Assembly (NCBI RefSeq): GCF_055900595.2
Contig: NZ_CM148325.1
Direction: 5' to 3' (one strand)
Length of the DNA: 64,000 nucleotides
In this document: positions 1-64,000 of the stretch, piece by piece
Position numbering within the stretch: the stretch's first letter is position 1
How the letters are laid out: every line of letters begins with the position of its first letter
Translations under genes and position numbers: made by a program
Notes under the pieces: model-generated
What the model saw: only the letters and a program-made list of their open reading frames with translations
Database searches by the model: none
What the model was told of the DNA's origin: nothing

Positions 1-489
1 GACGTTGGGCGGCCTCTTCATAGGCACGGTTTGACAAAGCCTGCGCTTGCTCGGCCAGGTCATCCCCTTTCAGATGAGGATAGGCGGCAATGTTGTACAA
101 CGTGGCCGCATGCAGCCAGTGACGACCACTGAGTTGTGGATCTTCTTCCGCACAAGCTTTTTGTTGCCACACCATCGCCTGGGTGGCCCATTCATAAATC
201 CAGTTGCCGCCGCGGTAGCCAATCACCGTATCGTATAAATCATCGTCGGTACGTTCAGCATCGCTCATCACAATACGCGCCTGAACGTCGAGGATTTCAC
301 GTGGGTCAATGCCGCGCCAGATCCACATCAGACGGTTTATCATGCGATACCAGTGGGGGATGGTTTTACCATCAAGGGCCGACTGCACAGGCGGTTGTGC
401 GCCGTGATTAAAGCGGCGGACTAGCGTCGAGGTTTCAGGATGTTTAAAGCGGGGTTTGAACAGGGTTTCGCTCAGGTTTGCCTGTGTCA
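1..489 (-). CDS. frsA: Fermentation/respiration switch protein FrsA (esterase), N-terminal part; gene continues beyond window start
   Basis: Minus-strand translation from the ATG at 489 reads [30 protein letters not shown]..., recognised as FrsA N-terminus; ORF runs off the window edge so it is absent from the ORF track; expected position next to gpt. Confidence 0.85.
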
Positions 490-581
490 TGGATGCAGCC
501 TCCAGAATACTTACTGGAAACTATTGTAACCTGCCTGAAGTTAAAAAGAACAACGCCCGGCAGTGCCAGGCGTTGAAAAGA

Positions 582-1040
582 TTAGCGCCCGGAGATTGGC
601 GGGACGAATACGACGCCCATATCCCACGGTTGTTCAATCCAGGTATCTTGTGGGATATCAACAACATAATCATCAACCAGCGGACGACCTGCCGGTTTAG
701 CGAAGATGGTGACAAAGTGCGCTTTTGGATACATTTCACGAATCGCAACCGCAGTACCGCCGGTATCCACCAGATCATCAATAACGATGAAGCCTTCGCC
801 ATCGCCTTCTGCGCGTTTCAGCACTTTAAGCTCGCGCTGGTTGTCGTGATCGTAGCTGGAAATACAAACGGTATCGACATGACGAATACCCAGTTCACGC
901 GCCAGTAACGCACCCGGTACCAGACCGCCACGGCTTACGGCAATAATGCCTTTCCATTGTTCAGAAGGCATCAGTCGGCTTGCGAGTTTACGTGCATGGA
1001 TCTGCAACATGTCCCAGGTGACGATGTATTTTTCGCTCAT
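582..1040 (-). CDS. gpt: Xanthine-guanine phosphoribosyltransferase
   Basis: 152-aa [34 protein letters not shown]... recognised as Gpt; PRTase motif [11 protein letters not shown]. Confidence 0.95.
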
Positions 1041-1300
1041 GTGAAGTGTCCCAGCCTGTTTATCTACGGCTTAAAAAGTGTTCGAGGGGAAAATAGGTTG
1101 CGCGAGATTATAGAGATCTGACGCACTAAAAACCAGTATTTCACATGAGTCCGCGTCTTTTTACGCACAGCCTCTCCCTGACGCGGGATAAAGTGGTATT
1201 CTCAAACATATCTCGCAAGCCTGTCTTGTGTTGACAACATTTTCTGCTAACCCTGTGACCTGCAATACTGTTTTGCGGGTGATCGACAAGGAGACTTAAC

Positions 1301-2758
1301 GTGTCTGAACTGTCTCAATTATCTCCACAGCCGCTGTGGGATATTTTTGCCAAAATCTGTTCTATTCCTCACCCGTCCTATCATGAAGAGCAACTCGCTG
1401 AATACATTGTTGGTTGGGCAAAAGAGAAAGGTTTCCATGTCGAACGCGATCAGGTGGGTAATATCCTGATTCGTAAACCTGCTACCGCAGGTATGGAAAA
1501 TCGTAAACCAGTCGTCTTGCAGGCCCACCTCGATATGGTGCCGCAGAAAAATAACGATACCGTGCACGATTTCACTAAAGATCCTATCCAGCCTTATATT
1601 GATGGCGAATGGGTTAAAGCGCGCGGTACCACGCTGGGTGCGGATAACGGCATTGGTATGGCCTCTGCACTGGCGGTTCTGGCTGACGAAAACGTGGTTC
1701 ACGGCCCGCTGGAAGTGCTGCTAACCATGACCGAAGAAGCCGGTATGGACGGGGCGTTCGGCTTACAGAGCAACTGGTTGCAGGCTGACATTCTGATTAA
1801 CACCGACTCCGAAGAAGAAGGTGAAATCTACATGGGTTGTGCTGGGGGTATCGACTTCACCTCCAACCTGCATTTAGATCGTGAAGCGGTTCCAGCTGGT
1901 TTTGAAACCTTCAAGTTAACCTTAAAAGGTCTGAAAGGCGGTCACTCCGGCGGTGAAATCCACGTTGGCCTGGGTAATGCCAACAAACTGCTGGTGCGCT
2001 TCCTGGCGGGTCATGCGGAAGAGCTGGACCTGCGCCTTATCGATTTCAACGGTGGCACACTGCGTAACGCCATCCCGCGTGAAGCCTTTGCGACCATCGC
2101 TGTCGCAGCTGATAAAGTCGACGCCCTGAAAACGCTGGTGAATACCTATCAGGAGATCCTGAAAAACGAGCTGGCAGAGAAAGAGAAAAATCTGGCATTG
2201 CTGCTGGACTCTGTTGCGAACGATAAAGCTGCCCTGATTGCGAAATCTCGCGATACCTTTATTCGTCTGCTGAACGCCACCCCGAACGGTGTGATCCGCA
2301 ACTCCGACGTGGCAAAAGGCGTGGTTGAAACCTCACTGAACGTCGGTGTCGTGACCATGACCGACAACAACGTAGAAATTCACTGCCTGATCCGTTCTCT
2401 GATCGACAGCGGTAAAGACTACGTGGTGAGCATGCTGGATTCGCTGGGTAAACTGGCAGGCGCGAAAACCGAAGCGAAAGGCGCATATCCTGGCTGGCAG
2501 CCGGACGCTAACTCTCCGGTGATGCATCTGGTACGTGAAACCTATCAGCGTCTGTTCAACAAGACGCCGAACATCCAGATTATTCACGCGGGTCTGGAAT
2601 GTGGCCTGTTTAAAAAGCCGTATCCGGAAATGGACATGGTTTCTATCGGGCCAACCATCACCGGTCCACACTCTCCGGATGAGCAAGTTCACATCGAAAG
2701 CGTAGGCCATTACTGGACACTGCTGACAGAACTGCTGAAAGAAATTCCGGCGAAGTAA
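1301..2758 (+). CDS. pepD: Cytosol non-specific dipeptidase (aminoacyl-histidine dipeptidase)
   Basis: 485-aa ORF recognised as PepD (M20 family); divergent from gpt as in E. coli. Confidence 0.95.
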   Translation: MSELSQLSPQPLWDIFAKICSIPHPSYHEEQLAEYIVGWAKEKGFHVERDQVGNILIRKPATAGMENRKPVVLQAHLDMVPQKNNDTVHDFTKDPIQPYIDGEWVKARGTTLGADNGIGMASALAVLADENVVHGPLEVLLTMTEEAGMDGAFGLQSNWLQADILINTDSEEEGEIYMGCAGGIDFTSNLHLDREAVPAGFETFKLTLKGLKGGHSGGEIHVGLGNANKLLVRFLAGHAEELDLRLIDFNGGTLRNAIPREAFATIAVAADKVDALKTLVNTYQEILKNELAEKEKNLALLLDSVANDKAALIAKSRDTFIRLLNATPNGVIRNSDVAKGVVETSLNVGVVTMTDNNVEIHCLIRSLIDSGKDYVVSMLDSLGKLAGAKTEAKGAYPGWQPDANSPVMHLVRETYQRLFNKTPNIQIIHAGLECGLFKKPYPEMDMVSIGPTITGPHSPDEQVHIESVGHYWTLLTELLKEIPAK

Positions 2759-2770
2759 TTTTTTGATTTG

Positions 2771-2805
2771 CTGCCGGATGGCGTTTGATCGCCTTCCGGC
2801 AGTTT
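2771..2805. terminator. Putative bidirectional hairpin between convergent pepD and prfH
   Basis: Inverted repeat ctgccgga...tccggcag immediately after the pepD stop; weak T-run. Confidence 0.35.
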
Positions 2806-2814
2806 CATCCTTTC

Positions 2815-3429
2815 TTATCCTTCGATAAAAGCCATCCCTGTAAACGTCCGTCGCGGGTTGCCACGTTCAATCTGGTGATGGAACATTCGCCGCTGCGATT
2901 TCAGCGCCGCGCTATTTTCCTGTTGCTGTTGCTCCAGCTTCCAGGCAATCAGCAATCGCGCCAGCCGTTTGTTGGCATGTTGGCTGCGCTCTGACTGAAC
3001 CTTCACGCTAATCCCGGATGCCAGATGCGTGGCGCGTACCGCCGAGTCGGTTTTATTGACATGTTGACCGCCCGGCCCCGACGAACGCAGCGTCTCATAA
3101 TGGATCGCATCGGATTGCTCCTGCTCATCTGCAGTAAAACGCCCAATGCCCAGAAACCAGTTTTTGCGCCCATGATGAGGGCGATACGGACTCGGACAAA
3201 TCCACTGGATAGTGCCACACCAGCTTTCGCTTAGTGCCCATGCGTTGTCGCCATCAAGTGAAACCAGCGCCGAACGCAGTGTGTCAGAGTAGCGACCCGT
3301 TTCTGTTTCCAGCACCGTTACCGCGACGTCTTGTCGGGCAGCTTCTTTAATCAGCCTGTCCAGTGCCTTTTTCACTGCGAGACAACATTCTTCCGGCCCC
3401 TGAGCTGAGGAGAGTTGTAGCAAGATCAT
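2815..3429 (-). CDS. prfH: Peptide chain release factor homolog PrfH (full-length form)
   Basis: ORF contains a release-factor domain with the GGQ motif ([16 protein letters not shown]); likely start at the internal Met ([14 protein letters not shown]...) giving ~204 aa; start overlaps the rtcB stop. Confidence 0.85.
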
Positions 3430-4565
3430 CCTTTTTTCCCTCCACTGTTTTTGAGCGTCAGCACCGGACGCAGTCGCGCGACAGGAATAATTAAACCGGC
3501 CTGCACCAGACATTGCACCACACTTTCAGCCGATTTATAGGCTTGTGGCGCTTCTTCAAAGATGAGTTGTTTATCGCGACAAATTACCCGACTGCCAAGT
3601 TCAGTACGTGAGAGTTGCGTCGCCGTGTATTTCGCTGCCAGACGCCCTTTACACTCGGTGCGCCCCCATTTACGCCCTGCCCCATGCGCCAGTGAGTGAA
3701 GCGTTTTTTCGTTCGCAACAGGTTTAACCAGCCAGGAGTAATCACCGCGTGAACCGGGAATAATCACCAGACCGTTGTCATCCGGCGTAGCCCCTTTACG
3801 GTGTAACCATCCTTGTTGATCGCCGATTCGACATGCGCTAACAAAGTTATGCGCCACATCCAGAACCGAATTTCCGTTGGCCTTAACTTGTTGCATTATG
3901 CGCAAAGCGATCAGCTGGCGATTAATACGCGCAAACGCCAGCGCATCATCATGTTCCGCAATATAACTTAGCGCGTCGTCACTGCCTTCCGGCAAACCAT
4001 GATGCGAAAACGAGGCAATATGCCGCTGTAAAATAGACTGCCCTAAACCACGCGAGCCGCTATGGACCAGCAGTTGCAGATGCTGCGCATCCAGACCTGA
4101 CAGTGCAAACAGTTCCGCGTCGATGATTTGATCAATCTGTTGCAGTTCTGCAAAGTGGTTACCGCCACCGATAGAGCCAAGCGCGCAGCGCCACGGATGC
4201 TGTGCAAACGCTGACGGCAGGTTTTCCTCCAGCCAGCTTTCTTCAGCAACGTCATCCAGCGCAGATAATCGCTTTTCAAACTTATCGGCGTTGTATTTAC
4301 GCGCGAGAATATCTGTTTGCCATAGCGCCATACCGCAGCCGATATCATTGCCGACCAGTGCCGGGTAAAAACGGCCTACGGAGAAGAACGCTGCGCCAAT
4401 CGGATAGCCGCGTCCGGGGTGCAAATCTGGCATCCCCACTACGCGCTGCATGTTGGGTAAATTTGCCGTGGTGTGTAATTGTTGGATCGCTGAACTCTCG
4501 ATCCACAGGTCATCAGATGCGATGGTAAATACCGCATCGGATAAGGGACGAATATATTTGCCCAT
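3426..4565 (-). CDS. rtcB: RtcB-family RNA ligase (RtcB2-type, paired with prfH)
   Basis: 379-aa [26 protein letters not shown]...[17 protein letters not shown]... recognised as RtcB family; translationally coupled to prfH. Confidence 0.85.
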
Positions 4566-4810
4566 GTATCATTCCATTTATACTCGTCATACTTCAAGTT
4601 GCATGTACTGCGACTCGAATTATTTAGAGTATATAAATATAAAAATCAGGAAATGGCAGACGAATCCAGGGCAAGAAAAAAAGAATTAATCCTGGAAAGG
4701 TCTGCAAAGAGTCATTGATAAAGGATTTTTCATGATTTACCTCCTTGCAGTTTGTGGAATAAGAAAACGCGCACATATTAGGCGGGCGTTATTTTCATTG
4801 CAAGCTGGAT

Positions 4811-5263
4811 TTAATGTTGCGGTTTATATCGCATATGAAAATTAGTAAACCACGCTCCCCGGCATTCAACGCGTTGCTGCTTAACTGTCTGAAAACCATA
4901 ACGTTCAAAAAAGGGTTTTGCGGTTATGCTGGCGTCCACCGTAAGTTCGGATTCAGACTTAATCAAAGGTTTTAACAAAGCGCTGGCAACCCCACGGCGA
5001 GTATATTCAGGGTCAACAAATAACATATCGATATAATGTTCAATGCGGGAAATAAAACCAACCGGTTGTGCATTAATCACAGCAACTCGCACTTGTGATT
5101 TCGCGAGTTGCTCTTTCCAGCGAGATTCGTCAATCTGCGCCCAGGCGGCAATTTGTTGTGGTGAATAATGCTGACTGGCGGTCATCGTAACCGCTCTAAT
5201 GAAAATAGCGCATAGTTGCTGAAAATCGCAAGGCTGATAGTTTCTTATTTGTATGTTATTCAT
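4811..5263 (-). CDS. yafP: GNAT family N-acetyltransferase YafP
   Basis: 150-aa ORF recognised as YafP; start overlaps dinB stop (operon). Confidence 0.9.
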
Positions 5264-6315
5264 AATCCCAGCACCAGTTGTCTTTCCATTTGCGGATCCA
5301 GCAACGTCACATGCAGCCCCACCAGCCGCACACCGCGCCCGCCACGGCGTTCATCCCAGGTTTTACGCGCAGTGGCGATCAAGTCAGCTTTATTCAGCCG
5401 CGGCCAGACGTGTTCCTGGGTGGTTTGCTGAAAATCGTCGAACTTTAATTTCACCCCCTGGCGGGCAATCAGTAAATCAGGTTTTACCTTTGCCAGACGA
5501 CGTTCAAGTTCCGGGTACAACCGCTCGATGATCGCTTCACATTCAGACCAGTGATGAATATCTTCCGCCATGGTGCGTTCTACACCGACGGATTTTCGCA
5601 ACCTTTCGCTGTTAACGTCGCGCTCGTCAATGCCCTGGCTACGCTCCCACAAAATGCGGCCAAATTTGCCAAAGCGTTTAAGCAACGTCACCAGATCACA
5701 CTTTTGTACATCGCCACAGGTTCGTAGCCCCATCGCTTCCAGTTTTGCCGCCGAGACTTTGCCGACACCGGGAATTTTTGCCAGCGGTAAGGTTTGCAGA
5801 AATGCCGGAACTTCTGCCGGCGTAATCACAAACTGACCGTTGGGTTTATTCATGTCTGAGGCGATTTTGGCGAGAAACTTGACCGGCGCAACGCCCGCAG
5901 ACGCCGTCAGTTGCAGCTCGTTGAAGATCGTCTGGCGGATTTCCTGAGCGATAAGGGTCGCAGAGCCGTGGCAATGGACACTATCGGTGACGTCGAGATA
6001 GGCTTCATCCAGTGACAGCGGCTCAATACGCGATGTGTAGCGAGAGAAGATTTCGCGGATATGATTTGACGCTTCTTTGTAGGCGTCAAAGCGCCCTGGA
6101 AGCAAGGTGAGATGCGGACACAGTTTGAGCGCCATGCCGGTTGGCATTGCGCTACGCACGCCAAATTTACGCGCGGGATAATTGGCGGTGCTGATCACCC
6201 CCCGGCGTTCGCGGCTGCCGCCAATAGCAATAGGGATATCGCGCAGGGCGGGATTGTCGCGCATCTCCACCGCGGCGAAAAAGCAGTCCATATCCACATG
6301 AATGATTTTACGCAT
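5260..6315 (-). CDS. dinB: DNA polymerase IV (Y-family translesion polymerase)
   Basis: 351-aa [36 protein letters not shown]... recognised as DinB. Confidence 0.95.
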
Positions 6316-6385
6316 TGCTCACCTCTCAATACTGGTAAAGTATACAGTGATTTCAGAGTTTGAGAAAAGCGTAAAGATTCAGCAT

Positions 6386-7120
6386 TTAACGCGTTCGCTG
6401 CGAAAGCACCTGCTGCTTATCCAGCTTTTTCACCAGCGGCTGCACCACCTTATCCCCATGCTGACCAAAATATTGATACAACGTATCGGACGCGCTTTTG
6501 GTGAGCACCATAATCTCAATGCGCCGGTTACCCGCGCTTTGTGGGTTTTTGGCATCCAGCAGCATCTGGTCCGCCATCGCGCTTACCTGCATCACTTTAT
6601 CTTCCGGCATCCCGGCGTCTTCCAGCACCCGACGGGCCGAGAGCGCGCGGTCACCCGAAAGGTTCCAGTTGTTGTAGATATTGCTTTTATAGGCCATCGC
6701 ATCGGTATGCCCGGTAATAATAATTTTGTTGTCGAGCGAGTCGAATACCGGCGCGAGTTCCACCAGCAGCGTTTTAAAGAACGGCATAATCTTCGCGCTG
6801 CCGCGTTCAAACATATTGCGGTTCTGGTCATCTTTAATCAGCACGCGTAATCCCTGCGGGACAATCTCCATCTCCAGATTGGCTTCCATATGCGCATCGC
6901 GGGCGATGGTGTTGATACTGGTCGCCAGCTCGCCAAGCTCAGTGGCAGACTTCTTCTTCACTAGCGCCGTTTTCTCGTTGACGTCGCGGGCTTTTTTCTC
7001 CGTCTCTTCCGGCACCGCCACGGTGGCAGGTTTCGGCGGATGCGTCGGGCTGATTTTATTTAACGGCGACAGCCCGCCGCCATTGAAAATCGACTGCCCG
7101 TGCAGCGCGGCGATAATGCT
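6386..7120 (-). pseudogene. lafU: MotB-like lateral flagellar motor protein LafU, 5'-truncated remnant
   Basis: ORF has a MotB/OmpA-like C-terminal peptidoglycan-binding region but lacks the N-terminal transmembrane segment; the ORF-track N-terminus is antisense read-through into lfhA'; boundary approximate. Confidence 0.7.
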
Positions 7121-7139
7121 TTCACGCTCAGATTTACTA

Positions 7140-8855
7140 ACACTGTTGACAATCAACTTTATTGTCGTCACCAAAGGGGCCGAGCGTATTTCCGAGGTTT
7201 CTGCCCGTTTTACCCTGGACGCGATGCCCGGCAAGCAGATGGCGATTGACGCCGATCTTAACGCCGGGTTGATCAACCAGGCGCAGGCGCAGACCCGCCG
7301 CAAAGATGTTGCCAGCGAGGCCGATTTCTACGGCGCGATGGACGGGGCATCGAAGTTTGTGCGCGGGGATGCCATCGCCGGGATGATGATTCTGGCGATC
7401 AACCTGATTGGCGGCGTTTGTATCGGGATCTTCAAATACAACCTGAGCGCCGATGCCGCCTTCCAGCAGTATGTGCTGATGACCATCGGTGACGGCCTGG
7501 TGGCGCAGATCCCTTCCCTGCTGCTCTCCACCGCGGCGGCGATTATCGTCACCCGCGTCAGCGACAACGGCGATATCGCCCATGATGTGCGCCACCAGCT
7601 GCTGGCAAGCCCGTCGGTGCTCTACACCGCCACCGGGATTATGTTCGTGCTGGCGGTGGTGCCGGGAATGCCGCACTTCCCGTTCCTGATGTTCAGCGCC
7701 TTGCTTGGCTTTACCGGCTGGCGAATGAGCAAACGCCCGCAGGCGGCGGAGGCGGAAGAGAAAAGCCTCGAAACGCTGACCCGCACAATCACTGAAACCA
7801 GCGAGCAACAGGTCAGTTGGGAAACCATTCCGCTGATCGAGCCCATCAGTTTAAGCCTCGGTTACAAACTGGTGGCGCTGGTGGATAAAGCGCAGGGCAA
7901 CCCGCTCACCCAGCGTATTCGCGGCGTGCGGCAGGTGATTTCCGACGGCAACGGCGTGCTGCTGCCGGAGATCCGCATTCGCGAAAACTTCCGCCTCAAG
8001 CCCAGTCAGTACGCCATTTTCATCAACGGCATTAAGGCCGATGAAGCGGATATTCCGGCGGATAAGCTGATGGCTCTGCCCTCCAGTGAAACCTACGGTG
8101 AGATTGACGGCGTGCTGGGGAACGACCCGGCGTACGGGATGCCGGTGACCTGGATCCAGCCTGCGCAGAAAGCGAAGGCGCTGAATATGGGGTATCAGGT
8201 GATCGACAGCGCCAGCGTAATTGCCACGCATGTGAATAAGATTGTGCGCAGCTATATTCCTGATTTGTTTAACTATGACGATATTACTCAGCTGCATAAC
8301 CGTTTGTCGTCGATGGCACCGCGCCTGGCGGAGGATTTGAGTGCGGCGCTGAATTACAGCCAGTTGCTGAAAGTGTACCGGGCACTGCTGACCGAAGGCG
8401 TTTCCCTGCGCGATATCGTCACCATCGCCACCGTGCTGGTCGCCAGTAGCACCGTCACCAAAGATCATATTCTGCTGGCGGCCGATGTGCGCCTGGCACT
8501 GCGGCGCAGCATTACCCATCCGTTCGTTCGCAAGCAGGAGCTGGCGGTGTATACGCTGAATAATGAACTGGAAAATCTGCTGACCAACGTGGTGAATCAG
8601 GCGCAACAGGGCGGCAAAGTGATGCTTGATAGCGTGCCAGTGGACCCGAATATGCTCAACCAGTTCCAGAGTACGATGCCGCAGGTAAAAGAGCAGATGA
8701 AAGCGGCGGGGAAAGACCCGGTGCTGCTGGTGCCGCCGCAGCTGCGCCCGTTGCTGGCGCGTTATGCGAAGTTGTTTGCGCCGGGGTTGCATGTGCTGTC
8801 GTATAACGAAGTGCCGGATGAGCTGGAGTTGAAGATAATGGGGGCGTTGATGTAG
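7140..8855 (+). pseudogene. lfhA: FlhA-like lateral flagellar export protein LfhA, N-terminally truncated remnant
   Basis: FlhA homology begins mid-protein at NFIVVTKGAERISEVSARFTLDAMPGKQMAIDADLNAG (about nt 7146); upstream part of the 709-aa ORF is not FlhA-like; boundary approximate. Confidence 0.75.
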
Positions 8856-8856
8856 G

Positions 8857-10990
<2,134 letters not shown>

Positions 10991-11099
10991 AAGGGATGAA
11001 ACAACAGCGCCTGACGGCGCTGTGTCTGGCATGCCTGCAATCCGGGAGACTGGACCAGGAAAAAACTTGCAGGCCGTAACAGTATCTACTGTTAAAGCA

Positions 11100-11247
<148 letters not shown>

Positions 11248-11745
11248 TTATAAAATGATACGCTCTCCGGCACTAAAATCCGTTACGTCCCCCGCCCAAT
11301 CGATGGGATATAACCCTTTCGCGACATCACGATGGAACGTTGAGAATGGCCAATCACTTACCTGCTTTACCCAGCCATGTTTTACTGGATTTATATAAAT
11401 ATAATCAACATGATGGCGATAATCTTTGGTGTTGCGGATGGCATGCTCCCAAAAACGCGGTTGCCAGATATTTTTCAATCCGCAAACATGGGTGAATTGC
11501 TTTTTAATCTCCCGCCAGCGCGAGGAAAAATCATCATCGCTTTCGGGTAATGTCCAGATACAGTGCATATGCTCCGGCAAAACGACCCAGGCGTTAATTT
11601 CAAAAGGCCTGTCTCGCTTAACGTTAATAATGGCGTTACGGAGCATCTGTAACTGAGCGGTCAAAAGTTGGCTTCGACGATTCCGTAAATTTACCGTGAA
11701 AAACCATGTTCCCCCCTTTATATAAAAACGACGATATTCAGACAT
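11248..11745 (-). CDS. rayT: REP-associated tyrosine transposase RayT (TnpA-REP, HUH Y1 family)
   Basis: 165-aa ORF MSEYRRFYIKGGTWFFTVNLRNRR... recognised as RayT/YafM; flanked on both sides by REP arrays. Confidence 0.9.
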   Translation of the reverse strand: MSEYRRFYIKGGTWFFTVNLRNRRSQLLTAQLQMLRNAIINVKRDRPFEINAWVVLPEHMHCIWTLPESDDDFSSRWREIKKQFTHVCGLKNIWQPRFWEHAIRNTKDYRHHVDYIYINPVKHGWVKQVSDWPFSTFHRDVAKGLYPIDWAGDVTDFSAGERIIL

Positions 11746-11809
11746 AGCGACTCCTTTTTCTCAACGGTAAGAAGAAAAGGAAAAGTCGACAATGCGGGTG
11801 TGTTATATC

Positions 11810-11921
11810 GGGAAAGCGGCTCGCAAAATATTCGCAGACTCGTAGGCATGATAAGACGCGCCAGCGTCGCATCAGGCATCGGCGCATAACCGCCGGATGC
11901 GGCGTACACGCCTTATCCGCC
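11810..11921. repeat. REP/BIME array
   Basis: gtaggcatgataagacgcgccagcgtcgcatcaggcatcggcgcat...gccggatgcggcgtacacgccttatcc. Confidence 0.75.
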
Positions 11922-12680
11922 CTACAAAATCGTCTCTTCTGTCAAAATCCTGCGCGCGCCCAAAAAGTGATCCTGCCAGAAAGGTTCAGCTAACCGACTT
12001 ACCCGAATGGTTTCCCCGGTGCGCGGCGACTCGATAAACTGACCGTCTCCCAGATACACGCCCATATGGTCGGCAATCTCGCGGCTGTGAATATGGAAAA
12101 ACAGCAAATCTCCCCGGCGCAGGTCGTTATTTGCCACAATGGTTGCCCGACGGTAGTGATACATCTCATTGGCCGTGCGCGGGAGTTTCGCCTCGAGGAT
12201 CTTGTTGTAGGCATAAAAAACCAACCCGCTACAGTCGAAGCCTTGATCGGGTCGCGTGCCACCCCAGACGTATGGCTTGCCAAGCTGCTGCTCCAGACGG
12301 TGAATCGCCACTTCGGTGATATTATGCAGGTGGTTACTGCTGAGGAAATGATTGTTTTCCGCCAGCGCCTGCCAGCGTCTGTCACTCGCCTTGAGCGGCG
12401 CAGGAAACCATTCTGGATGCTGTTTTATCTGTTCGCGGTTGTGTTGCCGCAGTGCCCTTCTGCTTTCAGCATTGCCTTCCACAATATAGCTGGCCTGCTT
12501 TTTCAGATGAATTTGGTACTGTTTTAATAAACGCGCACGGTTTTGCATCCGCTGGCGGGCGGCGTAGCTGAAAGAGATATGTGATGTGGTGGCGCTGGCG
12601 AGTAAAGGGAGCAAAACGCATAACGAAAACACGCCTGGATGCAGAAATCTGCCGAGCAAGAACGAAGACATGAAGGACAT
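11922..12680 (-). CDS. yafL: NlpC/P60-family lipoprotein peptidase YafL
   Basis: 252-aa ORF with signal peptide and NlpC/P60-type motif (GFDCSGLVFYAY). Confidence 0.85.
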   Translation of the reverse strand: MSFMSSFLLGRFLHPGVFSLCVLLPLLASATTSHISFSYAARQRMQNRARLLKQYQIHLKKQASYIVEGNAESRRALRQHNREQIKQHPEWFPAPLKASDRRWQALAENNHFLSSNHLHNITEVAIHRLEQQLGKPYVWGGTRPDQGFDCSGLVFYAYNKILEAKLPRTANEMYHYRRATIVANNDLRRGDLLFFHIHSREIADHMGVYLGDGQFIESPRTGETIRVSRLAEPFWQDHFLGARRILTEETIL

Positions 12681-12971
12681 AAACCGGCTGAATGAAGGTG
12701 AGAATTTTAAAAGACCGGAGGAGTAAACGGGATTATTAATTGCTTATTTGCATATTACTATTGAGGTTTCATAATCTTAGGAAATAAATGATACATGCGC
12801 TTTTCGGACTAATGAAAACTGCCCTTGTGCTAAATTTGTAAACCCTGCGCCGACAGGCTTGCGTAAAACTCTTTTGGTGATAATGTGAGCCTTCCAAATC
12901 CAGACTATTCCGATTTGGGATCCATTTTGCCGTCCTGGCGTGTGTAACCGTTTTATCAAGGAATAAGCAGT

Positions 12972-13712
12972 ATGCGTAAAATCGCATTAATTCTTGCGAT
13001 GTTGTTGATCCCGTGCGTTTCGTTTGCCGGTTTGCTGGGCAGCAGTAGCTCGACCACGCCAGTGAGCAAAGAGTATAAGCAGCAGTTGATGGGATCCCCT
13101 GTCTACATCCAGATCTTCAAGGAAGAACGTACGCTCGATCTCTACGTCAAAATGGGCGAGCAATATCAACTGCTCGACAGCTATAAAATCTGTAAATATT
13201 CCGGCGGCTTAGGGCCAAAACAGCGTCAGGGCGATTTCAAAAGCCCGGAAGGGTTTTATAGCGTCCAGCGTAATCAGTTAAAACCAGACAGCCGTTACTA
13301 CAAAGCGATTAATATTGGATTCCCCAATGCCTATGACCGTGCGCATGGTTATGAAGGGAAATACCTGATGATCCACGGCGATTGTGTTTCCATCGGCTGC
13401 TACGCGATGACCAATCAAGGTATTGATGAGATCTTCCAGTTCGTTACCGGCGCGCTGGTGTTTGGTCAGCCGAGTGTGCAGGTAAGTATTTATCCGTTCC
13501 GCATGACCGACGCCAACATGCAGCGCCATAAATATTCCAACTTTAAGGACTTCTGGGAGCAACTGAAGCCGGGCTACGACTACTTTGAACAGACCCGTAA
13601 GCCACCGACCGTTTCTGTGGTCAATGGCCGTTACGTCGTCAGCAAACCGTTGAGCCATGAAGTGGTGCAGCCACAGCTGGCATCAAACTACACGCTCCCC
13701 GAGGCAAAATAA
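12972..13712 (+). CDS. yafK: L,D-transpeptidase family periplasmic protein YafK
   Basis: 246-aa ORF with signal peptide and YkuD-type catalytic region ([12 protein letters not shown]). Confidence 0.85.
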
Positions 13713-14465
13713 GCGCCATTCGCCTGGCATAATCTTTTGCCAGGTTTCATTGCCCGTCAGCGGCTGTGTCGCAATCACCGTGACCACATCATTCGGTGTG
13801 GTCTGCGAGCTGAAGTCGATTTCCACATCCTGATCCAGCAACGTTGCCACGCCAAACGGCGCGCGGCGGGTGATCCAGTGCAGATTGGTCGAGCAATACG
13901 CCATTACATAGCGTCCGTCCGAAAGTAGCATGTTGAAAACGCCCTTCTGCCGCAGTTCATCCGCCAGTGAGGCGATATATTTAAACACTGCCGCCATGTT
14001 GCCCGGTGTGCGCGGGTAACGCTGCGTTAATTTATTCAGGAGCCAGCAGAAGGCTTTTTCGCTGTCGGTTTCGCCTACCGGGCGGAAGTTGCCAGTTTCC
14101 AGTGATTTGTAGCCCGTCAGTTGTCCGTTATGGGCATAAGTCCAGTTACGCCCCCATAACTCGCGGGTAAACGGATGAGTATTTTCCAGTGCCACCTCGC
14201 CCCGATTCGCCTGGCGAATATGAGCAATTACCGAGCAGGATTTGATTGGATAGTCCTGGACCAGTTTGGCGATAGGGGAATTAAAGCTGGGTTGCGGATC
14301 TTTAAATGTGCGACAGCCTTTACCTTCGTAAAAGGTAATGCCCCAGCCATCTTTATGTGGCCCGGTTCCACCACCACGCTGCACCAGACCGGTGAAACTA
14401 AAGCAGATATCGGTAGGGACGTTAGCGCTCATCCCGAGCAATTCGCACATGGGTAACCTCCACAA
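13683..14465 (-). CDS. yafJ: Class II glutamine amidotransferase-like protein YafJ
   Basis: ORF begins ...[19 protein letters not shown]..., the Cys-at-N-terminus GATase-2 signature; true start probably the internal MCELLG Met. Confidence 0.85.
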
Positions 14466-14499
14466 CAGCGAGGGCGCATGGCCCCCGGCGAAGATTGAT

Positions 14500-14650
14500 T
14501 TAAGAATTTTCAGGTCGGATGCGGCGTGAACGCATTATTCGGCCTACGGTTCGGGTACAGATTTGTAGGCATGATAAGACGCATCAGCGTCGCATCAGGC
14601 ATCAGCGCACAAGTGCCGGATGCGGCGTAAACGCCTTATCCAGCCTACGC
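14500..14650. repeat. REP/BIME array
   Basis: Repeated gtcggatgcggcg...cgccttatcc / gtaggcatgataagacgc units. Confidence 0.75.
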
Positions 14651-14655
14651 CAGAC

Positions 14656-15234
14656 TTACTTAACCATCTCTTTTTCAATTAACTGGATCAGGATATGGAT
14701 CACTTTAATGTGAATCTCCTGAATGCGGTCGGCATAACCAAAGTGTGGAACGCGAATTTCGATATCCGCCGTGCCAGCCATTTTGCCGCCGTCTTTACCG
14801 GTCAGGGTGATCACTTTCATCCCCTTCTCACGCGCCGCTGCGATCGCTTTGATCACGTTCGCAGAGTTACCGGAAGTGGAGATCCCCAGCAGTACATCGC
14901 CTTCGCGACCTACCGCTTCAACGTAACGGGAGAAAATATCGTTGAAACCAAAATCGTTACCGACGCAGGAAATATGACTAACGTCAGAAATGGCAATCGC
15001 CGGATAGCCCGGACGGTTTTCACGGTAGCGCCCCGTCAACTCTTCGGCAAAGTGCATGGCGTCGCAATGGGAACCGCCGTTGCCGCAGGAAAGCACTTTG
15101 CCACCGGCTTTAAAGCTGTCTGCTAACAGGACCGCCGCGCGCTGAATGGCGTGAATATTGGCGTCATCTTTTAAAAAGTTAGCCAGCGTTTCCGCCGCTT
15201 CGTTCAGTTCGTTACGAATAAGATCCTGGTACAT
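14656..15234 (-). CDS. gmhA: D-sedoheptulose-7-phosphate isomerase (phosphoheptose isomerase)
   Basis: SIS-domain protein; start set at internal Met [20 protein letters not shown]... (192 aa) instead of the longer ORF. Confidence 0.9.
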
Positions 15235-15473
15235 GAGGATATCCTTCAGCATAAATGTAATAGACAAAATGCAGTGTACCGGATACCGCCAAAAGCGAGA
15301 AGTACGGGCAGGTGCGATGACCAGGACTTTTTGACCTGAAGTGCGGATAAAAACAGCAACAATGTGAGCTTTGTTGTAATTATATTGTAAACACATTGCT
15401 AAATATTTTTACATCCACTACAACCATATCATCACAAGTGGTCAGACCTCCTACAAGTAAGGGGCTTTTCGTT

Positions 15474-17918
15474 ATGATGATTTTGAGTATTCTCGCTACG
15501 GTTGTCCTGCTCGGCGCGTTGTTCTATCACCGCGTGAGCTTATTTATCAGCAGTCTGATTTTGCTCGCCTGGACAGCCGCCCTCGGCGTCGCTGGTCTGT
15601 GGTCGGCGTGGGTACTGGTGCCTCTGGCCATTATCCTCGTACCGTTTAACTTTGCGCCTATGCGTAAGTCGATGATTTCTGCGCCGGTATTTCGTGGATT
15701 CCGTAAGGTGATGCCACCGATGTCACGCACTGAAAAAGAAGCGATTGATGCAGGCACTACCTGGTGGGAAGGCGACTTGTTCCAGGGTAAGCCGGACTGG
15801 AAAAAGCTGCATAACTATCCGCAGCCGCGCCTGACCGCAGAAGAGCAAGCGTTTCTCGACGGCCCGGTAGAAGAAGCCTGCCGGATGGCGAATGATTTCC
15901 AGATTACTCATGAGCTGGCGGATCTGCCGCCGGAGTTGTGGGCGTACCTTAAAGAGCATCGTTTCTTCGCGATGATTATCAAAAAAGAGTACGGCGGGCT
16001 GGAGTTCTCGGCTTATGCCCAGTCTCGTGTGCTGCAAAAACTCTCCGGCGTGAGCGGGATCCTGGCGATTACCGTCGGCGTGCCGAACTCATTAGGCCCG
16101 GGCGAGCTGCTGCAACATTACGGCACTGATGAGCAGAAAGATCACTATCTGCCGCGTCTGGCGCGTGGTCAGGAAATCCCTTGCTTTGCACTGACCAGCC
16201 CGGAAGCGGGTTCCGATGCGGGCGCTATCCCGGATACCGGGATTGTCTGCATGGGCGAGTGGCAGGGCCAGCAGGTGCTGGGGATGCGACTGACCTGGAA
16301 CAAACGCTACATTACGCTCGCGCCAATTGCGACCGTGCTTGGGCTGGCGTTTAAACTTTCCGACCCGGAAAAACTGCTGGGTGGCGCAGAAGATTTAGGC
16401 ATTACCTGTGCACTTATCCCGACCACCACGCCAGGCGTGGAAATTGGTCGTCGCCACTTCCCGCTGAACGTACCGTTCCAGAACGGACCGACGCGAGGTA
16501 AAGATGTCTTCGTACCGATCGACTACATTATCGGCGGACCAAAAATGGCCGGGCAAGGCTGGCGGATGCTGGTGGAGTGTCTCTCCGTGGGCCGCGGCAT
16601 CACCCTACCTTCCAACTCAACCGGCGGCGTGAAATCGGTAGCACTGGCAACGGGCGCGTATGCGCACATTCGCCGTCAGTTCAAAATCTCTATCGGTAAG
16701 ATGGAAGGGATTGAAGAGCCGCTGGCGCGTATTGCCGGTAATGCCTACGTGATGGATGCTGCGGCATCGCTGATTACCTACGGAATTATGCTCGGTGAAA
16801 AACCTGCCGTGCTGTCGGCTATCGTTAAGTATCATTGTACCCACCGTGGGCAGCAGTCGATTATTGATGCGATGGATATCACCGGGGGTAAAGGCATTAT
16901 GCTCGGTCAGAGCAACTTCCTGGCACGAGCTTACCAGGGCGCACCGATTGCCATCACCGTTGAAGGGGCCAACATTCTGACCCGCAGCATGATGATCTTC
17001 GGTCAGGGAGCGATTCGTTGCCATCCGTACGTGCTGGAAGAGATGGAAGCGGCGAAGAACAATGACGTTAACGCGTTCGATAAACTGCTGTTCAAACATA
17101 TTGGCCACGTCGGCAGTAACAAAGTTCGCAGCTTCTGGCTGGGCCTGACGCGCGGTTTAACCAGCAGCACACCAACCGGCGATGCCACTAAACGTTATTA
17201 TCAGCACCTGAACCGCCTGAGTGCCAACCTCGCCCTGCTTTCTGATGTCTCGATGGCTGTGCTGGGCGGCAGCCTGAAACGTCGTGAGCGTATCTCGGCA
17301 CGTCTGGGGGATATTTTAAGCCAGCTTTACCTCGCCTCTGCCGTTCTGAAGCGTTATGACGACGAAGGCCGTAATGAAGCCGATCTGCCGCTGGTGCACT
17401 GGGGCGTACAGGATGCGCTGTATCAGGCTGAACAGGCGATGGATGATTTACTGCAAAACTTCCCGAACCGCGTGGTTGCCGGGCTGCTGAATGTGGTGAT
17501 CTTCCCGACCGGACGTCATTATCTGGCACCGTCTGACAAGCTGGATCATAAGGTGGCGAAGATTTTACAAGTGCCGAACGCCACCCGTTCACGTATTGGT
17601 CGCGGTCAGTACCTGACCCCGAGCGAGCATAACCCGGTTGGTTTACTGGAAGAGGCGCTGGTGGATGTGATTGCCGCCGACCCAATTCATCAGCGGATCT
17701 GTAAAGAGCTGGGTAAAAACCTGCCGTTTACCCGTCTGGATGAACTGGCGCATAACGCGCTGGCGAAGGGGCTGATTGATAAAGATGAAGCCGCTATTCT
17801 TGTGAAAGCTGAAGAGAGTCGTCTGCGCAGTATTAACGTTGATGACTTTGATCCGGAAGAGCTGGCGACGAAGCCGGTAAAGTTGCCGGAGAAAGTGCGG
17901 AAAGTTGAAGCCGCATAA
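15474..17918 (+). CDS. fadE: Acyl-CoA dehydrogenase FadE
   Basis: Start set at [21 protein letters not shown]... within the 840-aa ORF (814 aa); acyl-CoA dehydrogenase domains. Confidence 0.9.
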
Positions 17919-17924
17919 TTGAAT

Positions 17925-17952
17925 AACGGAGCCGAAAGGCTCCGTTTCTTTA
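17925..17952. terminator. Bidirectional rho-independent terminator between fadE and ivy
   Basis: Hairpin cggagccgaaaggctccg followed by tttctttat. Confidence 0.7.
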
Positions 17953-17960
17953 TCCGCTAA

Positions 17961-18434
17961 TTATTTAAAATTAAAGCCATCCGGATGATTTTCCAGGCTG
18001 CCGGTCAACGCCGCGAATAGCACCGTTTTACCATCAATCGAAAGCGCATCATTCACATTCAACCAGGTGAGTTTCTCTTGCGAGGTTTTCTCATCAATGG
18101 TCGAGAACAGCCCCGTCATCTGATTAGATTTCTCGGACCACATCACAGCGATACGTTGCGAGCCACAGTCATGCGGTTTGCACGCGCTCATCACCTGATA
18201 CGTCTCATCTCCCAATGTCACGGTTTGTGCGGGGGTATAAGTACCGCCTTTCATCACCCAGGCAGGCAGCTTATGCCCTTGCACCATCTGACTAAACGCA
18301 GCTTTGGTGGTTTCGCCCTTTGCAAGGCTGCTAATGGTTAAATCATCCTGCGCCATTGCACTGGTGGCGATGACCAGTGCGGCGACTGTCGTTATTGCCT
18401 TAAACATCATTCCTCCCGAGCTTATCCTGCCCAT
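17961..18434 (-). CDS. ivy: Inhibitor of vertebrate lysozyme (periplasmic)
   Basis: 157-aa ORF with signal peptide, recognised as Ivy (CKPHDCG loop). Confidence 0.9.
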   Translation of the reverse strand: MGRISSGGMMFKAITTVAALVIATSAMAQDDLTISSLAKGETTKAAFSQMVQGHKLPAWVMKGGTYTPAQTVTLGDETYQVMSACKPHDCGSQRIAVMWSEKSNQMTGLFSTIDEKTSQEKLTWLNVNDALSIDGKTVLFAALTGSLENHPDGFNFK

Positions 18435-18578
18435 GTTATTAACCTCCTAAAGCCTGGCGATAACACGATAATTTGCAAATCAGATATTTCCAATATCAGC
18501 ATTTGTTATCAATTTATTCTGCGCTAAGGCAACTGCCTGATAAGGTGTTAGAGTTATAAAACCCTTCGCATAAAGGAG

Positions 18579-19343
18579 TTGTACACCGTGCCTGGTTTGA
18601 AGATTACGCTTTTACAGCAACCACTGGTGTGGATGGATGGTCCTGCCAACCTGCGTCATTTTGATCGTCAACTGGAAGGTATTACCGGGCGCGATGTGAT
18701 CGTTCTACCGGAGATGTTTACCAGCGGCTTTGCCATGGAAGCGGCAGCTTCGTCGCTAGCACAAGATGACGTAGTGAACTGGATGACAGCTAAAGCGCAG
18801 CAGTGCAATGCGCTGATTGCAGGCAGTGTTGCATTACAAACGGAGTCTGGTTCGGTTAACCGCTTTTTGCTGGTTGAGCCGGGCGGCACGGTACATTTTT
18901 ATGATAAGCGTCATCTGTTCCGAATGGCAGATGAGCATCTGCATTATAAAGCGGGCAATGCGCGAGTGATTGTGGAATGGCGCGGCTGGCGTATTTTGCC
19001 GCTGGTGTGCTACGACTTACGTTTTCCGGTGTGGTCGCGCAATCTCAACGATTATGACCTCGCCCTGTACGTTGCCAACTGGCCTGCTCCGCGCTCTCTG
19101 CACTGGCAGGCATTGCTGACAGCCCGCGCGATTGAGAATCAGGCGTATGTAGCGGGATGTAATCGCGTCGGCAGCGATGGCAACGGCTGCCATTATCGCG
19201 GTGACAGCCGGGTGATTAATCCACAGGGCGAGATTATCGCTACTGCCGACGCGCATCAGGCAACGCGCATTGATGCGGAGCTGTCGATGGCGGTGTTACG
19301 GGAATATAGAGAAAAGTTTCCGGCATGGCAGGATGCGGATTAG
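18579..19343 (+). CDS. yafV: Nitrilase/CN-hydrolase family omega-amidase YafV
   Basis: 254-aa ORF with carbon-nitrogen hydrolase signature; last conserved backbone gene before the island. Confidence 0.85.
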
Positions 19344-19784
19344 TTTAGGTTGTGGTGAGTGGGGGTTGTGTTTAGGGCCGGGGAGAGTTGGGGTATGACT
19401 ACGAAAGCCCGCTCTCCTGCGACCACTTTTATCATAGGAGTGTGGAAGTGCTTTTCCATCAATCGCGATGACGTCTTTGTCATCTGAAGAATGACATTCA
19501 CGCATCCGGTTAATAAAGCATTCGTGAAATTTTGCAGGACTGATACATGATACAACTCTGGCAATAGTATCGTGAACAGGAATACCATTTTCAAAATCAC
19601 CATATTGCTTCAAAAAATCGAGATGAGTTTCCCCGAAATCCTCTATATATTCCCAACCTTCTGCTCCAGAAATAACGGCACAAATAGTCAACAGTAGAAT
19701 ATCCGATAATTTATGTTCCACTTTCCAGGCTTGTCTGTAATCGGGGATAATAGAAATATGTTCCATCAATTTTTTAAGTTCCAT
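19296..19784 (-). pseudogene. H-repeat (ISAs1-family) transposase, N-terminal fragment
   Basis: [80 protein letters not shown]... matches Rhs-associated H-repeat protein N-terminus; C-terminal two-thirds absent. Confidence 0.75.
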
Positions 19785-19968
19785 TTTGTTCTCCTTAATT
19801 ATGTAAGGAGTATTTGATCATGTATAAGCAATAAAAAACAGCTTCAGGTAATGAGGAATATCTCAATTTTTAAACATAAAATGCGAATTGTTTAGTACAA
19901 AAAAGCAGCGTTACGTGATCTTTCCCTGCTAAGGCCGGTAAGGCTAACCTCGTCTGGTTCCGCCACCC

Positions 19969-20487
19969 GTGAGATTAGCCTCTCCGTTGGCGGTATTAAA
20001 ATCACTTAGTGGAGGTTGCCTTATGGCTACAATCCTCCCCCCTGATTATGATTTACTGTCCATTCCTTTCAGTTCTGCCACCGATTTAACTGACCTGGCC
20101 GATCACTGCGATCGTTTCGCTGAAACTCTTATAGAGTGTCACGATCCGGCGCTGAAAATGGCGCTATATGGGCGTCTTCGCGCCTGTCTCGCCATTCTGC
20201 ATCCCACGCTGAACGAGCCGATTCCGTCCCATCTGGTGGACAGCCTGACGCTTGATGATTTGCCGACGTCGTTTCCGCGCTTTGAACCAGATGCAGAACA
20301 GTTGTGTCAGTATTGCCTGACGTTGCTCCAGCTTCTGACGGAACGGGCGCAGGGATCGGAAACACAACAATCCCTTACTGGATTACTGTGCGAACTGGTC
20401 TGGTTCTTTGCAGCAAAACTGAAAGCACCACGCTGGCTGCATACTGCTGATGGCGTGGTCTTTATCGAAGATCTGATCGAACCATAA
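19969..20487 (+). CDS. Hypothetical protein (no recognisable family), within Rhs element tail
   Basis: 172-aa ORF; probable start at internal MATILPPDYDL; no motif recognised. Confidence 0.4.
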   Translation: MRLASPLAVLKSLSGGCLMATILPPDYDLLSIPFSSATDLTDLADHCDRFAETLIECHDPALKMALYGRLRACLAILHPTLNEPIPSHLVDSLTLDDLPTSFPRFEPDAEQLCQYCLTLLQLLTERAQGSETQQSLTGLLCELVWFFAAKLKAPRWLHTADGVVFIEDLIEP

Positions 20488-20653
20488 GATGGATATCCCC
20501 GGATTCTCGCCTGTAAGTGCAGGCAGAGATCCGGGAGAATACCCGCATACATTCAGCGCAAACATTCCTGCCAGACCATCCGCGCGCGGTTCCTCTGTCA
20601 GTCACAGTCCGCATCGTAGATAAACTGATGTTCCGTAGCTGATGTAATTAAAC

Positions 20654-21268
20654 TCATATATCCGTAAGTGATTTAAAATCAGCAACACGGGCAAATTCCT
20701 TTTTCGGTAGTACCAAAGACTCTAGTCGTGCTGATAGCAGTTCAACCATAAACTCTGCCCACCCTAAGTCAAATTCATCACAAAGAGGTCCACGACTTTC
20801 ATTTATAACTATTTTCCAATTACAATTTTTTTCTAATTTCCAGAATAAAACCTCTCCACTATCAGTTATACCAAACGGGAGAACACCATCTTCCGATGGA
20901 AAAAAATTGTATGGGAATTTTTCGCCATGAAGTTTGACCTCAGCAAGAGCCGAATTTATTTCCTTTGCTTGCTCGATTAAATTAATATATGGATTATCAA
21001 CAAACGGGCTAAAGATCCAAAGGAACCCATTTATTCGTCCTATCCCATATTCATCAATAAAGGATTTATAATCTTCTGGCAACAAAATACCTAGCCTAGA
21101 CTCTGCTTTCCGCCAGTCATTGACGCCATTATAATCGTCAATAAGGTTTTTATAATCATTAGACAATTGAATACCGAGTTCAGATTCTAACCGTCCCCAA
21201 TAAGTAGTTATTTTCTCATTAATAACTGCTGGTGGCGGAATTATTTTCTTTATCATATCAATAGACAT
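20654..21268 (-). CDS. SMI1/KNR4 (SUKH-type) family protein, candidate Rhs immunity protein
   Basis: 204-aa ORF with features remembered for SMI1/KNR4 immunity proteins; located downstream of the Rhs C-terminal toxin. Confidence 0.6.
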   Translation of the reverse strand: MSIDMIKKIIPPPAVINEKITTYWGRLESELGIQLSNDYKNLIDDYNGVNDWRKAESRLGILLPEDYKSFIDEYGIGRINGFLWIFSPFVDNPYINLIEQAKEINSALAEVKLHGEKFPYNFFPSEDGVLPFGITDSGEVLFWKLEKNCNWKIVINESRGPLCDEFDLGWAEFMVELLSARLESLVLPKKEFARVADFKSLTDI

Positions 21269-21313
21269 TGTCAGTTCCCTATTGGATTCAGTATAGAATC
21301 ATTAAGCACAGTT

Positions 21314-21511
21314 TCAATTTTCATAATCCAGAATTGGCTCATCTAATGCTTCTGAATAACGAAGAAGATTCTCTCGCAAATCTTCAAGGGATTCACCTCG
21401 CGGAGACACTGGTTTTTCACTATATCCACAAACCTTACCTGCTTCATTATAATATACCTCATAGATAGCAAGCTCCCCTTTAAATTGCATAACTCTATAA
21501 TTCCAAGTCAT
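21314..21511 (-). CDS. Small hypothetical protein immediately downstream of the Rhs toxin; candidate cognate immunity protein
   Basis: 65-aa ORF starting 9 nt after the Rhs stop; position typical of an Rhs immunity gene; weak HicB-like look. Confidence 0.45.
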   Translation of the reverse strand: MTWNYRVMQFKGELAIYEVYYNEAGKVCGYSEKPVSPRGESLEDLRENLLRYSEALDEPILDYEN

Positions 21512-21519
21512 ATCTCCTC

Positions 21520-22383
21520 CTATTTTTTATGATAATCAACAATATCATGAATAATTATTTCATTTTCTGTTTCAGAATATAAAACTCTATCTCCCCCTCT
21601 TCCTTTACCACTTCCTGGTAAGTCGGCTGCTGATTTCCCTTTTAAATCACCATGTAAAGAATGCTGGTTTTTTCCTGACTCACCACGAGAAAGCATAATT
21701 TTAATAGCATCATAGGCTTCAGCTTGTTTTCCTTTGAGCGCATCCCCCTTCTTCGCCGCCAAATCCTCCTCTATGATGGTTTTCATTTGGGTAGGACATT
21801 TTTCACCTGCCAGCCCCCACGGGTCGCACCAACCCACCGGATTATGCACATAAGACTGCGTATCCAGCCCGCCGCTCAGTTTCAGCGGATCCTGGCTTAA
21901 ATACTGCCCCGTCCCGGCGTCGTAGTAGCGGTGTAAATTATACCACAGCCCGCTCTCCTCATCCTGCCACTGGCCCATGAAGCCCGCATCGCAGCTTTCA
22001 CGCTCACTGTCCGGCGAGTCGTTTGCAGCCAGCCCCCACAGGCTGCGGTGTTTCGTCCACACCTTCCGCCCGTTCGCGCAGTACATCTCCTGCGGCGCGC
22101 CGTCCGGGCCGGTCACTACCGGGTAAAAATAACTTCTGTCATCATTCGCCGCCCGGCTTTCCTTCGCCAGCAGTTCAAATCTGCCCCCGGTAGTGCCACT
22201 GCTCCCGTAGCGCCGGGCTGCCGTCTGCATAGCGTTTCTCACTTGTGGAAAGCGCCATCCCAAGCCACTGGTAGCGTACTTCGCTGATGGCGTGCGGGCT
22301 TCGTTTCCACGCTGCCCGGATAACGCAGCGTTTTGCCGTTCGTCTGCCAAAGGCGTCGTAGCTGTACTGCCACACTTCACCAT
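21520..22383 (-). CDS. rhs: Rhs C-terminal segment: end of Rhs core (DPxGL motif) plus YoeB/RelE-like toxin domain; out of frame with the upstream Rhs ORF
   Basis: Contains GLWYNLHRYYDAGTGQYLSQDPLKLSGGLDTQSYVHNPVGWCDPWGL (Rhs core end) followed by ~95 aa ending ...GKGRGGDRVLYSETENEIIIHDIVDYHKK resembling YoeB/RelE toxins; overlaps the main Rhs ORF in another frame over 22175-22383. Confidence 0.7.
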   Translation of the reverse strand: MVKCGSTATTPLADERQNAALSGQRGNEARTPSAKYATSGLGWRFPQVRNAMQTAARRYGSSGTTGGRFELLAKESRAANDDRSYFYPVVTGPDGAPQEMYCANGRKVWTKHRSLWGLAANDSPDSERESCDAGFMGQWQDEESGLWYNLHRYYDAGTGQYLSQDPLKLSGGLDTQSYVHNPVGWCDPWGLAGEKCPTQMKTIIEEDLAAKKGDALKGKQAEAYDAIKIMLSRGESGKNQHSLHGDLKGKSAADLPGSGKGRGGDRVLYSETENEIIIHDIVDYHKK

Positions 22384-25300
22384 CTGGTGTCTTTATCTCG
22401 CGCAGACGGTCGAAGTCATCCCAGCGGTAGCGCCACTCCTGCGGGCGAAAGCCGAGTTTTTGGTCGGTGCGCTTTGTCACCCTGCCGCAGGCGTCGTATC
22501 CGTAGCGGCTGTCACCGGCCTGGTTCACACATTCATTATTGTACTGGTGCTGCGACAGAATACCGTTTATCCGGCTTTCCGCTATCTGCTCATTGACCGT
22601 ATAGCGGTAGCGCTCTTCCTGTGCCGGACCACTGGCGTCCAGCCGCAGTACGCTGGTTATCTGGTCGCGGGCATCGTACTGGTAGCGCGTTTCCCGCTCC
22701 GTACGCGTTTTCGACCACACTTCATGCCCGGTCAGGCGGCCCGATTTATCCCACGCGTAACGGTGTTCGCCCAGCGGTCGCCACGATGCCACGCTCTGGT
22801 GGCTGCCTGCCAGCCGCTCTGCGCCCTGTTTTTGCCATGCCGTACGTCCGCAGGTGTCGTATCCCTGCTCCTGCATATAGACCGCATGGTTCAGCGGCGT
22901 CTGCGCCAGCCAGCTTTCCTCATCCTCCGGGCGGTAACGCCGATTTTTTTCAAGGCCCGCGGGGGAATGACTGAAGTCCATCCGGTGACCGTTGCTGCGG
23001 TAGCCCGTCAGAATGCCCGAAGCGTCGTATTCTCTCTGTGTTTCCCCGTCCGGCGTTGTGGTGCCAGTCAGCCTTCCGGCTTCGTCGTAACGGTACTCCG
23101 TGCGCTGGCCGTCCTGCTCTTCCGCCACCAGACGATGGCGTTCGTCCCACTCCAGTTTTACCTCACTGGTGAGCGTATAGCCTGCTTCACTGCCGTCGCT
23201 GCGCTCATACACCTGCGCACTCACCATCCGGTCATGGCGGTCGTACTGATAGCTGAGTTTCTGATGCTCGCCGCTGATGGTCGCCACCCGGCCATATTCA
23301 TCCCTCGCATAGCGCCATACGCTGCCGTCCGGGCGGTGTTTTTCTGCCAGCCGGCCCTGTTCATCACGGATATAGACGGTTCTGCGTCCCGACCAGTCCT
23401 CCTCCCCGGCCATCTGGCCCGCCGCATCGTAGTACAGCCGCCACTGCTGGTTGCCGCTGCGCGTAAGCTGCGTGAGCCTTGCGGCACCATCGTAGTCGCA
23501 AAGTATCCGCTGCCCGCCCGCGTCCTCCACTTCCCGCAGCAGGTCAAATGCCCCGTGGCGGTAGCGCGTGGTCTGGCCCATGGCCCCGGTGTGGAGAGTG
23601 ATTTTGCCTTCACCATCATAGCGGAAGGTTTCAGCGCCACCGTCGGCCCGGATTACTGCGCTCAGTTTCTCATGCGGGTTATCGGCACCGGGGCGGTACT
23701 GCCAGTTCACGCTGCGCCCTTCAGCATCCACCAGCCCCGTCAGCCGCAGCCAGCGGTCTTCCGTGTAATGGGTTGTGCGGCCTTCACCATCGGTATGGGA
23801 AAGCAGGCCACCGTGAGCGCTGTAGCTCCACTGTTCGTGGCTGCCGTCCGGGTACTGTATCTCCTTGAGCAGACCGTCTTCGGTATGACGGTACTGCCAG
23901 TTCTGCCCGTTCACCTCCCGGCGGATAAGATTCCCTTCGGCGTTATAATGGTACGCCGCCGTGGTGCGGTGGTCCTGGTATGCCGTAACCTGACCAAATT
24001 CATCCCACTGCCATTCACGTTTACGCCCGTTCTCGTCCGTTTCGCTCAGGATACGCCCGGCATAATCGCGTTTTATCTGAGTAATGCGCCCACCCGGCTG
24101 GCGAATACACAGCGGCTGGTCGTATTCGTTACGCTCCCATTCAGTGATACGCCCCAGCGGGTCACGCTGTTTTTTCAGCAGCCAGGACTCATCGAACCAC
24201 AGCGTGGTGGTGGCTCCGGTGGCATCGGTGTAATCGGTTCTGCGCTCCTCCGGGAAGTAGCGGAAGGTGTCGTTATACAGGCCTTCCTGTGTGCCTGTGG
24301 CAGTCACCCGGCCTTCATCGTCATAGCGCAGGTGGAAGTGCGTCGGGCCGTTGTCGCGCCAGGAACTCAGCCAGCCCTGTTCGGTATAGGTATAATGCAA
24401 CGCGCCATTAAAGCGGGTCTGCACATCGCTCAGTCGCTGTTCATCGCCGTGACTGATATAGTCATAGCGCACCAGCTCGCTGCCGTCTGACTCGTCGATC
24501 ACACGGAATATCTGCCCCTGCGGGCCACACATCACCCGCAGATTCAGGCCGCTGCTGTGGGTTACGTTTGTCAGTTGGCCGATGACGTTATAGGTGAAGC
24601 GAATTTCGTTGCGGTTGCGGTCTTTTATTGCCGTTAGCCGCAGGCGGCGTGCGCCGGGGGAGATGGGCGTAAAGATATAACCCAATTGTGAGTATTCGTC
24701 GAAGATAATAGCCCGCTCACGGTTTCCCAGGAGGCGATAGTGCGGGACAAGCAGGTTACGGCTACTGTATGGTGCCTGCTCCGTGGAGTAGGCCAGACAT
24801 AGCCCCTCAGCATCAAAGTAGGTGACGTTTTTCCCGTTGCAATCGAACTCCAGAAACTGCGACCAGTTACACAACCAGCGACTGCCCAGCAAACCACTAA
24901 CCGGATGTCGGCCTGTATAAGCACGTTTCAGCGTCAGCGGTAAAATATGCGGATAGTTGAAATCAGTTCGGTAATCCAGATATTCACCCGTTCCGGTATC
25001 CACCGGATCGCTGAACCCCTGACTGATACGCTCATTTGCGGCTCTGTTTAACTGCTTTGCTCCCCATAGAGCTGTTAACACTTCCAGACTTGATACAACA
25101 GATTGCTCCAGCACCGTCATATCGGCATTAATCGGCCCATACTGTCCGGTCGTCTTATCAGCCGTAATGGTTTTACATCCTTCCTGAATAACTGCCGAGC
25201 AGGTAATTTTATGGCCCTTACGCGCCAGCGGCAGGCTGTTGACGGAAATAATTTTGCTCCCTTCCACTATCTGTGGAGGAGGACTGCCCGGATCCTTACT

Positions 25301-25942
25301 ACATTCAACCGGATCAGTGACGCGAGCTACCGCTTTTCCTTCAAAAAAAACATTAGGAGAGCCTTCTACAATCTGTCCGGTTTCAGATGCCCAGCGGGAA
25401 CCAATTACCATCGCTGCGCCACCGACAAATCCACCAGCTAATCCCCCGGCCCCGGCAGCAACGGTGGCAGCCAGCACACCCAATGCCGCGCCCCCTGTAG
25501 CGACAACCAGAGCTCCCACTGCAATCCCTACAATAAGTCCACCGATTAACCCACCAATAGCACCCAGAAAGGAATTGTTATGAACAATGTGATGACCCAC
25601 ACACGCAGGTATATCTGTTGGGCCGGAAACTGCGTGATCTTTACCCCAGGTATCCATGAACCAGTCACCTGCTTTGGTGCCCAGCCATCCCCCCAGCATC
25701 CCGCCAACCAGTCCGGCAATCAAAGGGCCTCCAAATCCTGCAACAGCTTTGGCTATTCCGGCTGCACAGGTGTTTGCTGCTGCGGCTGCCAGTCCTACCT
25801 TTGCCGTTGCTCCCACCATACTGACAGCCATTATTCCAGTACTGGCAATATGTCCTGTGGTAGCAATACTCTCCACTGTTTCGGCATTACTGTCCCGTTG
25901 ATCCAGCTCCGCTAACTTCTCCTGCGCGCTTTTTTCCGTCAT
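22175..25942 (-). CDS. rhs: prePAAR-TMD-PAAR-Rhs T6SS effector, main ORF (YD-repeat shell)
   Basis: 1255-aa ORF: N-terminal region with Gly-rich transmembrane helices and PAAR-like segment (GSPNVFFEGKAVARVTDPVEC), then many YD repeats; stop at 22175 where another frame continues. Confidence 0.8.
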   Translation of the reverse strand: MTEKSAQEKLAELDQRDSNAETVESIATTGHIASTGIMAVSMVGATAKVGLAAAAANTCAAGIAKAVAGFGGPLIAGLVGGMLGGWLGTKAGDWFMDTWGKDHAVSGPTDIPACVGHHIVHNNSFLGAIGGLIGGLIVGIAVGALVVATGGAALGVLAATVAAGAGGLAGGFVGGAAMVIGSRWASETGQIVEGSPNVFFEGKAVARVTDPVECSKDPGSPPPQIVEGSKIISVNSLPLARKGHKITCSAVIQEGCKTITADKTTGQYGPINADMTVLEQSVVSSLEVLTALWGAKQLNRAANERISQGFSDPVDTGTGEYLDYRTDFNYPHILPLTLKRAYTGRHPVSGLLGSRWLCNWSQFLEFDCNGKNVTYFDAEGLCLAYSTEQAPYSSRNLLVPHYRLLGNRERAIIFDEYSQLGYIFTPISPGARRLRLTAIKDRNRNEIRFTYNVIGQLTNVTHSSGLNLRVMCGPQGQIFRVIDESDGSELVRYDYISHGDEQRLSDVQTRFNGALHYTYTEQGWLSSWRDNGPTHFHLRYDDEGRVTATGTQEGLYNDTFRYFPEERRTDYTDATGATTTLWFDESWLLKKQRDPLGRITEWERNEYDQPLCIRQPGGRITQIKRDYAGRILSETDENGRKREWQWDEFGQVTAYQDHRTTAAYHYNAEGNLIRREVNGQNWQYRHTEDGLLKEIQYPDGSHEQWSYSAHGGLLSHTDGEGRTTHYTEDRWLRLTGLVDAEGRSVNWQYRPGADNPHEKLSAVIRADGGAETFRYDGEGKITLHTGAMGQTTRYRHGAFDLLREVEDAGGQRILCDYDGAARLTQLTRSGNQQWRLYYDAAGQMAGEEDWSGRRTVYIRDEQGRLAEKHRPDGSVWRYARDEYGRVATISGEHQKLSYQYDRHDRMVSAQVYERSDGSEAGYTLTSEVKLEWDERHRLVAEEQDGQRTEYRYDEAGRLTGTTTPDGETQREYDASGILTGYRSNGHRMDFSHSPAGLEKNRRYRPEDEESWLAQTPLNHAVYMQEQGYDTCGRTAWQKQGAERLAGSHQSVASWRPLGEHRYAWDKSGRLTGHEVWSKTRTERETRYQYDARDQITSVLRLDASGPAQEERYRYTVNEQIAESRINGILSQHQYNNECVNQAGDSRYGYDACGRVTKRTDQKLGFRPQEWRYRWDDFDRLREIKTPDGEVWQYSYDAFGRRTAKRCVIRAAWKRSPHAISEVRYQWLGMALSTSEKRYADGSPALREQWHYRGQI

Positions 25943-25972
25943 CTGTTCGTCCTTCCCGCTGAACTGGCTGGG

Positions 25973-26404
25973 TTATTTATCCTGTGGCATTCCAAAACAA
26001 AAATTCAATAATGCTCCCCGCATCGCTTTACGATCCTCCTCTGCCAGCGCCTGCGTTGAGGAATAGGTCAGCGTCAGTACTTGTCGCTCGTTCAGGATTA
26101 CCAGCAGCAACTGCTGTATCATCACCCCCTTGTTATCCCAGCTAAATTCCCAGTATTCCGCCGGGCGCTCCTGCACATGACAGCGTTCTTCTACGGTGAA
26201 CACCATTTTCGACAGTTCGGTACGGAATTTCTTTTTCTGCACCGCCAGATAGTCATCAAACTGCGCGCCTTCCGGCAATATTTCACGAGTGACAACTACA
26301 TTTGCTCCGGCAACCGCACTTAGTACTGGCGTCAGAATATTCATACTGCTGTCCTGCCAGTTTCCCGGCAGAGTGAAATGCCCTTCATTAATGAGATATT
26401 GCAT
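25973..26404 (-). CDS. eagR: DUF1795-family Eag chaperone for PAAR-Rhs effector
   Basis: 143-aa ORF between vgrG and the PAAR-Rhs gene, the canonical position and size of Eag chaperones. Confidence 0.7.
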   Translation of the reverse strand: MQYLINEGHFTLPGNWQDSSMNILTPVLSAVAGANVVVTREILPEGAQFDDYLAVQKKKFRTELSKMVFTVEERCHVQERPAEYWEFSWDNKGVMIQQLLLVILNERQVLTLTYSSTQALAEEDRKAMRGALLNFCFGMPQDK

Positions 26405-26436
26405 TGTTATTTTTCCCTGAAAATTAATGAAATGGA

Positions 26437-28656
26437 TTACTGTGGATTTAGCGCCAGATGGGTGGGTCCATCGAGGGTGATAGTGCCGTCTGAATTCATA
26501 ACAAGAGTGCTTTTTCCGACAGTCAACTTTATCTGCGTTGCTGCGGTAAGGTGTATCGCCCCGGTTTTTGACGTGATGGTGATATTCCCTTCTACCGTCT
26601 CCGTGCAGGTTCCCGTTTCTACCGTCACCTCGCGTTTACCCGTTTTCACCGTCAGAGACTGGTCGCCTTCCGTTACGGTAATATTCCGGTTGCCTTTGAT
26701 GGTTTCGGTATGCTTACCATCAACAAATTCCGTGCGGTCGATTTTTACCGTGGATGTTTCGTTATGAATGATGGTTTTCGTCCGATCTGCCTTTACCGTG
26801 TGTGTTTCGTTATTTTTCACGACGGTATTCAGATCTTTCTCCGCAAGAAACCTCACTTCTTCCGCCCCCGTTTTATCGTCAAAGCGCAGCATGTTTCCGT
26901 TGGTCGCCCCCCCCTGTAACGAGTGGCTGAATATCCCGCTCTGCGACGCCATGCCCGGTAGCCCCCACGGCGGCATGGTGTCCTGGTTGTAGGTGCGCCC
27001 CACGATAATCGGTAGATCCGGGTCGCCATTTTTGAAATCCACCAGCACTTCCTGGCCGATGCGCGGGATCTGGATCATGCCGAATCCTTTACCCGCCCAC
27101 GGATAGCTGACGCGGATCCAGCAGGAGCTGTTTTCGTCATTATTACCGTAACGATCCCAGCCAAACTGCACCTTCACCCGGCCATATTTATCCGTCCAGA
27201 TTTCCTGCCCTACCGGGCCGGTGACGATGGCGCTCTGCGGGCCTTTGGTGTGGGGTTTGCTCAGGGTTCGTTGTGGGCGGTAAACTTCGCGGGTGGGATG
27301 CAGTTCAAACGTGGTGACATAGGTAAAATGCTGATCCTGGCCGCTGTGCTGCGCGTTGTCCCGTAAAAACAGCGTGGTTTGTACCAACAGATATTCCTGA
27401 TTAATTTCTGCCGTCGGGTGATTCATCAACGTAAAGGTGTACCCGGTCATGAGGGTACGGATATGACCGGCCCCATGTGCCCGGCTGCCGGGGCTGCGCT
27501 GCGCTTCCATACGAATGCGCGTCAGCATCTCACCTTCGCCCGTAGTGAAGTAATCACCAGGCCATTCATAATGCTCATATTCAGCATGACCGGTATTACG
27601 CGGACTAGCCACGGTACTTTTAAGCAGCGAACGAGGCTTCATAAAATCAAAATCGTCCATCACCCACTTTCCAGTACGCAGTCTCTCACTGGCCGTAATG
27701 GTGTGGATAAATTCTTTGTCCAGTTTCAGCCCTTCCTGGTGCCACTCCACCAGTGGCGAGTCAGGGCACGCTTTATGACCATTGATGGCATCCGTCAGCA
27801 CCAGCGTATGGCAGTTCTCGCTGTGCTCAAACCACCAGTAGATTCCCCACTCCTGCATCAGGCGCTGGATGAAATCGAAGTCGGTTTCACCATACTGCAC
27901 CTGCCAGACGCGGGGTGGATAATTTTCCACCAGCCGCTTTTCCACCGGAAAGGAATATTCATCCAGTACTTCATCGAGAATATCCACCACGGTTTTGTTC
28001 TGGAACGCTTTGTAGTCGCTGGTATGGGTCAGCAGCTTCAGCCATGGCTCAATGCGTAATTCATACGTTACCGAACGGCCCTCATGGCCGACCACCCTCG
28101 CCGCCGTCACCAGCCCGCTGATATACCGTTTTCCGCCACCGTCCAGTTCGATACTGACGCACAGGTCTTTGCCTACCATGGGCTGAAGCGGCAGGTTGGC
28201 CGCGGGGGAAACGTATCCCAGGTTCAGGGCGTCCGGCGTTTTAAGCTGTACTGTGTAGGAAAACAGATTCCCAAGCCCTTCCGAACCATTCATGCCTGCG
28301 AACAGCAGCATCTGCGGCGGCACCGAACCACCACTTACTGTGACGTTATGCGCCCCCGGACCACCGGCTGCAAGCGACGCCGCCGCATCCTGAACTGCAC
28401 CAGCCATATCCGATATCCCTGCTGCTGCGGCGGCGGCTTGCGCAGCGGCTACTGCGGCTTTAACCAGACCTGACGGTTCCGGCAACGCACCAAACAGGTC
28501 CGCCACTGCCTGTTCTGCCATCTGCTCGGCGGCATCAGCTACATCGGTTGCGGCTGAACCTGTGCTCATACTGCCACTTTCGCCAGCTATTGGTGGTGTG
28601 GTGATGACGGGTCCACCGTTTCCAACTGGTTTATTACCCGTAGATACAAAACTCAT
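26437..28656 (-). CDS. vgrG: T6SS spike protein VgrG (TssI) with ~110-aa Ala/Gly-rich N-terminal extension
   Basis: 739-aa ORF with gp27/gp5-like regions (e.g. [15 protein letters not shown]) and C-terminal beta-helix repeats; canonical VgrG N-terminus begins after residue ~110. Confidence 0.9.
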
Positions 28657-28680
28657 GATATTTGCTCCTTTAATACCGGA

Positions 28681-29067
28681 TTAAAATCTAGCCCCTGGTG
28701 GCCAAAAAATATAAGTAATCACTCTCCATTGCCCGTCTTTATAATGAAACCAACATGTCAGATTCAAATCCCCCTGCAAATTCCAGAACATTTCCTTAAT
28801 AGGAACATTTTGAAATTCAGGATCTGTTATGCGATAAGTTTGATTCAAGCCGATATAATACTCACCAACAAATTTATATCGTGGCCTCACGAACTCATGA
28901 GCAGGCGGCCCATATTTCTTCATAAAAAAGATGTCATTACTTCCATCATGTATATCATTTTCTTCATAATATTTGGTGGATTGAGCAACTGCAGAAGGCG
29001 AGAAAACATTCACTGTAGTTATGTAAGTTATTGAAAGGAAAATCACTATAATACAGAAAAATTTCAT
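28681..29067 (-). CDS. Putative periplasmic immunity protein for the adjacent HExxH effector
   Basis: 128-aa ORF with N-terminal signal-like hydrophobic segment; overlaps effector stop; C-terminal half conserved with the paralog at 30776-31147 (PIKEMFW..GDLNLTC.FHYKDGQWRVI.Y.FWPPGA.F). Confidence 0.6.
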   Translation of the reverse strand: MKFFCIIVIFLSITYITTVNVFSPSAVAQSTKYYEENDIHDGSNDIFFMKKYGPPAHEFVRPRYKFVGEYYIGLNQTYRITDPEFQNVPIKEMFWNLQGDLNLTCWFHYKDGQWRVITYIFWPPGARF

Positions 29068-29765
29068 TTGGTTACATTCAATAAAGTAAATTTAGTTTCA
29101 GGCATTATGACATTCAACGTTATAGTTGCGTTTTTAAGGTATCGTTCCCGAAGCTCCATTCCCACATTCATCAACCCACTAATATCTCCAACATACGGAG
29201 ACGAAGAATCATAATCATCATCTAAGTAACCAAGTACATGTCCGGCTTCATGAGGTATATTTACTTGCAACGTATTATTACAGTTAATACATTTCGCTAC
29301 TTTTTCCAGGTCCGCTGAATCAACATGAACCGTACTGTTTTTAAAATCAACATATGTTCTTAAATCAGCACCAGGCAAAACCTTTGTTGCAATAACCAAC
29401 CAGTCTTCATTCTGAGATGCAGAAATTATTCTTACATCAAAAGGCAAAGCTTTACCCTGAAATTTTTTAGCGAACTCAGATTCACCGGAAACAGAATAAG
29501 TTATTTTCCCATTCCATGCCTGCTGAACAGATAAATATATCGCTCGCATAAAAATAGCTTTTTCCCATATAATCCAGTCATCTGTAACGGTATTATCTTT
29601 ATACCACTCATACTTCCATCTTATCACAGCCGTAATCGAACCAGTATTTTGATTTAATAAATACGTCCTCCTACCATCCTTATGTATAATGATATCGCCA
29701 TCAATATTTGTTTTTTCATAGTATTCGGCCAGCAAACTATTCTCATCATATTTAAGCTTGGTCAT
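29064..29765 (-). CDS. Putative T6SS effector with HExxH zinc-metallopeptidase-like motif
   Basis: 233-aa ORF, no signal peptide, contains NIPHEAGHVLGY; followed by overlapping signal-peptide ORF; sits between vgrG copies. Confidence 0.6.
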   Translation of the reverse strand: MTKLKYDENSLLAEYYEKTNIDGDIIIHKDGRRTYLLNQNTGSITAVIRWKYEWYKDNTVTDDWIIWEKAIFMRAIYLSVQQAWNGKITYSVSGESEFAKKFQGKALPFDVRIISASQNEDWLVIATKVLPGADLRTYVDFKNSTVHVDSADLEKVAKCINCNNTLQVNIPHEAGHVLGYLDDDYDSSSPYVGDISGLMNVGMELRERYLKNATITLNVIMPETKFTLLNVTK

Positions 29766-29831
29766 TTTACTCTCATTAAATACTAATTGTTTGTATCGAA
29801 AATATTATCTGGAAAAATATTATTTTATATA

Positions 29832-30751
29832 TTACGAGTATTGCCCCTTCAGCCGCAGCGCATCCACATACCGTCCTTCACTGCAGGGCAAGATTACGAA
29901 AGCCCGCCCCGCAAGGACTGACGCGAGGTAGTTTCTGTCCATGGCTGCTTTTATCATCTTACGTCTTAACCCTGCCTTGGTTTCGCCGTACTGCACCTGC
30001 CAGGCGCGGGGTGGATAATTTTCCACCAGCCGCTTTTCCACCGGAAAGGAATATTCATCCAGTACTTCATCGAGAATATCCACCACGGTTTTGTTCTGGA
30101 ACGCTTTGTAGTCGCTGGTATGGGTCAGCAGCTTCAGCCATGGCTCAATGCGTAATTCATACGTTACCGAACGGCCCTCATGGCCGACCACCCTCGCCGC
30201 CGTCACCAGCCCGCTGATATACCGTTTTCCGCCACCGTCCAGTTCGATACTGACGCACAGGTCTTTGCCTACCATGGGCTGAAGCGGCAGGTTGGCGGCG
30301 AGGGAGACATATCCGAGGTTCAGGGTGTCCGGGGTTTTAAGCTGTACTATGTAGGAAAACAGGTTTCCAAGCCCTTCCGAACCATTCATGCCTGCAAACA
30401 AAAGCAGCTGCGGCGGCACCGCACTACCACTTACTGTGACGTTATGCCCCCCGGACCACCGGCAGCAAGCGACGCCGCCGCATCCTGAACTGCACCAGCC
30501 ATATCCGAGATCCCTGCTGCGGCGGCTGCGGCTTGCGCAGCAGCTACTGCGGCTTTAACCAGACCTGACGGTTCCGGCAACGCACCAAACAGGTCCGCCG
30601 CGGCCTGTTCTGCCATCTGCTCGGCTGCATCAGCTACATCGGTTGCGGCTGAACTGGCGCTTACAGCACTACTTTCTCCGGCTATCGGTGGCGTGGAGAT
30701 AGCTGGCCCACCGTTACTGCCAGATTTATTACCCGTAGATACAAAACTCAT
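29832..30751 (-). pseudogene. vgrG: Truncated, frameshifted vgrG duplicate fused to H-repeat and tagF 3' remnants
   Basis: Two ORFs (30431-30751 and 29832-30419) match the first ~270 aa of the full vgrG; frame broken at a C-run near 30445-30455; 3' end reads ...[24 protein letters not shown] (H-repeat protein C-terminus) then ...[10 protein letters not shown] (tagF C-terminus). Confidence 0.75.
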
Positions 30752-30775
30752 GATATTTATTCCTTTAATATCGGA

Positions 30776-31147
30776 TTAAAATTTTGCGCCCGGCGGCCAG
30801 AAAAAATAAGAAATAACCCGCCACTGTCCATCTTTATAATGAAAAAAACATGTCAGATTTAAATCCCCCCGCAAATGCCAAAACATTTCTTTGATGGGGA
30901 TATTTCTGAATTCAGGATTCGTTGAGCGATAGACATTTTCAATCTCTATATAATACTCACCGACTAATTTATAACGAGGCTTTATAAATTCATACGCTGG
31001 CTGACCATAGTTATTTAATAGAACATTCTCTTCAACTCCATTATACACACCACTCGCATTCAGATAAGCATACCCAGGAATATCAGACATGCTATTTTTC
31101 GCCCCACCCACTATCAAAAAAATAATCACAGCGTATATTAGTTTCAT
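30776..31147 (-). CDS. Putative periplasmic immunity protein (paralog of 28681-29067)
   Basis: 123-aa ORF with N-terminal hydrophobic signal-like segment; C-terminal half conserved with the other immunity paralog. Confidence 0.6.
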   Translation of the reverse strand: MKLIYAVIIFLIVGGAKNSMSDIPGYAYLNASGVYNGVEENVLLNNYGQPAYEFIKPRYKLVGEYYIEIENVYRSTNPEFRNIPIKEMFWHLRGDLNLTCFFHYKDGQWRVISYFFWPPGAKF

Positions 31148-31160
31148 TTTTTTACGCTTT

Positions 31161-31882
31161 TCACAAAAAATTAGAACCCGGAACCATTCTATTTAACCGC
31201 TCAATGACATTTCCCATATAACGAGAGCGCAGTTCCATACCAATATTCATTAACGCACTGGCATCCCCGGAGAATGGTGTAGTTGCTTTATCTGCATCAT
31301 CACTATAGTATTCATCGGTAAGATATCCAATAATATGCCCAAGCTCATGAGACAGCCCCATTTGCTTAGAGCAAACTTTTGATGAACCAAGACATTTAGC
31401 TGCTGCAACTATATCTTTAGAGTCAAGTTCAACGTATCGACTATTCCAGACAATGGAACTCTGACGAAAACTATTTGGATCATCATTATCAATTTTAAAC
31501 ACCACCACATCCCAATACCCATGACGATCAGTCTGAATTATTTCTATTGTGAAAGATAAATCCTTACCATTAAACTTACTGACAAACTCAGACTTCCCAG
31601 AAACGGATAAAAAAACCTTATTATTCCATGTTTGATTAATGACAAAAATAACTTTTCCATGAAAGGCTTTTTTTCCATATCTGTCCAATCAGTTTTTGCA
31701 TCCCATCTTTTTATCCAATTATATTTCCATCTCAGCAACAATGAGATTGCACCATTTTCACGGTCAATTCTTAAATCTCCCCAGGCATCATTGTCCCTGA
31801 TATATCGTTTATCCAGCATTAAGTCGTCATAAGCATCGTATGCCTGCTGAATAGCCTCATCATGAGAGTCACCCATGTTCAC
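31161..31882 (-). pseudogene. HExxH-motif putative effector, paralog of 29064-29765, apparently frameshifted
   Basis: Two overlapping ORFs (31544-31882 N-terminal part, 31161-31688 C-terminal part with HELGHIIGY and LMNIGMELRSRY); frame break near a T/A homopolymer at ~31660-31690. Confidence 0.6.
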
Positions 31883-32068
31883 CTCCTTATATTGCTATAT
31901 ATCCAATAAACCTGAAGATGCTTGCTTACCCACCAACGCAGACGGGACCAAGGGTAGCCTGAAGTCAACAGATAGCAATCAACTTGAAGTTCATGGGGAT
32001 ATTTGTTTCCCCATCTACACGTTTATCGTCATATTTTTGTATAGCTATTCTCAGCATTCGTGGGTAGA

Positions 32069-32190
32069 TTATTTTTTTTCCAACCGCAGCGCATCCACAT
32101 ACCGCCCCTCGCTGTTCTGCTGCCACAACCAGCCCAGCCCCTGCTGCGCCTGCGTTAACATTTTTGCTAGCCAGCACGGTCACGGCAGGC
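32069..32190. repeat. Remnant of tagF 3' end
   Basis: Minus-strand reading gives [26 protein letters not shown], matching the C-terminus of the intact TagF at 33163-33260 ([31 protein letters not shown]). Confidence 0.75.
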
Positions 32191-32206
32191 AATTCTATGA
32201 CAGGTA

Positions 32207-32680
32207 CTACTCATCCGTACAACCCAGCCCCCGGCGCTGAACCACTTCACTGGCAAACGTAGCTCCGGTTTTTTTCATTATTCCTTTTTGTATTTTTTGC
32301 AGCGCGGGAAATGAGATTCTCCTGCATGAATCCTCTTCCCATATATCACCAGTTACAGGGCTAACTGAAAATAGTCCCCACACATCTGTCGCTCCGGCGG
32401 AAGGAGAATCATAACCTACCCCAAAACTAAAATACCCAGGATGATACAGGTTACCTTTTTTATCTTTCAGAGAACCGTCAAGAAAAAACCCAGACAATTC
32501 CACATTATATTTTTCATTTTTTAGTGAAAAAACCAATAATGCCTGCGCCTGTATTTCAGTAAGACCTGACTGGTTAACAGTCGTTAGATCAAACCGCGGC
32601 ACATTCCTGATAAGAATTTCAGCACAACAATTCACGGACACGACCATGAAAAGCAATACTGATATTAATTTACAGGACAT
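32207..32680 (-). CDS. Putative periplasmic immunity protein for the adjacent GH73-like effector
   Basis: 157-aa ORF with signal-like N-terminus MSCKLISVLLFMVVSVNCCA; overlaps effector stop. Confidence 0.5.
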   Translation of the reverse strand: MSCKLISVLLFMVVSVNCCAEILIRNVPRFDLTTVNQSGLTEIQAQALLVFSLKNEKYNVELSGFFLDGSLKDKKGNLYHPGYFSFGVGYDSPSAGATDVWGLFSVSPVTGDIWEEDSCRRISFPALQKIQKGIMKKTGATFASEVVQRRGLGCTDE

Positions 32681-33135
32681 GTTATTCTCCGCTTAACCAT
32701 ATTAATCACCCCCACTAACTCACTAGCATAACCGGTATGGCCGCCATTACTGTTTTTACCTGAATTAAAACCAGAATCAATCAATGCCTGCGCAAATTGC
32801 TCCGGAGATTTTTTATTTCTGACCGCATTACCAAATCGGATTGCAAAGGACTTTCCGCTAGTTGAAAAAGAGGTATAAGTGGCAACCCACACTTGATTAC
32901 TCCCCAGCGGGTGAACCTGTCCTGACTGTAAAGGTGCCGGACCATGCATGGAAAAGTAGTTATTGTATTCTGTCGCGATTCTACCCTGCCCGTAAAAGGA
33001 CTCCTTTGCAGCAAGCCCCAGGATATTTTCCACAGGCACATCAAGTTGCTTAGCGATTAATTCACATTCTTTCAGATATTGCTGTACAAACCTGACTGCA
33101 CCAGTGTTATTACAGGCTTTATCATAAGACCCCAT
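32665..33135 (-). CDS. Putative T6SS glycoside-hydrolase effector (GH73/FlgJ-like glucosaminidase motif)
   Basis: 156-aa ORF without signal peptide; LGLAAKESFYGQGRIATEYNNYFSMHG resembles the GH73 catalytic-Glu region (A-x-E-S-x-x-G ... NN-x-F-G) as remembered; directly downstream of tagF. Confidence 0.5.
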   Translation of the reverse strand: MGSYDKACNNTGAVRFVQQYLKECELIAKQLDVPVENILGLAAKESFYGQGRIATEYNNYFSMHGPAPLQSGQVHPLGSNQVWVATYTSFSTSGKSFAIRFGNAVRNKKSPEQFAQALIDSGFNSGKNSNGGHTGYASELVGVINMVKRRITCPVN

Positions 33136-33162
33136 GATTCACTACTCCTTGTCTGATTATTT

Positions 33163-33933
33163 TTAATGCGGCCGGATATCCAGCCGCAACGCATCCACAT
33201 ACCGCCCCTCGCTGTTCTGCTGCCAGAACCAGCCCTGCCCCTGCTGCGCCTGCGTCAGCATTTTGTCCGGCCAGCCCGGCCACGGCAGGTGGCGCACACC
33301 GGGCAGTTCCACTACCGGCACGTCCGGCAGGCCGGTGAGTTCCCGGCTACGCTGCGGTACACGTCGTAAGCCGCGTAGCCACTGCGCCCAGCGCGGCCCC
33401 GGTCGCCACATCGCCCAGAGCTGGTCTGTCTGCTCCGCCAGTCGACCGCAGCGTTCTGTCTGTGGTGAGACATGAGCTGCCGTCAACTGCGCCAGCCAGT
33501 ACAGCCAGCCCTGTGTGTCATCCAGGCTCTCTTCCAGCCATTCCCGCCCGACACGCTGGTAAATCACCAGTGGCCACGGCCTGCCCGTACTGTCACGCGA
33601 GGCGGTCAGCACCCCGGTCAGCCACTCATCGCGCCCGCCAATGGGGAGAAATCCCGGCGACAGCACAAAACTCCACGGCAATGGGTGGTGCTCCGGTAGT
33701 GCCGTTTTCTCACGTGGTGACAGGTGCATCCAGCCGTCATTTGTTCCGGCCTTCTCGGCATCCGCGCCGTCCGGCACCACGATATGCCGCCCCTGTCCCA
33801 GCCACGTCTGCTGGTTCAGCCACGCCTGCCACACCTGCCCTTCGTTCGCGCTCACCCGCCAGCGCACGTAGTCCCGCTGGTCCGGCAGTCTGCCGAACAT
33901 CGCCGGAGCCGATACCTCTGCCCGGCGCATCAC
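33163..33933 (-). CDS. tagF: T6SS-associated protein TagF
   Basis: 256-aa ORF translationally coupled to the tssM stop (ATGA overlap); region PWSFVLSPGFLPIGGRDEWLTGVLTASRDSTGRPWPLVIY resembles TagF as remembered. Confidence 0.7.
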   Translation of the reverse strand: MMRRAEVSAPAMFGRLPDQRDYVRWRVSANEGQVWQAWLNQQTWLGQGRHIVVPDGADAEKAGTNDGWMHLSPREKTALPEHHPLPWSFVLSPGFLPIGGRDEWLTGVLTASRDSTGRPWPLVIYQRVGREWLEESLDDTQGWLYWLAQLTAAHVSPQTERCGRLAEQTDQLWAMWRPGPRWAQWLRGLRRVPQRSRELTGLPDVPVVELPGVRHLPWPGWPDKMLTQAQQGQGWFWQQNSEGRYVDALRLDIRPH

Positions 33934-36900
33934 AGCGCTCGCTCCGGGCAGGCGAAGCGTTGCAATAGCCCGCGGTTCACCGGGTCAAAATCCCGTCCGG
34001 CGGTGATTTCCAGCACCACCCGCCGCCCGTCAAAACTGTACTCCACCTGCTGTGTTCCCCGTACCACCGTCTCCTGCGCGTTACCCGCATCCAGCAGGTG
34101 AAACAGCGCCCATGGCCCGTTAGTCAGCAACGTCGAGGTGTCCTGGCGGATGCGCGGGCTGGCGGTGATTTCCGCCATTGAGCCGTTGCGCGGCCCCGGC
34201 CAGTTCACTTTCAGCGGCCTGACCGGGCCGTGAGCGTAGCGAAGCACCTGGCCGTCAATGTCAATCACCAGTTCGGTGATGGCAGGGTCCATATCCACCA
34301 CCCGCACCTGCATCGCCCAGGAAAACTTTTTCCCGCCTTCCCCATTAAAAAAAACGCTGCGGATCTGTTTCGCCTCCTGAAACGGTGTCAGGTCCGGCCC
34401 AAGCAACGTCATGTTGCCTTCGGTCGGTTTGTAGCGCCACGGGTTGCTGGCGGTGTCCGCCAGTGGGGCCAGTTGCTTCGTCCAGAACGCATCCAGCACG
34501 CCGCCGCTGGCAAAGATATGGTTAAAATCGTCCGCGCTGACTTCCTGCGGGCTGTCGGTGAAGGGGTAGCGCCCGTCGATGGCGTCGCGGCACTCATCAC
34601 CGATCACCGCTTCCATCTGCGCGTTCAGCACTTCACCGGTGCCGGCGTTGATTTTTCGCGTTCCCTGCTGCGTGAGATCCAGCAGAATATTTTTCAGTGG
34701 CGCGGGCAGTTTTGCCGCCTCCAATTGCAGTTTATCCGCCGCAGAAATGCGGCCAGGTAATGTGCTCGCTGCCAGTGCACTATCAGCGATGGTGAGCTGG
34801 GTGTAATACTCATTGAGCATCGTCAGCAGCGAATTTAACTGCGGCGCGCCGCCGCCCTGCCCGCTGTCTGTCCGCCCGGAAACCACTTCCCGCAAGGCGG
34901 CGAAACGGTCATCCACCAGTGATTTCTCTAGCCGCTCTTCCGGGTGGATGTCCTGCAATAGCTTTGCCGTCTGCACTGCTTTTCCCACATTGCCGGAGAG
35001 CCGGTCCTGCGTGCGCTGGGCCATCTGCTTTTGTCTGGCCTGCGCATCCAGCGGCGGCACCAGCGTGGTCTGCTCCACCACCGCTTTACTCAGGCGCATC
35101 AGCGGGGAATCCGGCGAGGCCAGGGTACGCAGCACCTGAAGGTCATACGCCAGCCCGGGACTGCCGTCTTCCCCGGCACTGTTGATGCTGTGAATACTGG
35201 CCAGAAAATCCTGCCAGCGGCGGGCATATTCAGCCAGGTACAGGCGGCGTACCTCACGGGTAACCGGGAGTTCCTGCCCCGGCAACTGGCTCATCACAAT
35301 ATCCGTCGTTTTTTTTTGCGTGTTTTCCCGGCCCATCACCCAGGCGTCGTCCGCTGATGCGGCTGCGACAAACTCCGACAGCCGTTTGTCGAACAGTTCC
35401 CGGTAGCCTTCGCGAGTGAAGATGCCGGGCACGCCCCGATCCAGCGGCGCGCCATCCGTGCGGACAAAAACCGTTCCCGCATCCGCGCCCACAGCGCGAA
35501 CCAGCGAAAACTCCTGCGGTGCTTCGCTCTCCATGGAAGCCAGGGCTCGAGTGTAGATACGCTCGGTGCTGGTATGGCCGTCAAGGAAAGCTCGCGCCTG
35601 GCGGATCAGCCCCTCATCTTTTTCCCAGGGCAAATGCACCACGCGGCTGCCGTCAAACAGGGCATCGATATGCTCCAGCACGGCGGCGCGACCGCCGAAC
35701 TCCGCCACGCTGTCGCGGTTGCCCAGGTCGTTCAGCACCCAGGCGTGGATCTCCGCCGCGTTGTATTTATCCTCGTGGTCCTTATCGAGGTTCAGCAACA
35801 GATAAACATGCAGGGCGTCATAGGCGGCTTTGCTGTCCTGACGCGCAATCGCATCCGAAAGCACGTATTCCATGCGTTTCACCAGCGGTGGCAGCAGTAA
35901 CTGGTCCAGCAGACGGTCATACAGGGATGCGACGCTCTCCATCACCGGCGGAACGCTGTAAAGACCATAACACCAGGCCAGCGGCGGCGAGTCCGGGTCC
36001 AGTCCCGGCCATGCAGAGAGCGCCCGTGCCTGGTTCAGCAGGGCCGGAACAGGCTGCATAGCAGGTTTTCCGGTATAGGCTTTGACATCACCATCCAGTT
36101 GGGTCGTCCGGCTGGCGATTTCATTCAGATAACCGCTGTTCCCCTGCTGGCTACCCTGCATGCCCTGCCACAACCAGAAAGCCAGCGCCAGTACCAGCAG
36201 ATGCCCGCCAGTACGCAGCAGGCGATAACGCCAGGCCCATTGAAGATTCGGCTCCACCAGGTGCGCTTCGCGGAAGATAAACTGCGTCAGTAGATCGTGC
36301 AGGAAATAGCTGCGGTTGCCGTCCGGCAGGGTATGGGATGGGGAATCAGCCTTCCCTTTGATCGCCCGGACAAAACGCTGCCAGATGCCCGACTGGTCAG
36401 CCACGGCGTCTGCCTGCGCCTGCGCGGCGCTGGTAAAAAATACGCCGCGCAGGGTGTTGTTAAGCTGGGTGGCGTCAAATTTTGAGTCGAGGAAAATCTG
36501 CTCAATGGCTTCCAGCAGCGGCGCACCCAGCGCGGCAAATTCACGCGGGAAGCGGTAGAGCCGCTGGCGGCTTTGAAGGTCGTACTCTTCCTGCAACCGG
36601 GTATCCAGCCCCTGATCCAGCCGCAGCGTCAGGTTTGCCAGTTCCCGGCCACAGAGCGCATGCAGCGACTGCGGATCGCTGGCGTGACGCCTGCGGCTGT
36701 AAGGCAGGGTGAAGCCCCAAACCTGGGCGCGCAGGTGGCTGGTCAGCCCGTGGAAATACTCCGTAAAGCCCGGCAGCAGATCCATTTTGGTGACGACCAG
36801 ATAGACCGGAAAACGAATACCCAGCGTCTCCCGCAGTTCCGCCAGCCGCGCACGCAGGGCCGCACAGGCAGCCAGTCGTTCCGCCGGGGACTGCGCGGTC

Positions 36901-37796
36901 AGATCCGCCACGTTCAGCGTCAGGATCACACCGTTGAGCGGTGCGCCAGGGCGGTGCTTACGCAGCAGCCCAAGAAACCCCTGCCACTCCCCGGCGTTAC
37001 GCTGAGTCGCGCTGATTTCGCCGCCGTCATCGTGGCGGGCATAGCGCCCGGCGGTATCGATGAGTACAGCCTCGTTGGTGAACCACCAGTCACAGTGCAG
37101 CGTGCCGCCGCCCGGCACGGTGAGGATATGCGCGGTCTGCTCCATCTGCTCCGCCAGCGGAAACTGTAGCCCGGTGTTAAGTAGCGCGGTGGTTTTGCCA
37201 TCGCCGGGGCTGCCGATAACCATAAACCACGGCAGTTCGTACAGGAAGCGCTTCCCTTCCAGGACCTTACGCCAGCCGGGCAGGTCCACCCGCAGTTGTT
37301 TCAGTTGCCGGATGGCACGGGTGACAATATGGCTGACCGTGCGCAGGTCGGCTTTAATTTCCCCGGCCACCGGCACGTCTTCCCCGCGCGGATGCAGGAA
37401 ACGGCGCAGCAGTTGTTCATCCAGGCGCAGCGCCCGCCACAGTCGGTACAGGCCATAAAGCGCATAAGTCAGCAGGATCAGGCCGATAAGCGTCAGACGC
37501 AGCCACAGCGGCGCAAACGGGCGAACGTCACCGAAGGCCAGCAGGGGTGAAACAAAACCGATGACCAGGCACAGAACCGTTACGCCAATGATGCTCATCG
37601 ACCAGTTCACCAGCCACAGGGCGAGGAACATCAGTAACAGAACGATGGTGACTACCCGGCTCCCCACAGATGCCAGCGGATGCAGGGTATCAAACGCCAC
37701 CAGCGGCCCGATAAACCAGACCAGCAACGCCAGCATCACCACGCCGACAACGGCCAGCGCGCGGCGGGAAAACAGCATACTGAGAAATTTTTGCAT
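33930..37796 (-). CDS. tssM: T6SS membrane core protein TssM (IcmF)
   Basis: 1288-aa ORF with N-terminal transmembrane helices, Walker A (GSPGDGKTT) and long periplasmic region. Confidence 0.9.
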   Translation of the reverse strand: MQKFLSMLFSRRALAVVGVVMLALLVWFIGPLVAFDTLHPLASVGSRVVTIVLLLMFLALWLVNWSMSIIGVTVLCLVIGFVSPLLAFGDVRPFAPLWLRLTLIGLILLTYALYGLYRLWRALRLDEQLLRRFLHPRGEDVPVAGEIKADLRTVSHIVTRAIRQLKQLRVDLPGWRKVLEGKRFLYELPWFMVIGSPGDGKTTALLNTGLQFPLAEQMEQTAHILTVPGGGTLHCDWWFTNEAVLIDTAGRYARHDDGGEISATQRNAGEWQGFLGLLRKHRPGAPLNGVILTLNVADLTAQSPAERLAACAALRARLAELRETLGIRFPVYLVVTKMDLLPGFTEYFHGLTSHLRAQVWGFTLPYSRRRHASDPQSLHALCGRELANLTLRLDQGLDTRLQEEYDLQSRQRLYRFPREFAALGAPLLEAIEQIFLDSKFDATQLNNTLRGVFFTSAAQAQADAVADQSGIWQRFVRAIKGKADSPSHTLPDGNRSYFLHDLLTQFIFREAHLVEPNLQWAWRYRLLRTGGHLLVLALAFWLWQGMQGSQQGNSGYLNEIASRTTQLDGDVKAYTGKPAMQPVPALLNQARALSAWPGLDPDSPPLAWCYGLYSVPPVMESVASLYDRLLDQLLLPPLVKRMEYVLSDAIARQDSKAAYDALHVYLLLNLDKDHEDKYNAAEIHAWVLNDLGNRDSVAEFGGRAAVLEHIDALFDGSRVVHLPWEKDEGLIRQARAFLDGHTSTERIYTRALASMESEAPQEFSLVRAVGADAGTVFVRTDGAPLDRGVPGIFTREGYRELFDKRLSEFVAAASADDAWVMGRENTQKKTTDIVMSQLPGQELPVTREVRRLYLAEYARRWQDFLASIHSINSAGEDGSPGLAYDLQVLRTLASPDSPLMRLSKAVVEQTTLVPPLDAQARQKQMAQRTQDRLSGNVGKAVQTAKLLQDIHPEERLEKSLVDDRFAALREVVSGRTDSGQGGGAPQLNSLLTMLNEYYTQLTIADSALAASTLPGRISAADKLQLEAAKLPAPLKNILLDLTQQGTRKINAGTGEVLNAQMEAVIGDECRDAIDGRYPFTDSPQEVSADDFNHIFASGGVLDAFWTKQLAPLADTASNPWRYKPTEGNMTLLGPDLTPFQEAKQIRSVFFNGEGGKKFSWAMQVRVVDMDPAITELVIDIDGQVLRYAHGPVRPLKVNWPGPRNGSMAEITASPRIRQDTSTLLTNGPWALFHLLDAGNAQETVVRGTQQVEYSFDGRRVVLEITAGRDFDPVNRGLLQRFACPERAL

Positions 37797-38083
37797 TATT
37801 GTTCAGAACTCCATGCGAGAATCAGTAATAGCAAAATGCCGCAAGCTGAAAAAATCCTTCCAGTACGGGCTACTGAAAGAAAATAAAGAGCAATCTGAAC
37901 AATTATCAAAATAAAATAAATCAACATTTTGATTATTTCTCTGTTCCCATTTCCCTGAGGCAACGTTGTCATTGAAGGATCCATATCCTGCATCCATTGA
38001 TACTCATTCCCGGAAAAAAGCATGATGATGATCAGACCCATAATGAATAACAACCATCCTGATATCTGAATTATTCTTCTCAC
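37796..38083 (-). CDS. Small predicted membrane protein (2-3 TM helices), unknown function
   Basis: 95-aa ORF dominated by hydrophobic helices; between the 227-aa ORF and tssM. Confidence 0.45.
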   Translation of the reverse strand: MRRIIQISGWLLFIMGLIIIMLFSGNEYQWMQDMDPSMTTLPQGNGNREIIKMLIYFILIIVQIALYFLSVARTGRIFSACGILLLLILAWSSEQ

Positions 38084-38091
38084 GAAGACTC

Positions 38092-38775
38092 CTAATGGGC
38101 GATGAGTAAATTAGAGAAATGCAACCAGTTGTTGACAATAAAATTGCCATAGCTGGTATCTTCCTTTATTTTCTCCAGAGTAAGCGACATACCCCGGTTA
38201 TAACGGGCACCAATAATTCTTATCTGCTCTTTCGTCAGGTGTGGTAAGGAGGACTGAAATTCATCTCTTTCAGCTAATTGATAAAGATGTCTGGCCACAA
38301 GTTGAATATTAAAAATATCATGCTGGAGGCAATTTGCCAGTTCACGCAATTGAGAGGTATCCATTTTTGACTCATCAAGCCCAAGCGTTCTGGCTGCGGT
38401 TCGCAATTGCATACTCACTGCACCAAAAGATGTTTTTTCTGGTCTCGAAGTTATTGTGATATGTTCATCAATCCACTCAGGCCCACTCCAGTCAATAGTC
38501 CGAGCATCAAATGCCAGCATATCTACAATACTGGGATCCCCCCCGACTTCTATCCAACACACACCTGCCAGTAAAGGTGCTGGCAAATTATATGTATTGG
38601 CAGCCGATGTTATCAGAAGATGGTTATGTTTTACCCAGCCATCTTTGAAATAACGCCCAAACGGTACACCACCGCCCCATTTTTTTGGCGCTAATTTCCA
38701 GAAAAGAAATTCGGTCACGCCCCATACCGGTGAATGATTCGATGCATTGCAGTCCAGATTATTCATTTTTCTCAC
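38092..38775 (-). CDS. Hypothetical T6SS-embedded protein (227 aa), unknown function
   Basis: ORF overlapping the tssL stop; no signal peptide; no family recognised. Confidence 0.5.
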   Translation of the reverse strand: MRKMNNLDCNASNHSPVWGVTEFLFWKLAPKKWGGGVPFGRYFKDGWVKHNHLLITSAANTYNLPAPLLAGVCWIEVGGDPSIVDMLAFDARTIDWSGPEWIDEHITITSRPEKTSFGAVSMQLRTAARTLGLDESKMDTSQLRELANCLQHDIFNIQLVARHLYQLAERDEFQSSLPHLTKEQIRIIGARYNRGMSLTLEKIKEDTSYGNFIVNNWLHFSNLLIAH

Positions 38776-40088
38776 TCCACCACCAGAATTTCCACCCGAC
38801 GGTTCTGCGCCCGTCCGGTTTTAGTGCTGTTATCGGCCACCGGTACGGTATCTCCTTTCCCGACGACCCGAATCCGGCTGACCGGAACACCACCGGACGT
38901 CAGCAGTGAAGCCACTTCCGTCGCCCGTTTTTCCGACAACACCTGGTTGGAGGGGAATTCAGCGGAGTGGATCGGCTGACTGTCGGTGTGTCCGGTCACC
39001 GTCACCGCGCCGCCCACACGCGCAATCTCTCGCGCGGCCTTATCAATCACCGGGCTTAGCGCATCATTCACGGTTTTCTGCCCTGGTATAAACATCGTAT
39101 CGCCACGAAAGATTACACGGCTGTGATGGTCATCTTCCTCCACCGTCAGCAGGCCACGGGCGATTTCGTTCGCCAGCAGGATTTTCAGCCGCAGTTTATG
39201 CACTGGAACGGGTGGCGGCGGTAGATTTTTACCAATGGCGTCGATACGCTGTTGTACGGTTTCGATAGCGAGGTTCATCCGGTGGCTGTAAAGGCCAAAC
39301 AGCGTCAGCATCACCAGCAGGGCGATTCCGGCACTCAGCCAGACCGGCACGCGGCGCATCCGTCGCATTCGCCCACTGACGGCACCGGCAAAACCCGGCG
39401 AGAGCGTCGGCGTGATCGGATCGCGACGCTGGACCAGTTGAGTCAGCAGTTGCTGACGAATATCGTCCAGTTGTTTACGTCCGTCAGGCCGTACACTGTA
39501 GCGGCCTTCAAAACCCAGCCCCAGAATGTGGTAAATGATCTCCAGTACATCGTTGTGCTCCTGGAAGCTTGCGGCCAGACGCCCAATTATCTGAAACAGC
39601 TTGATGCCGCCTTCACTTTCGCCATGAAAAGTGACCAGCAGGCTTTTTCCAGCCCAGACACCGCGCCGCCCCCAGGTGGTGTTGTTGGCGGCTTCGTCCA
39701 GCGAAGTGCATAGGCAATAACGCACAGCCAGCACATGTTCGCGGCGAAGGTTTGCCTGATCGCATAACGTCTGATATCGACGAACTTCACGCTCCAGTAG
39801 GGCACGATAATGTTCGACAAAACCAGGGGATAGTTCACGGGGCATTTGCGCCAGCGCGCACAGCAGAGGGCTTGCCGCCGCTAAAAGGGGATTCACGGCA
39901 GCGGTGATTTCAGCCAGCCGGATCTTCACATCCGGGCCGTCTTCAACCACCACCTTTATATCTTCCCTGCGAAGGTTGTCCTGTATTGCCGTATCGTAAC
40001 CGTCACTGTCGGGCAGTTTTACTCCCCCGGCTGATGGCTGGAAGGGCAGGGTATTCGCCGCAGGCGGCGTCAGGATCTCATCGGTCAT
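38772..40088 (-). CDS. tssL: T6SS membrane protein TssL (DotU) fused to C-terminal OmpA-like peptidoglycan-binding domain
   Basis: 438-aa ORF: DotU-like cytoplasmic domain, one TM segment, C-terminal OmpA-type region (TVTGHTDS...NRRVEILV). Confidence 0.85.
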   Translation of the reverse strand: MTDEILTPPAANTLPFQPSAGGVKLPDSDGYDTAIQDNLRREDIKVVVEDGPDVKIRLAEITAAVNPLLAAASPLLCALAQMPRELSPGFVEHYRALLEREVRRYQTLCDQANLRREHVLAVRYCLCTSLDEAANNTTWGRRGVWAGKSLLVTFHGESEGGIKLFQIIGRLAASFQEHNDVLEIIYHILGLGFEGRYSVRPDGRKQLDDIRQQLLTQLVQRRDPITPTLSPGFAGAVSGRMRRMRRVPVWLSAGIALLVMLTLFGLYSHRMNLAIETVQQRIDAIGKNLPPPPVPVHKLRLKILLANEIARGLLTVEEDDHHSRVIFRGDTMFIPGQKTVNDALSPVIDKAAREIARVGGAVTVTGHTDSQPIHSAEFPSNQVLSEKRATEVASLLTSGGVPVSRIRVVGKGDTVPVADNSTKTGRAQNRRVEILVVE

Positions 40089-41428
40089 TTATCGCGAACT
40101 CCCCACAGCTCCAGCTCCAGCCCTGGAAACTCTCCGGCGGTATGCATTGCCATACCACCATAGCGGGCGATATGTTCCCACAACACGCCGTCGCGGCGGA
40201 TGTCGTAATAGATGTAACCGGACTGGAACGGGATCTGACGCGGCGGCACCGGCAATACCTGTAAAGCAAGACCCGGCAGGTGCGAGCGAATCAGTTCCGG
40301 CAGGCGTTCTGACGGCCCTATTTTGGTCTGAGCCGAAAAATGTTGTAGTAAGGTGTCGGCGGACATCTGTGCCTTCACCGCCAATACTAACGAGCTGAAA
40401 TCTGACAGTTCGGTAGGTTCAACCACCGCATTGAGAATACCGTAAATTCCCTCTTCCAGAGGGATTCGCTGCGCCCCACGTATTAGCACAGCATTCAGCA
40501 GATACTGAACCTCGTCCACCACCGATTTCAGCCCGGCATAGGGCGTCAAATGCTTATATTCTTTATATTCTTCCGGACGGCGTGTTTGCGGGCGCACGTA
40601 GGTAGAGAGTTCTCCGGCAAGTGCGCAGAGGTTACGATACAGCACCTCAGGCGACAGCGGTGTTTTCGACATATGGATCAGTAAGGGGCCGAAACGATTA
40701 AGAACTTGCAGAAGCAGGTAATCAGACACTTCCGCCGCTTCATGACCGTGTTTGTCGCTCCCCGTCAATCGTTCCGCCAGTGAATTTGCACGCATTTTTA
40801 TCAGATCGTTAATCCACGATAGCCAGGTACATATCAGCGTACTGGCCTGGTAGTTCGCTACTGGCGGGATCAACTCTTTGTCTATATCGACCCGACCATC
40901 GGGATGCAGCGCCGTGATGCGTGTCAGCGGCAGGCCGATCCACGCGTCTGTCACCGCCTTTTCAGGTAACAGTCGCAAGCGCAGGTGGCTAAGTTGCAGT
41001 AGTTGCGCGCCTCGCCCCAGCGAATTGGCATCACGGATTTCACTTTCATGTACCGAAAAACGTGCCAGTGATTCAGGGTTATTGTCGAAACTGGTTTCTT
41101 CACTGTTCGGCGTGCGTATTGGCACAGCCAGATAAATCAACTGGTTAAGATGCTCAGGAAGGATGGTCAGAGGCGGCGGGAGTGGTGTGTGCCCCGGCGC
41201 ATTAAAAGGTGTACCGTCAGCAAATACCCCGGAAGCCTTCGTTAGTACCAGCTTTCCGATGTTCAGCGCCTCACTACCAATACCATACTCATTGAAGCCC
41301 CAGAAAAAAGGTGAAAGAGGCAAACTGCGATAATGAATGACATGTTCCAGATAGCGTTCCTGCTGCTGAAACATCTGTGGCAGCAAAAATTGTCCTTCAC
41401 TCCAGACCACCCGGTTATTCCAACTCAT
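40085..41428 (-). CDS. tssK: T6SS baseplate protein TssK
   Basis: 447-aa ORF MSWNNRVVWSEGQFLLPQMFQQQERYLEH... recognised as TssK. Confidence 0.9.
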   Translation of the reverse strand: MSWNNRVVWSEGQFLLPQMFQQQERYLEHVIHYRSLPLSPFFWGFNEYGIGSEALNIGKLVLTKASGVFADGTPFNAPGHTPLPPPLTILPEHLNQLIYLAVPIRTPNSEETSFDNNPESLARFSVHESEIRDANSLGRGAQLLQLSHLRLRLLPEKAVTDAWIGLPLTRITALHPDGRVDIDKELIPPVANYQASTLICTWLSWINDLIKMRANSLAERLTGSDKHGHEAAEVSDYLLLQVLNRFGPLLIHMSKTPLSPEVLYRNLCALAGELSTYVRPQTRRPEEYKEYKHLTPYAGLKSVVDEVQYLLNAVLIRGAQRIPLEEGIYGILNAVVEPTELSDFSSLVLAVKAQMSADTLLQHFSAQTKIGPSERLPELIRSHLPGLALQVLPVPPRQIPFQSGYIYYDIRRDGVLWEHIARYGGMAMHTAGEFPGLELELWGVRDK

Positions 41429-41431
41429 AAT

Positions 41432-41965
41432 TTACTCATCCCGTTCTTTAATCACTATGGCGCTTTGCTCTATGCCTGCATCCAGTTCGACTTTTTTCTT
41501 TGGCATAAAGCGGCTGTACCAACTTTTTTCCGGTGGATCAGGAATTTTATATGTAGCCCGCCAGACCGATTTTCCCAGATTGCGGTATCCGGCGAGGATC
41601 CCCAGCGTGGTGGTTTCCTTATTGAGGGAGCGGCGCAATTTTTTCTCCTCGCCCGGACGCAGAATAAAGCTGTCGCGGTGGAGTAAATCATCAGCAAGAA
41701 CAGCCTTGTCATTGTCCTGAAGGGACCACCAGTCCGCCGCCGTGAAAGCTGCATCATTTTTCAGTTCATAAACGCGTATCTCTATGGGCGCGGCTTTTTT
41801 CTGATTGTCAGGATTCACCTTATCGGAAGCCTTCATCACCAGATCGAGTCTTTGTGACATCAGGTCCGGCACGTCGTCGCTGTCAATGCTGCACCCGGAA
41901 AGCAGGCAGACAAAAGACAAAGCTACCGCACATAACCACCCACCGGGGTTACGCCATTTATTCAC
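41432..41965 (-). CDS. tssJ: T6SS outer-membrane lipoprotein TssJ
   Basis: GTG start at 41965 preceded by aggaaa; lipobox LLSGC after signal peptide. Confidence 0.8.
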   Translation of the reverse strand: MNKWRNPGGWLCAVALSFVCLLSGCSIDSDDVPDLMSQRLDLVMKASDKVNPDNQKKAAPIEIRVYELKNDAAFTAADWWSLQDNDKAVLADDLLHRDSFILRPGEEKKLRRSLNKETTTLGILAGYRNLGKSVWRATYKIPDPPEKSWYSRFMPKKKVELDAGIEQSAIVIKERDE

Positions 41966-42032
41966 TGTAATTTCCTTTAAAATCAAATGATAAAAACCGG
42001 CCTGGCTATTTGCCGGGCCGGAAAAGTACCGC

Positions 42033-42524
42033 TTAAATTTCTTTATTGGCCTTGAAGTCGTAGCCTGCGGTGATGGTGCCGCCGCTGCCACCTTGCTGGT
42101 TTTGCACCACGTATTCCTGCTTCACGGTGCTGAAAGAGAGTTCGACTGTTTCACGGGAGGCAATTTCACCTTCTTTACTGCCGCTGGGCGATACAACCGC
42201 CACAATCAGGTCAGTGAAGGTATATTTGAGATATTCCAGCGGATTGCCGCCTGCTTTACGCATGGTCAGCACAGCTTTCGGAATGTGTTTGCCAGAGGCG
42301 CAGTACTTGAACAGGTTCGGACTGGCGCGATCGATATAGTGGTCAAAGTCCAGGTTAGTCACGGAGACTTTACCGGATCCCAGACCGCTGCCCGCGTGCA
42401 TGGTGGATTCCTGGTGGATATTCCAGCGCCAGCTCAGCACCTCAATTTCATTTTTATGTTTGTCATCCATTGACTCGCCGTCAATACCGTCAATTTTCAG
42501 AAAAATGTCATAAGCCATTTTCAT
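42033..42524 (-). CDS. hcp: T6SS tube protein Hcp (TssD)
   Basis: 163-aa ORF; MAYDIFLKIDGIDGES... typical Hcp N-terminus. Confidence 0.95.
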   Translation of the reverse strand: MKMAYDIFLKIDGIDGESMDDKHKNEIEVLSWRWNIHQESTMHAGSGLGSGKVSVTNLDFDHYIDRASPNLFKYCASGKHIPKAVLTMRKAGGNPLEYLKYTFTDLIVAVVSPSGSKEGEIASRETVELSFSTVKQEYVVQNQQGGSGGTITAGYDFKANKEI

Positions 42525-42753
42525 TTCCTTATTTAGAATTACTTAAAAATAACCTCTGATTTATCTGTACATCTGGATACAGGTAAACCATTGCCGTACA
42601 GAACCCCCTCTCCTTAATTTCAGAAGAACAGAAGGCTGTATAATTTCCGGTACTGAAATACCGGGAAGATATTTATTTACCTTATAAATAAATCATCAAA
42701 ACAATAATTTTAGCCCTGCGTTTCTCACTCAATATATTCACAAAATAAATAAA

Positions 42754-44268
42754 TTAGGCATTACCCTGTTTTACTGACGGCAGTTTTGTGACCAGGCGCA
42801 GCGACCCCGTTAATCCCTCAAGCTGAAAATGCGGGCGCAGGAAGAATTTGGCATCGTAATAACCCGGATTACCTTCCACCTCTTCCACCACCACTTCGGC
42901 AGCTGCTAGTGGGCGACGAGCTTTGGTTTCCTGTGAGGAGTTCACCGGATCGGCATCGACGTAGTTCATGATCCACTCATTGAGCCAGCGCTGCATATCT
43001 TCGCGCTCTTTGAACGAGCCGATCTTGTCGCGCACGATGCATTTGAGGAAGTGTGCAAATCTTGAACAGGCGAACAAATAGGGCAACCGGGCGGAGAGAT
43101 TGGCGTTGGCCGTGGCGTCCGGATCGTAATAATCCTGCGGTTTTTGCAGCGACTGTGCGCCAATAAAGGCGGCATAATCAGAGTTTTTGCGGTGGATCAG
43201 CGGGATAAAACCGTTTTTGGCCAGTTCAGCTTCACGGCGATCAGAGATGGCAATTTCCGTCGGGCATTTCATGTCCACGCCGCCGTCATCGGTCGGGAAG
43301 GTATGACAGGGCAGATTTTCCACCGCGCCACCAGATTCCACACCACGGATCAACGTACACCAACCATAATGTTTGAAAGAACGGTTGATATTTACACCCA
43401 TCGCATAGGCGGCATTGCTCCAGACATATTTGCTGTGATCTGCGCCATCCGCATCTTCTTCAAAATCAAACTCATCGACAGGGTTTGTTTTCGCACCATA
43501 AGGCAAACGGGAGAGAAAACGTGGCATCGTCAGGCCAATGTAGCGAGAATCCTCACTTTTTCGCAGCGAGTTCCACGGTGCGTATTCGAGGTTTTGGGTC
43601 ACGATTTTGGTCAAATCACGCGGGTTAGCCAGTTCCTGCCAGGAGTCCATCTGCAACACTGACGGAGAGGCACCGGCAATAAACGGCGCATGGGCTGAGG
43701 CTGCTACTTTGGCAATGGAACCGAGCAGATCCACATCCGGTGGCGTGTGATCAAAATAATAATCCGCAATAATACAACCGTAAGGTTCTCCACCTAACTG
43801 TCCATATTCAGCTTCATACAGCTTTTTGAACATGGGGCTTTGATCCCAGGCTATCCCTTTGTAACGTTTCATATTTTTCCGCAATTCATCCTTCGAAAGG
43901 TTCATAAAGCGGATTTTTAATTTTTCATCGGTTTCAGTGTTGTAAACCAAATGTTCCATCCCACGCCAGGAGGACTCCAGTTTCTGAAATTCCGGATGAC
44001 TCAGGATGAGTTTGATCTGCTCGGTTAATTTGAAATCAATCTGCTCAATAATCGCAGCAATACTTTTATAAGCGTCGTCACTGACGGTGACGGTATTTGT
44101 CAGAGCCTGTTGGGCCAGCGTCTGAACTGCTGCCTCAACAGCCTTTGCTGCCTGAGGTGTCTTGGGACGGAAGGCTTTATCCAGGAGCGAATCAAATTCA
44201 GTGTCCTGATAGGCAGTGGTTTGCGCAGCAGAGAGATCGCCAGTCGCCAGAAGAGTATCGTTTACCAT
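42754..44268 (-). CDS. tssC: T6SS contractile sheath large subunit TssC (VipB)
   Basis: 504-aa ORF recognised as TssC. Confidence 0.95.
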   Translation of the reverse strand: MVNDTLLATGDLSAAQTTAYQDTEFDSLLDKAFRPKTPQAAKAVEAAVQTLAQQALTNTVTVSDDAYKSIAAIIEQIDFKLTEQIKLILSHPEFQKLESSWRGMEHLVYNTETDEKLKIRFMNLSKDELRKNMKRYKGIAWDQSPMFKKLYEAEYGQLGGEPYGCIIADYYFDHTPPDVDLLGSIAKVAASAHAPFIAGASPSVLQMDSWQELANPRDLTKIVTQNLEYAPWNSLRKSEDSRYIGLTMPRFLSRLPYGAKTNPVDEFDFEEDADGADHSKYVWSNAAYAMGVNINRSFKHYGWCTLIRGVESGGAVENLPCHTFPTDDGGVDMKCPTEIAISDRREAELAKNGFIPLIHRKNSDYAAFIGAQSLQKPQDYYDPDATANANLSARLPYLFACSRFAHFLKCIVRDKIGSFKEREDMQRWLNEWIMNYVDADPVNSSQETKARRPLAAAEVVVEEVEGNPGYYDAKFFLRPHFQLEGLTGSLRLVTKLPSVKQGNA

Positions 44269-44292
44269 GAAAGTTCCTTAATAAAATCGCAG

Positions 44293-44838
44293 TTAGTCTG
44301 CTGTTCCTGTTTCACCTGATAAGACACTTTCCTGTTGAGCGACAGGTTTTGGCGCACTGGCCAGAGCTTTCAGTAACGTAGGGTCTTGTAATAGTTTGTT
44401 GATAAGATTTTCTGCTCCCGCTTTACCATCCATATACGTTTGTAGGTTGGCAAGCTGAGTACGCGCTTCCAGCAGCTGGTTCAGGGCATCCACCTTACGG
44501 GCAATTTGCGCAGGCGAAAAATCGTCCATATTCTCCAGCGTGATATCGACCATTAACTGCCCTTCGCCCGTCAGCGTATTGGGGACAGCAAACGCCACGC
44601 GCGGCGCAATGGCTTTCATCCGCTCGTTGAAGTTATCGATATCAATATCAAGGAATTTACGATCGGTGACCGGTGGCAGCTCTTCGCGTGGTTTACCGGC
44701 CAGATCGGCCAGCACTGCCATGACAAACGGTAGTTCGATTTTTTTCTCGGAGCCATAAATCTCAACGTCATACTCAATCTGCACGCGGGGCGCGCGGTTG
44801 CGGGCAATAAACTTCTGCGCGCTGTTGTTGATAGCCAT
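44293..44838 (-). CDS. tssB: T6SS contractile sheath small subunit TssB (VipA)
   Basis: 181-aa ORF recognised as TssB. Confidence 0.9.
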   Translation of the reverse strand: MAINNSAQKFIARNRAPRVQIEYDVEIYGSEKKIELPFVMAVLADLAGKPREELPPVTDRKFLDIDIDNFNERMKAIAPRVAFAVPNTLTGEGQLMVDITLENMDDFSPAQIARKVDALNQLLEARTQLANLQTYMDGKAGAENLINKLLQDPTLLKALASAPKPVAQQESVLSGETGTAD

Positions 44839-44899
44839 AATCCTTCATTTCCTTATCAGTGAGCCGACGACCACCAGGGGAGCGGTTCGACGGTACAGT

Positions 44900-45190
44900 T
44901 TAAAAATCATACGCAGAGAGTATTTTTATAATCTCTTTGTTTTCTTTGTACTTTTCCCGCAGCACAGGGAGTGATTTCTTCGCTGGAGGACACCAGGTAT
45001 CAACCCCCTTTTCGATGTCTCTTTTATCCTTCTCTGGTAAAGAACTGTCCCATTCACCAGCAAGATGCTGGCACATTTCCGCATTACTCAGAAAATGCTG
45101 CACATCCTGTGGTAAAGACGGTTCCCCCTGAACACTGAAAGCGAACATCATTAACAGGAATGTCCACAACACCGGATAACGAAATGTCAT
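44900..45190 (-). CDS. Small predicted secreted protein of unknown function within the T6SS operon
   Basis: 96-aa ORF with signal peptide (MTFRYPVLWTFLLMMFAFSVQG) and paired cysteines; between clpV and tssB. Confidence 0.45.
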   Translation of the reverse strand: MTFRYPVLWTFLLMMFAFSVQGEPSLPQDVQHFLSNAEMCQHLAGEWDSSLPEKDKRDIEKGVDTWCPPAKKSLPVLREKYKENKEIIKILSAYDF

Positions 45191-45408
45191 ACTTAATGTC
45201 CATCAATTGACCAGTGCATGAGATATGCTCTGGCGGGAGGGCGATATGTTGCAGAGATACTGCCCCTTGCACGCGCATTACCAAGCGCGCGCAAAAAATT
45301 TTCTACCGATGCACGAAAAGTCCCCTGCAAATCATTAGTGGAAGAACTTACAGGAAAGCGACTGACCCACATTGCGCCACTTAATTCTTTTGCCATAAGG
45401 ATGCTCCA

Positions 45409-48042
45409 TTAATCCGTTTCAAAAATAATCTGTTCATCCTCATCAACACGAATGCGGATTTGCGTGATGGCCGTTTTCTCTGTCATCGCCTGCAACCAAT
45501 AACGGGACAGTTGTGGGAGGATATGTTGTTCGATATAGCCGATGAGCAAACGAGCGCCGGTTTCGTGCATCGGGCAGCGCGACACAATATGCGTAATCAG
45601 TTCATCGCCATACACCAGTGAAACGCCATGCTGCTCCGCCATCCGAGCCATCAATCTGCCAAGATGCAGGCGGGCAATAACACCACGCGCGGTCTCATCC
45701 AGCGGTAAATAAGGAATAACCGTCACACGCCCCAGGAAAGCCGCCGGGAAGTGTTTACGTAACTCCGGCATTAACGCCTCTTTTAGTCCTGCCGAATCAG
45801 GCATCAGCGCCGGATCCTCACAGAGCTGGCTGATAAGTTCCGCCCCCGCGTTAGTAGTCAACAACAGCGTGGTATTTTTGAAATCGATGTGGACACCTTC
45901 GCCGTCCTCCATCGCGCCTTTATCGAATACCTGGTAGAACAACTCGTGGACGTCGTGATGGGCTTTTTCAATTTCATCCAACAGCACTACACTCCAGGGG
46001 TGACGGCGTACGGCTTCCGTCAACACACCGCCTTCGCCATAGCCGACGTAGCCGGGCGGCGCGCCTTTCAGCGTGGAGACGGTGTGAGACTCCTGAAACT
46101 CGCTCATGTTGATGGTGATCAGGTTCTGCTCACCGCCGTAAATAGATTCCGCCAGCGCCAGCGCGGTCTCGGTCTTGCCGACACCGGACGGCCCGGCCAG
46201 CAGAAAGACGCCCATCGGTTTACGCGGGTCGCCTAACCCCGCCCGCGCGGTCTGAATACGCTCGCCAATCTGCGCCAGCGCATCCATCTGCCCGGTAACA
46301 CGCTGCGCCAAACGGGTGGGCAATTCCAGTATCTGACTGGCTTCATCTTTCACCATCCGTCCGGCGGGAATACCGGTCCAGTCAGAGACAATCTCTGCCA
46401 CCACGGTTGCACTGACTTCCGGGTACACGACGGGGTTTTCACCCTGCCAGCCTCTTAATGCCGTTTCTGCCTGTTGTAGAGTGATTTCGTCGCGCTCGCC
46501 AGGCGCTGCGCCGCGTTGCTCCTGTAAACTGCGAACCAACTCCAGTTCCTGCTGCCACCGCGCTTCGGTGTCAGAAAGATCGGCATTAAGCGATATAATC
46601 CGCGCCGTCAGTACATCGCCCCGCTCCGAGCGGATACCCATTTTTTCCTGCTTTAATAACAACTCCTGCTCCAGTTCGGCAGCGTTGAGCTGCTGGCGCA
46701 GATACTGGACTCTCGCAGGCGGGGTATGCAGCGACAGCGCTACACGGGCCGCCGCCGTATCCAGCAGGCTGATGGCCTTATCCGGTAGTTGCCGGGCCGG
46801 AATGTAACGGTGAGAAAGCTGTACGGCGGCACGCACGGCCTCATCAAGGATCAGCACGTCATGGTGTTTTTCAAGCGTGGTGACTAACCCGCGTACCATC
46901 TCAACAGCCGCAACCTCTTCCGGCTCAGCAACCTGCAATACCTGAAAACGCCGGGTCAGCGCCGGATCCTTTTCGATATGGCGTTTGTACTCGCTCCAGG
47001 TGGTTGCGCCGATGGTGCGCAGGGTGCCACGCGCCAGCGCCGGTTTCAGCAGGTTGGCAGCATCCCCCGTACCGGATGTACCACCAGCGCCCACCAGCGT
47101 GTGAACTTCATCAACAAAAAGGATCACCGGCTGCGGCGAGCGCGCGGCCTCTTCCAGCAACGCTTTCAGGCGGGATTCAAATTCACCCTTCATGGAGGCC
47201 CCAGCCAGCAGCGCTCCAACATCCAGTGACAGCAATCGCACGTTACGCAGTGACGGCGGTACTTCCCCCCCGGCAATCGCCAGCGCGAATCCTTCCACCA
47301 CTGCCGTTTTCCCGACCCCCGCTTCGCCGGTCAGTAGCGGGTTGTTCTGGCGACGGCGCAGCAGAATATCCGTCATAGTACGGATCTCGTGTTCGCGACC
47401 GGTGACCGGATCGATATTGCCTTCACGGGCCAGCGCAGTCATGTCCTGGCAGTATTTCGCCAGCGCGGATTTGCTTCCGGTTGATTCGCCGGCAAAGACC
47501 TGGCTAGCTTCCCCCGGTACTGCAGAATTTAAATCCGAGCCGTCATAAGGCATTTCTGTTAATTCAGGAGATGAAGTGATTAAAGACGGAAGAATATCTA
47601 ATAGTTCATCTACCGGTAGCTCTGCCAATGGCGCACAAATATTTTTTAACACCCGACACAATTCTGGCGTGGTTAACCAGGCAAGTAATAACCATCCACT
47701 ACGAATTTTTTGATCGCCAAAGCGGATACTTGCTAACATCCAGGCTTTTTCAACTGAAAGATCGATATGATGGGAAAAATCGTTAATTACACTCGCTCCG
47801 GCAGGCAATATATTCAATTGCTGAATTAACGCCTTCTCAACATCAGCAGATGTTATTTGATAATGTCGAAGCACATTGTGAATGTCATTCTCTGGTTGTT
47901 GTATTAACTGATGCAACCAATGCGTCAGTTCGACATAAGGGTTAGCGCGTAATTTACAGAACGTCGTCGCAGATTCCAAAGATCTAAACAAAGATTTGGT
48001 TAGCTTTCCATACAGTGCACTGCGCGAAACAGGAGTGTCCAT
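45409..48042 (-). CDS. clpV: T6SS AAA+ ATPase ClpV (TssH)
   Basis: 877-aa ORF with two AAA+ modules (Walker A GEAGVGKTA and GPSGVGKTE). Confidence 0.95.
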   Translation of the reverse strand: MDTPVSRSALYGKLTKSLFRSLESATTFCKLRANPYVELTHWLHQLIQQPENDIHNVLRHYQITSADVEKALIQQLNILPAGASVINDFSHHIDLSVEKAWMLASIRFGDQKIRSGWLLLAWLTTPELCRVLKNICAPLAELPVDELLDILPSLITSSPELTEMPYDGSDLNSAVPGEASQVFAGESTGSKSALAKYCQDMTALAREGNIDPVTGREHEIRTMTDILLRRRQNNPLLTGEAGVGKTAVVEGFALAIAGGEVPPSLRNVRLLSLDVGALLAGASMKGEFESRLKALLEEAARSPQPVILFVDEVHTLVGAGGTSGTGDAANLLKPALARGTLRTIGATTWSEYKRHIEKDPALTRRFQVLQVAEPEEVAAVEMVRGLVTTLEKHHDVLILDEAVRAAVQLSHRYIPARQLPDKAISLLDTAAARVALSLHTPPARVQYLRQQLNAAELEQELLLKQEKMGIRSERGDVLTARIISLNADLSDTEARWQQELELVRSLQEQRGAAPGERDEITLQQAETALRGWQGENPVVYPEVSATVVAEIVSDWTGIPAGRMVKDEASQILELPTRLAQRVTGQMDALAQIGERIQTARAGLGDPRKPMGVFLLAGPSGVGKTETALALAESIYGGEQNLITINMSEFQESHTVSTLKGAPPGYVGYGEGGVLTEAVRRHPWSVVLLDEIEKAHHDVHELFYQVFDKGAMEDGEGVHIDFKNTTLLLTTNAGAELISQLCEDPALMPDSAGLKEALMPELRKHFPAAFLGRVTVIPYLPLDETARGVIARLHLGRLMARMAEQHGVSLVYGDELITHIVSRCPMHETGARLLIGYIEQHILPQLSRYWLQAMTEKTAITQIRIRVDEDEQIIFETD

Positions 48043-48374
48043 CTGTTACACCTAATGATGTAATAACATATAAATGATACATAAAAATAACTGTATCGAT
48101 TAAAACTTCTAATTAATAGAATTATCAAAAAGGCAGAATAAAACAATGATGCATATCACAGAACACAATGTAATATAGCAGGTAGTATCTTTTTCATGGT
48201 GATATTCAATAGAGCAAGCCAATTTCATACGCACCGTGAATATATTAAATTGTAAATCGCCACTATATATTTCCGTGAAAACTTATATTGATAAAGTAAA
48301 TTGATCAGCTTTGCTTATCTAAAAATTTAGAAAACTTATTCTTTTGAAAGAAACACTCTACACAGTGATACGCA
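48043..48374. promoter_or_regulatory. AT-rich divergent promoter region between the clpV-led and tagH-led T6SS operons
   Basis: ~330-bp strongly AT-rich non-coding stretch between divergently oriented operons; one GATC site near 48300. Confidence 0.5.
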
Positions 48375-49286
48375 ATGAAACCAAATATTACGTGGGAACT
48401 CCAAAAAATACAGGCGCATGGGATCGCCGATAACACAATTTACGCGACTGAAGGAACACAAATTATCTTCACCGTTACCTCTCCCTGGATTCCTGTTTTT
48501 GATGTGAATGATGATGTAAAGATTGCGCTCAGACTGACCCGCCACGAAGAAGCATGGTGGATTATCAATCAGTCTACCGAATATTGCTGTACGGTAAACG
48601 ACCAGATTGTGGAACCTCATCACCGTATGCGTCTGAATGAAGGCGACCTGATAGAATGGGGATTATCTTCATGGTGCCTTGTGCATGGCAATCCATCATC
48701 TCCGAACCTAAGCGCAGTAAAGACATCGCAGACTGCCACCACGTCGGAAACAATAACCGAATATCTGGATCTGGATTGGTTCAGGCAGCAGCATCTGACA
48801 TCACAAAATCCATTCGATATCATTCCTGTTCATGGAGCCTCCTCCACCGGAGAAGATGCGGAAAAAGAAAATGCCCTGACCCGACTTTATCAGGAATACC
48901 GCGAAGCGTTGTTATCTCCCGAACAAGATCTTCATCGCCATGCTGATCCTTTTCCCTTTAACGAAGAACCCTCCTCGCAGGATCTGGATTCATTGCGTGA
49001 CCTGGTCACCGAAGCCGAGACATTGCAGGATATGGTCACTGGCGGGTTAAGCATTGACGCTATTCTCAATGTACTGGATGCCACCGGCGAAGATGAAACT
49101 ATCTGGCCTGTCGAAAACACTCCCCCTGACATCCTGCATTTACTTTCCCCGGAATACGCCCCGGAAACAGCGCATAACACCGTTCTGCCCGACCTGACAC
49201 GCAAAGAGCATCGCATCATTGGCATTGACAGCCATTACCGGATAAACCCGGCACAACACGGAGATACCTCTCATGATAAACAATAA
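48375..49286 (+). CDS. tagH: T6SS FHA-domain protein (TagH-like)
   Basis: 303-aa ORF with FHA-like N-terminal segment. Confidence 0.65.
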   Translation: MKPNITWELQKIQAHGIADNTIYATEGTQIIFTVTSPWIPVFDVNDDVKIALRLTRHEEAWWIINQSTEYCCTVNDQIVEPHHRMRLNEGDLIEWGLSSWCLVHGNPSSPNLSAVKTSQTATTSETITEYLDLDWFRQQHLTSQNPFDIIPVHGASSTGEDAEKENALTRLYQEYREALLSPEQDLHRHADPFPFNEEPSSQDLDSLRDLVTEAETLQDMVTGGLSIDAILNVLDATGEDETIWPVENTPPDILHLLSPEYAPETAHNTVLPDLTRKEHRIIGIDSHYRINPAQHGDTSHDKQ

Positions 49287-50103
49287 CGAGCTACCGGCTA
49301 CCCTGTCGGCGCTGCTGCGGGATTATTCCGTGGCGGAAGGCATTCAGATGGCCGAGCAGCAGGTCAGGATGCTCCCAGCGCAGACCTTCCGCCGCCACAG
49401 TCTATTTCAGTTATTGTGCGTGGCAGGCGACTGGTCGCGGGCACTGCAACAGATCCAGCTATGCGCCCGGATGGACGCAAATTATACCCGCGAAGCGCAG
49501 GTATTTGGCGAGCTGATCCGCTGTGAGATATACCGCCACGCCTGCTTTCAGGGAGAACAACGGCCCGATTTTATTCTTCCGCCGCCCGCCTGGATGGAGG
49601 ATCTGCTGACCGCCCTCGCCTGTAACGCCCGTGGTGAAGCGCAGGAAGCTGACGCCCACCGCAGCCGCGCACTTGAGGCCATAACAGATACTGCAGGGCA
49701 GTGGAATGGCGGCGCATTTGACTGGATTAGCGACAGCGACTCCCGTATCGGTCCGGTACTCGAACTGATCGCGGGCGGGGTATATATCTGGCTGCCGTTT
49801 TCACAAATCTGTTCGCTGAAATCGCCGCGGCCTGCGCATCTGACCGATTTGCTCTGGAAACCCGTCAACGTCACCCTGCACAACGGTGACACGCACAGCG
49901 CCTGGCTGTTTCCCCGCTACAGCGGCTCTGAAAAGGCCGCCGATACCCTGCGTCTGTGCCGGGAAACGGTCTGGCAGGACGGGCCGGGAGAGACGCTGGT
50001 ACAGGCGCAGGGTCAGAGGGTGTGGCTCACCAGCCAGGGCGATATCAGCCTGCTGGATTTGTCCACCTGTACCTTTAATACCTCCGAAGGAAGCGACGCG
50101 TGA
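49273..50103 (+). CDS. tagJ: T6SS accessory protein TagJ (ImpE/SciE family)
   Basis: 276-aa ORF resembling ImpE-family proteins; position between fha and tssE. Confidence 0.65.
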   Translation: MINNNELPATLSALLRDYSVAEGIQMAEQQVRMLPAQTFRRHSLFQLLCVAGDWSRALQQIQLCARMDANYTREAQVFGELIRCEIYRHACFQGEQRPDFILPPPAWMEDLLTALACNARGEAQEADAHRSRALEAITDTAGQWNGGAFDWISDSDSRIGPVLELIAGGVYIWLPFSQICSLKSPRPAHLTDLLWKPVNVTLHNGDTHSAWLFPRYSGSEKAADTLRLCRETVWQDGPGETLVQAQGQRVWLTSQGDISLLDLSTCTFNTSEGSDA

Positions 50104-50594
50104 GCACCTCCCGCCAGCGTCCGGGCAGCCACCTGCTGCCCACACTGTTTGACCGCCTGTGCGATGACGCCCCAGACCAGAAGCGCGACCACGATATCAG
50201 CGTCAGCCCGGTTCAGCTTAAGGAGATCATCCGCCGGGATTTGTCGTTTCTGCTCAACACCGTCAGCCATGAAGATGATATTGATGCCGCACGTTACCCA
50301 CACGCGGCGGCATCCGTACTGAACTATGGCCTGCCGCCACTGGCGGGCAGCTTTCTGTACGAACACAAATGGGACGATATTCGCAGGGCCATTTTGCGTA
50401 CCATCATCCGGTTTGAACCCCGGCTGCAAGCGTCCACCCTGCAAATCATCCCACTTCAGGATGAGCGCCACCAGAGCGGCCATAACACATTACAGTTTGA
50501 AATTCGCGGCGAGATCCTCACGCAGCCCTACCCGATGGCATTCCGGGTACGCAGCGCGCTGGATATGGAACAGAGCCGCATTACGTTTTTTTAA
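50100..50594 (+). CDS. tssE: T6SS baseplate protein TssE (gp25-like)
   Basis: 164-aa ORF recognised as TssE. Confidence 0.85.
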   Translation: MSTSRQRPGSHLLPTLFDRLCDDAPDQKRDHDISVSPVQLKEIIRRDLSFLLNTVSHEDDIDAARYPHAAASVLNYGLPPLAGSFLYEHKWDDIRRAILRTIIRFEPRLQASTLQIIPLQDERHQSGHNTLQFEIRGEILTQPYPMAFRVRSALDMEQSRITFF

Positions 50595-50609
50595 TTCAGA
50601 GAGAAACCG

Positions 50610-52493
50610 ATGGATCCACGGCTACTGGAATACTACAACCGCGAACTGAGCTATCTGCGGGAAACGGGAGCCGAATTTGCCGCCCGTCATCCTAAAGTCG
50701 CCGCCAGACTGGGTATGCAGGGAACGGATATTGCCGATCCGTATGTGGAGCGTATGGTCGAAGCCTTTAGCTTCCTGACCGCCCGCACGCAGCTAAAAAT
50801 TGACGCTGAATTCCCCCGTTTCACCCAGCGCCTGCTGGAAGTAGTCAGCCCCAATTACGTCACCCCCACGCCCTCAATGAGCGTGGCGCAGCTCCATCCC
50901 GACCCGGAAGAAGGCGATCTGGCGAAGGGATTTACCGTCCCGCGCGACACGGCCTTTTTTTCCGCCATTCCGGAAGGCGAAAGTACCGCCTGTCAGTTTC
51001 GCAGCAGCCAGGATGTAACGCTGTGGCCGCTCGCCATCGAAGAGGTGCGACTGACCGCCGCACCGCCGGATATGCCTGCCCTGCACCGCTCTCTGCCAGC
51101 CAACATTCACGTCGCTGGTGCGCTGCGTATTACCCTGCGCACCTTTGGTGAACTGACATTCAGTCAGCTTGCAGGGCTGGACAGGCTTCCGTTTTATCTC
51201 TGTGGCGAGGAGCGCACGGCCTCACACCTGTTCGAACTGCTACATACCAGCGCCATCGCGACCCTGGCTGGCATTCCGGGGCATTTTGACGGTGCGCTGG
51301 ATGTGAATCTGCAACATCCCGTTATGTACGAAGGCCTGGAGCTGGATCAGGGGCTGCTGCCGCTGGCGTGGAACGTGTTTCACGGTCATAACCTGCTGCA
51401 TGAATATTTTGCCTGTCCAGAACGCTTTTATTTTTTCACCCCGACAGGCCTGTCTGCCGGGTTACAGAAAATTGACGGTGGCGTGGCGGAGATTGTTATC
51501 CTGCTGAACCGCCTGCCGCCGGACTGGCTGATCCACCAGACAAACGCGGCACAGTTCAGCCTGTTCTGTACCCCGATTATCAACCTGTTTCCCCGCGTCA
51601 CCGCACGGATCGATGTCACGCACAGCACGACGGAACAGCATCTGGTGGTAGACAGAACCCATCCACTGGATTATGAGGTGTTCTCGGTCCAGGAAGTGGA
51701 AGGGCTGGAAACCGACACCACACGGAAGATGGCCTTTCGCCCGCTCTACCACACCCGCAATAATGATGAAGGCAATCACGGACGTTATTTTTCCCTGCGC
51801 CGGGAGCCCCGCCGCTTATCAGAAAACGCCCGCCGTTACGGCACCCGTACCCCCTATACGGGCTCGGAAGTGTTCCTGTCGCTGGTTGACCAATATGAAG
51901 CGCCGTACCCAGAAAATCTGCGCCACATCACCATCACGGCCATGGTCACTAACCGCGATCTGCCCTGTCTTATTGCACGTAATGGCCGGGACGATCTAAC
52001 CGTGGATGCGGCAATCCCAGTGGCGGGCGTAGGGCTTATCCGCCCGCCGCGCTCGCCGCAGCCCCCGCTGGCTGAACGTGAGATGGCCTGGCGTTTGATC
52101 CGCCAGTTATCCTTTAATTATCTGCCGCTGGCCGATCTGGATCACCGTACCGGCGGCCAGGCGCTGCGCGATCTGCTTAACCTGTTTATTCCGGCGCATG
52201 ACAGCCCACAGTCGCGCCAGGTACGCAGTCTGATTGGCTGCAACACCACCCCGGTCACCCGCCGTCTGCCCGGTACCGGGCTGCTGGTCTATGGACGCGG
52301 CGTCAGTTGTGAACTGACGGTGGATGAGGAAGGGTTCTCCGGTATCAGTCCGTATCTGTTCGGCCTGGTGCTGGAGCACTATATCGCCCGTCATGTTTCC
52401 ATTAATACCTTCTCGCAGATGACGCTGCACAGCATGCAGCGCGGCAAAATTATGACCTGGCCTGTCAGGGCGGGACAGCGGGGAAGCGTATGA
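50610..52493 (+). CDS. tssF: T6SS baseplate protein TssF
   Basis: 627-aa ORF recognised as TssF. Confidence 0.9.
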   Translation: MDPRLLEYYNRELSYLRETGAEFAARHPKVAARLGMQGTDIADPYVERMVEAFSFLTARTQLKIDAEFPRFTQRLLEVVSPNYVTPTPSMSVAQLHPDPEEGDLAKGFTVPRDTAFFSAIPEGESTACQFRSSQDVTLWPLAIEEVRLTAAPPDMPALHRSLPANIHVAGALRITLRTFGELTFSQLAGLDRLPFYLCGEERTASHLFELLHTSAIATLAGIPGHFDGALDVNLQHPVMYEGLELDQGLLPLAWNVFHGHNLLHEYFACPERFYFFTPTGLSAGLQKIDGGVAEIVILLNRLPPDWLIHQTNAAQFSLFCTPIINLFPRVTARIDVTHSTTEQHLVVDRTHPLDYEVFSVQEVEGLETDTTRKMAFRPLYHTRNNDEGNHGRYFSLRREPRRLSENARRYGTRTPYTGSEVFLSLVDQYEAPYPENLRHITITAMVTNRDLPCLIARNGRDDLTVDAAIPVAGVGLIRPPRSPQPPLAEREMAWRLIRQLSFNYLPLADLDHRTGGQALRDLLNLFIPAHDSPQSRQVRSLIGCNTTPVTRRLPGTGLLVYGRGVSCELTVDEEGFSGISPYLFGLVLEHYIARHVSINTFSQMTLHSMQRGKIMTWPVRAGQRGSV

Positions 52494-53485
52494 GCGACGA
52501 TTTCACTCAGGCGCAGGAAACCCCATGGCGTTACGGTTTTCTGAACCTGATGCGCCGCGTGGATGTGCAGTTGTGTACCGTTCTGGCGGGCAACACCTGG
52601 CAACCACGGATGGAAAAATTTCGCCTCGGACAAACGCCCACGCTGACCTTTGCGCCACGGGAAATCGCCAGTGTGAGCTGGCAGGAAGGACGCCTGCACA
52701 TCAGCCTGTACAGTCTCGGGCTGTGGGGGCCGAACGGCCCGCTGCCGCTGCACTACACCGAACTGGCGCGTAACCGGACCGAAAGCCGCCGCGATCCGAC
52801 GCTGACCCGTTTTTCCGATCTTTTTCATCACCGCTGGCTGACGCAGTTTTACCAGGCCTGGCGCAGCGCCCAGTCCGCCGGAGGCGGTCTGGATAAACCG
52901 CAACATGACCGCTTTGCCTTTTATGTCGCCAGCCTCAGCGGGCAGGATTTGCGGGAGAGCGCCGACAGCCCGCTGCCGGATCACGTTCGCCTGGCAGCAT
53001 CGGCGCATCTGGTGCGTGAGTCCCGCAACCCCGACGGGCTGGCCGCCACGCTGGCTCACTATTTCGGCGTGCCTTTCCGGATACAAGAGTATGTCCTGCA
53101 CTGGATAGCCGTGGCGGACGATGAGATCACCCGGCTGGGGATGCCTGCTTCCTCTTCCGTTATTGGCAATGGCGCACTCATCGGCCAGGCGGTGCCGGAT
53201 ATGCAGTATAAATTCCGGCTGGTGATTGGCCCGCTGACGCTGGCCGATTATCAGCGTTTTCTGCCTGGCGGCAATAACCTGCCAGTCCTGACGGAACTGG
53301 TTCGCGCTTTCACCGGTTTTGAATACTGCTGGGAAATTGAGCTACAGCTTAAACCACATGCTGCCCCTCCGGCTGTTACCGGTGGCCCATACCAGCTTGG
53401 CTGGACCGCCTGGGCCGGTAAAGCCATGCACGACAACCCGGTGACGGGCATGATTTTCGAACCTGAACACTATCTGGCGCACTGA
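52490..53485 (+). CDS. tssG: T6SS baseplate protein TssG
   Basis: 331-aa ORF, translationally coupled to tssF. Confidence 0.9.
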   Translation: MSDDFTQAQETPWRYGFLNLMRRVDVQLCTVLAGNTWQPRMEKFRLGQTPTLTFAPREIASVSWQEGRLHISLYSLGLWGPNGPLPLHYTELARNRTESRRDPTLTRFSDLFHHRWLTQFYQAWRSAQSAGGGLDKPQHDRFAFYVASLSGQDLRESADSPLPDHVRLAASAHLVRESRNPDGLAATLAHYFGVPFRIQEYVLHWIAVADDEITRLGMPASSSVIGNGALIGQAVPDMQYKFRLVIGPLTLADYQRFLPGGNNLPVLTELVRAFTGFEYCWEIELQLKPHAAPPAVTGGPYQLGWTAWAGKAMHDNPVTGMIFEPEHYLAH

Positions 53486-53495
53486 GGATAATTTT

Positions 53496-54542
53496 ATGGA
53501 TACATCCCTGTCTGACCCTGTTTCGGCGGAATGCCCCTGCGGCCCGGATCTGGAGTACGATCCCGAGTACCTGCTGCTGTTCACCCGCGCCGCACCGCGT
53601 GAAGAAGCGCAATATGGCGATTTTGTCAGTACGCCGGAAATCATTAACTGGGCGGAGCTTGAGCGGGATGCCCGCCGCCTGCTGACGCGCAGTAAAGATA
53701 TCCGTATTCTGGTTGTCCTGCTGCGCTGCCGTATCCAGCAGGCCGGTGCCAGGGGACTGGCGGAGGTACTCACGCTGCTGGAAACGTTGTGCGCCACGTA
53801 CCCGGACGCCATCCACCCGCAACTGCTCGCGACTGAAGATATCACCGCCGAAGAGGCGGCTGTGGCACGCAGTAACGCGCTGGCGGCGTTGCTGGACCAC
53901 GAAGGCGTAATGGCGGATATCCGGGGTATCACGCTGTCAAATAATGTCGCCATGCGCCTTCAGGTACGGGATGTGGAGCGTTCGCTGTCTGCATCACGCC
54001 CGGCGGATGCGCTGGCACCGGAATCGGTACGCCAGCAACTGGCCGACCTGGAAGCGCGCGGCGCACTGCCACTTGACGCCTTTCGCCAGGCCGCAGAGAC
54101 CACTGAGCGGCTGCAACGCCATGCGCGTGAAACGCTGAATGAACAGGCACCGAACCTATCCCGTCTGACACAATTGCTGGCTCTGTTGCCGGGAGCGATA
54201 CGGACCACCACGCCGGAGATCCTGCCACAACCAGTGGTTGAACAGCCGGAGAGCACCGCCATCGTTCATACTGAACAGATATCGTCAGAGCAGATTGCGC
54301 TACCGGTGCATATCGCGGAGGAAATATCACCGATGTCCGGCGCAGAACCCAGGCAGATCCGCGACCGGAACGACGCGCTGGAACGCCTGCGTGTCATCCG
54401 TCGCTGGTTTGAGCACAGCGAACCGAGCAGCCCGACCATTCCTTTGCTGCGCCAGGCAGAGCGCCTGGTCGGAAAACGCTTCTCGGAGGTTATAAATGAA
54501 ATTCCAGTAGAACTGCTGGAAAAATGGGATGCGCTGGAGTAA
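53496..54542 (+). CDS. tssA: T6SS TssA-like protein (ImpA N-terminal domain)
   Basis: 348-aa ORF with ImpA_N-like N-terminus; last gene before aspV. Confidence 0.75.
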   Translation: MDTSLSDPVSAECPCGPDLEYDPEYLLLFTRAAPREEAQYGDFVSTPEIINWAELERDARRLLTRSKDIRILVVLLRCRIQQAGARGLAEVLTLLETLCATYPDAIHPQLLATEDITAEEAAVARSNALAALLDHEGVMADIRGITLSNNVAMRLQVRDVERSLSASRPADALAPESVRQQLADLEARGALPLDAFRQAAETTERLQRHARETLNEQAPNLSRLTQLLALLPGAIRTTTPEILPQPVVEQPESTAIVHTEQISSEQIALPVHIAEEISPMSGAEPRQIRDRNDALERLRVIRRWFEHSEPSSPTIPLLRQAERLVGKRFSEVINEIPVELLEKWDALE

Positions 54543-54547
54543 CAGAA

Positions 54548-54580
54548 GTGGCCAGAATTTATAATGTCTGGCCATTTTTT
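54548..54580 (+). terminator. Rho-independent terminator after the tssA-like gene
   Basis: Hairpin tggccagaatttataatgtctggcca followed by tttttt. Confidence 0.75.
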
Positions 54581-54674
54581 AAATCATATTCGTTTTACTT
54601 CCTGAGTGAAAAAATTCTCGCTTCACCAAAACGACGAAAGCCCGAATCATTACTGATTCGGGCTTTCTGAATAT

Positions 54675-54751
54675 TGGCGGAACGGACGGGACTCGAACCC
54701 GCGACCCCCTGCGTGACAGGCAGGTATTCTAACCGACTGAACTACCGCTCC
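54675..54751 (-). tRNA. aspV: tRNA-Asp (GUC)
   Basis: Exact reverse complement of the E. coli tRNA-Asp sequence as remembered; downstream of dnaQ; T6SS island abuts its 3' end. Confidence 0.95.
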
Positions 54752-54883
54752 GCGTTGTGTTCCGTTGGGAACGAGGCGAATATTACGGATTGCCTCACCC
54801 TTCGTCAACGGTTTTTCTCATCTTTTGAATCGTTTGCTGCAAAAATCGCCCAAGTCGCTATTTTTAGCGCCTTTTACAGGTAT

Positions 54884-55615
54884 TTATGCCCGCCAGAGGC
54901 AGCTTCCGCCCTTTTTCTGCACCAGATCGAGACGGGCTTCATGTGCCGCAAGCTCTTCATCTGTCGCAAAAACAACGCGTAACTTACTTGCCTGACGCAC
55001 AATGCGCTGAATTGTTGTTTCACCTTGTTGCTGCTGTGTCTCTCCTTCCATCGCAAAAGCCATCGACGTTTGACCACCGGTCATCGCCAGATAAACTTCC
55101 GCAAGGATCTGGGCATCGAGTAATGCCCCGTGCAGCGTTCGTTTACTGTTATCTATTTCGTAGCGGGCACATAACGCATCGAGGCTGTTACGTTTACCGG
55201 GAAACATTTTCCTCGCCACCGCAAGGCTATCGGTGACCTTACAGAAGGTATTGGTCTTCGGAATATCGCGCTTAAGTAACGAGAACTCGTAGTCCATAAA
55301 GCCGATATCGAACGCTGCGTTATGGATCACCAACTCAGCGCCGCGAATATAGTCCATGAACTCATCGGCTACCTCGGCAAACGTGGGCTTATCGAGCAAA
55401 AACTCATCGGCAATACCATGTACGCCAAAGGCTTCAGGATCCACCAGCCGATCGGGTTTGAGATAAACATGGAAGTTATTGCCCGTCAGACGACGGTTCA
55501 CTACTTCAACGGCACCAATCTCAATGATCTTGTGGCCTTCATAGTGCGCACCAATCTGGTTCATGCCGGTGGTTTCGGTATCGAGAACGATCTGGCGTGT
55601 AATTGCAGTGCTCAT
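54884..55615 (-). CDS. dnaQ: DNA polymerase III epsilon subunit (3'-5' proofreading exonuclease)
   Basis: Start set at [20 protein letters not shown]... (243 aa). Confidence 0.95.
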
Positions 55616-55679
55616 AGCGGTCATTTATGTCAGACTTGTCGTTTTACAGTTCGATTCAATTACAGGAAGTCTACCAGAG

Positions 55680-56147
55680 ATGCTTAAACAGGTAGAAATT
55701 TTCACCGATGGTTCGTGTCTGGGTAATCCTGGACCTGGTGGTTACGGCGCTATTTTACGCTATCGCGGACGCGAGAAAACCTTTAGCGCTGGCTACACCC
55801 GCACCACCAACAACCGTATGGAGTTGATGGCCGCTATTGTCGCGCTGGAGGCGTTAAAAGAACATTGCGAAGTCATTTTGAGTACCGACAGCCAGTATGT
55901 CCGCCAGGGTATCACCCAGTGGATCCATAACTGGAAAAAACGTGGCTGGAAAACAGCAGACAAAAAACCAGTAAAAAATGTCGATCTCTGGCAACGTCTT
56001 GATGCTGCATTGGGGCAGCATCAAATCAAATGGGAATGGGTTAAAGGCCATGCCGGACACCCGGAAAACGAACGCTGTGATGAACTGGCTCGTGCTGCGG
56101 CGATGAATCCCACACTGGAAGATACAGGCTATCAAGTCGAAGTTTAA
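55680..56147 (+). CDS. rnhA: Ribonuclease HI
   Basis: Start set at internal [26 protein letters not shown]... (155 aa); divergent from dnaQ. Confidence 0.95.
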
Positions 56148-56884
56148 GCCTGTGGTTTACGACATTGCCGGGTGGCACCAACCGCCTGGCGAATTCGTGG
56201 CTTGTTTTTACTCTGTTTCATCGGATTTAGCGTTAAAGGAATAGTCCGTTTCCGGGCAACGATAAGTTGTAAGCAACCAAGCGCAGGAATATGCGCATTC
56301 AATAGTTTTCCACCGTGTTTGTTCCACGGGAGAACGTGGAAACGGCTGGCGTGCAGCACTTCAAAATTCAACAAAGAGAGCCAGTCCAGTTGCCGCATCA
56401 GAGTAAACATCCGGCTGTTATAGGGCGAGTTTTTTCGCAATACCGGCACAAGTTTGCGTAATCCCATTAAACTGATGGGATTGAAGCCGCTAATGACCAA
56501 CCAACCATCATCAATCAATACCCGATCGGCTTCACGTAATAAACGATGCGGATCGGTGCACCACGGCAATGTATGTGCCAATAGACAAACATCAACGGAT
56601 TTATCGGCAAAAGGAAGATGAAGTGGGTCCGCCTGTACCTGGACGGGCATTCCTTGCGCAGAAACATTCACTTGATGAGAAACCGCGCACGCTTCGCAAT
56701 TGATTTCTGCGCTTAAATTGCCAATCTTAAGCAGATGAAAACCATACATTTTAGTGAACCACGGGTTGAGCTGGCGCTCCAGCGCTTTGCGATAAAGCTC
56801 TCCCCAGGGCAAATCGCCCCAGCGATCAGGAGCCACGACAGTTTGAGGGACTCTTGCCGGTTTCATCACAACCTTCCGTTTCAC
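56144..56884 (-). CDS. yafS: SAM-dependent methyltransferase-like protein YafS
   Basis: 246-aa ORF; true start may be the internal Met at 56866 (MKPARVPQT...). Confidence 0.8.
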
Positions 56885-56896
56885 ACTGAGAGGTAA

Positions 56897-57655
<759 letters not shown>

Positions 57656-57726
57656 TAAAACTTTCTTGTCATCGGCTCCGTTCGCCGTTATGATCGGTCG
57701 TCTTTTAAGCAACTATTGACACACAC

Positions 57727-59085
57727 ATGAAGGCAAAAGCGATATTACTCGCCTCTGTCCTGCTCGTGGGTTGCCAGAGTACCGGCAACGTTCAACAGCA
57801 CGCACAGAGCCTTTCTGCAGCTGGTCAAGGGGAAGCAGCAAAGTTTACAAGTCAGGCACGATGGATGGACGATGGGACGTCTATCGCGCCAGATGGTGAC
57901 TTGTGGGCTTTCATTGGCGACGAGCTAAAGATGGGAATTCCGGAAAATGACCGGATTCGCGAACAGAAACAGAAATATTTACGCAATAAGAGCTATCTCC
58001 ACGATGTAACTTTACGGGCAGAGCCGTATATGTACTGGATAGCCGGGCAAGTTAAAAAACGTAACATGCCTATGGAACTGGTACTACTACCCATAGTGGA
58101 GAGCGCTTTTGATCCTCACGCAACGTCTGGCGCCAATGCCGCAGGCATCTGGCAGATCATTCCGAGCACGGGGCGCAATTATGGTTTGAAACAGACCCGT
58201 AATTATGACGCGCGTCGCGATGTTGTTGCTTCAACAACTGCCGCGCTGAACATGATGCAGCGTCTGAACAAGATGTTTGACGGCGACTGGCTTCTGACCG
58301 TAGCGGCTTATAACAGCGGCGAAGGTCGGGTCATGAAGGCAATTAAAACGAACAAAGCGCGTGGGAAATCCACGGACTTCTGGTCATTACCATTGCCGCA
58401 GGAAACGAAGCAATACGTGCCTAAAATGCTGGCATTGAGTGATATTCTCAAAAACAGCAAGCGTTATGGTGTACGTCTGCCAACGACTGATGAAAGCCGT
58501 GCTCTGGCGCGTGTGCACCTGAGCAGCCCGGTTGAAATGGCGAAGGTTGCAGATATGGCGGGGATTTCCGTCAGCAAGCTGAAGACATTCAACGCTGGCG
58601 TGAAAGGCTCCACGCTGGGCGCAAGTGGCCCGCAGTACGTGATGGTGCCAAAGAAGCATGCAGATCAACTGCGTGAATCTCTGGCTTCTGGCGAAATTGC
58701 TGCCGTACAGTCGACACTGGTTGCCGACAATACGCCGCTTAACAGCCGTGTTTACACCGTACGCTCTGGCGACACGCTTTCAAGCATCGCTTCACGTCTC
58801 GGCGTAAGCACCAAAGATTTGCAGCAGTGGAACAAACTGCGGGGATCTAAGCTGAAAGCAGGCCAAAGTTTGACGATTGGCGCAGGTAGTAGCGCACAGC
58901 GGTTGGCAAACAACAGCGATAGCATTACGTATCGTGTACGCAAAGGCGATTCGCTTTCAAGCATTGCTAAACGCCACGGCGTGAACATCAAAGATGTGAT
59001 GCGCTGGAACAGCGACACTGCGAATCTGCAACCAGGCGATAAGCTGACGTTGTTTGTGAAAAACAACAACATGCCAGATTCCTGA
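57727..59085 (+). CDS. mltD: Membrane-bound lytic murein transglycosylase D (LysM-containing lipoprotein)
   Basis: 452-aa ORF with lipoprotein signal (LLVGCQS), SLT-like domain and C-terminal LysM repeats. Confidence 0.95.
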   Translation: MKAKAILLASVLLVGCQSTGNVQQHAQSLSAAGQGEAAKFTSQARWMDDGTSIAPDGDLWAFIGDELKMGIPENDRIREQKQKYLRNKSYLHDVTLRAEPYMYWIAGQVKKRNMPMELVLLPIVESAFDPHATSGANAAGIWQIIPSTGRNYGLKQTRNYDARRDVVASTTAALNMMQRLNKMFDGDWLLTVAAYNSGEGRVMKAIKTNKARGKSTDFWSLPLPQETKQYVPKMLALSDILKNSKRYGVRLPTTDESRALARVHLSSPVEMAKVADMAGISVSKLKTFNAGVKGSTLGASGPQYVMVPKKHADQLRESLASGEIAAVQSTLVADNTPLNSRVYTVRSGDTLSSIASRLGVSTKDLQQWNKLRGSKLKAGQSLTIGAGSSAQRLANNSDSITYRVRKGDSLSSIAKRHGVNIKDVMRWNSDTANLQPGDKLTLFVKNNNMPDS

Positions 59086-59100
59086 CAAACCAGATAATAA

Positions 59101-59132
59101 AAAGGCACCGATTCCCCCGGTGCCTTTTTTAT
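59101..59132. terminator. Bidirectional terminator between mltD and yafE
   Basis: Hairpin aaaggcaccg...cggtgcctttttt. Confidence 0.7.
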
Positions 59133-59903
59133 TTATGCTGCTTTATGTGCTTCTACCATGATGATATCACTGGTGAAAGAGCCATCATTCTGCAAGGCAA
59201 AATACGTTTTCACCTCTGTCGATGCGCTCTGTTGGTAAACGCGAATAGCGTCTACTAACGTTTCTGGCGTACGCATTCTCGCGACCCATGAAGAAAATTC
59301 CAGCGGTAACTTATCTGTAATTAAATTATCAACTATCAGATTGGCTTCATTGATTAACGCCAACCACTCACCGCAGGCGTAATTACGCACATGTGATGTA
59401 TCGCGTAACGCTTCTACCGTCTGTAACCAGATATCACGTACCGGATGTCCTGGCGACATGACGTCCATCACAATCAGCTTACCGCCAGGTTTCAATATCC
59501 GATTCACTTCACGCAGTGCTGCACCAACATCATGCCAGTGATGGGCAGAATAACGGCTGATAACAATATCAAATGCGTTATCGGCAAATGGCAGACTTTC
59601 GGCATATCCCTGGCGGGTGGTGATATTTTTCAGTTGCCGGGCTTCGGCAGCTTGTGCCACGACATCCAGCATATGGGCAGATAAGTCATACGCCACCACC
59701 GTGCTCACGTTTTGCGCAGCGACAAAGCTGGCATGCCCTGCTCCGCAGCCCATATCAAGTACACTTGCATCAGGATAATCAGCCAGACGCTCCGCCAGGC
59801 GCTGTAAATCTCGTCCGGATGCATGTACGGTACTGGTCAGATATTCGCTGGCTTGAGAGCTAAACTGCTTTTCTACGTGGTCATGGTGGGATTGTGTTGT
59901 CAT
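59133..59903 (-). CDS. yafE: Class I SAM-dependent methyltransferase YafE
   Basis: 256-aa ORF with methyltransferase motif VLDMGCGAGH. Confidence 0.85.
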   Translation of the reverse strand: MTTQSHHDHVEKQFSSQASEYLTSTVHASGRDLQRLAERLADYPDASVLDMGCGAGHASFVAAQNVSTVVAYDLSAHMLDVVAQAAEARQLKNITTRQGYAESLPFADNAFDIVISRYSAHHWHDVGAALREVNRILKPGGKLIVMDVMSPGHPVRDIWLQTVEALRDTSHVRNYACGEWLALINEANLIVDNLITDKLPLEFSSWVARMRTPETLVDAIRVYQQSASTEVKTYFALQNDGSFTSDIIMVEAHKAA

Positions 59904-59980
59904 TGCGCTGTCCTTTTGTTATTTGAGTATAAAAGGGCAGCGCCAAACGTTGGTCTGCCCTGTGGCAGACCTGACATACC

Positions 59981-60832
<852 letters not shown>

Positions 60833-61021
60833 CTACTGTTATAGGGATTTTAGCTCACTCTTTCAACGAGCAATTGTATATTGTTATGTAAGCAAGTGCT
60901 TACACCGGTCAGAAATTTGCTCATTATTGAGAACATTAAATCGGATGACATATCACGCATCCCGATGGTTTAATGACAAATAAATTCAAAATATCTCATC
61001 TATTTTGCAACAGGAGCAAAA

Positions 61022-61936
61022 ATGAAAGCCACGTCGGAAGAACTCGCCATTTTTGTTTCGGTCGTCGAAAGCGGCAGCTTTAGCCGGGCAGCGGAACAAT
61101 TAGGGCAAGCAAACTCAGCGGTAAGCCGGGCGGTGAAAAAGCTGGAGATGAAACTTGGCGTTAGCCTGCTTAATCGGACCACGCGGCAACTTAGCCTGAC
61201 GGAAGAAGGCGAGCGTTATTTTCGTCGCGTACAGTCAATTTTGCAGGAGATGGCAGCGGCAGAATCAGAAATTATGGAGACGCGTAATACGCCGCGTGGA
61301 CTGTTACGGATCGATGCTGCAACCCCTGTGGTGCTGCACTTCCTGATGCCGTTGATTAAGCCTTTCCGTGAACGCTATCCGGAAGTCACTTTATCGCTAG
61401 TCTCCTCCGAAACGATTATTAATTTGATTGAACGAAAAGTGGATGTCGCGATTCGCGCTGGTACGTTAACAGATTCCAGCTTACGAGCCAGGCCATTGTT
61501 TAACAGTTATCGAAAAATTATCGCCTCCCCCGATTATATTTCCCGCTACGGGAAGCCAGAAACGATCGACGATTTAAAGCAACATGTTTGCCTGGGATTC
61601 ACTGAACCCGCTTCCCTCAATACCTGGCCGATAGCCTGTAGTGATGGACAATTACATGAGGTAAAGTACGGTTTGTCATCCAATAGTGGGGAAACACTGA
61701 AACAGCTTTGCCTGAGTGGCAACGGGATTGCGTGTTTGTCCGACTACATGATCGACAGAGAAATCGCTCGCGGAGAATTGGTGGAGTTAATGGCAGATAA
61801 AGTGTTGCCAGTGGAAATGCCATTCAGTGCAGTCTATTACAGCGACCGTGCGGTAAGTACGCGCATCCGGGCTTTTATCGATTTCCTTAGCGAGCATGTA
61901 AAAACAGCTCCCAGAGGAGCTGTCAGAGAGGCTTAA
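61022..61936 (+). CDS. yafC: LysR-family transcriptional regulator YafC
   Basis: 304-aa ORF with N-terminal HTH and LysR substrate-binding domain; divergent from yafD. Confidence 0.9.
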
Positions 61937-62736
61937 TCCCATTCAGGAGCCAGACCTGCCGGGCTAACCAGGCGGTCGTTGCAATCCAGTGCGGCGATCG
62001 CTTTTTTATCTTCGGCATCAAACTGTAAATTTTGTGCCTTAAGATTACTCTCCAGGTTTTCACGTTTAGTAGAAGAAGGAATTACTGAGTAACCTTCCCC
62101 CATAGCCCACGCCAGAATCACTTGTGCCGGAGTCGCATTGTGTTTAGCTGCGATACGAGCAATAACCTCATTTTTCAGTGCATTACCATAAGCCAGCGTC
62201 ATATAGGAAGTAATATGGATGCCGTGCTGTTTAGCCCAATCAACCACTTTACGGTTTTGCAGATAAGGAGAGAGTTCAATCTGGTTAGTAGCGATGTTTT
62301 CAGCGCCAACAGCAGCAATCGCTTTTTCCATCAATGGGATCGTGAAGTTGGAAATACCGATCTCACGCGTCAGACCTTGTTTTTTCGCTTCCAGCAGCGC
62401 CTGCATAAACTCTTCAACAGAGACTTCATCGTTTGGTGACGGCCAGTGGATTAGCGTCAGATCAACATAATCGGTACGCAATTTTTGCAGGCTCTCTTTC
62501 AGACTTGGGGTCAATTTATCTTTGCTGAGATTTTCAATCCAGATTTTAGTGGTGATGTAGAGTTCATTACGTGGCACGCCACTTTCTGCAATCGCCTGAC
62601 CTACTGCGGCTTCGTTATCATAGATTTGTGCGGTATCAATTGCGCGATAACCAAGTTCAAGCGCCGTTTTCACAGATGAAATAACAACGTCGTCTTTCAG
62701 ACGAAAAGTACCTAAACCAAATGCAGGAATAGCCAT
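61933..62736 (-). CDS. dkgB: 2,5-diketo-D-gluconate reductase B (aldo-keto reductase)
   Basis: 267-aa [24 protein letters not shown]... recognised as DkgB/YafB. Confidence 0.95.
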
Positions 62737-62894
62737 AATATGCCTCTTTTAATGCTATGTTCGTTAACTGAGATGATTATGGACTTTAGACTGTTGCGGA
62801 AAAAGGGCATAAAATGCAGAGGATTTTTGCAATTATGGCAACAATAAACATACAGACGAAAATAAATATCCTCCGGCATAGCCGGAGGTTTTTC

Positions 62895-63530
62895 AAATGC
62901 GCCTGTAAGGCTCTGTTACCAGCCGCGCCCTAACAGGCGCATACGATCTGACATTTGCATTCAACTTCGTTACTTACGGCCCGTAAACGGGCTGCCCGGA
63001 TATGGAATCGATAACTGCTCCCCCATTTTATCCTCTTCAAGCTGGTGCTTTATGTAGTCCTGTATCTTCGCCGTGTTCTTACCCACCGTATCGACATAGT
63101 ACCCTCGGCACCAGAACTCCCTGTTTCTGTATTTGAATTTCAAATCCCCAAACTGCTCGTAAAGCATCAGACTGCTTTTCCCTTTCAGATATCCCATAAA
63201 GCCGGATACGCTCATTTTGGGTGGGATTTCCACAAGCATATGGATATGATCTGCGCAGCACTCTGCTTCCAGAATCCGTACGCTTTTCCACTCACACAGC
63301 TTTCTCAAAATACTGCCTATCGCCCTACGCTTCTCTCCGTAAAACGCCAGTCTTCGGTATTTCGGCGCAAAAACTATGTGATATTTACAGTTCCAGCGGG
63401 TGTGCGCTAAGCTCTTTTCGTCCCCCATTGGGACCCCCTTTTGATTTCTTGTTTGACACTTGCAGTTGCCAGACCGCAAGGTGTTTTAACAAATCAAAAG
63501 GGGTTTTAATAACTGGCTCAAAGCTGAAAG
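62895..63530 (-). mobile_element. IS200/IS605-family (IS200-like) insertion sequence; boundaries approximate
   Basis: Single small transposase gene with HUH Y1 motifs; stem-loop over the translation start region (ccccttttgatttc...caaatcaaaagggg) and a hairpin near the 3' end. Confidence 0.75.
62970..63428 (-). CDS. tnpA: IS200-family Y1 (HUH) transposase TnpA
   Basis: Start set at MGDEKSLAHTRWNCKYHIVFAPKYRR...; HxH motif in ADHIHMLVEIPP. Confidence 0.85.
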   Translation of the reverse strand: MGDEKSLAHTRWNCKYHIVFAPKYRRLAFYGEKRRAIGSILRKLCEWKSVRILEAECCADHIHMLVEIPPKMSVSGFMGYLKGKSSLMLYEQFGDLKFKYRNREFWCRGYYVDTVGKNTAKIQDYIKHQLEEDKMGEQLSIPYPGSPFTGRK

Positions 63531-63535
63531 CTTTC

Positions 63536-63606
63536 CGGAACCCCCAGCCTAGCCGGGGGTTTTCTGTGCACAAAAAAACCTCGAGCGTTAACTCGAGGCT
63601 TCTTAA
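63536..63606 (-). terminator. rrnH operon terminator hairpins downstream of aspU
   Basis: Minus-strand hairpin gcctcgagttaacgctcgaggc + T-run, followed by a second hairpin aaacccccggctaggctgggggtt. Confidence 0.75.
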
Positions 63607-63610
63607 TAAG

Positions 63611-63687
63611 TGGCGGAACGGACGGGACTCGAACCCGCGACCCCCTGCGTGACAGGCAGGTATTCTAACCGACTGAACTACCGCTCC
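63611..63687 (-). tRNA. aspU: tRNA-Asp (GUC), distal gene of the rrnH operon
   Basis: Second exact copy of the tRNA-Asp reverse complement, just downstream of the 5S rRNA. Confidence 0.95.
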
Positions 63688-63739
63688 ACCGAATTCTTTT
63701 ACAACCACCGGTTTTATGACCGGCTTACTGCTTAATTTG

Positions 63740-63859
63740 ATGCCTGGCAGTTCCCTACTCTCGCATGGGGAGACCCCACACTACCATCGGCGCTACGGCG
63801 TTTCACTTCTGAGTTCGGCATGGGGTCAGGTGGGACCACCGCGCTAAGGCCGCCAGGCA
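63740..63859 (-). rRNA. rrfH: 5S ribosomal RNA
   Basis: 120-nt match to the E. coli 5S rRNA reverse complement (atgcctggcagttccctactctcgcatgggg...). Confidence 0.95.
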
Positions 63860-63952
63860 AATTCTGTTTCATCAGACCGCTTCTGCGTTCTGATTTAATC
63901 TGTATCAGGCTGAAAATCTTCTCTCAATCCGCCAAAACATCTTCGGCGTTGT

Positions 63953-64000
63953 AAGGTTAAGCCTCACGGTTCATTAGTACCGGTTAGCTCAACGCATCGC
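63953..64000 (-). rRNA. rrlH: 23S ribosomal RNA, 3' end only (gene continues beyond window)
   Basis: aaggttaagcctcacggttcattagtaccggttagctcaacgcatcgc is the reverse complement of the 23S rRNA 3' terminus. Confidence 0.9.

Follow-up and report, generated by a model that had tools for sequence, protein, structure and literature searches.

A predicted peptidoglycan-cleaving effector and a candidate three-helix membrane immunity protein in the tssL–tssM slot of an E. coli T6SS cluster

What is encoded between tssL and tssM in an E. coli T6SS cluster adjoining tRNA-Asp: an effector with its membrane immunity protein, or an accessory component of the secretion machinery? A sequence-only reading of the locus had left both possibilities standing for two ORFs of 227 and 95 aa. 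We analyzed them within the window (the whole 64,000-nt stretch of DNA), and both were recovered on the minus strand between the two genes, as described there, in the following arrangement.

33930..37796, minus strand: tssM, the downstream flank of the slot (NCBIfam TIGR03348, E=0); its start codon shares bases with the stop codon of the small ORF.
37796..38083, minus strand: candidate immunity gene, 95 aa, GTG start; an ORF with three TM helices, distantly related to DUF2645/YgiZ.
38092..38766, minus strand: putative effector gene, 224 aa; predicted lysozyme/SLT-fold protein without signal peptide.
38092-38775, minus strand: the same gene read from an alternative GTG start at 38775, giving 227 aa.
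38772..40088, minus strand: tssL, long form with OmpA-like domain, the upstream flank of the slot (NCBIfam TIGR03349 and TIGR03350; PGAP).
42033..42524, minus strand: hcp of the cluster (PGAP 'Hcp family'), the presumed effector carrier; related effectors lie directly downstream of orphan hcp genes.

In the 227-aa form of the larger ORF the GTG overlaps the tssL stop, but the likelier start is the ATG at 38766 (224 aa), which lies 5 nt past that stop and 8 nt past a GGAG. Homologues start at the position of this ATG, and the gene is 675 nt long in PGAP. A GGAG lies 5 nt before the GTG of the small gene, and this start agrees with the N-terminal alignment of 29 homologues; one PGAP record gives a shorter form of 81 aa. 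The TAA of the small ORF overlaps the ATG of tssM (TAATG), which places the pair within the tssL–tssM transcription unit. The larger protein had 299 homologues at E<=1e-3, of which the top 120 reached E<=2.4e-76, and both genes occur together in 98 complete E. coli genomes; thus the ORFs are not chance. The GC content was 43% in the larger gene and 36% in the small gene, compared with 58–62% in tssL and tssM, and the base composition of the larger gene is foreign to the surrounding T6SS cluster.

The N-terminus of the larger protein, MNNLDCNASNHSPVWG, is polar and lacks a hydrophobic signal sequence, which bore out the earlier remark that no signal peptide is present, and the protein contains neither a TM segment nor a lipobox. 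The failure to recognize a family was likewise reproduced, since searches of the 224-aa protein against Pfam, NCBIfam, PADLOC and PDB by sequence or profile matched nothing; in Pfam there was no match even at E<=10, so that the SLT (PF01464) threshold was not reached. Distant relatives gave weak SLT matches in Pfam (best, 8.8e-3), and when the family was aligned to E. coli MltD with hhalign, only RYNRG paired with AYNSG (probability 0.9%, not significant); across Pfam, PDB and hhalign, no significant sequence match to PF01464 or to the Tse3/Tge families was found, and at the sequence level the SLT assignment is weakly supported. The profile and structure search suggested by the sequence-only reading produced no sequence-profile family, but it did produce a lysozyme/SLT-like fold in the models. 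The AF2 model of the protein alone (pTM 0.79) shows a lysozyme-like alpha+beta fold with a substrate groove, in which a loop around residues 90–117, adjoining the active site, is of low confidence. Foldseek matches of the model to PDB entries had E-values of 0.06 or worse; the top structural matches were, by a wide margin, enzymes that act on polymeric peptidoglycan. The domain matched 451 representative clusters at 50% identity.

The predicted active site was analyzed by comparison with the motifs of PMC3792639, in which the catalytic Glu follows a helix (motif 1, defined in Tse3 and SLT folds as I/V-x3-E), Gly/Gln lie in a beta-hairpin (motif 2) and Tyr lies in a C-terminal helix (motif 3). 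In the predicted structure, the protein fits all three, with V69-x3-E73, G115...Q120 and Y189 in RYNRG, each of which is invariant; residues 114/117 form a predicted beta-bridge near G115...Q120.

38548..38550, minus strand: Glu73 codon (WIE73VGGDP); the residue ends helix 63-73 on its C-terminal side and is predicted to be the catalytic acid.

Glu73 was invariant in 46 close and 36 distant fused homologues, as was Gln120 in the beta-hairpin, and Tyr189 was invariant in the 46 close homologues. This Glu/Gln/Tyr set is the one that characterizes muramidases and lytic transglycosylases.

Comparison of the slot between strains revealed that a Tlde1 pair takes the place of this pair between tssL and tssM in 15 further E. 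coli genomes that share the cluster; the slot is allelic between the two pairs in sibling strains. The same slot position was also seen in a relative with 64% identity. In E. coli E69 the larger gene is frameshifted, and it is a pseudogene in several genomes, one of them in an E. coli T6SS cluster whose core flanks were still found by tblastn. Given the Tlde1 replacement and the E69 frameshift, the gene is not a constant part of clusters of this type. A Tge2/Tgi2 pair is also encoded within the window, downstream of tagF.

These data bear on the second possibility raised for the locus, taken here as a dedicated T6SS accessory lytic transglycosylase that would open the producer's own wall for TssJLM assembly and be anchored or regulated by the small protein. 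A wall-opening role of this kind is known for MltE in EAEC and TagX in Acinetobacter. We consider it very unlikely here. The enzyme lacks any export signal or anchor (signal peptide, lipobox or TM segment) by which to reach the producer's periplasm, and sibling strains with the same cluster carry the Tlde1 pair in the slot; on these two grounds the structural-accessory reading was rejected. The foreign base composition, the pseudogenes, the location of most homologues outside T6SS clusters, and fusions to PAAR, Rhs, WXG100 and eCIS delivery domains (below) also argue against it. No homology to any known structural accessory protein of the T6SS emerged from the searches, and the larger protein does not appear to be a structural component of the T6SS.

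A survey of related loci showed that in about 40 of 50 species the toxin gene is followed, at a gap of −3 to +20 nt, by a gene for a three-TM membrane protein of 94–115 aa. Column identity averaged 68% in the effector and 31% in the partner, that is, the pair is kept while the partner diverges faster. Six loci were adjacent to hcp and three to vgrG or Rhs, one pair followed tagF in Snodgrassella, and in Salmonella the pair lies within an array of Tae4, Tge2 and Tlde1 modules ending in vgrG; triads of hcp, effector and DUF2645 genes were found as well. The pair is thus recurrently linked to T6SS delivery genes in independent lineages. A T6SS gene within 8 kb was absent at about 38 of the 50 surveyed loci, as far as tblastn with E. 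coli queries only, which has a limited reach, could detect; the two low-GC genes form a mobile cassette located mostly outside T6SS clusters. Among 36 distant fused homologues, 10 carried eCIS_core and one each PAAR, DUF4280 and WXG100, and the AFDB50 matches of the toxin domain include RHS, PAAR, WXG100 and eCIS-core proteins. Of the two readings first offered, effector with membrane immunity protein is therefore favored over accessory component, because the slot is allelic with Tlde1, the mobile cassette recurs beside hcp, vgrG or Rhs genes and in the Salmonella array of known modules, and fusions join the domain to delivery domains.

The description of the small protein as mostly TM helices was confirmed by prediction of three hydrophobic helices in its 95 aa (residues ~4–24, 51–72 and 75–92). 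No cleavable signal peptide was predicted, and the predicted topology was N-in/C-out, with no charged C-terminal tail. A signal-less muralytic enzyme beside a multi-TM protein of ~95 aa resembles a lysis cassette, and PHROG 11932 (function unknown) matches the larger protein at 2.6e-73, as might be expected if the pair were a holin/endolysin-like lysis or release module (a prophage remnant or type 10 secretion-like system) whose membrane protein passes the enzyme through the inner membrane. This origin seems highly improbable to us. The reading was dropped, despite the strong PHROG match, because a tblastn search of 50,697 phage genomes gave no match; moreover, the enzyme gene comes first, the topology and the lack of a charged C-terminal tail are not holin-like, no phage genes were present beside the pair at any locus examined, and the repeated hcp/vgrG/Rhs linkage and the PAAR and WXG100 fusions would be unexpected for such a module.

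For the candidate immunity protein, an alignment of 30 sequences revealed a single well-conserved stretch, KYxWM...DPS, in which Tyr28 is invariant and which corresponds to the following feature.

37973..38008, minus strand: loop motif N26-E-Y-Q-W-M-Q-D-M-D-P-S37 right after TM1, the proposed effector-binding determinant, with a putative binding role.

The motif is predicted to form a short helix between TM1 and TM2, and the positive-inside rule would place it in the periplasm. A linker-fused AF2 model of effector and immunity protein with paired alignments reached a pTM of 0.63, compared with 0.79 for the effector alone, and thus did not support a confident interface between the two. Pfam DUF2645 (PF10840) matched the 95-aa protein at E=0.013, below significance, and matched 2 of the 30 family members at E<=1e-3 and 11 of the 30 at E<=0.1; hhalign of the family against YgiZ gave a probability of 84.8% (E 6.5e-6), and some identical alleles carry the PGAP name 'DUF2645 family protein'. 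The protein is best placed as an apparent sister subfamily of DUF2645, not as a clear member.

The paralogous gene ygiZ follows an hcp gene and a gene for a 236-aa protein 37% identical to the effector, and the NKYDWM motif of YgiZ is the counterpart of the loop motif described above. In all, 1261 E. coli genomes carry this hcp–toxin–ygiZ triad in full and ygiZ itself is present in 4598; some 3300 other genomes, including a K-12 derivative, have kept ygiZ alone. An orphan-immunity pattern is thus seen for the paralogous ygiZ subfamily; the allele at our locus has both genes in 98 of 100 matching E. coli genomes, so that orphan immunity is not seen for it. In the searchable literature, no paper mentions 'DUF2645', titles and abstracts of papers mentioning ygiZ gave no link to T6SS, and no T6SS-immunity function for DUF2645 or ygiZ was found.

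Taken as a whole, the pair is probably a horizontally acquired T6SS cargo effector, predicted to cleave peptidoglycan, with a DUF2645-like membrane protein as its immunity candidate. The 224-aa protein, having no signal peptide, would be synthesized in the cytoplasm, probably be loaded in the Hcp tube and be fired into the periplasm of Gram-negative neighbors. There its lysozyme/SLT-fold domain would cut the glycan strands of peptidoglycan as a muramidase or lytic transglycosylase, with Glu73 as the catalytic acid and Gln120 and Tyr189 presumably lining the groove. The 95-aa protein would sit in the inner membrane, N-terminus on the cytoplasmic side, and its periplasmic loop of ~25 residues (NxYxWM..MDPS) may bind and block effector arriving from sister cells. 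The analysis itself shows the fold, the conservation of the motifs and of the pair, the genomic linkages, the domain fusions, the exchange of the slot and the orphan pattern of ygiZ; we infer Hcp dependence, the periplasmic site of action, the substrate and inhibition by the loop. Weighing against this assignment are the surveyed loci that lack a nearby T6SS gene, the weak sequence evidence for an SLT domain, the membrane form of the immunity protein, the low pTM of the fused model and the low-confidence loop beside the active site.

The same effector/immunity assignment could also be combined with a different substrate, either membrane-proximal (lipid II or nascent uncross-linked glycan) or some other glycan. 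A membrane-proximal substrate would account for an immunity protein embedded in the membrane; we nevertheless regard this variant as unlikely, since the best structural matches by far act on polymeric peptidoglycan, some relatives bear PG_binding_1 or OmpA sacculus-binding domains, and the Glu/Gln/Tyr motifs are the muramidase/lytic transglycosylase set. A wider proposal, which we offer as speculative and rather doubtful, is that three-TM proteins of ~100 aa of the DUF2645/YgiZ type form an unrecognized class of integral-membrane immunity proteins, ranging from Proteobacteria to Streptomyces, against an unannotated lysozyme-fold toxin domain delivered by T6SS, eCIS and T7SS. Most E. coli, including K-12, would then keep ygiZ as an orphan shield, and the toxin would attack lipid II or nascent glycan strands where the wall faces the membrane, not the bulk sacculus.

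If the assignment of the pair as a cargo effector with its immunity protein is true, a widespread, uncharacterized peptidoglycan-targeting toxin domain is added to the T6SS/eCIS/T7SS repertoire, with many of the 451 clusters fused to delivery domains, together with an unusual type of immunity in which a tiny polytopic membrane protein replaces a soluble periplasmic inhibitor. The tssL–tssM junction of the E. coli tRNA-Asp cluster is shown to be an exchangeable cargo slot, which bears on typing of T6SS arsenals in E. coli and Salmonella. DUF2645 and the orphan ygiZ of K-12 would also gain a testable function, as a shield against the hcp-linked toxin paralogue found in about a quarter of E. coli strains.

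Several described proteins were set aside in comparison: APEC Hcp2B/XmtU-XmtV represents another locus and another toxin, Pantoea Pse1, Pse2 and the VgrG glucosaminidase differ from the effector, PseM has a beta-sheet core fold, and T6EC3 is SleB-like. Neither the STEC T6SS1 preprint nor the Salmonella SPI-6 survey describes the pair or the tssL–tssM slot. Peptidoglycan hydrolase effectors are not usually paired with a polytopic membrane protein for immunity; among the known examples, Tsi3, Tgi2 and Tldi1 are soluble periplasmic proteins, and the three-TM partner does not have the soluble or lipid-anchored periplasmic form of Tgi-type immunity proteins. Tse3 of the Tse3/Tsi3 pair (Tge1/Tgi1, P. 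aeruginosa H1-T6SS) is 16% identical to the effector, with no sequence-level match, and differs in having ~400 aa, compared with 224 aa, three Ca2+ sites and a further domain at the N-terminus, whereas Tsi3 is a soluble beta-sandwich protein whose loops reach into the groove. MltE, Slt70, MltC and MltF (PF01464) are exported proteins or lipoproteins that act on their own wall and have no immunity partner, and the effector departs from the SLT lytic transglycosylases by a Val instead of Ser after the Glu and by a Glu-to-Gln spacing ~17 residues longer. The Tlde1/Tldi1 pair of the Salmonella SPI-6 T6SS (DUF2778 L,D-carboxypeptidase/transpeptidase) resembles the pair as a small peptidoglycan-targeting cargo whose immunity gene lies next to it and which is frequently linked to orphan hcp genes, and is found in the same slot in 15 E. 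coli genomes and in the same Salmonella array; however, Tlde1 is unrelated in fold and chemistry and targets the peptide stem, not the glycan strand, and Tldi1 is a Sec-exported periplasmic protein (DUF2195). The glucosaminidase pair Tge2/Tgi2 is likewise a T6SS effector pair directed at glycan strands, the substrate predicted for the effector here. Although the 95-aa protein stays below Pfam significance for the family (E 0.013), YgiZ/DUF2645 (PF10840; YgiZ, YjeO), a family of uncharacterized E. coli inner-membrane proteins, resembles it in size, in its three TM helices and in the NKYDWM-type motif that follows TM1.

The sequence-only reading had placed a two-gene pair between tssL and tssM, and this was borne out by minus-strand ORF calls and by NCBIfam assignment of the flanking genes, in a cluster lying between fadE-ivy-yafV and tRNA-Asp-dnaQ of E. 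coli:

38772–40088, minus strand: tssL, TssL long form (NCBIfam)
38092–38775 (227 aa from GTG) or from ATG 38766, minus strand: gene of the 224-aa protein (ORF call)
37796–38083, minus strand: gene of the 95-aa protein, GTG start (ORF call)
33930–37796, minus strand: tssM, TssM (NCBIfam)

The 227-aa version of the first ORF begins at a GTG overlapping the tssL stop. ATG 38766, located 5 nt past the tssL stop and 8 nt past a GGAG, yields 224 aa, is used by PGAP and coincides with the beginning of homologues, and appears more likely to be the start than the GTG. The GTG of the 95-aa ORF lies 5 nt past a GGAG; at the other end the ORF's TAA overlaps the ATG of tssM, which places the pair within the operon. 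In base composition the two genes are foreign to their neighbours, with GC contents of 43% (224-aa gene) and 36% (95-aa gene) versus 58% in tssL and 62% in tssM. PGAP annotates both genes as hypothetical, and the small one as 'DUF2645 family protein' in some strains.

The 224-aa protein had no sequence match in Pfam, NCBIfam, PADLOC or PDB, in agreement with the earlier impression of no recognised family, and the predicted multi-TM character of its partner likewise held, as the 95-aa protein contains three hydrophobic helices. The family of the larger protein is tightly conserved (55–60% identity across Gamma- and Betaproteobacteria; 451 representative clusters at E≤1e-3). A Foldseek search ranked Tse3, the P. 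aeruginosa H1-T6SS effector, first with weak E-values. The Tse3-Tsi3 structure paper defined I-x3-E, a hairpin G..Q and a C-terminal Tyr as shared by the fold (PMC3792639); in the 224-aa protein V69-x3-E73 closes helix 63–73, a predicted beta-bridge coincides with G115...Q120, and RYNRG contains Y189. E73, Q120 and Y189 are invariant in 46 close homologues, and the E and Q are likewise invariant in 36 distant ones. The protein would most likely cleave the peptidoglycan glycan strand, as a muramidase or lytic transglycosylase, an SLT assignment made from predicted fold and motifs without significant sequence similarity. The loop at residues 90–117 was poorly modelled, and a fused model of both proteins reached a pTM of 0.63, a value compatible with a direct complex as well as with its absence.

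Basic residues in the N-terminus and in the TM2–TM3 connection of the 95-aa protein predict an N-in topology with a periplasmic loop of ~25 residues after TM1. About 40 loci in a 50-species survey carry a three-TM ORF of 94–115 aa with its start at −3 to +20 nt relative to the end of the effector gene; these partners share ~31% mean identity, an invariant Y28, a KYxWM...DPS loop motif and a TM2 Gln. The family aligned with E. coli YgiZ (DUF2645), an uncharacterised inner-membrane protein, with 85% probability including the NKYDWM motif; the direct Pfam match to DUF2645 was borderline. A full-text literature search, with subscription journals outside its reach, found nothing tying DUF2645 or ygiZ to T6SS. 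A membrane-proximal target, lipid II or nascent strands, would account for so unusual a membrane immunity protein, but seems less probable than the sacculus, for which the structural neighbours speak, together with the PG_binding_1 or OmpA domains of some distant relatives.

The pair was found in 98 of 5426 complete E. coli genomes, in one copy and always between tssL and tssM, and a 64%-identical relative also occupies this slot. In 15 other E. coli genomes the same flanking genes enclose a 122-aa Tlde1-domain protein (Pfam 7e-11) and a 147-aa protein:

L015:3025–3838 (E. coli JNE120442): Tlde1-type slot content, equivalent to window 37796–38775

Tlde1 is an established family of peptidoglycan-targeting T6SS effectors, often linked to orphan hcp genes; the junction accordingly serves as a slot for exchangeable cargo and not as a core-component site. 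In one record PGAP calls the 147-aa product 'Shiga toxin A subunit' (NCBIfam E ~0.006), a weak match that looks spurious. Another allele of the pair, 81.5% identical at the nucleotide level, occupies the equivalent slot at L016:1697–3991 of E. coli 06-00048, whose tssL has an internal stop; protein cluster P0002 (85% identical) may represent it. A wall-remodelling enzyme dedicated to the T6SS is unlikely, because the 224-aa protein lacks an export signal, a toxin pair is the alternative allele at this slot, and the majority of homologues are located away from T6SS clusters, in a context survey that used E. coli T6SS genes as queries and hence undercounts distant T6SS neighbours.

Elsewhere the pair behaves as a cassette, standing alone among unrelated genes in Rhodanobacter, Burkholderia, Yersinia, Methylobacter and Cronobacter. 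It follows tagF in Snodgrassella, adjoins hcp in five Pseudomonas species and one Burkholderiaceae MAG, and neighbours vgrG or Rhs at three further loci; in Paracidovorax it is the last element of an Rhs/immunity array. The Salmonella copy stands first in an array, ahead of Rap1a-Tae4, Glucosaminidase-Tgi2PP and DUF2195-Tlde1 modules and then VgrG. In two S. enterica loci (L070:3766–11452 and L071) the pair is 81% identical and adjoins an IS (DDE_Tnp_1), with the order Rap1a, Tae4, Glucosaminidase, Tgi2PP, two DUF2195, Tlde1, VgrG; its position thus differs from that in E. coli. The effector is frameshifted or stopped in E. coli E69 (L020), Siccibacter colletis (L051), Erwinia sp. 198 (L053) and a Pluralibacter MAG (L067).

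Triads of hcp, toxin and DUF2645 genes, with toxins 30–37% identical to the 224-aa protein, are present on plasmids of Serratia and Rahnella and, between mdaB and qseC, on the E. coli chromosome:

L017:5456–6987: hcp, 236-aa toxin paralogue (37% identical) and ygiZ, between mdaB and qseC

Among the 5426 E. coli genomes, 4598 carry ygiZ, 1261 the full triad and ~3300 ygiZ alone; the K-12 derivative ER2683 (L074) has mdaB-ygiZ-qseC, with both hcp and toxin absent. An orphan immunity gene would be expected to show such a distribution. The toxin domain is also found at the C-terminal end of proteins whose N-terminal parts are eCIS-core, PAAR, DUF4280, WXG100 or Rhs. On a plasmid of Streptomyces sp. 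NBC_01201 (L012:5137–6884) it ends a 460–478-aa protein, with motifs WQEVGG, TSFGPIAIQ and RYNGG, followed by a 103-aa three-TM ORF, which suggests that the toxin/membrane-immunity pairing extends to Gram-positive bacteria. Polymorphic-toxin and CDI-immunity genes lie a few kb away.

The protein encoded at 38092–38766 strongly matches PHROG 11932 (unknown function, 2.6e-73); a holin/endolysin module is nevertheless unlikely, as tblastn against 50,697 deposited phage genomes gave no match, phage context is absent at the loci examined and the topology is wrong. PHROG 11932 members may stem from prophage-border calls. The most fitting description is a putative effector/immunity pair, a Tge-like glycan-cleaving cargo effector with a membrane-embedded immunity protein, as cassette behaviour, T6SS linkage, paralogous triads, domain fusions, orphan immunity and decay suggest. 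We thus prefer, on computational evidence (T6SS linkage, fusions, slot exchange with the Tlde1 pair), the embedded effector/membrane-immunity reading offered initially. The characterised lysozyme-like or muramidase effectors compared were all different proteins; the effector belongs to an unannotated family, its partner would be a new, membrane-embedded immunity type, and both sit in an exchangeable slot of the core operon.

The window holds further effector-like genes. Downstream of tagF, 32207–33135 (minus strand) encodes another peptidoglycan effector pair, a Tge2/Tgi2-like module:

within 32207–33135, minus strand: 156-aa Glucosaminidase-domain protein (Pfam 5.5e-9), overlapping the immunity gene
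within 32207–33135, minus strand: 157-aa T6SS_Tgi2PP immunity protein (1.4e-13)

Beyond it, a stretch of 37–39% GC at ~30700–32500 (minus strand) contains hypothetical ORFs (L013 13075–14177) and, slightly further along, the remnant of a frameshifted vgrG-like gene annotated 'phage late control D' (L013 12299–13050); an effector/immunity island in decay is the probable explanation. Between tssH and tssB, at 44900–45396 (minus strand; L013 27201–27697), two hypothetical ORFs of 96 and 67 aa had no Pfam match in a batch scan; this position corresponds to VR1 of Salmonella SPI-6, where Tae2/Tae4 modules reside.

Follow-up and report, generated by a model that had tools for sequence, protein, structure and literature searches.

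Among the closest described counterparts of the gene pair considered here are the T6SS effector–immunity pairs Tae4/Tai4 (Ssp1-Rap1a, Ssp2-Rap2a) and Tae2/Tai2. In these systems, as proposed for the present locus, a small, leaderless cargo effector is followed immediately 3′ by a small, Sec-exported immunity protein in the same region of the cluster. Tai4/Rap proteins are all-helical and contain disulfides, and small cargo effectors can be carried in the Hcp lumen. Such gene pairs often lose the effector and retain the antidote, and orphan T6SS immunity genes are known in Vibrio, Bacteroidales, and others. To our knowledge, the T6SS toxins of E. coli and Salmonella that target peptidoglycan so far comprise Tae2, Tae4, Tge2, and Tlde1.

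The enzymes with which the putative effector of this locus is best compared are the LAS peptidases. These include Ply500 and LysB4, both L-Ala-D-Glu endopeptidase endolysins, as well as ChiX, VanY, VanX, and LdcB, and they share with the full-length locus protein an SxHxxGxAxD motif and a C-terminal D/E-x-x-H motif. The latter protein, of 187 residues when intact, differs from them in falling below the family sequence thresholds, in being linked to the T6SS, and in being paired with a putative immunity gene. The copy in the window, that is, the whole stretch of 64,000 nucleotides analysed (contig NZ_CM148325.1 of RefSeq assembly GCF_055900595.2), further differs in having no catalytic core.

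Literature searches for a T6SS effector of the M15/VanY/LAS type paired with this immunity protein turned up a single report, a bioinformatic study of Salmonella. Blondel et al. 2023 (Front Microbiol, PMC10469887) described a tssH-tssB module in 18 of 60 Salmonella SPI-6 clusters and put forward an unannotated 32-residue ORF with similarity to an L-Ala-D-Glu endopeptidase (ChiX-like) as candidate effector, with a signal-peptide ORF, given as 146 residues, as its putative immunity gene. The 96-residue ORF of the window lies at the same position (clpV/tssH, module, tssB) and encodes a signal-peptide protein 82% identical to the Salmonella one; by sequence comparison, it is the E. coli ortholog of this previously proposed immunity candidate. 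The published endopeptidase-like similarity also agrees with the LAS fold suggested below. The two accounts differ in the length of the immunity ORF, which is 146 residues in the paper and 96 across the family, and the deletion found in the window is different from that in Salmonella and smaller (360 bp).

The ORF between clpV and tssB

The 96-residue ORF is present between clpV and tssB exactly as first noted, on the minus strand and with an ATG start (Table 1). The original prediction had the flanking genes right but overlooked a second ORF of 67 residues, which occupies the remainder of the clpV–tssB gap directly 5′ of the first. The 2-nt spacing between the stop codon of the upstream ORF and the ATG of the 96-residue ORF recurs in Salmonella (L085) and Pectobacterium (L003), and such an arrangement would allow translational coupling. 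A search for promoter-like or terminator-like sites on the minus strand from clpV to tssB found none, with counts no different from those in shuffled sequences, and the module may be co-transcribed with clpV and tssB.

Table 1. Coordinates of the module and its neighbors in the window
Feature	Position	Strand	Basis
tssH/clpV, neighbor 5′ of the module	45409..48042	-	Pfam AAA_2/ClpB domains
67-residue ORF, in-frame deletion remnant of a putative 187-residue LAS/VanY-type zinc peptidase	45193..45396	-	alignment to the full-length gene of E. coli AR_0077
Deletion junction; of the 9-bp direct repeat CACTGGTCA, read on the minus strand, a single copy is left	45208..45216	-	alignment
TAA stop of the remnant ORF and 2-nt spacer ahead of the ATG of the 96-residue ORF	45191..45195	-	sequence
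96-residue ORF, putative periplasmic immunity protein	44900..45190	-	ATG start; ORF list and sequence
Signal peptide, codons 1-22 of the 96-residue ORF	45125-45190	-	by inspection
tssB (VipA), neighbor 3′ of the module	44293..44838	-	Pfam T6SS_VipA, E=6e-58

The anticipated signal peptide is borne out by inspection. The leader MTFRYPVLWTFLLMMFAFSVQG, followed by EPSLP at the start of the mature chain, has the n/h/c pattern of the Sec type, with R4, a hydrophobic core, and V-x-G at positions -3/-1, which places cleavage between VQG and E. A hydrophobic N-terminus is common to all 90 relatives in the alignment, some of which carry a lipobox (LLSGC in Pectobacterium). The product is most likely a Sec-exported periplasmic protein with a mature part of 74 residues and about 8.5 kDa. 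The mature part contains two cysteines, C40 and C67, in keeping with the description of a cysteine-containing protein. These are the sole invariant columns of the family, while G45, E46, L77, K80, and Y81 are near-invariant (90-100 relatives aligned).

Close homologs of the 96-residue protein number 47 and are confined to Escherichia, Salmonella, and Citrobacter. Across 1.84 billion representatives, a search with the family profile retrieves 582 related clusters, defined at 50% identity (E<=1e-3), and most of 150 family clusters among the matches listed are 95-110 residues long. A Pfam run on 90 members matched no family. Pairwise dN/dS of the gene lies between 0.1 and 0.27 in all informative comparisons. 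The homologs, the profile clusters, and the dN/dS values together mark the ORF as more than a chance reading frame. Absence or disruption in related clusters, which would have counted against the original prediction, is not seen in E. coli: the module region is found in 117 of 5426 complete genomes (megablast of 44700-45500) and tssB of this cluster is matched in 116, so the module is near-constant within the rare SPI-6-like cluster of E. coli.

The mature product is predicted by AlphaFold (AF2) to consist of helices only, with a pLDDT of 95.5 and a pTM of 0.81 from a 100-sequence alignment. Three helices span approximately precursor residues 28-46, 53-80, and 85-92, the first of which carries C40 and the second C67, so that a probable C40-C67 disulfide would tie these two together. 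The most conserved segment, C-x-H-[LF]-x-G-E, runs from the end of helix 1 into the following loop. Neither sequence nor fold similarity to Tai4 was found in a comparison of the 96-residue protein with the Tai4/Rap family.

The string WCPPAKK of the 96-residue protein resembles the active site of StoA/ResA and raises the idea that the product is a fragment of a thioredoxin-like thiol-disulfide oxidoreductase. The NCBIfam model StoA_CxxC reaches E=7e-7, yet at 29 bits against a cut-off of 210, and 26 of 27 matches in a search of PDB sequences belong to the thioredoxin family (best E=0.003). The CxxC active site is nevertheless incomplete, as WCPPA is missing the second Cys. The motif varies across the family, including W66, P68, and P69, the family profile found no thioredoxin, and the predicted model contains no strand with which to meet the thioredoxin fold. 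Because of these four features, the resemblance of WCPPAKKSLP to StoA/ResA/Trx is judged lineage-specific and fortuitous, and homology to thioredoxin or StoA, which the unconserved motif, the profile result, and the all-helical model leave scarcely credible, was rejected.

Deletion of the upstream gene in E. coli and Salmonella

Most matches listed for 44700-45500 among complete E. coli genomes span about 1160 bp, against the 801 bp of the window. The upstream gene of E. coli AR_0077 is 564 bp long and encodes 187 residues (WP_083575636) annotated as a “peptidoglycan-binding domain-containing protein”, and alignment to it shows that the window copy has cleanly lost 360 bp in frame. In intact genes, two copies of CACTGGTCA flank this segment. 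The remnant is without residues 63-182, including the SxHxxGxAxD zinc motif, and cannot be an enzyme because H120, D127, and D178 are deleted; the zinc-ligand motifs of LAS/M15-like peptidases are present in full-length homologs and absent from the window copy. In the intact AR_0077 locus, the 96-residue gene likewise lies immediately 3′ of the peptidase gene. Since the adjacent 67-residue ORF appears to be the remnant of the cognate effector, the 96-residue gene would here be an orphan immunity gene.

In E. coli, 108 of the 117 genomes carrying the locus keep the 360-bp segment, and about 8% are without it. The identical deletion junction occurs in at least six complete E. coli genomes; strains with it are LHM10-1, VE-T9, CP52E, 6EVA, R32_14_1F, and GF4-3, with pig, human, goat, and guinea fowl as sources. 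The shared junction reflects either one spreading allele or recurrent repeat-mediated deletion. The deletion in the window lineage looks recent. The 96-residue protein of the window is identical to that of a strain with an intact effector, and the two genes have only three synonymous differences, so selection is unreadable in this lineage.

The arrangement published for Salmonella was recovered on a Salmonella enterica contig (L085), which has the order clpV, 32-residue ORF (MPKELSGAQWVYGVTKFVGGNTDKPHWSIDGH, 3900-3998), 2 nt, 96-residue ORF (4001-4291), and tssB. Aligned to the E. coli gene, the 32-residue ORF consists of the first 8 and the last about 23 codons of the 187-residue enzyme. On this alignment it is an independent, larger, in-frame deletion remnant, i.e., a scar, and Salmonella would, like the window, carry an orphan immunity gene. 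The joint of the 32-residue ORF shows an apparent TGGGT microhomology. In S. enterica subsp. salamae (L086, 3870-4292), the T6SS cluster is degraded and has neither clpV nor tssB, while the immunity ORF is intact. The 140-residue annotation of the salamae gene is a read-through from an upstream fragment, MSHNTLPDVCKTTPFGVPVPFP, which presumably resembles the N-terminal end of PAAR-like (DUF4150) proteins.

The two deletions bear on whether the gene is still in use. Both are in frame and keep the start and stop of the upstream ORF, as would be expected if downstream expression were still selected; in the window, translational coupling to the immunity gene would thereby be preserved. Selection for continued coupling fits both deletions, a pattern that, with two events, is only suggestive. 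The alternative that a former immunity gene has become a functionless relic, awaiting decay and conferring no benefit, is unlikely on balance, even though it accommodates an inactivated effector in the window, a deletion too recent for selection to be read, and the frameshifts in several Salmonella copies (P0031, P0039, P0041, P0044). It sits poorly with a dN/dS of 0.11-0.17 between two Salmonella copies that both are without an effector, and with two independent deletions that each spared the reading frame. Moreover, the 108 E. coli genomes that keep the 360-bp segment, and so probably an intact toxin, mean that there is something to be protected from.

The intact putative peptidase and its gene neighbors

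A word-indexed search retrieves 405 relatives of the 187-residue protein at E<=1e-3. In 36 homologs, R52, H88, H120, D127, D178, H181, W182, and S183 are invariant. The invariant residues form the motifs S-x-H-x-x-G-x-A-x-D and D-x-P-H-W-S, which in E. coli read SNHTRGTAID and DxPHWS, and on sequence comparison they are the zinc-ligand arrangement of LAS/VanY-type peptidases (H-x6-D, a C-terminal H, and a catalytic acid). The best 13 Foldseek matches of the AlphaFold model are all LAS enzymes, led by Ply500 (E=7.5e-4, the best value) and LysB4 and followed by VanY, VanX, and LdcB; TM-scores are low because the query was the fusion model described below. Family models score below threshold, with E=0.05 and 14.6 bits for Pfam Peptidase_M15_4 (cut-off 25) and E=0.024 for a VanX-type dipeptidase model (NCBIfam/Pfam), and the effector profile has no match among PDB sequences. 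The tentative assignment of the 187-residue protein to the LAS enzymes is drawn from its motifs and a modest Foldseek score.

By inspection, the 187-residue protein begins MAKELSG, without a hydrophobic leader, and a signal peptide is absent from the Proteobacteria homologs. Homologs from Paenibacillus (L049-L061, e.g., L049 5851-6576) are about 47% identical, have their own Sec signal peptide and a slightly different C-terminal motif, DDKNHFSPNGH, and stand alone with no immunity-family gene adjacent. This leader and the missing immunity neighbor suggest that the same catalytic domain serves there as a conventionally secreted enzyme.

A scan with the effector profile, limited to one genome per species, yielded 80 loci, all ORFs of which were searched with an HMM of the 96-residue family. 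A family member lies immediately 3′ of the effector homolog, on the same strand, in 36 of the 80 loci, and none was found elsewhere in the 12-kb flanks. The remaining 44 loci have another downstream gene or none (a 173-residue signal-peptide protein in Ralstonia; Alphaproteobacteria; Paenibacillus). In about 20 of the 80, a PAAR gene directly precedes the effector gene on the same strand; these loci come from Burkholderiales, Pseudomonas, Neisseriales, and Lysobacteraceae. Further T6SS genes are found at other loci, with a VgrG gene 5′ of the effector in Pseudomonas farris, Hcp next to it in a Massilia, and TssM in its vicinity in Rhodanobacter. The E. coli peptidase gene itself sits within a T6SS cluster. 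We infer from this company that the 187-residue peptidase is a T6SS cargo effector acting in the target periplasm, and the E. coli protein would be small enough to travel in the Hcp lumen.

Several loci depart from the simple pair. Effectors that follow PAAR (L009, L015, L022, L024-L026, L031, L035, L037, L044) carry an N-terminal extension, (A/Q)TLTPTxDxTPAVV, absent in the enterobacterial copies. A similar string begins an unrelated 200-residue protein in a VgrG/DUF2345 context (L092 2042-2644), and the extension may be a PAAR- or VgrG-loading tag. In an Erwinia MAG (L013 5998-6855), effector and immunity protein read as one ORF, through either fusion or assembly error, and Rubrivivax gelatinosus (L044 6494-7254) has two tandem immunity-family genes 3′ of the effector. 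The 200-residue T6SS-context protein of L092 was also considered as a divergent LAS effector and rejected (hhalign probability 0.2%). Likewise, no link was found to Re78/Re79 of Rhizobium etli, an experimentally validated, periplasm-acting T6SS pair in which Re79 is about 32 kDa; a tblastn search with a Rhizobium effector homolog against plasmids missed R. etli Mim1.

The original prediction offered the 96-residue protein as an immunity or regulatory factor. The comparative evidence supports the first of these, and nothing was found in favor of the second. A role as a periplasmic regulatory or structural accessory of the T6SS might be read from the placement of the gene between two core genes, on the same strand and probably in the same transcript. 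The gene, however, travels with the effector gene and not with the T6SS core genes. The pair is found outside any T6SS cluster in Pectobacterium wasabiae (L003), where the homolog is 49% identical and has a lipobox, and elsewhere as PAAR–effector–immunity triads. Only 18 of the 60 Salmonella SPI-6 clusters have the gene (PMC10469887), and the degraded S. salamae cluster retains it without clpV and tssB. On these grounds, an accessory role is very improbable.

More distant members of the family raise the prospect of a general periplasmic protein, such as an envelope-stress factor or an inhibitor of the cell's own LAS-type cell-wall peptidases, that acts independently of effectors and is only sometimes recruited beside them. 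Four distant members were followed up, and none lies beside a detectable LAS peptidase: three sit in housekeeping-like surroundings unrelated to the T6SS, and the fourth, in a T6SS context, is preceded by a different protein. The family may thus serve, or once have served, some other function. One of them, of 103 residues (L090 3501-3812, L091 3043-3354), lies between lolC/lolD-like ABC transporter genes and comEC on nine contigs with no peptidase nearby, and could represent an orphan immunity gene or else point to an effector-independent function; another follows a LysR regulator. These standalone copies favor a general role, as does the excess of the 582 clusters over the effector-linked cases examined. 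Close relatives, on the other hand, all abut an effector gene (in E. coli, Salmonella, Pectobacterium, Xenorhabdus, Enterobacter, Erwinia, Burkholderiales, and others), orphan immunity genes would look just as standalone, and no housekeeping partner was identified. A general function is accordingly rated as rather improbable for the gene in the window.

Effector and immunity proteins also vary together. Their pairwise distances correlate with r=0.61, a value reached in 0 of 2000 Mantel permutations, and one that shared phylogeny can produce.

A putative orphan antidote and its bearing on the arsenal

The 96-residue protein is, in our assessment, probably the periplasmic immunity protein of a T6SS peptidoglycan-hydrolase effector that has been orphaned in this strain. 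The effector would be the 187-residue zinc peptidase with a LAS/VanY (M15-like) fold, injected into the periplasm of a rival, where it would cut peptidoglycan stem peptides, possibly at L-Ala-D-Glu. The immunity protein is envisaged to bind the effector 1:1 in the periplasm and to block its active-site cleft, probably through the C-x-H-[FL]-x-G-E stretch conserved where helix 1 ends and through the loop that follows. Recombination between the two 9-bp repeats would then have cost the effector gene 360 bp and every zinc ligand, so that the strain could no longer fire the toxin while retaining the antidote. Against most sister strains, in which the effector is probably still intact, the orphan gene would give protection.

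Binding was approached by prediction with a construct in which a 30-residue Gly/Ser linker joins the E. coli effector to the mature product of the 96-residue ORF (effector-GS30-immunity fusion, AF2, 33 paired sequences from the same loci). The model has a pTM of 0.81 and a pLDDT of 87.7, with the linker alone disordered. With no more than 64% of the chain contributed by the effector, this pTM may indicate, indirectly, that the complex is confidently placed.

The gene resembles other orphan T6SS immunity genes in that the antidote is kept and the adjacent effector deleted, and most conspecifics with the cluster retain the 360-bp effector segment. Unlike acquired immunity islands, it remains at its original locus inside the T6SS cluster. 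It further differs from other orphan immunity genes in the way the putative effector was lost, namely through in-frame deletions at microhomologies, one in E. coli and an independent one in Salmonella.

In E. coli AR_0077, a Tae4/Tai4 pair occupies the tssC-hcp position, just beyond tssC, whereas this gap is only about 230 bp in the window (42525-42753) and likewise in E. coli R32_14_1F. The short gap and the truncated LAS effector together indicate that the strain has lost both toxins of this part of the cluster. What looks like an intact Tge2/Tgi2P-like pair (32207-33135) lies 3′ of tssM/tagF, where the gene for a glucosaminidase-domain protein (32665-33135, minus strand) precedes that for a Tgi2PP-family immunity protein (32207-32680). 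A 195-residue ORF at 29832-30419 covers no more than positions 1-127 of the Phage_GPD (VgrG) model; it is probably a fragment of vgrG, and the full gene lies elsewhere, at 26437-28656.

A wider interpretation can be attached to the family as a whole, which we consider a nearly even proposition, just short of probable. It holds that this disulfide-stapled three-helix family without a Pfam model consists of dedicated LAS/VanY inhibitors, that the many standalone copies outside T6SS loci represent pre-emptive immunity, and that the toxin is repeatedly lost in Enterobacteriaceae by in-frame microhomology deletions that spare the translational coupling to the antidote, which would make the published 32-residue ORF a scar and, for this toxin, Salmonella and the window strain defended “cheaters” and not attackers.

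The effect on the field would be incremental, since effector–immunity pairing and orphan immunity genes are already well established. If the proposed function is correct, an effector class of LAS-fold zinc peptidases and its immunity family would join the known T6SS toxins of E. coli and Salmonella that target peptidoglycan, and the published Salmonella annotation would be corrected, with the 32-residue candidate effector becoming a scar. The locus would also provide a clean natural example of a weapon dropped and a shield kept, which bears on the turnover of T6SS arsenals within a species.

Follow-up and report, generated by a model that had tools for sequence, protein, structure and literature searches.

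Between two divergently transcribed T6SS genes, the window (the whole 64-kb stretch of E. coli DNA that was analyzed) contains 332 non-coding bases at 48043-48374, bounded in the ORF list by the start codons of the two divergent ORFs at 48042 and 48375. The sequence-only reading had described about 330 bp of AT-rich non-coding DNA here; this description was correct, and its coordinates were exact. The GC content of the gap is 0.277 (27.7%), compared with 0.52 across the 64 kb and 0.55-0.64 in the flanking T6SS genes. The gap is the 332-bp stretch with the lowest GC content in the window; as low a value is found in 0.036% of all 332-bp segments, every one of which overlaps the gap. It holds a single GATC, at 48303-48306, and a repeat search of the gap returned only short direct and inverted repeats at chance level.

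The gene on the left is tssH/clpV, as its product matches TIGR03345 with 1221 bits (cut-off 885). It leads an operon that continues with two small ORFs, tssB, tssC, hcp, tssJKL, tssM, tagF and vgrG. The gene on the right is tagK, with a match to the NF033418 equivalog of 545 bits (cut-off 200), and it leads the order tagK-tagJ-tssE-tssF-tssG-tssA. This operon had been called tagH-led, a name that must be replaced. The Pfam FHA match of the protein reaches 20.1 bits, under the 20.7 cut-off, and since the FHA hit needed for TagH is sub-threshold, the gene is not tagH. For both tssH and tagK, these names agree with the ones that RefSeq gives on an E. coli chromosome of 99.8% identity (L001). The coordinates of the genes and of the elements discussed below are collected in Table 1.

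Table 1. Genes flanking the gap and elements observed, matched or predicted within it.
Feature	Coordinates	Strand	Remarks
tssH/clpV, leads leftward operon	45409..48042	-	877-aa ORF; Pfam AAA_2/ClpB_D2-small; NCBIfam TIGR03345
AT-rich divergent intergenic region, tssH/clpV to tagK	48043..48374	.	332 bp, GC 0.277
Shine-Dalgarno AGGTG of clpV	48049..48053	-	read from sequence; within conserved leader segment
Best 19-bp Fur consensus match GATAATTCTATTAATTAGA	48108..48126	-	13/19; overlaps predicted clpV -10 and start
Predicted weak -10 AATTCT, clpV promoter	48118..48123	-	17 bp from TTGTTT; predicted start ~48111
Conserved block AAAACAATGAT-N4-ATCA	48140..48158	.	once in each of 19/19 orthologous gaps
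Predicted -35-like TTGTTT, clpV promoter	48141..48146	-	abuts dyad; 18/19 orthologs
CRP-like 16-mer AATGATGCATATCACA	48145..48160	.	8/10 to TGTGA-N6-TCACA
Predicted -10 TAGTAT, tagK promoter	48183..48188	+	predicted start ~48195; dyad center ~-42.5
Second -10-like TATATT, possible second tagK promoter	48241..48246	+	conserved in alignment
tagK, leads rightward operon	48375..49286	+	303-aa ORF; NCBIfam NF033418 TagK equivalog

The E. coli copy of the gap is present in about 2% of complete genomes: a match of at least 95% identity to the 601 bases around it was found in 120 of 5426 complete E. coli genomes, in all cases on the chromosome. The best match (99.8%) has the order vgrG...tagF-tssM...tssL-tssK-tssJ-hcp-tssC-tssB-(two small genes)-tssH on one side of the gap and tagK-tagJ-tssE-tssF-tssG-tssA on the other, followed after tssA by tRNA-Asp, dnaQ and rnhA. 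Mapped from the annotated E. coli record, this tRNA-Asp (aspV) lies directly 3' of tssA at about 54675-54751 and marks the island boundary, and a second tRNA-Asp with the start of an rRNA operon is found near the end of the window, from about 62899. The two small minus-strand ORFs between tssH and tssB (44900-45190, 96 aa, and 45193-45396, 67 aa) are annotated by RefSeq as hypothetical proteins and have no Pfam family; the 96-aa ORF gives a far sub-threshold thioredoxin-like match (StoA_CxxC, 29 bits vs. a cut-off of 210). Further low-GC stretches (0.30-0.33) occur at 19550-21570, 28760-29830 and 31390-31725 in the vgrG/effector part of the island, where the matching RefSeq record has truncated vgrG-like pseudogenes. 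Additional H-NS targets, or effector cassettes of recent origin in the island, may be located in these stretches.

Homologues of TagK occur only in Escherichia, Citrobacter, Enterobacter and Salmonella. The TagK of the window is 54-56% identical to Salmonella TagK/SciF over its full length, and the ClpV N-termini of the window and its orthologs also align. As TagK, ClpV, gene order and aspV location agree, comparative sequence analysis identifies the locus as the E. coli copy of the SPI-6-type T6SS at tRNA-Asp (aspV). The gap between sciF (tagK) and sciG (clpV) in SPI-6 of S. Typhimurium has the same flanking genes, gene order and aspV insertion site as the gap studied here, and measures 367 bp with a GC content of 0.26-0.27, compared with 332 bp and 0.28 in the window. 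The two share the conserved block described below, the hexamer TAnnAT at +36 and the conserved clpV leader, but can barely be aligned outside the conserved blocks. Low GC content is kept in all 18 orthologous gaps (0.23-0.30), which are 330-423 bp long.

Demonstrations of H-NS and Fur binding come only from the Salmonella gap. There, a clpV promoter fragment is shifted by H-NS in EMSA, bile salts and arginine act on fusions to the clpV promoter via c-di-GMP and H-NS, and deletion of fur raises clpV (PMC10657408). Direct binding and repression by Fur at the same promoter is attributed to Wang 2019 (PMC10657408). Both Salmonella operons are almost silent in an RNA-seq supplement, with TPM of 1-5. 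By analogy, the gap of the window is very probably an H-NS-silenced divergent promoter region. The general interpretation of the sequence-only reading, in which a nucleoid protein and a metal regulator act on a divergent control region, therefore holds by way of the Salmonella ortholog, where H-NS binds the promoter region of both operons and Fur represses clpV, while the motif scans of the window itself (see below) did not bear it out.

The view that the main promoters of the system are located here may overstate the role of the gap. Salmonella has separate hcp1, tae4 and vgrG promoters (PMC10657408), and the window has an AT-rich gap upstream of hcp. This second non-coding gap, between tssC and hcp at 42525-42753 (~230 bp; lowest 332-bp GC content 0.319), probably holds an internal hcp promoter like the separate hcp1 promoter of Salmonella. 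The promoter on the clpV side is thus unlikely to be the sole promoter for the leftward genes.

Scans of the gap as a single sequence yielded little. A scan for consensus promoters and terminators found no sites within the gap. The best scores of a sigma-70 PWM scan of the gap (8.9 and 9.4) fell short of the median that shuffles gave for theirs (11.4), and no promoter can thus be called from this one sequence. Comparison of orthologs gave a different picture. The set consisted of the window and 18 other loci from Escherichia clades, Enterobacter, two Citrobacter species, Salmonella and metagenome contigs. Most of the gap is barely alignable between genera, and one block stands out. It is present in every gap, with TGAC in place of TGAT in one ortholog and ACGA in place of ACAA in the flank of one. 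Its dyad, TGAT-N4-ATCA, lies at 48147-48158 with its center at 48152.5, and is the most conserved 12-mer of the gap, above the ribosome-binding region. In an alignment of 13 sequences the longest invariant run is nine columns (48141-48149), a length reached in none of 5000 column shuffles. The block lies 105-109 nt from the clpV ATG (138 nt in C. koseri, where 30 bp are inserted), and its separation from tagK ranges between 226 and 315 nt among the 19 gaps. The spacer of the dyad is GCAT in all Escherichia and mostly ACAG in the other genera, with the half-sites kept, which is the pattern expected of a dimer that does not read the spacer. Elsewhere in the 64 kb the block does not recur; the only two further TGAT-N4-ATCA hits, at 38023 and 46110, are intragenic and lack the flank. 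The dyad sequence was not found in print in the open-access literature. The block is likely a functional protein-binding site. The earlier statement that no specific operator can be asserted by eye is correct as far as the eye goes, but it no longer applies after comparison, since the dyad is conserved across genera.

Some variation at and around the dyad is worth recording. All 14 non-Escherichia orthologs (L005-L011, L013-L020) have a Dam GATC in the dyad spacer, aligned to 48151-48156 and mostly within ACAGATCA, while the five Escherichia versions of the dyad read GCATATCA and have no GATC; the Salmonella gap and the E. coli window differ in this respect. In the interval from the dyad to TAATAT, Salmonella (L008/L011) and C. 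koseri (L010) have TTAGCAACTAA and CTAGCAATTAAG, which are absent from the E. coli window. They resemble the SlyA palindrome TTAGCAAGCTAA. In one contig (L016 1-1162) the gene upstream of the gap is labelled as an RHS-repeat protein, and its first 120 codons are the ClpV N-terminus; either the label is wrong or the contig is chimeric. Readings of the block as a sigma-54, LexA, NsrR, ArgR or PhoP site were dropped by eye for wrong spacing or lack of conservation.

A conserved segment might also encode a small protein or a small RNA. A 41-codon minus-strand ORF (48109-48234) spans the block, and ...SVICIIV(L/S)F... can be translated from several orthologs. However, the starts, stops and lengths of such ORFs vary (29-74 aa), Salmonella has no such ORF, and the block, unlike its drifting flanks, is invariant at each base, even in third codon positions. 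A small ORF across the block was therefore rejected for its inconsistent ends and invariant wobble positions. For RNA, the Rfam covariance models gave no match at E<=1 in 47800-48600, and the predicted leader RNAs fold no better than shuffles (z = +0.98 and -0.48), for which reason a structured leader was rejected too. Together, we regard a coding or small RNA function of the segment as very improbable.

A simpler account is that the gap has no dedicated operator and is AT-rich foreign DNA coated by H-NS, whose conserved bases are core promoter and leader elements. H-NS binding tracks AT content in ETEC ChIP (PMC4287617), and TTGTTT in the block may be taken for a -35 element. A scan of the gap with the H-NS motif TCGATAAATT gave four weak matches, each with two mismatches. 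The AT content of the gap explains these four hits, and the H-NS motif scan that had been proposed for this region thus returned only what AT content predicts. A core sigma-70 element would not, however, consist of a symmetric TGAT-N4-ATCA in which the spacer changes and the half-sites are kept, and the dyad exceeds the ribosome-binding region in conservation. An account without an operator is therefore improbable.

To compare candidate factors, a CRP PWM was made from 64 in-vivo sites found by ETEC ChIP-seq (PMC4287617 Table 1). The 16-mer of the window, AATGATGCATATCACA, has a score of 8.29, above 21 of the 64 real sites. This score is reached in 0.8% of gap shuffles, and two sites in the 64 kb score at least 8.29, the dyad included. 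The other of these, TGTGATGACCCACACA at 25588-25603 (8.55), is inside a 1255-codon ORF on the minus strand (22175-25942). The Enterobacter and Citrobacter dyads score 7.3-8.8. In Salmonella, where the right half-site is TCAGG instead of the TCACA of the window, the score is 1.85, under all 64 real sites, and locus L017 scores 3.5; CRP can therefore not explain the conservation across all genera. Additionally, the invariant AAACAA flank belongs to neither the CRP nor the FNR consensus, and neither profile accounts for it unless it is the -35 of the predicted leftward promoter. By these scores CRP is the best single candidate for the E. coli dyad. As the protein that binds the conserved block, CRP can be named only tentatively, and FNR, Fur or another factor on the dyad is possible.

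The dyad might be an FNR site of the TTGAT-N4-ATCAA type in a class II position, in which case the T6SS would be switched on in the anaerobic gut. The invariant TGAT-N4-ATCA is the exact FNR core, the window agrees with the consensus in 8 of 10 positions, and the -41.5/-42.5 geometry discussed below is typical of FNR promoters. FNR also directly activates a Klebsiella T6SS promoter (PMC11754592) and APEC vgrG. However, in a PWM from 63 ChIP-bound sites (PMC3688515 Table S6), the window scores 7.61, under all 63, a reference set that was itself selected above a threshold. This score is reached by 6.9% of gap shuffles, and six sites in the 64 kb at least equal it. The orthologs score 5.9-8.5, most of them under the lowest reference site and three ortholog types just at the low edge of the reference set, and both outer positions are off consensus (A...C or A...G). 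Myers 2013 (PMC3688515) lists numerous FNR motifs that coincide with enrichment for H-NS, IHF or Fis and show no FNR peak in vivo, and such peakless motifs would suit an H-NS-covered gap. Weighing these points, we consider FNR an unlikely reading of the dyad.

If the block were a Fur operator, Fur-Fe2+ would bind the block and the clpV start and repress clpV when iron is plentiful, and the specific signal would be iron limitation rather than carbon or oxygen status. This agrees with the increased clpV expression in a Salmonella fur mutant and with the direct binding to the clpV promoter that PMC10657408 reports, citing Wang 2019. AATGAT occurs in the block, which agrees with the Fur consensus of 19 bp in 11 positions, and the best match of the window overlaps the predicted clpV -10 and start. 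Our scans did not confirm a Fur box. Matches of 11-13/19 are typical of shuffled sequence: the best match in the gap is 13/19, shuffles average 12.2 for their best, and 29% of them reach 13. In eight orthologs, the observed best was equalled by 24-86% of shuffles. The best sites also differ in position among the orthologs and lie away from the conserved block. Motif scanning for Fur, likewise suggested by the sequence-only reading, thus gave no box above chance. Moreover, TGAT-N4-ATCA has neither the 7-1-7 nor the hexamer-repeat spacing of Fur sites. We find it unlikely that Fur accounts for the block. Footprints in Salmonella, reportedly obtained by Wang in 2019 for Fur and by Brunet in 2015 for H-NS, might already assign the conserved block.

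Several hexamers lie at constant distances from the dyad. Counted from the first base of the dyad, an invariant TAnnAT stands at +36 in all 19 orthologs, with no intervening indels; it is TAGTAT in the window and TAATAT in most other orthologs. On the clpV side, the single exception to TTGTTT among the 19 orthologs is TCGTTT. The predicted leftward -10 follows the pattern nAnnCT, in which the A of the second position and the T of the sixth are kept in all orthologs, and the spacer between -35 and -10 is 18 bp rather than 17 in one Salmonella copy. AATTCT is missing from the top 12 leftward candidates of the sigma-70 PWM scan. A start near 48111 would place the dyad at -41.5 and give clpV a leader of about 69 nt. 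The clpV leader block at 48047-48058 has a conservation of 0.87. For tagK, the second hexamer is TATAAT in five orthologs, and 48240-48251 has a mean conservation of 0.80. That these elements are conserved and keep their spacing was observed directly, as were the coordinates, composition, gene identities and orthology above, and from conservation and spacing we infer the promoters and their start sites. With the starts as predicted, the dyad at -41.5 and -42.5 would be placed as in class II promoters of CRP/FNR-family regulators. The lack of a strong consensus sigma-70 promoter and the weak -35 and -10 elements fit activator dependence.

Collectively, our results somewhat favor a model in which the gap is an H-NS-silenced shared region with a CRP/FNR-type operator between two activator-dependent promoters. 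From this region the clpV-led operon would be transcribed leftward and tagK-tagJ-tssEFGA rightward. The extreme AT-richness would let H-NS nucleate and polymerize over the gap and block both promoters, so that the two operons are silent under ordinary conditions, as found in Salmonella and inferred for E. coli. Signals that loosen H-NS would then give access to RNA polymerase and to the regulator that binds the dyad. The dyad TGAT-N4-ATCA with its AAACAA flank would be the operator of a dimeric regulator of the CRP/FNR type, most CRP-like in E. coli, with its identity and its activating sign deduced from motif and geometry. The rightward promoter would have TAGTAT as -10, a start near 48195 and the dyad at -42.5, and the leftward promoter would be TTGTTT-N17-AATTCT with a start near 48111 and the dyad at -41.5. 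A single bound dimer could turn on both operons once H-NS is displaced, and on the clpV side Fur may contribute control by iron. Several points count against this model. The leftward -10, AATTCT, is a poor match, one class II site cannot serve two RNA polymerases simultaneously, and AT-rich DNA gives many chance promoter-like hexamers. Precedents for such regulation are a Klebsiella T6SS promoter under the direct action of FNR, Fur and ArgR (PMC11754592) and a T6SS intergenic region bound by CRP in EAEC 042 (PMC12360894). The more specific proposal that the dyad is a shared class II operator, where one CRP-type dimer fires both divergent promoters after H-NS is lifted, is possible, if doubtful. 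If it is true, the sheath/ClpV/membrane-complex operon and the baseplate operon would be coupled to carbon or redox status, and the AAACAA flank together with the non-CRP half-site of Salmonella would point to a factor or composite element undescribed for SPI-6-type systems.

SPI-6-type T6SSs help enteric bacteria to kill gut competitors, and their silence in the laboratory hampers study. Position, orthology and composition make the gap a member of the SPI-6-type tssH/tagK regions, and such control regions are ordinary and have been studied before. The region is known in Salmonella, and the E. coli copy appears unstudied. New here is a precise conserved candidate operator, the 19-bp block, with two predicted promoters as a direct target. 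Through the block and the promoters, the particular activator or repressor that acts alongside H-NS could be identified. Were a single site to drive both operons, this would explain how production of the two halves of the machine is coordinated.

The proposed geometry has a counterpart in malX-malI, where the Busby laboratory reportedly found one CRP dimer site between back-to-back promoters, at about -41.5 and -43.5. The arrangement is the same as proposed for the window, but there it has been demonstrated experimentally, while here it is deduced from conserved hexamers and spacing. Among T6SS promoters, that of EAEC sci1 (T6SS-1) is said to have overlapping Fur boxes and Dam GATC sites, according to Brunet and colleagues in 2011. 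Like the gap studied here, it is an AT-rich E. coli T6SS promoter under global regulators, and the non-Escherichia orthologs of the gap resemble it in having GATC inside the dyad. It differs in belonging to another T6SS class and in being a single-direction promoter, and its arrangement of GATC over an operator is absent from the window, where the dyad has no GATC and the best Fur match is at chance level. The T6SS cluster of EHEC O157:H7 is presumably located in the aspV region. It has an H-NS-repressed bidirectional promoter between tssB and hcp3 (PMC13141884), and thus likewise a divergent T6SS control region in E. coli. Compared by description, the cluster type differs, and tssB and hcp3 flank the region instead of tssH and tagK. 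Finally, the tssB promoter of Klebsiella pneumoniae T6SS-1 is bound by ArgR, FNR and Fur (PMC11754592). As proposed for the window, global gut-signal regulators converge on this enterobacterial T6SS promoter, one of them a protein of the CRP/FNR family; it belongs to another T6SS class and is a different promoter, and it was studied by binding assays, whereas our proposal derives from sequence.

Follow-up and report, generated by a model that had tools for sequence, protein, structure and literature searches.

What separates the rrnH operon from dkgB in this piece of E. coli DNA, how did it come to lie there, and does it have any consequence for the genes on either side? The window is the whole stretch of 64,000 nucleotides that was analysed. 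Its minus strand reads, in order, 23S rRNA, 5S rRNA, tRNA-Asp (aspU), a terminator hairpin, an IS200 element and dkgB, and the order 5S, aspU, dkgB, yafC matches rrnH in the K-12 annotation. All features of the locus described below lie on the minus strand, which is also the sense (top) strand of the element. The 23S gene extends past the window edge. The 5S gene (rrfH) is at 63742-63857, supported by Rfam RF00001 (93 bits) and by the K-12 rrnH order, and aspU, the tRNA-Asp (GUC) gene that closes the operon, is at 63611-63687 according to ARAGORN, the Rfam tRNA model and the K-12 annotation. On the other side of the element is dkgB, an intact aldo/keto reductase gene at 61933-62736 (PF00248, E 1.1e-55; annotated as dkgB in identical genomes).

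The operon ends at an intrinsic terminator (63572-63598), recognised by reading the sequence and recorded as inverted repeat I6. The same hairpin, with T8 after it, is present in K-12 and in the nearest empty alleles. The hairpin itself, CCTCGAG-TTAACG-CTCGAGG, occupies 63579-63598. Seven T of the sense strand (63572-63578), which form the target site, are still joined to it, and the rest of the split T-tract, TT on the sense strand, is found on the dkgB side at 62859-62860. The rrnH terminator was absent from the minus-strand output of the terminator scan, and the sequence itself was relied on. The miss was probably caused by extension of the stem through A-T and G-T pairs, which swallowed the T-tract.

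The DNA between these two parts of the T-tract has one open reading frame with a family match, tnpA (62970-63428), and no tnpB. It encodes an intact transposase of 152 amino acids, in which no frameshift was seen. The original prediction of a small HUH Y1 transposase gene is confirmed by the profiles: the protein matches Pfam Y1_Tnp PF01797 with an E-value of 7.9e-37 (126.5 bits, cut-off 23) and the NCBIfam equivalog NF033573 transpos_IS200 with 144.4 bits (cut-off 55). It also aligns to the solved IS200/IS605 transposases 2ec2, 2a6m (ISHp608) and 2xm3 (ISDra2), with E-values of about 1e-16 to 1e-19. The catalytic residues are present as H61-I-H63 and Y125 (...IQDY125IKHQ...), and Y125F is the catalytic-dead mutant of IS200 TnpA (PMC4513863). 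By annotation of identical loci, the protein is RefSeq WP_000502112.1.

The region in front of tnpA is strongly structured. Folded as RNA, the sense strand from 63580 to 63400 reaches -70.5 kcal/mol (z = -4.45), a value equalled by none of 200 shuffles. A prominent feature is a stem-loop at 63433-63503 (IS nt 69-137), found both in the RNA fold and as inverted repeat I2, with 16-nt arms at 63435-63450 and 63488-63503 that are 94% complementary. The 3' arm contains the Shine-Dalgarno sequence AAGGGGGT (AAGGGGGU in the RNA) at 63433-63440. A start-occluding stem-loop had been predicted here. The stem is real; what it occludes is the ribosome-binding site and not the start codon, the AUG of tnpA lying directly 3' of the stem. 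The layout is that of published IS200, which has a terminator at nt 12-34 and an SD-sequestering stem at nt 69-138 with the same Shine-Dalgarno sequence (Ellis et al., PMC4513863).

Furthermore, the Rfam family STnc490 (IS200 left end / tnpA 5'UTR RNA; RF01405) matches over its full length, 1-124, at 63438-63561, with 143.9 bits against a gathering threshold of 56. The match falls on the tnpA-sense strand, at IS nt 11-134, and the art200 antisense RNA is made from the strand opposite to tnpA (PMC4513863). We read the match as a mark of the IS200 left end, and make no strand call for the RNA.

Where, then, does the element begin and end? The A-runs on either side mask the exact ends in the window, and the limits were fixed with the help of about 96 IS200/IS1541 insertions at independent places and six comparisons of filled and empty sites. 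The independent copies came from an exact-pattern scan with one genome per species, which gave 116 stretches. Y. pestis IS1541 made up most of them, and Edwardsiella, Erwinia, Tatumella, Serratia, Dickeya and Budvicia were among the sources of the rest. In the 96 unique left-end flanks of this set, the invariant sequence begins at GTG. Across 81 unique right-end flanks, invariance stops at ATATTTATT and the following base is free. Three more E. coli copies of the window's exact subtype, each with 1 mismatch, have T, A or G after ATT. The element is thus 711 bp long, at 62861-63571, and reads 5'-GTGCAC...ATATTTATT-3' on its sense strand.

Removal of 711 bp gives back the K-12 sequence exactly, with no gap or duplication, at fadR-ycgB, fdnI-yddM and trpT-hdfR, and the same length fits a second rrnH allele, in strain NMBU-W10C18. 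At ybiJ-hcxB the comparison with K-12 is one T short, i.e. 710. The boundaries, whose resolution had been left open by the original prediction, are in this way set by the 96 left and 81 right flanks and by empty-site restoration. The predicted interval, 62895-63535, lies inside the element and lacks about 35 bp at each end.

At aspU-dkgB itself, the net insertion relative to the nearest empty alleles is 712 bp, with one surplus A/T in a homopolymer run. Slippage or polymorphism of the tract would explain the extra base. We rejected two readings of the three extra A, one in which they form a target duplication of 3 bp and one in which they belong to a 712-bp element: the 81 right-end flanks end at ATATTTATT, and the other filled/empty pairs give 711 bp (710 at ybiJ-hcxB). 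The MAFFT alignment of filled and empty alleles misplaced the gap owing to the A-runs and the similar hairpins, and the junctions were taken from visual reading combined with exact string matching.

Neither terminus, GTGCAC... or ...TTTATT, is an inverted repeat of the other; hairpins are instead found subterminally at both ends. At the left, AACCCCCGGC-TAG-GCTGGGGGTT forms a 10-bp stem at 63539-63561 (IS nt 11-33; RNA fold and inverted repeat I7), preceded by GAAAA on the sense strand. This hairpin matches the published bidirectional terminator, and TnpA presumably binds it as well. The right end (62861-62894; inverted repeat I1) consists of GAAAAA, the hairpin CCTCCGGC-TAT-GCCGGAGG at 62870-62888 and then ATATTTATT at 62861-62869. 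It faces dkgB, is terminator-like in both directions and resembles the target sites. Between the tnpA stop codon and this hairpin, a second inverted repeat, ATGCGCCTGTAAGG / CCTAACAGGCGCAT, is present at 62897-62942 (I4).

With a single tnpA, no tnpB, a length of 711 bp and subterminal hairpins, the element belongs to the IS200 group, as had been predicted, and in the eight genomes that are identical at this locus the RefSeq label is "IS200/IS605 family transposase" (WP_000502112.1). Compared with the IS200 copies known from Salmonella enterica and E. coli, IS200C and related isoforms, it agrees in length (707-711 bp), in the single 152-aa TnpA with HUH motif and Y125, in the terminator hairpin at about nt 12-34, in the SD stem-loop at about nt 69-138 with AAGGGGGU, in STnc490 and in the lack of inverted terminal repeats. 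The copies labelled IS200C by PGAP differ from the window copy at 28 of 711 nucleotides (96.1% identity in DNA) and at 4 of 152 residues (97% in protein). For the window subtype, PGAP uses only the generic family name. No observation argues against the identification as IS200.

The insertion point can be placed within the terminator. In K-12 the interval reads ...CAGACG-AAAAAAAA-CCTCGAG..., i.e. CAGACG-A8-CCTCGAG with nothing inserted, which bears out the prediction that the site is empty there. The genomes with the nearest haplotype, EC42405 and 2020CK-00188 (L007 and L008), are likewise empty, with joined flanks 99.3-99.7% identical to those of the window. The window has CAGACG-AAAA-TAAATATCC...TCTGTGCAC-AAAAAAA-CCTCGAG, and on the minus strand the junctions are hairpin-TTTTTTT / GTGCAC...ATATTTATT / TT-CGTCTG. 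A position just downstream of the rrnH/aspU terminators had been predicted. The element is indeed found between aspU and dkgB; its actual place is inside the T-tract of the rrnH/aspU terminator, whose hairpin retains 7 of 8 T. It is co-oriented with rrnH and with dkgB. There is no target duplication, and dkgB is unaltered together with the 124 bp that separate its start codon from the right end of IS200.

Taken as one joint reading, it is very probable that the IS200 at rrnH is a complete 711-bp element, apparently functional, which was placed by its own Y1/HUH transposase in the T-tract of the rrnH terminator, a neutral passenger being its most likely standing.

As for its occurrence, IS200 is common in the species and rare at this site. 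Of 5,426 complete E. coli genomes, 2,641 carry it, at a median of 2 places each and at 35 in the richest genome. The joined flanks of the rrnH site were found as one place, the empty state, in 5,321 genomes, and an IS200 between aspU and dkgB in only 10 of the 5,426. Eight of these ten are 100% identical to the window over the 1-kb query 62700-63700. The other two, NMBU-W10C18 and CFSAN018748, are about 96% identical to the query and are labelled IS200C.

Could the element be an old resident of the rrnH site that precise excision has since removed in K-12 and most other E. coli? Excision in the IS200/IS605 family is seamless and leaves an empty site without a scar (PMC5027513), and in principle it could account for the two empty genomes of nearest haplotype. 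One private substitution in the window copy also shows that it is not brand new. The distribution speaks against such a history: few genomes are filled (10 of 5,426), they carry two subtypes 28/711 apart on different flank haplotypes, and eight of them are 100% identical over 62700-63700. Moreover, both excision and transposition of IS200 are very rare (PMC4513863). Gain is far more parsimonious. We give ancient residence only the slightest chance of being correct. The preferred reading is that of a neutral passenger carried by a small E. coli lineage, which most likely sits behind a terminator with hairpin and U7 intact.

The private substitution is at 63554, where the sense strand has G and other copies have A. 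It lies in the left-end hairpin, where it turns an A-T pair into G-T. As judged from this pairing, the change could lower recognition by the transposase, and with it the mobility of the window copy.

Recent gain at rrnH appears to have occurred more than once. The element in NMBU-W10C18, the one of the two IS200C-labelled alleles that was read, is inserted at the same nucleotide, and its flank is of a K-12-like haplotype, 94% identical to that of the window. Because the position is the same, the elements differ at 28/711 nucleotides and the flank is K-12-like, this allele points to an independent insertion of the other subtype. In other strains, the terminators of aspV and trpT (rrnC) are also followed by IS200C, again in this orientation and at the corresponding place in the T-tract. 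Copies of the window's own subtype, 1 nt apart from it, are found at the ybiJ, fdnI and fadR terminators.

The question then becomes why terminators should be hit. On the paradigm of IS608 and ISDra2, TnpA would cut out the top strand in the form of a single-stranded circle, to be joined to single-stranded DNA on the 3' side of a short target. The IS200 target would be TTT(T/A/G)TT just 3' of a GC-rich hairpin, i.e. an intrinsic terminator, a configuration that resembles the element's own right end. GAAAA is found 5' of both subterminal hairpins on the top strand and, by analogy, may read the T-rich target. In IS608, bases just 5' of the hairpins guide cleavage and target recognition by base pairing (PMC5934647). 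A run of A in IS200 would suit cleavage sites rich in T.

The flanks of the independent copies follow this pattern closely. The left-flank consensus is TTT(T/A/G)TT, with T at -12, -9 and -8 in 96, 95 and 96 of 96 unique flanks. We then compared 97 IS sites with 3,000 TTTDTT sites drawn from those loci as controls, counting hairpins whose foot lies at most 10 nt from the IS. A hairpin of -8 kcal/mol or better is present at 99% of IS sites (96/97) and at 32% of controls. At -12 kcal/mol or better the values are 97% and 17%, and at -15 kcal/mol or better 82.5% and 11%. The median MFE is -17.4 kcal/mol at IS sites vs -7.0 in controls. The order is always hairpin, T-tract and then left end. The right end of the element is shaped like these targets, as a hairpin followed by ATATTTATT, and in three head-to-tail dimers of Y. 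pestis (L019, L020, L022) the left end directly abuts the right end.

Such an association might also arise by survivorship, if the transposase needed only a T-rich pentamer or hexamer and selection purged the insertions that fell elsewhere. This explanation has an appreciable chance of being right, though we think it somewhat improbable. Most T-runs in non-coding DNA belong to terminator tails, 17-32% of the control TTTDTT sites already look like terminators, and for a near-inert element with its own terminators a spot behind a terminator is the place of least harm. Set against this, 96 of 97 is a very high proportion, and it holds even in Y. pestis. Weak selection against IS insertions in that species, where IS of other types break up many genes, counts against survivorship. 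The constant orientation and the dimers, which use the hairpin and T-rich right end of another copy as target, argue in the same direction. Given a rate of 99%, an orientation that never varies and the junctions of right end to left end, we favour real targeting over survivorship.

A more specific proposal would be that transposases of the IS200 group actively search out intrinsic terminators: on single-stranded DNA, a GC-rich hairpin with TTT(T/A/G)TT behind it would mimic the right end and be read by GAAAA, and the ends of rrn and tRNA operons (aspU, aspV, trpT) would be recurrent hot spots. We offer this as speculation that is rather unlikely to be correct. A possible cause of the hot spots is exposure of the non-template strand where RNA polymerase pauses to terminate. 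The genome data give the association (96/97) and the recurrence of two subtypes at the same nucleotide, and a pattern of this kind could be produced by targeting or by selection alike.

The target rule is probably not new. At 8 of 14 IS1541 sites, Odaert et al. (1998) reportedly saw stem-loops resembling terminators, which they proposed as possible hot spots. In Yersinia, IS1541 disrupts the pheL-pheA attenuator region (PMC3082878). This attenuator case fits targeting of the terminator type.

The strand of insertion can also be considered. In K-12, rrnH is co-oriented with replication. As tnpA is co-oriented with rrnH, and rrnH with replication, the top strand lies on the lagging-strand template, as expected. 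The replication orientation rests on K-12 synteny, because the GC skew of the window core is uninformative (-0.002); the value for the whole window is dominated by a T6SS island. Elements of the IS200/IS605 family insert their top strand into single-stranded DNA, with preference for the lagging-strand template, and IS608 often hits rrn operons (PMC5027513).

Judging from published work, the element would be nearly silent after insertion. In IS200, the left-end hairpin halts incoming transcription, with about 85% of upstream transcripts ending there, the stem-loop represses translation of tnpA about 20-fold, and art200 together with Hfq represses the element further, so that transposition is very rare (PMC4513863, PMC5435999). 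In Salmonella, the tnpA 5'UTR is processed to small RNAs that affect gene expression (PMC5435999).

One may ask whether the element has been co-opted at rrnH, either to add termination or insulation between the operon and dkgB, or to supply regulatory RNA (art200, tnpA 5'UTR sRNAs) such as those in Salmonella. The parts for such a role are present: both end hairpins resemble terminators in either direction, the STnc490 match is unbroken over its full length, and small RNAs from the tnpA 5'UTR have a Salmonella precedent (PMC5435999). We nevertheless consider co-option very unlikely. The original terminator is essentially whole (hairpin and T7), the insertion is rare (10/5,426) and not conserved, and the same element is found at many unrelated terminators, with no feature specific to this locus.

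With a neutral passenger preferred, the consequences for the window are small, as this is a strain-specific copy of a well-studied IS and neither rrnH nor dkgB is damaged by it. IS200, its regulation and the insertion at rrnH are already known and annotated. The rrnH copy is usable as a lineage marker, since 10 of 5,426 complete genomes carry it. A by-product is a statement of the exact ends and target rule for IS200/IS1541, namely 5'-GTG...ATATTTATT-3' after a hairpin and TTT(T/A/G)TT, with no duplication. The rule serves exact annotation, and is a starting point for work on structural recognition of terminators by the smallest autonomous IS.

Among the known systems, IS1541 of Y. pestis and Y. 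pseudotuberculosis is similar in its ends (GTGCCCAG...ATATTTATT), in its hairpins and in its sites, which are terminator-like hairpins with a T-run. It differs in number: the sampled Y. pestis genome has many copies, which account for most of the 116 stretches, as well as dimers, whereas the sampled E. coli carriers of IS200 have a median of 2 places. IS608 of Helicobacter pylori and ISDra2 of Deinococcus share a homologous Y1/HUH TnpA, subterminal hairpins and insertion 3' of a short sequence without duplication. The layout of the ends is also shared, the left being cleavage site, guide and hairpin, and the right guide, hairpin and cleavage site. In contrast to these two, IS200 has no tnpB, and it uses a T-rich hexamer beside a hairpin instead of TTAC or TTGAT; pairing of a guide in IS200 is suggested by analogy with them.

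Lastly, RayT (TnpA-REP) belongs to the same HUH/Y1 fold family and acts on hairpin-forming extragenic repeats. Unlike IS200 it is domesticated, single-copy and flanked by REP sequences, and is not a mobile IS. On the RayT model, whose cut-off is 80 bits, the IS200 TnpA reaches only 30. A RayT copy is present in the same window, at 11248-11745. The aspV terminator is empty in the window, where a single left-end match was found over the whole length. Strain Z0117EC0005 is not collinear with the window, which carries 32.9 kb extra at aspV.

The IS200 copy of the window (62861-63571, minus strand) lies in the T-tract of the rrnH/aspU terminator, and insertions at the equivalent T-tract point, in the same orientation, were found behind two other tRNA terminators. 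IS200C, a related isoform, follows the trpT (rrnC) terminator in E. coli 755 (locus L005) and the aspV terminator in E. coli K_EC180 (locus L006). At least 7 genomes have an IS200C insertion at trpT/rrnC, and at least 13 at aspV.

Between ybiJ and hcxB of E. coli N3 (locus L126), the final T of the IS200 right end is also the first base of the stop codon TTA (reverse complement of TAA) of hcxB, a convergent gene. In K-12, the sRNA ZbiJ and the small ORF ybiE are located at this spot as well. In Yersinia pestis NCTC5923, head-to-tail dimers of IS1541, the IS200-type element of Yersinia, are present at loci L019, L020, L022 and L037. At the junction, the right end (...ATATTTATT) is followed, directly or after a single T, by the left end of the second copy (GTGCCC...). 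These junctions suggest either that the right end itself was used as a target or that they are resolved circle junctions.

At its own left end, the window copy carries a private substitution in the hairpin at position 63554, with CCCCCGGC where nearly all other sampled copies have CCCCCAGC; on the top strand, this changes a stem pair from A-T to G-T. The Rfam model STnc490 (RF01405) matches 63438-63561 on the tnpA-sense strand only, whereas art200, the RNA behind the STnc490 name, is reported as antisense to the tnpA 5'UTR (PMC4513863).

Elsewhere in the window, a 32.9-kb block (20869-53798) adjoining the tRNA-Asp gene aspV (54675-54751) encodes a type VI secretion system (T6SS), with a ClpV-like AAA+ protein, TssM/IcmF, the TssC sheath, VgrG, TssF and a PAAR-Rhs toxin. 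Strain Z0117EC0005, elsewhere 99.9% identical to the window, is without this block and retains only a truncated ImpA/T6SS gene in its place. Within the tssF ORF (50610-52493), ARAGORN calls a 94-nt “tRNA-His” on the plus strand (52276-52369), which is probably a false positive, since it has no Rfam tRNA match.

Beside the IS200 transposase, the window encodes a second HUH/Y1 protein, its domesticated cousin RayT (REP-associated tyrosine transposase; 11248-11745, minus strand; NF047646, 177 bits). On its flanks are REP/BIME-type repeats, matched by the Rfam family naRNA4 at 11110-11181, 11845-11922 and 14568-14645. The sRNA isrC has a full-length Rfam match (145 bits) at 10387-10509 on the minus strand; in the near-identical genome, this region contains remnants of IS3/IS110 transposases and of a truncated flhA/lafU (Flag-2).
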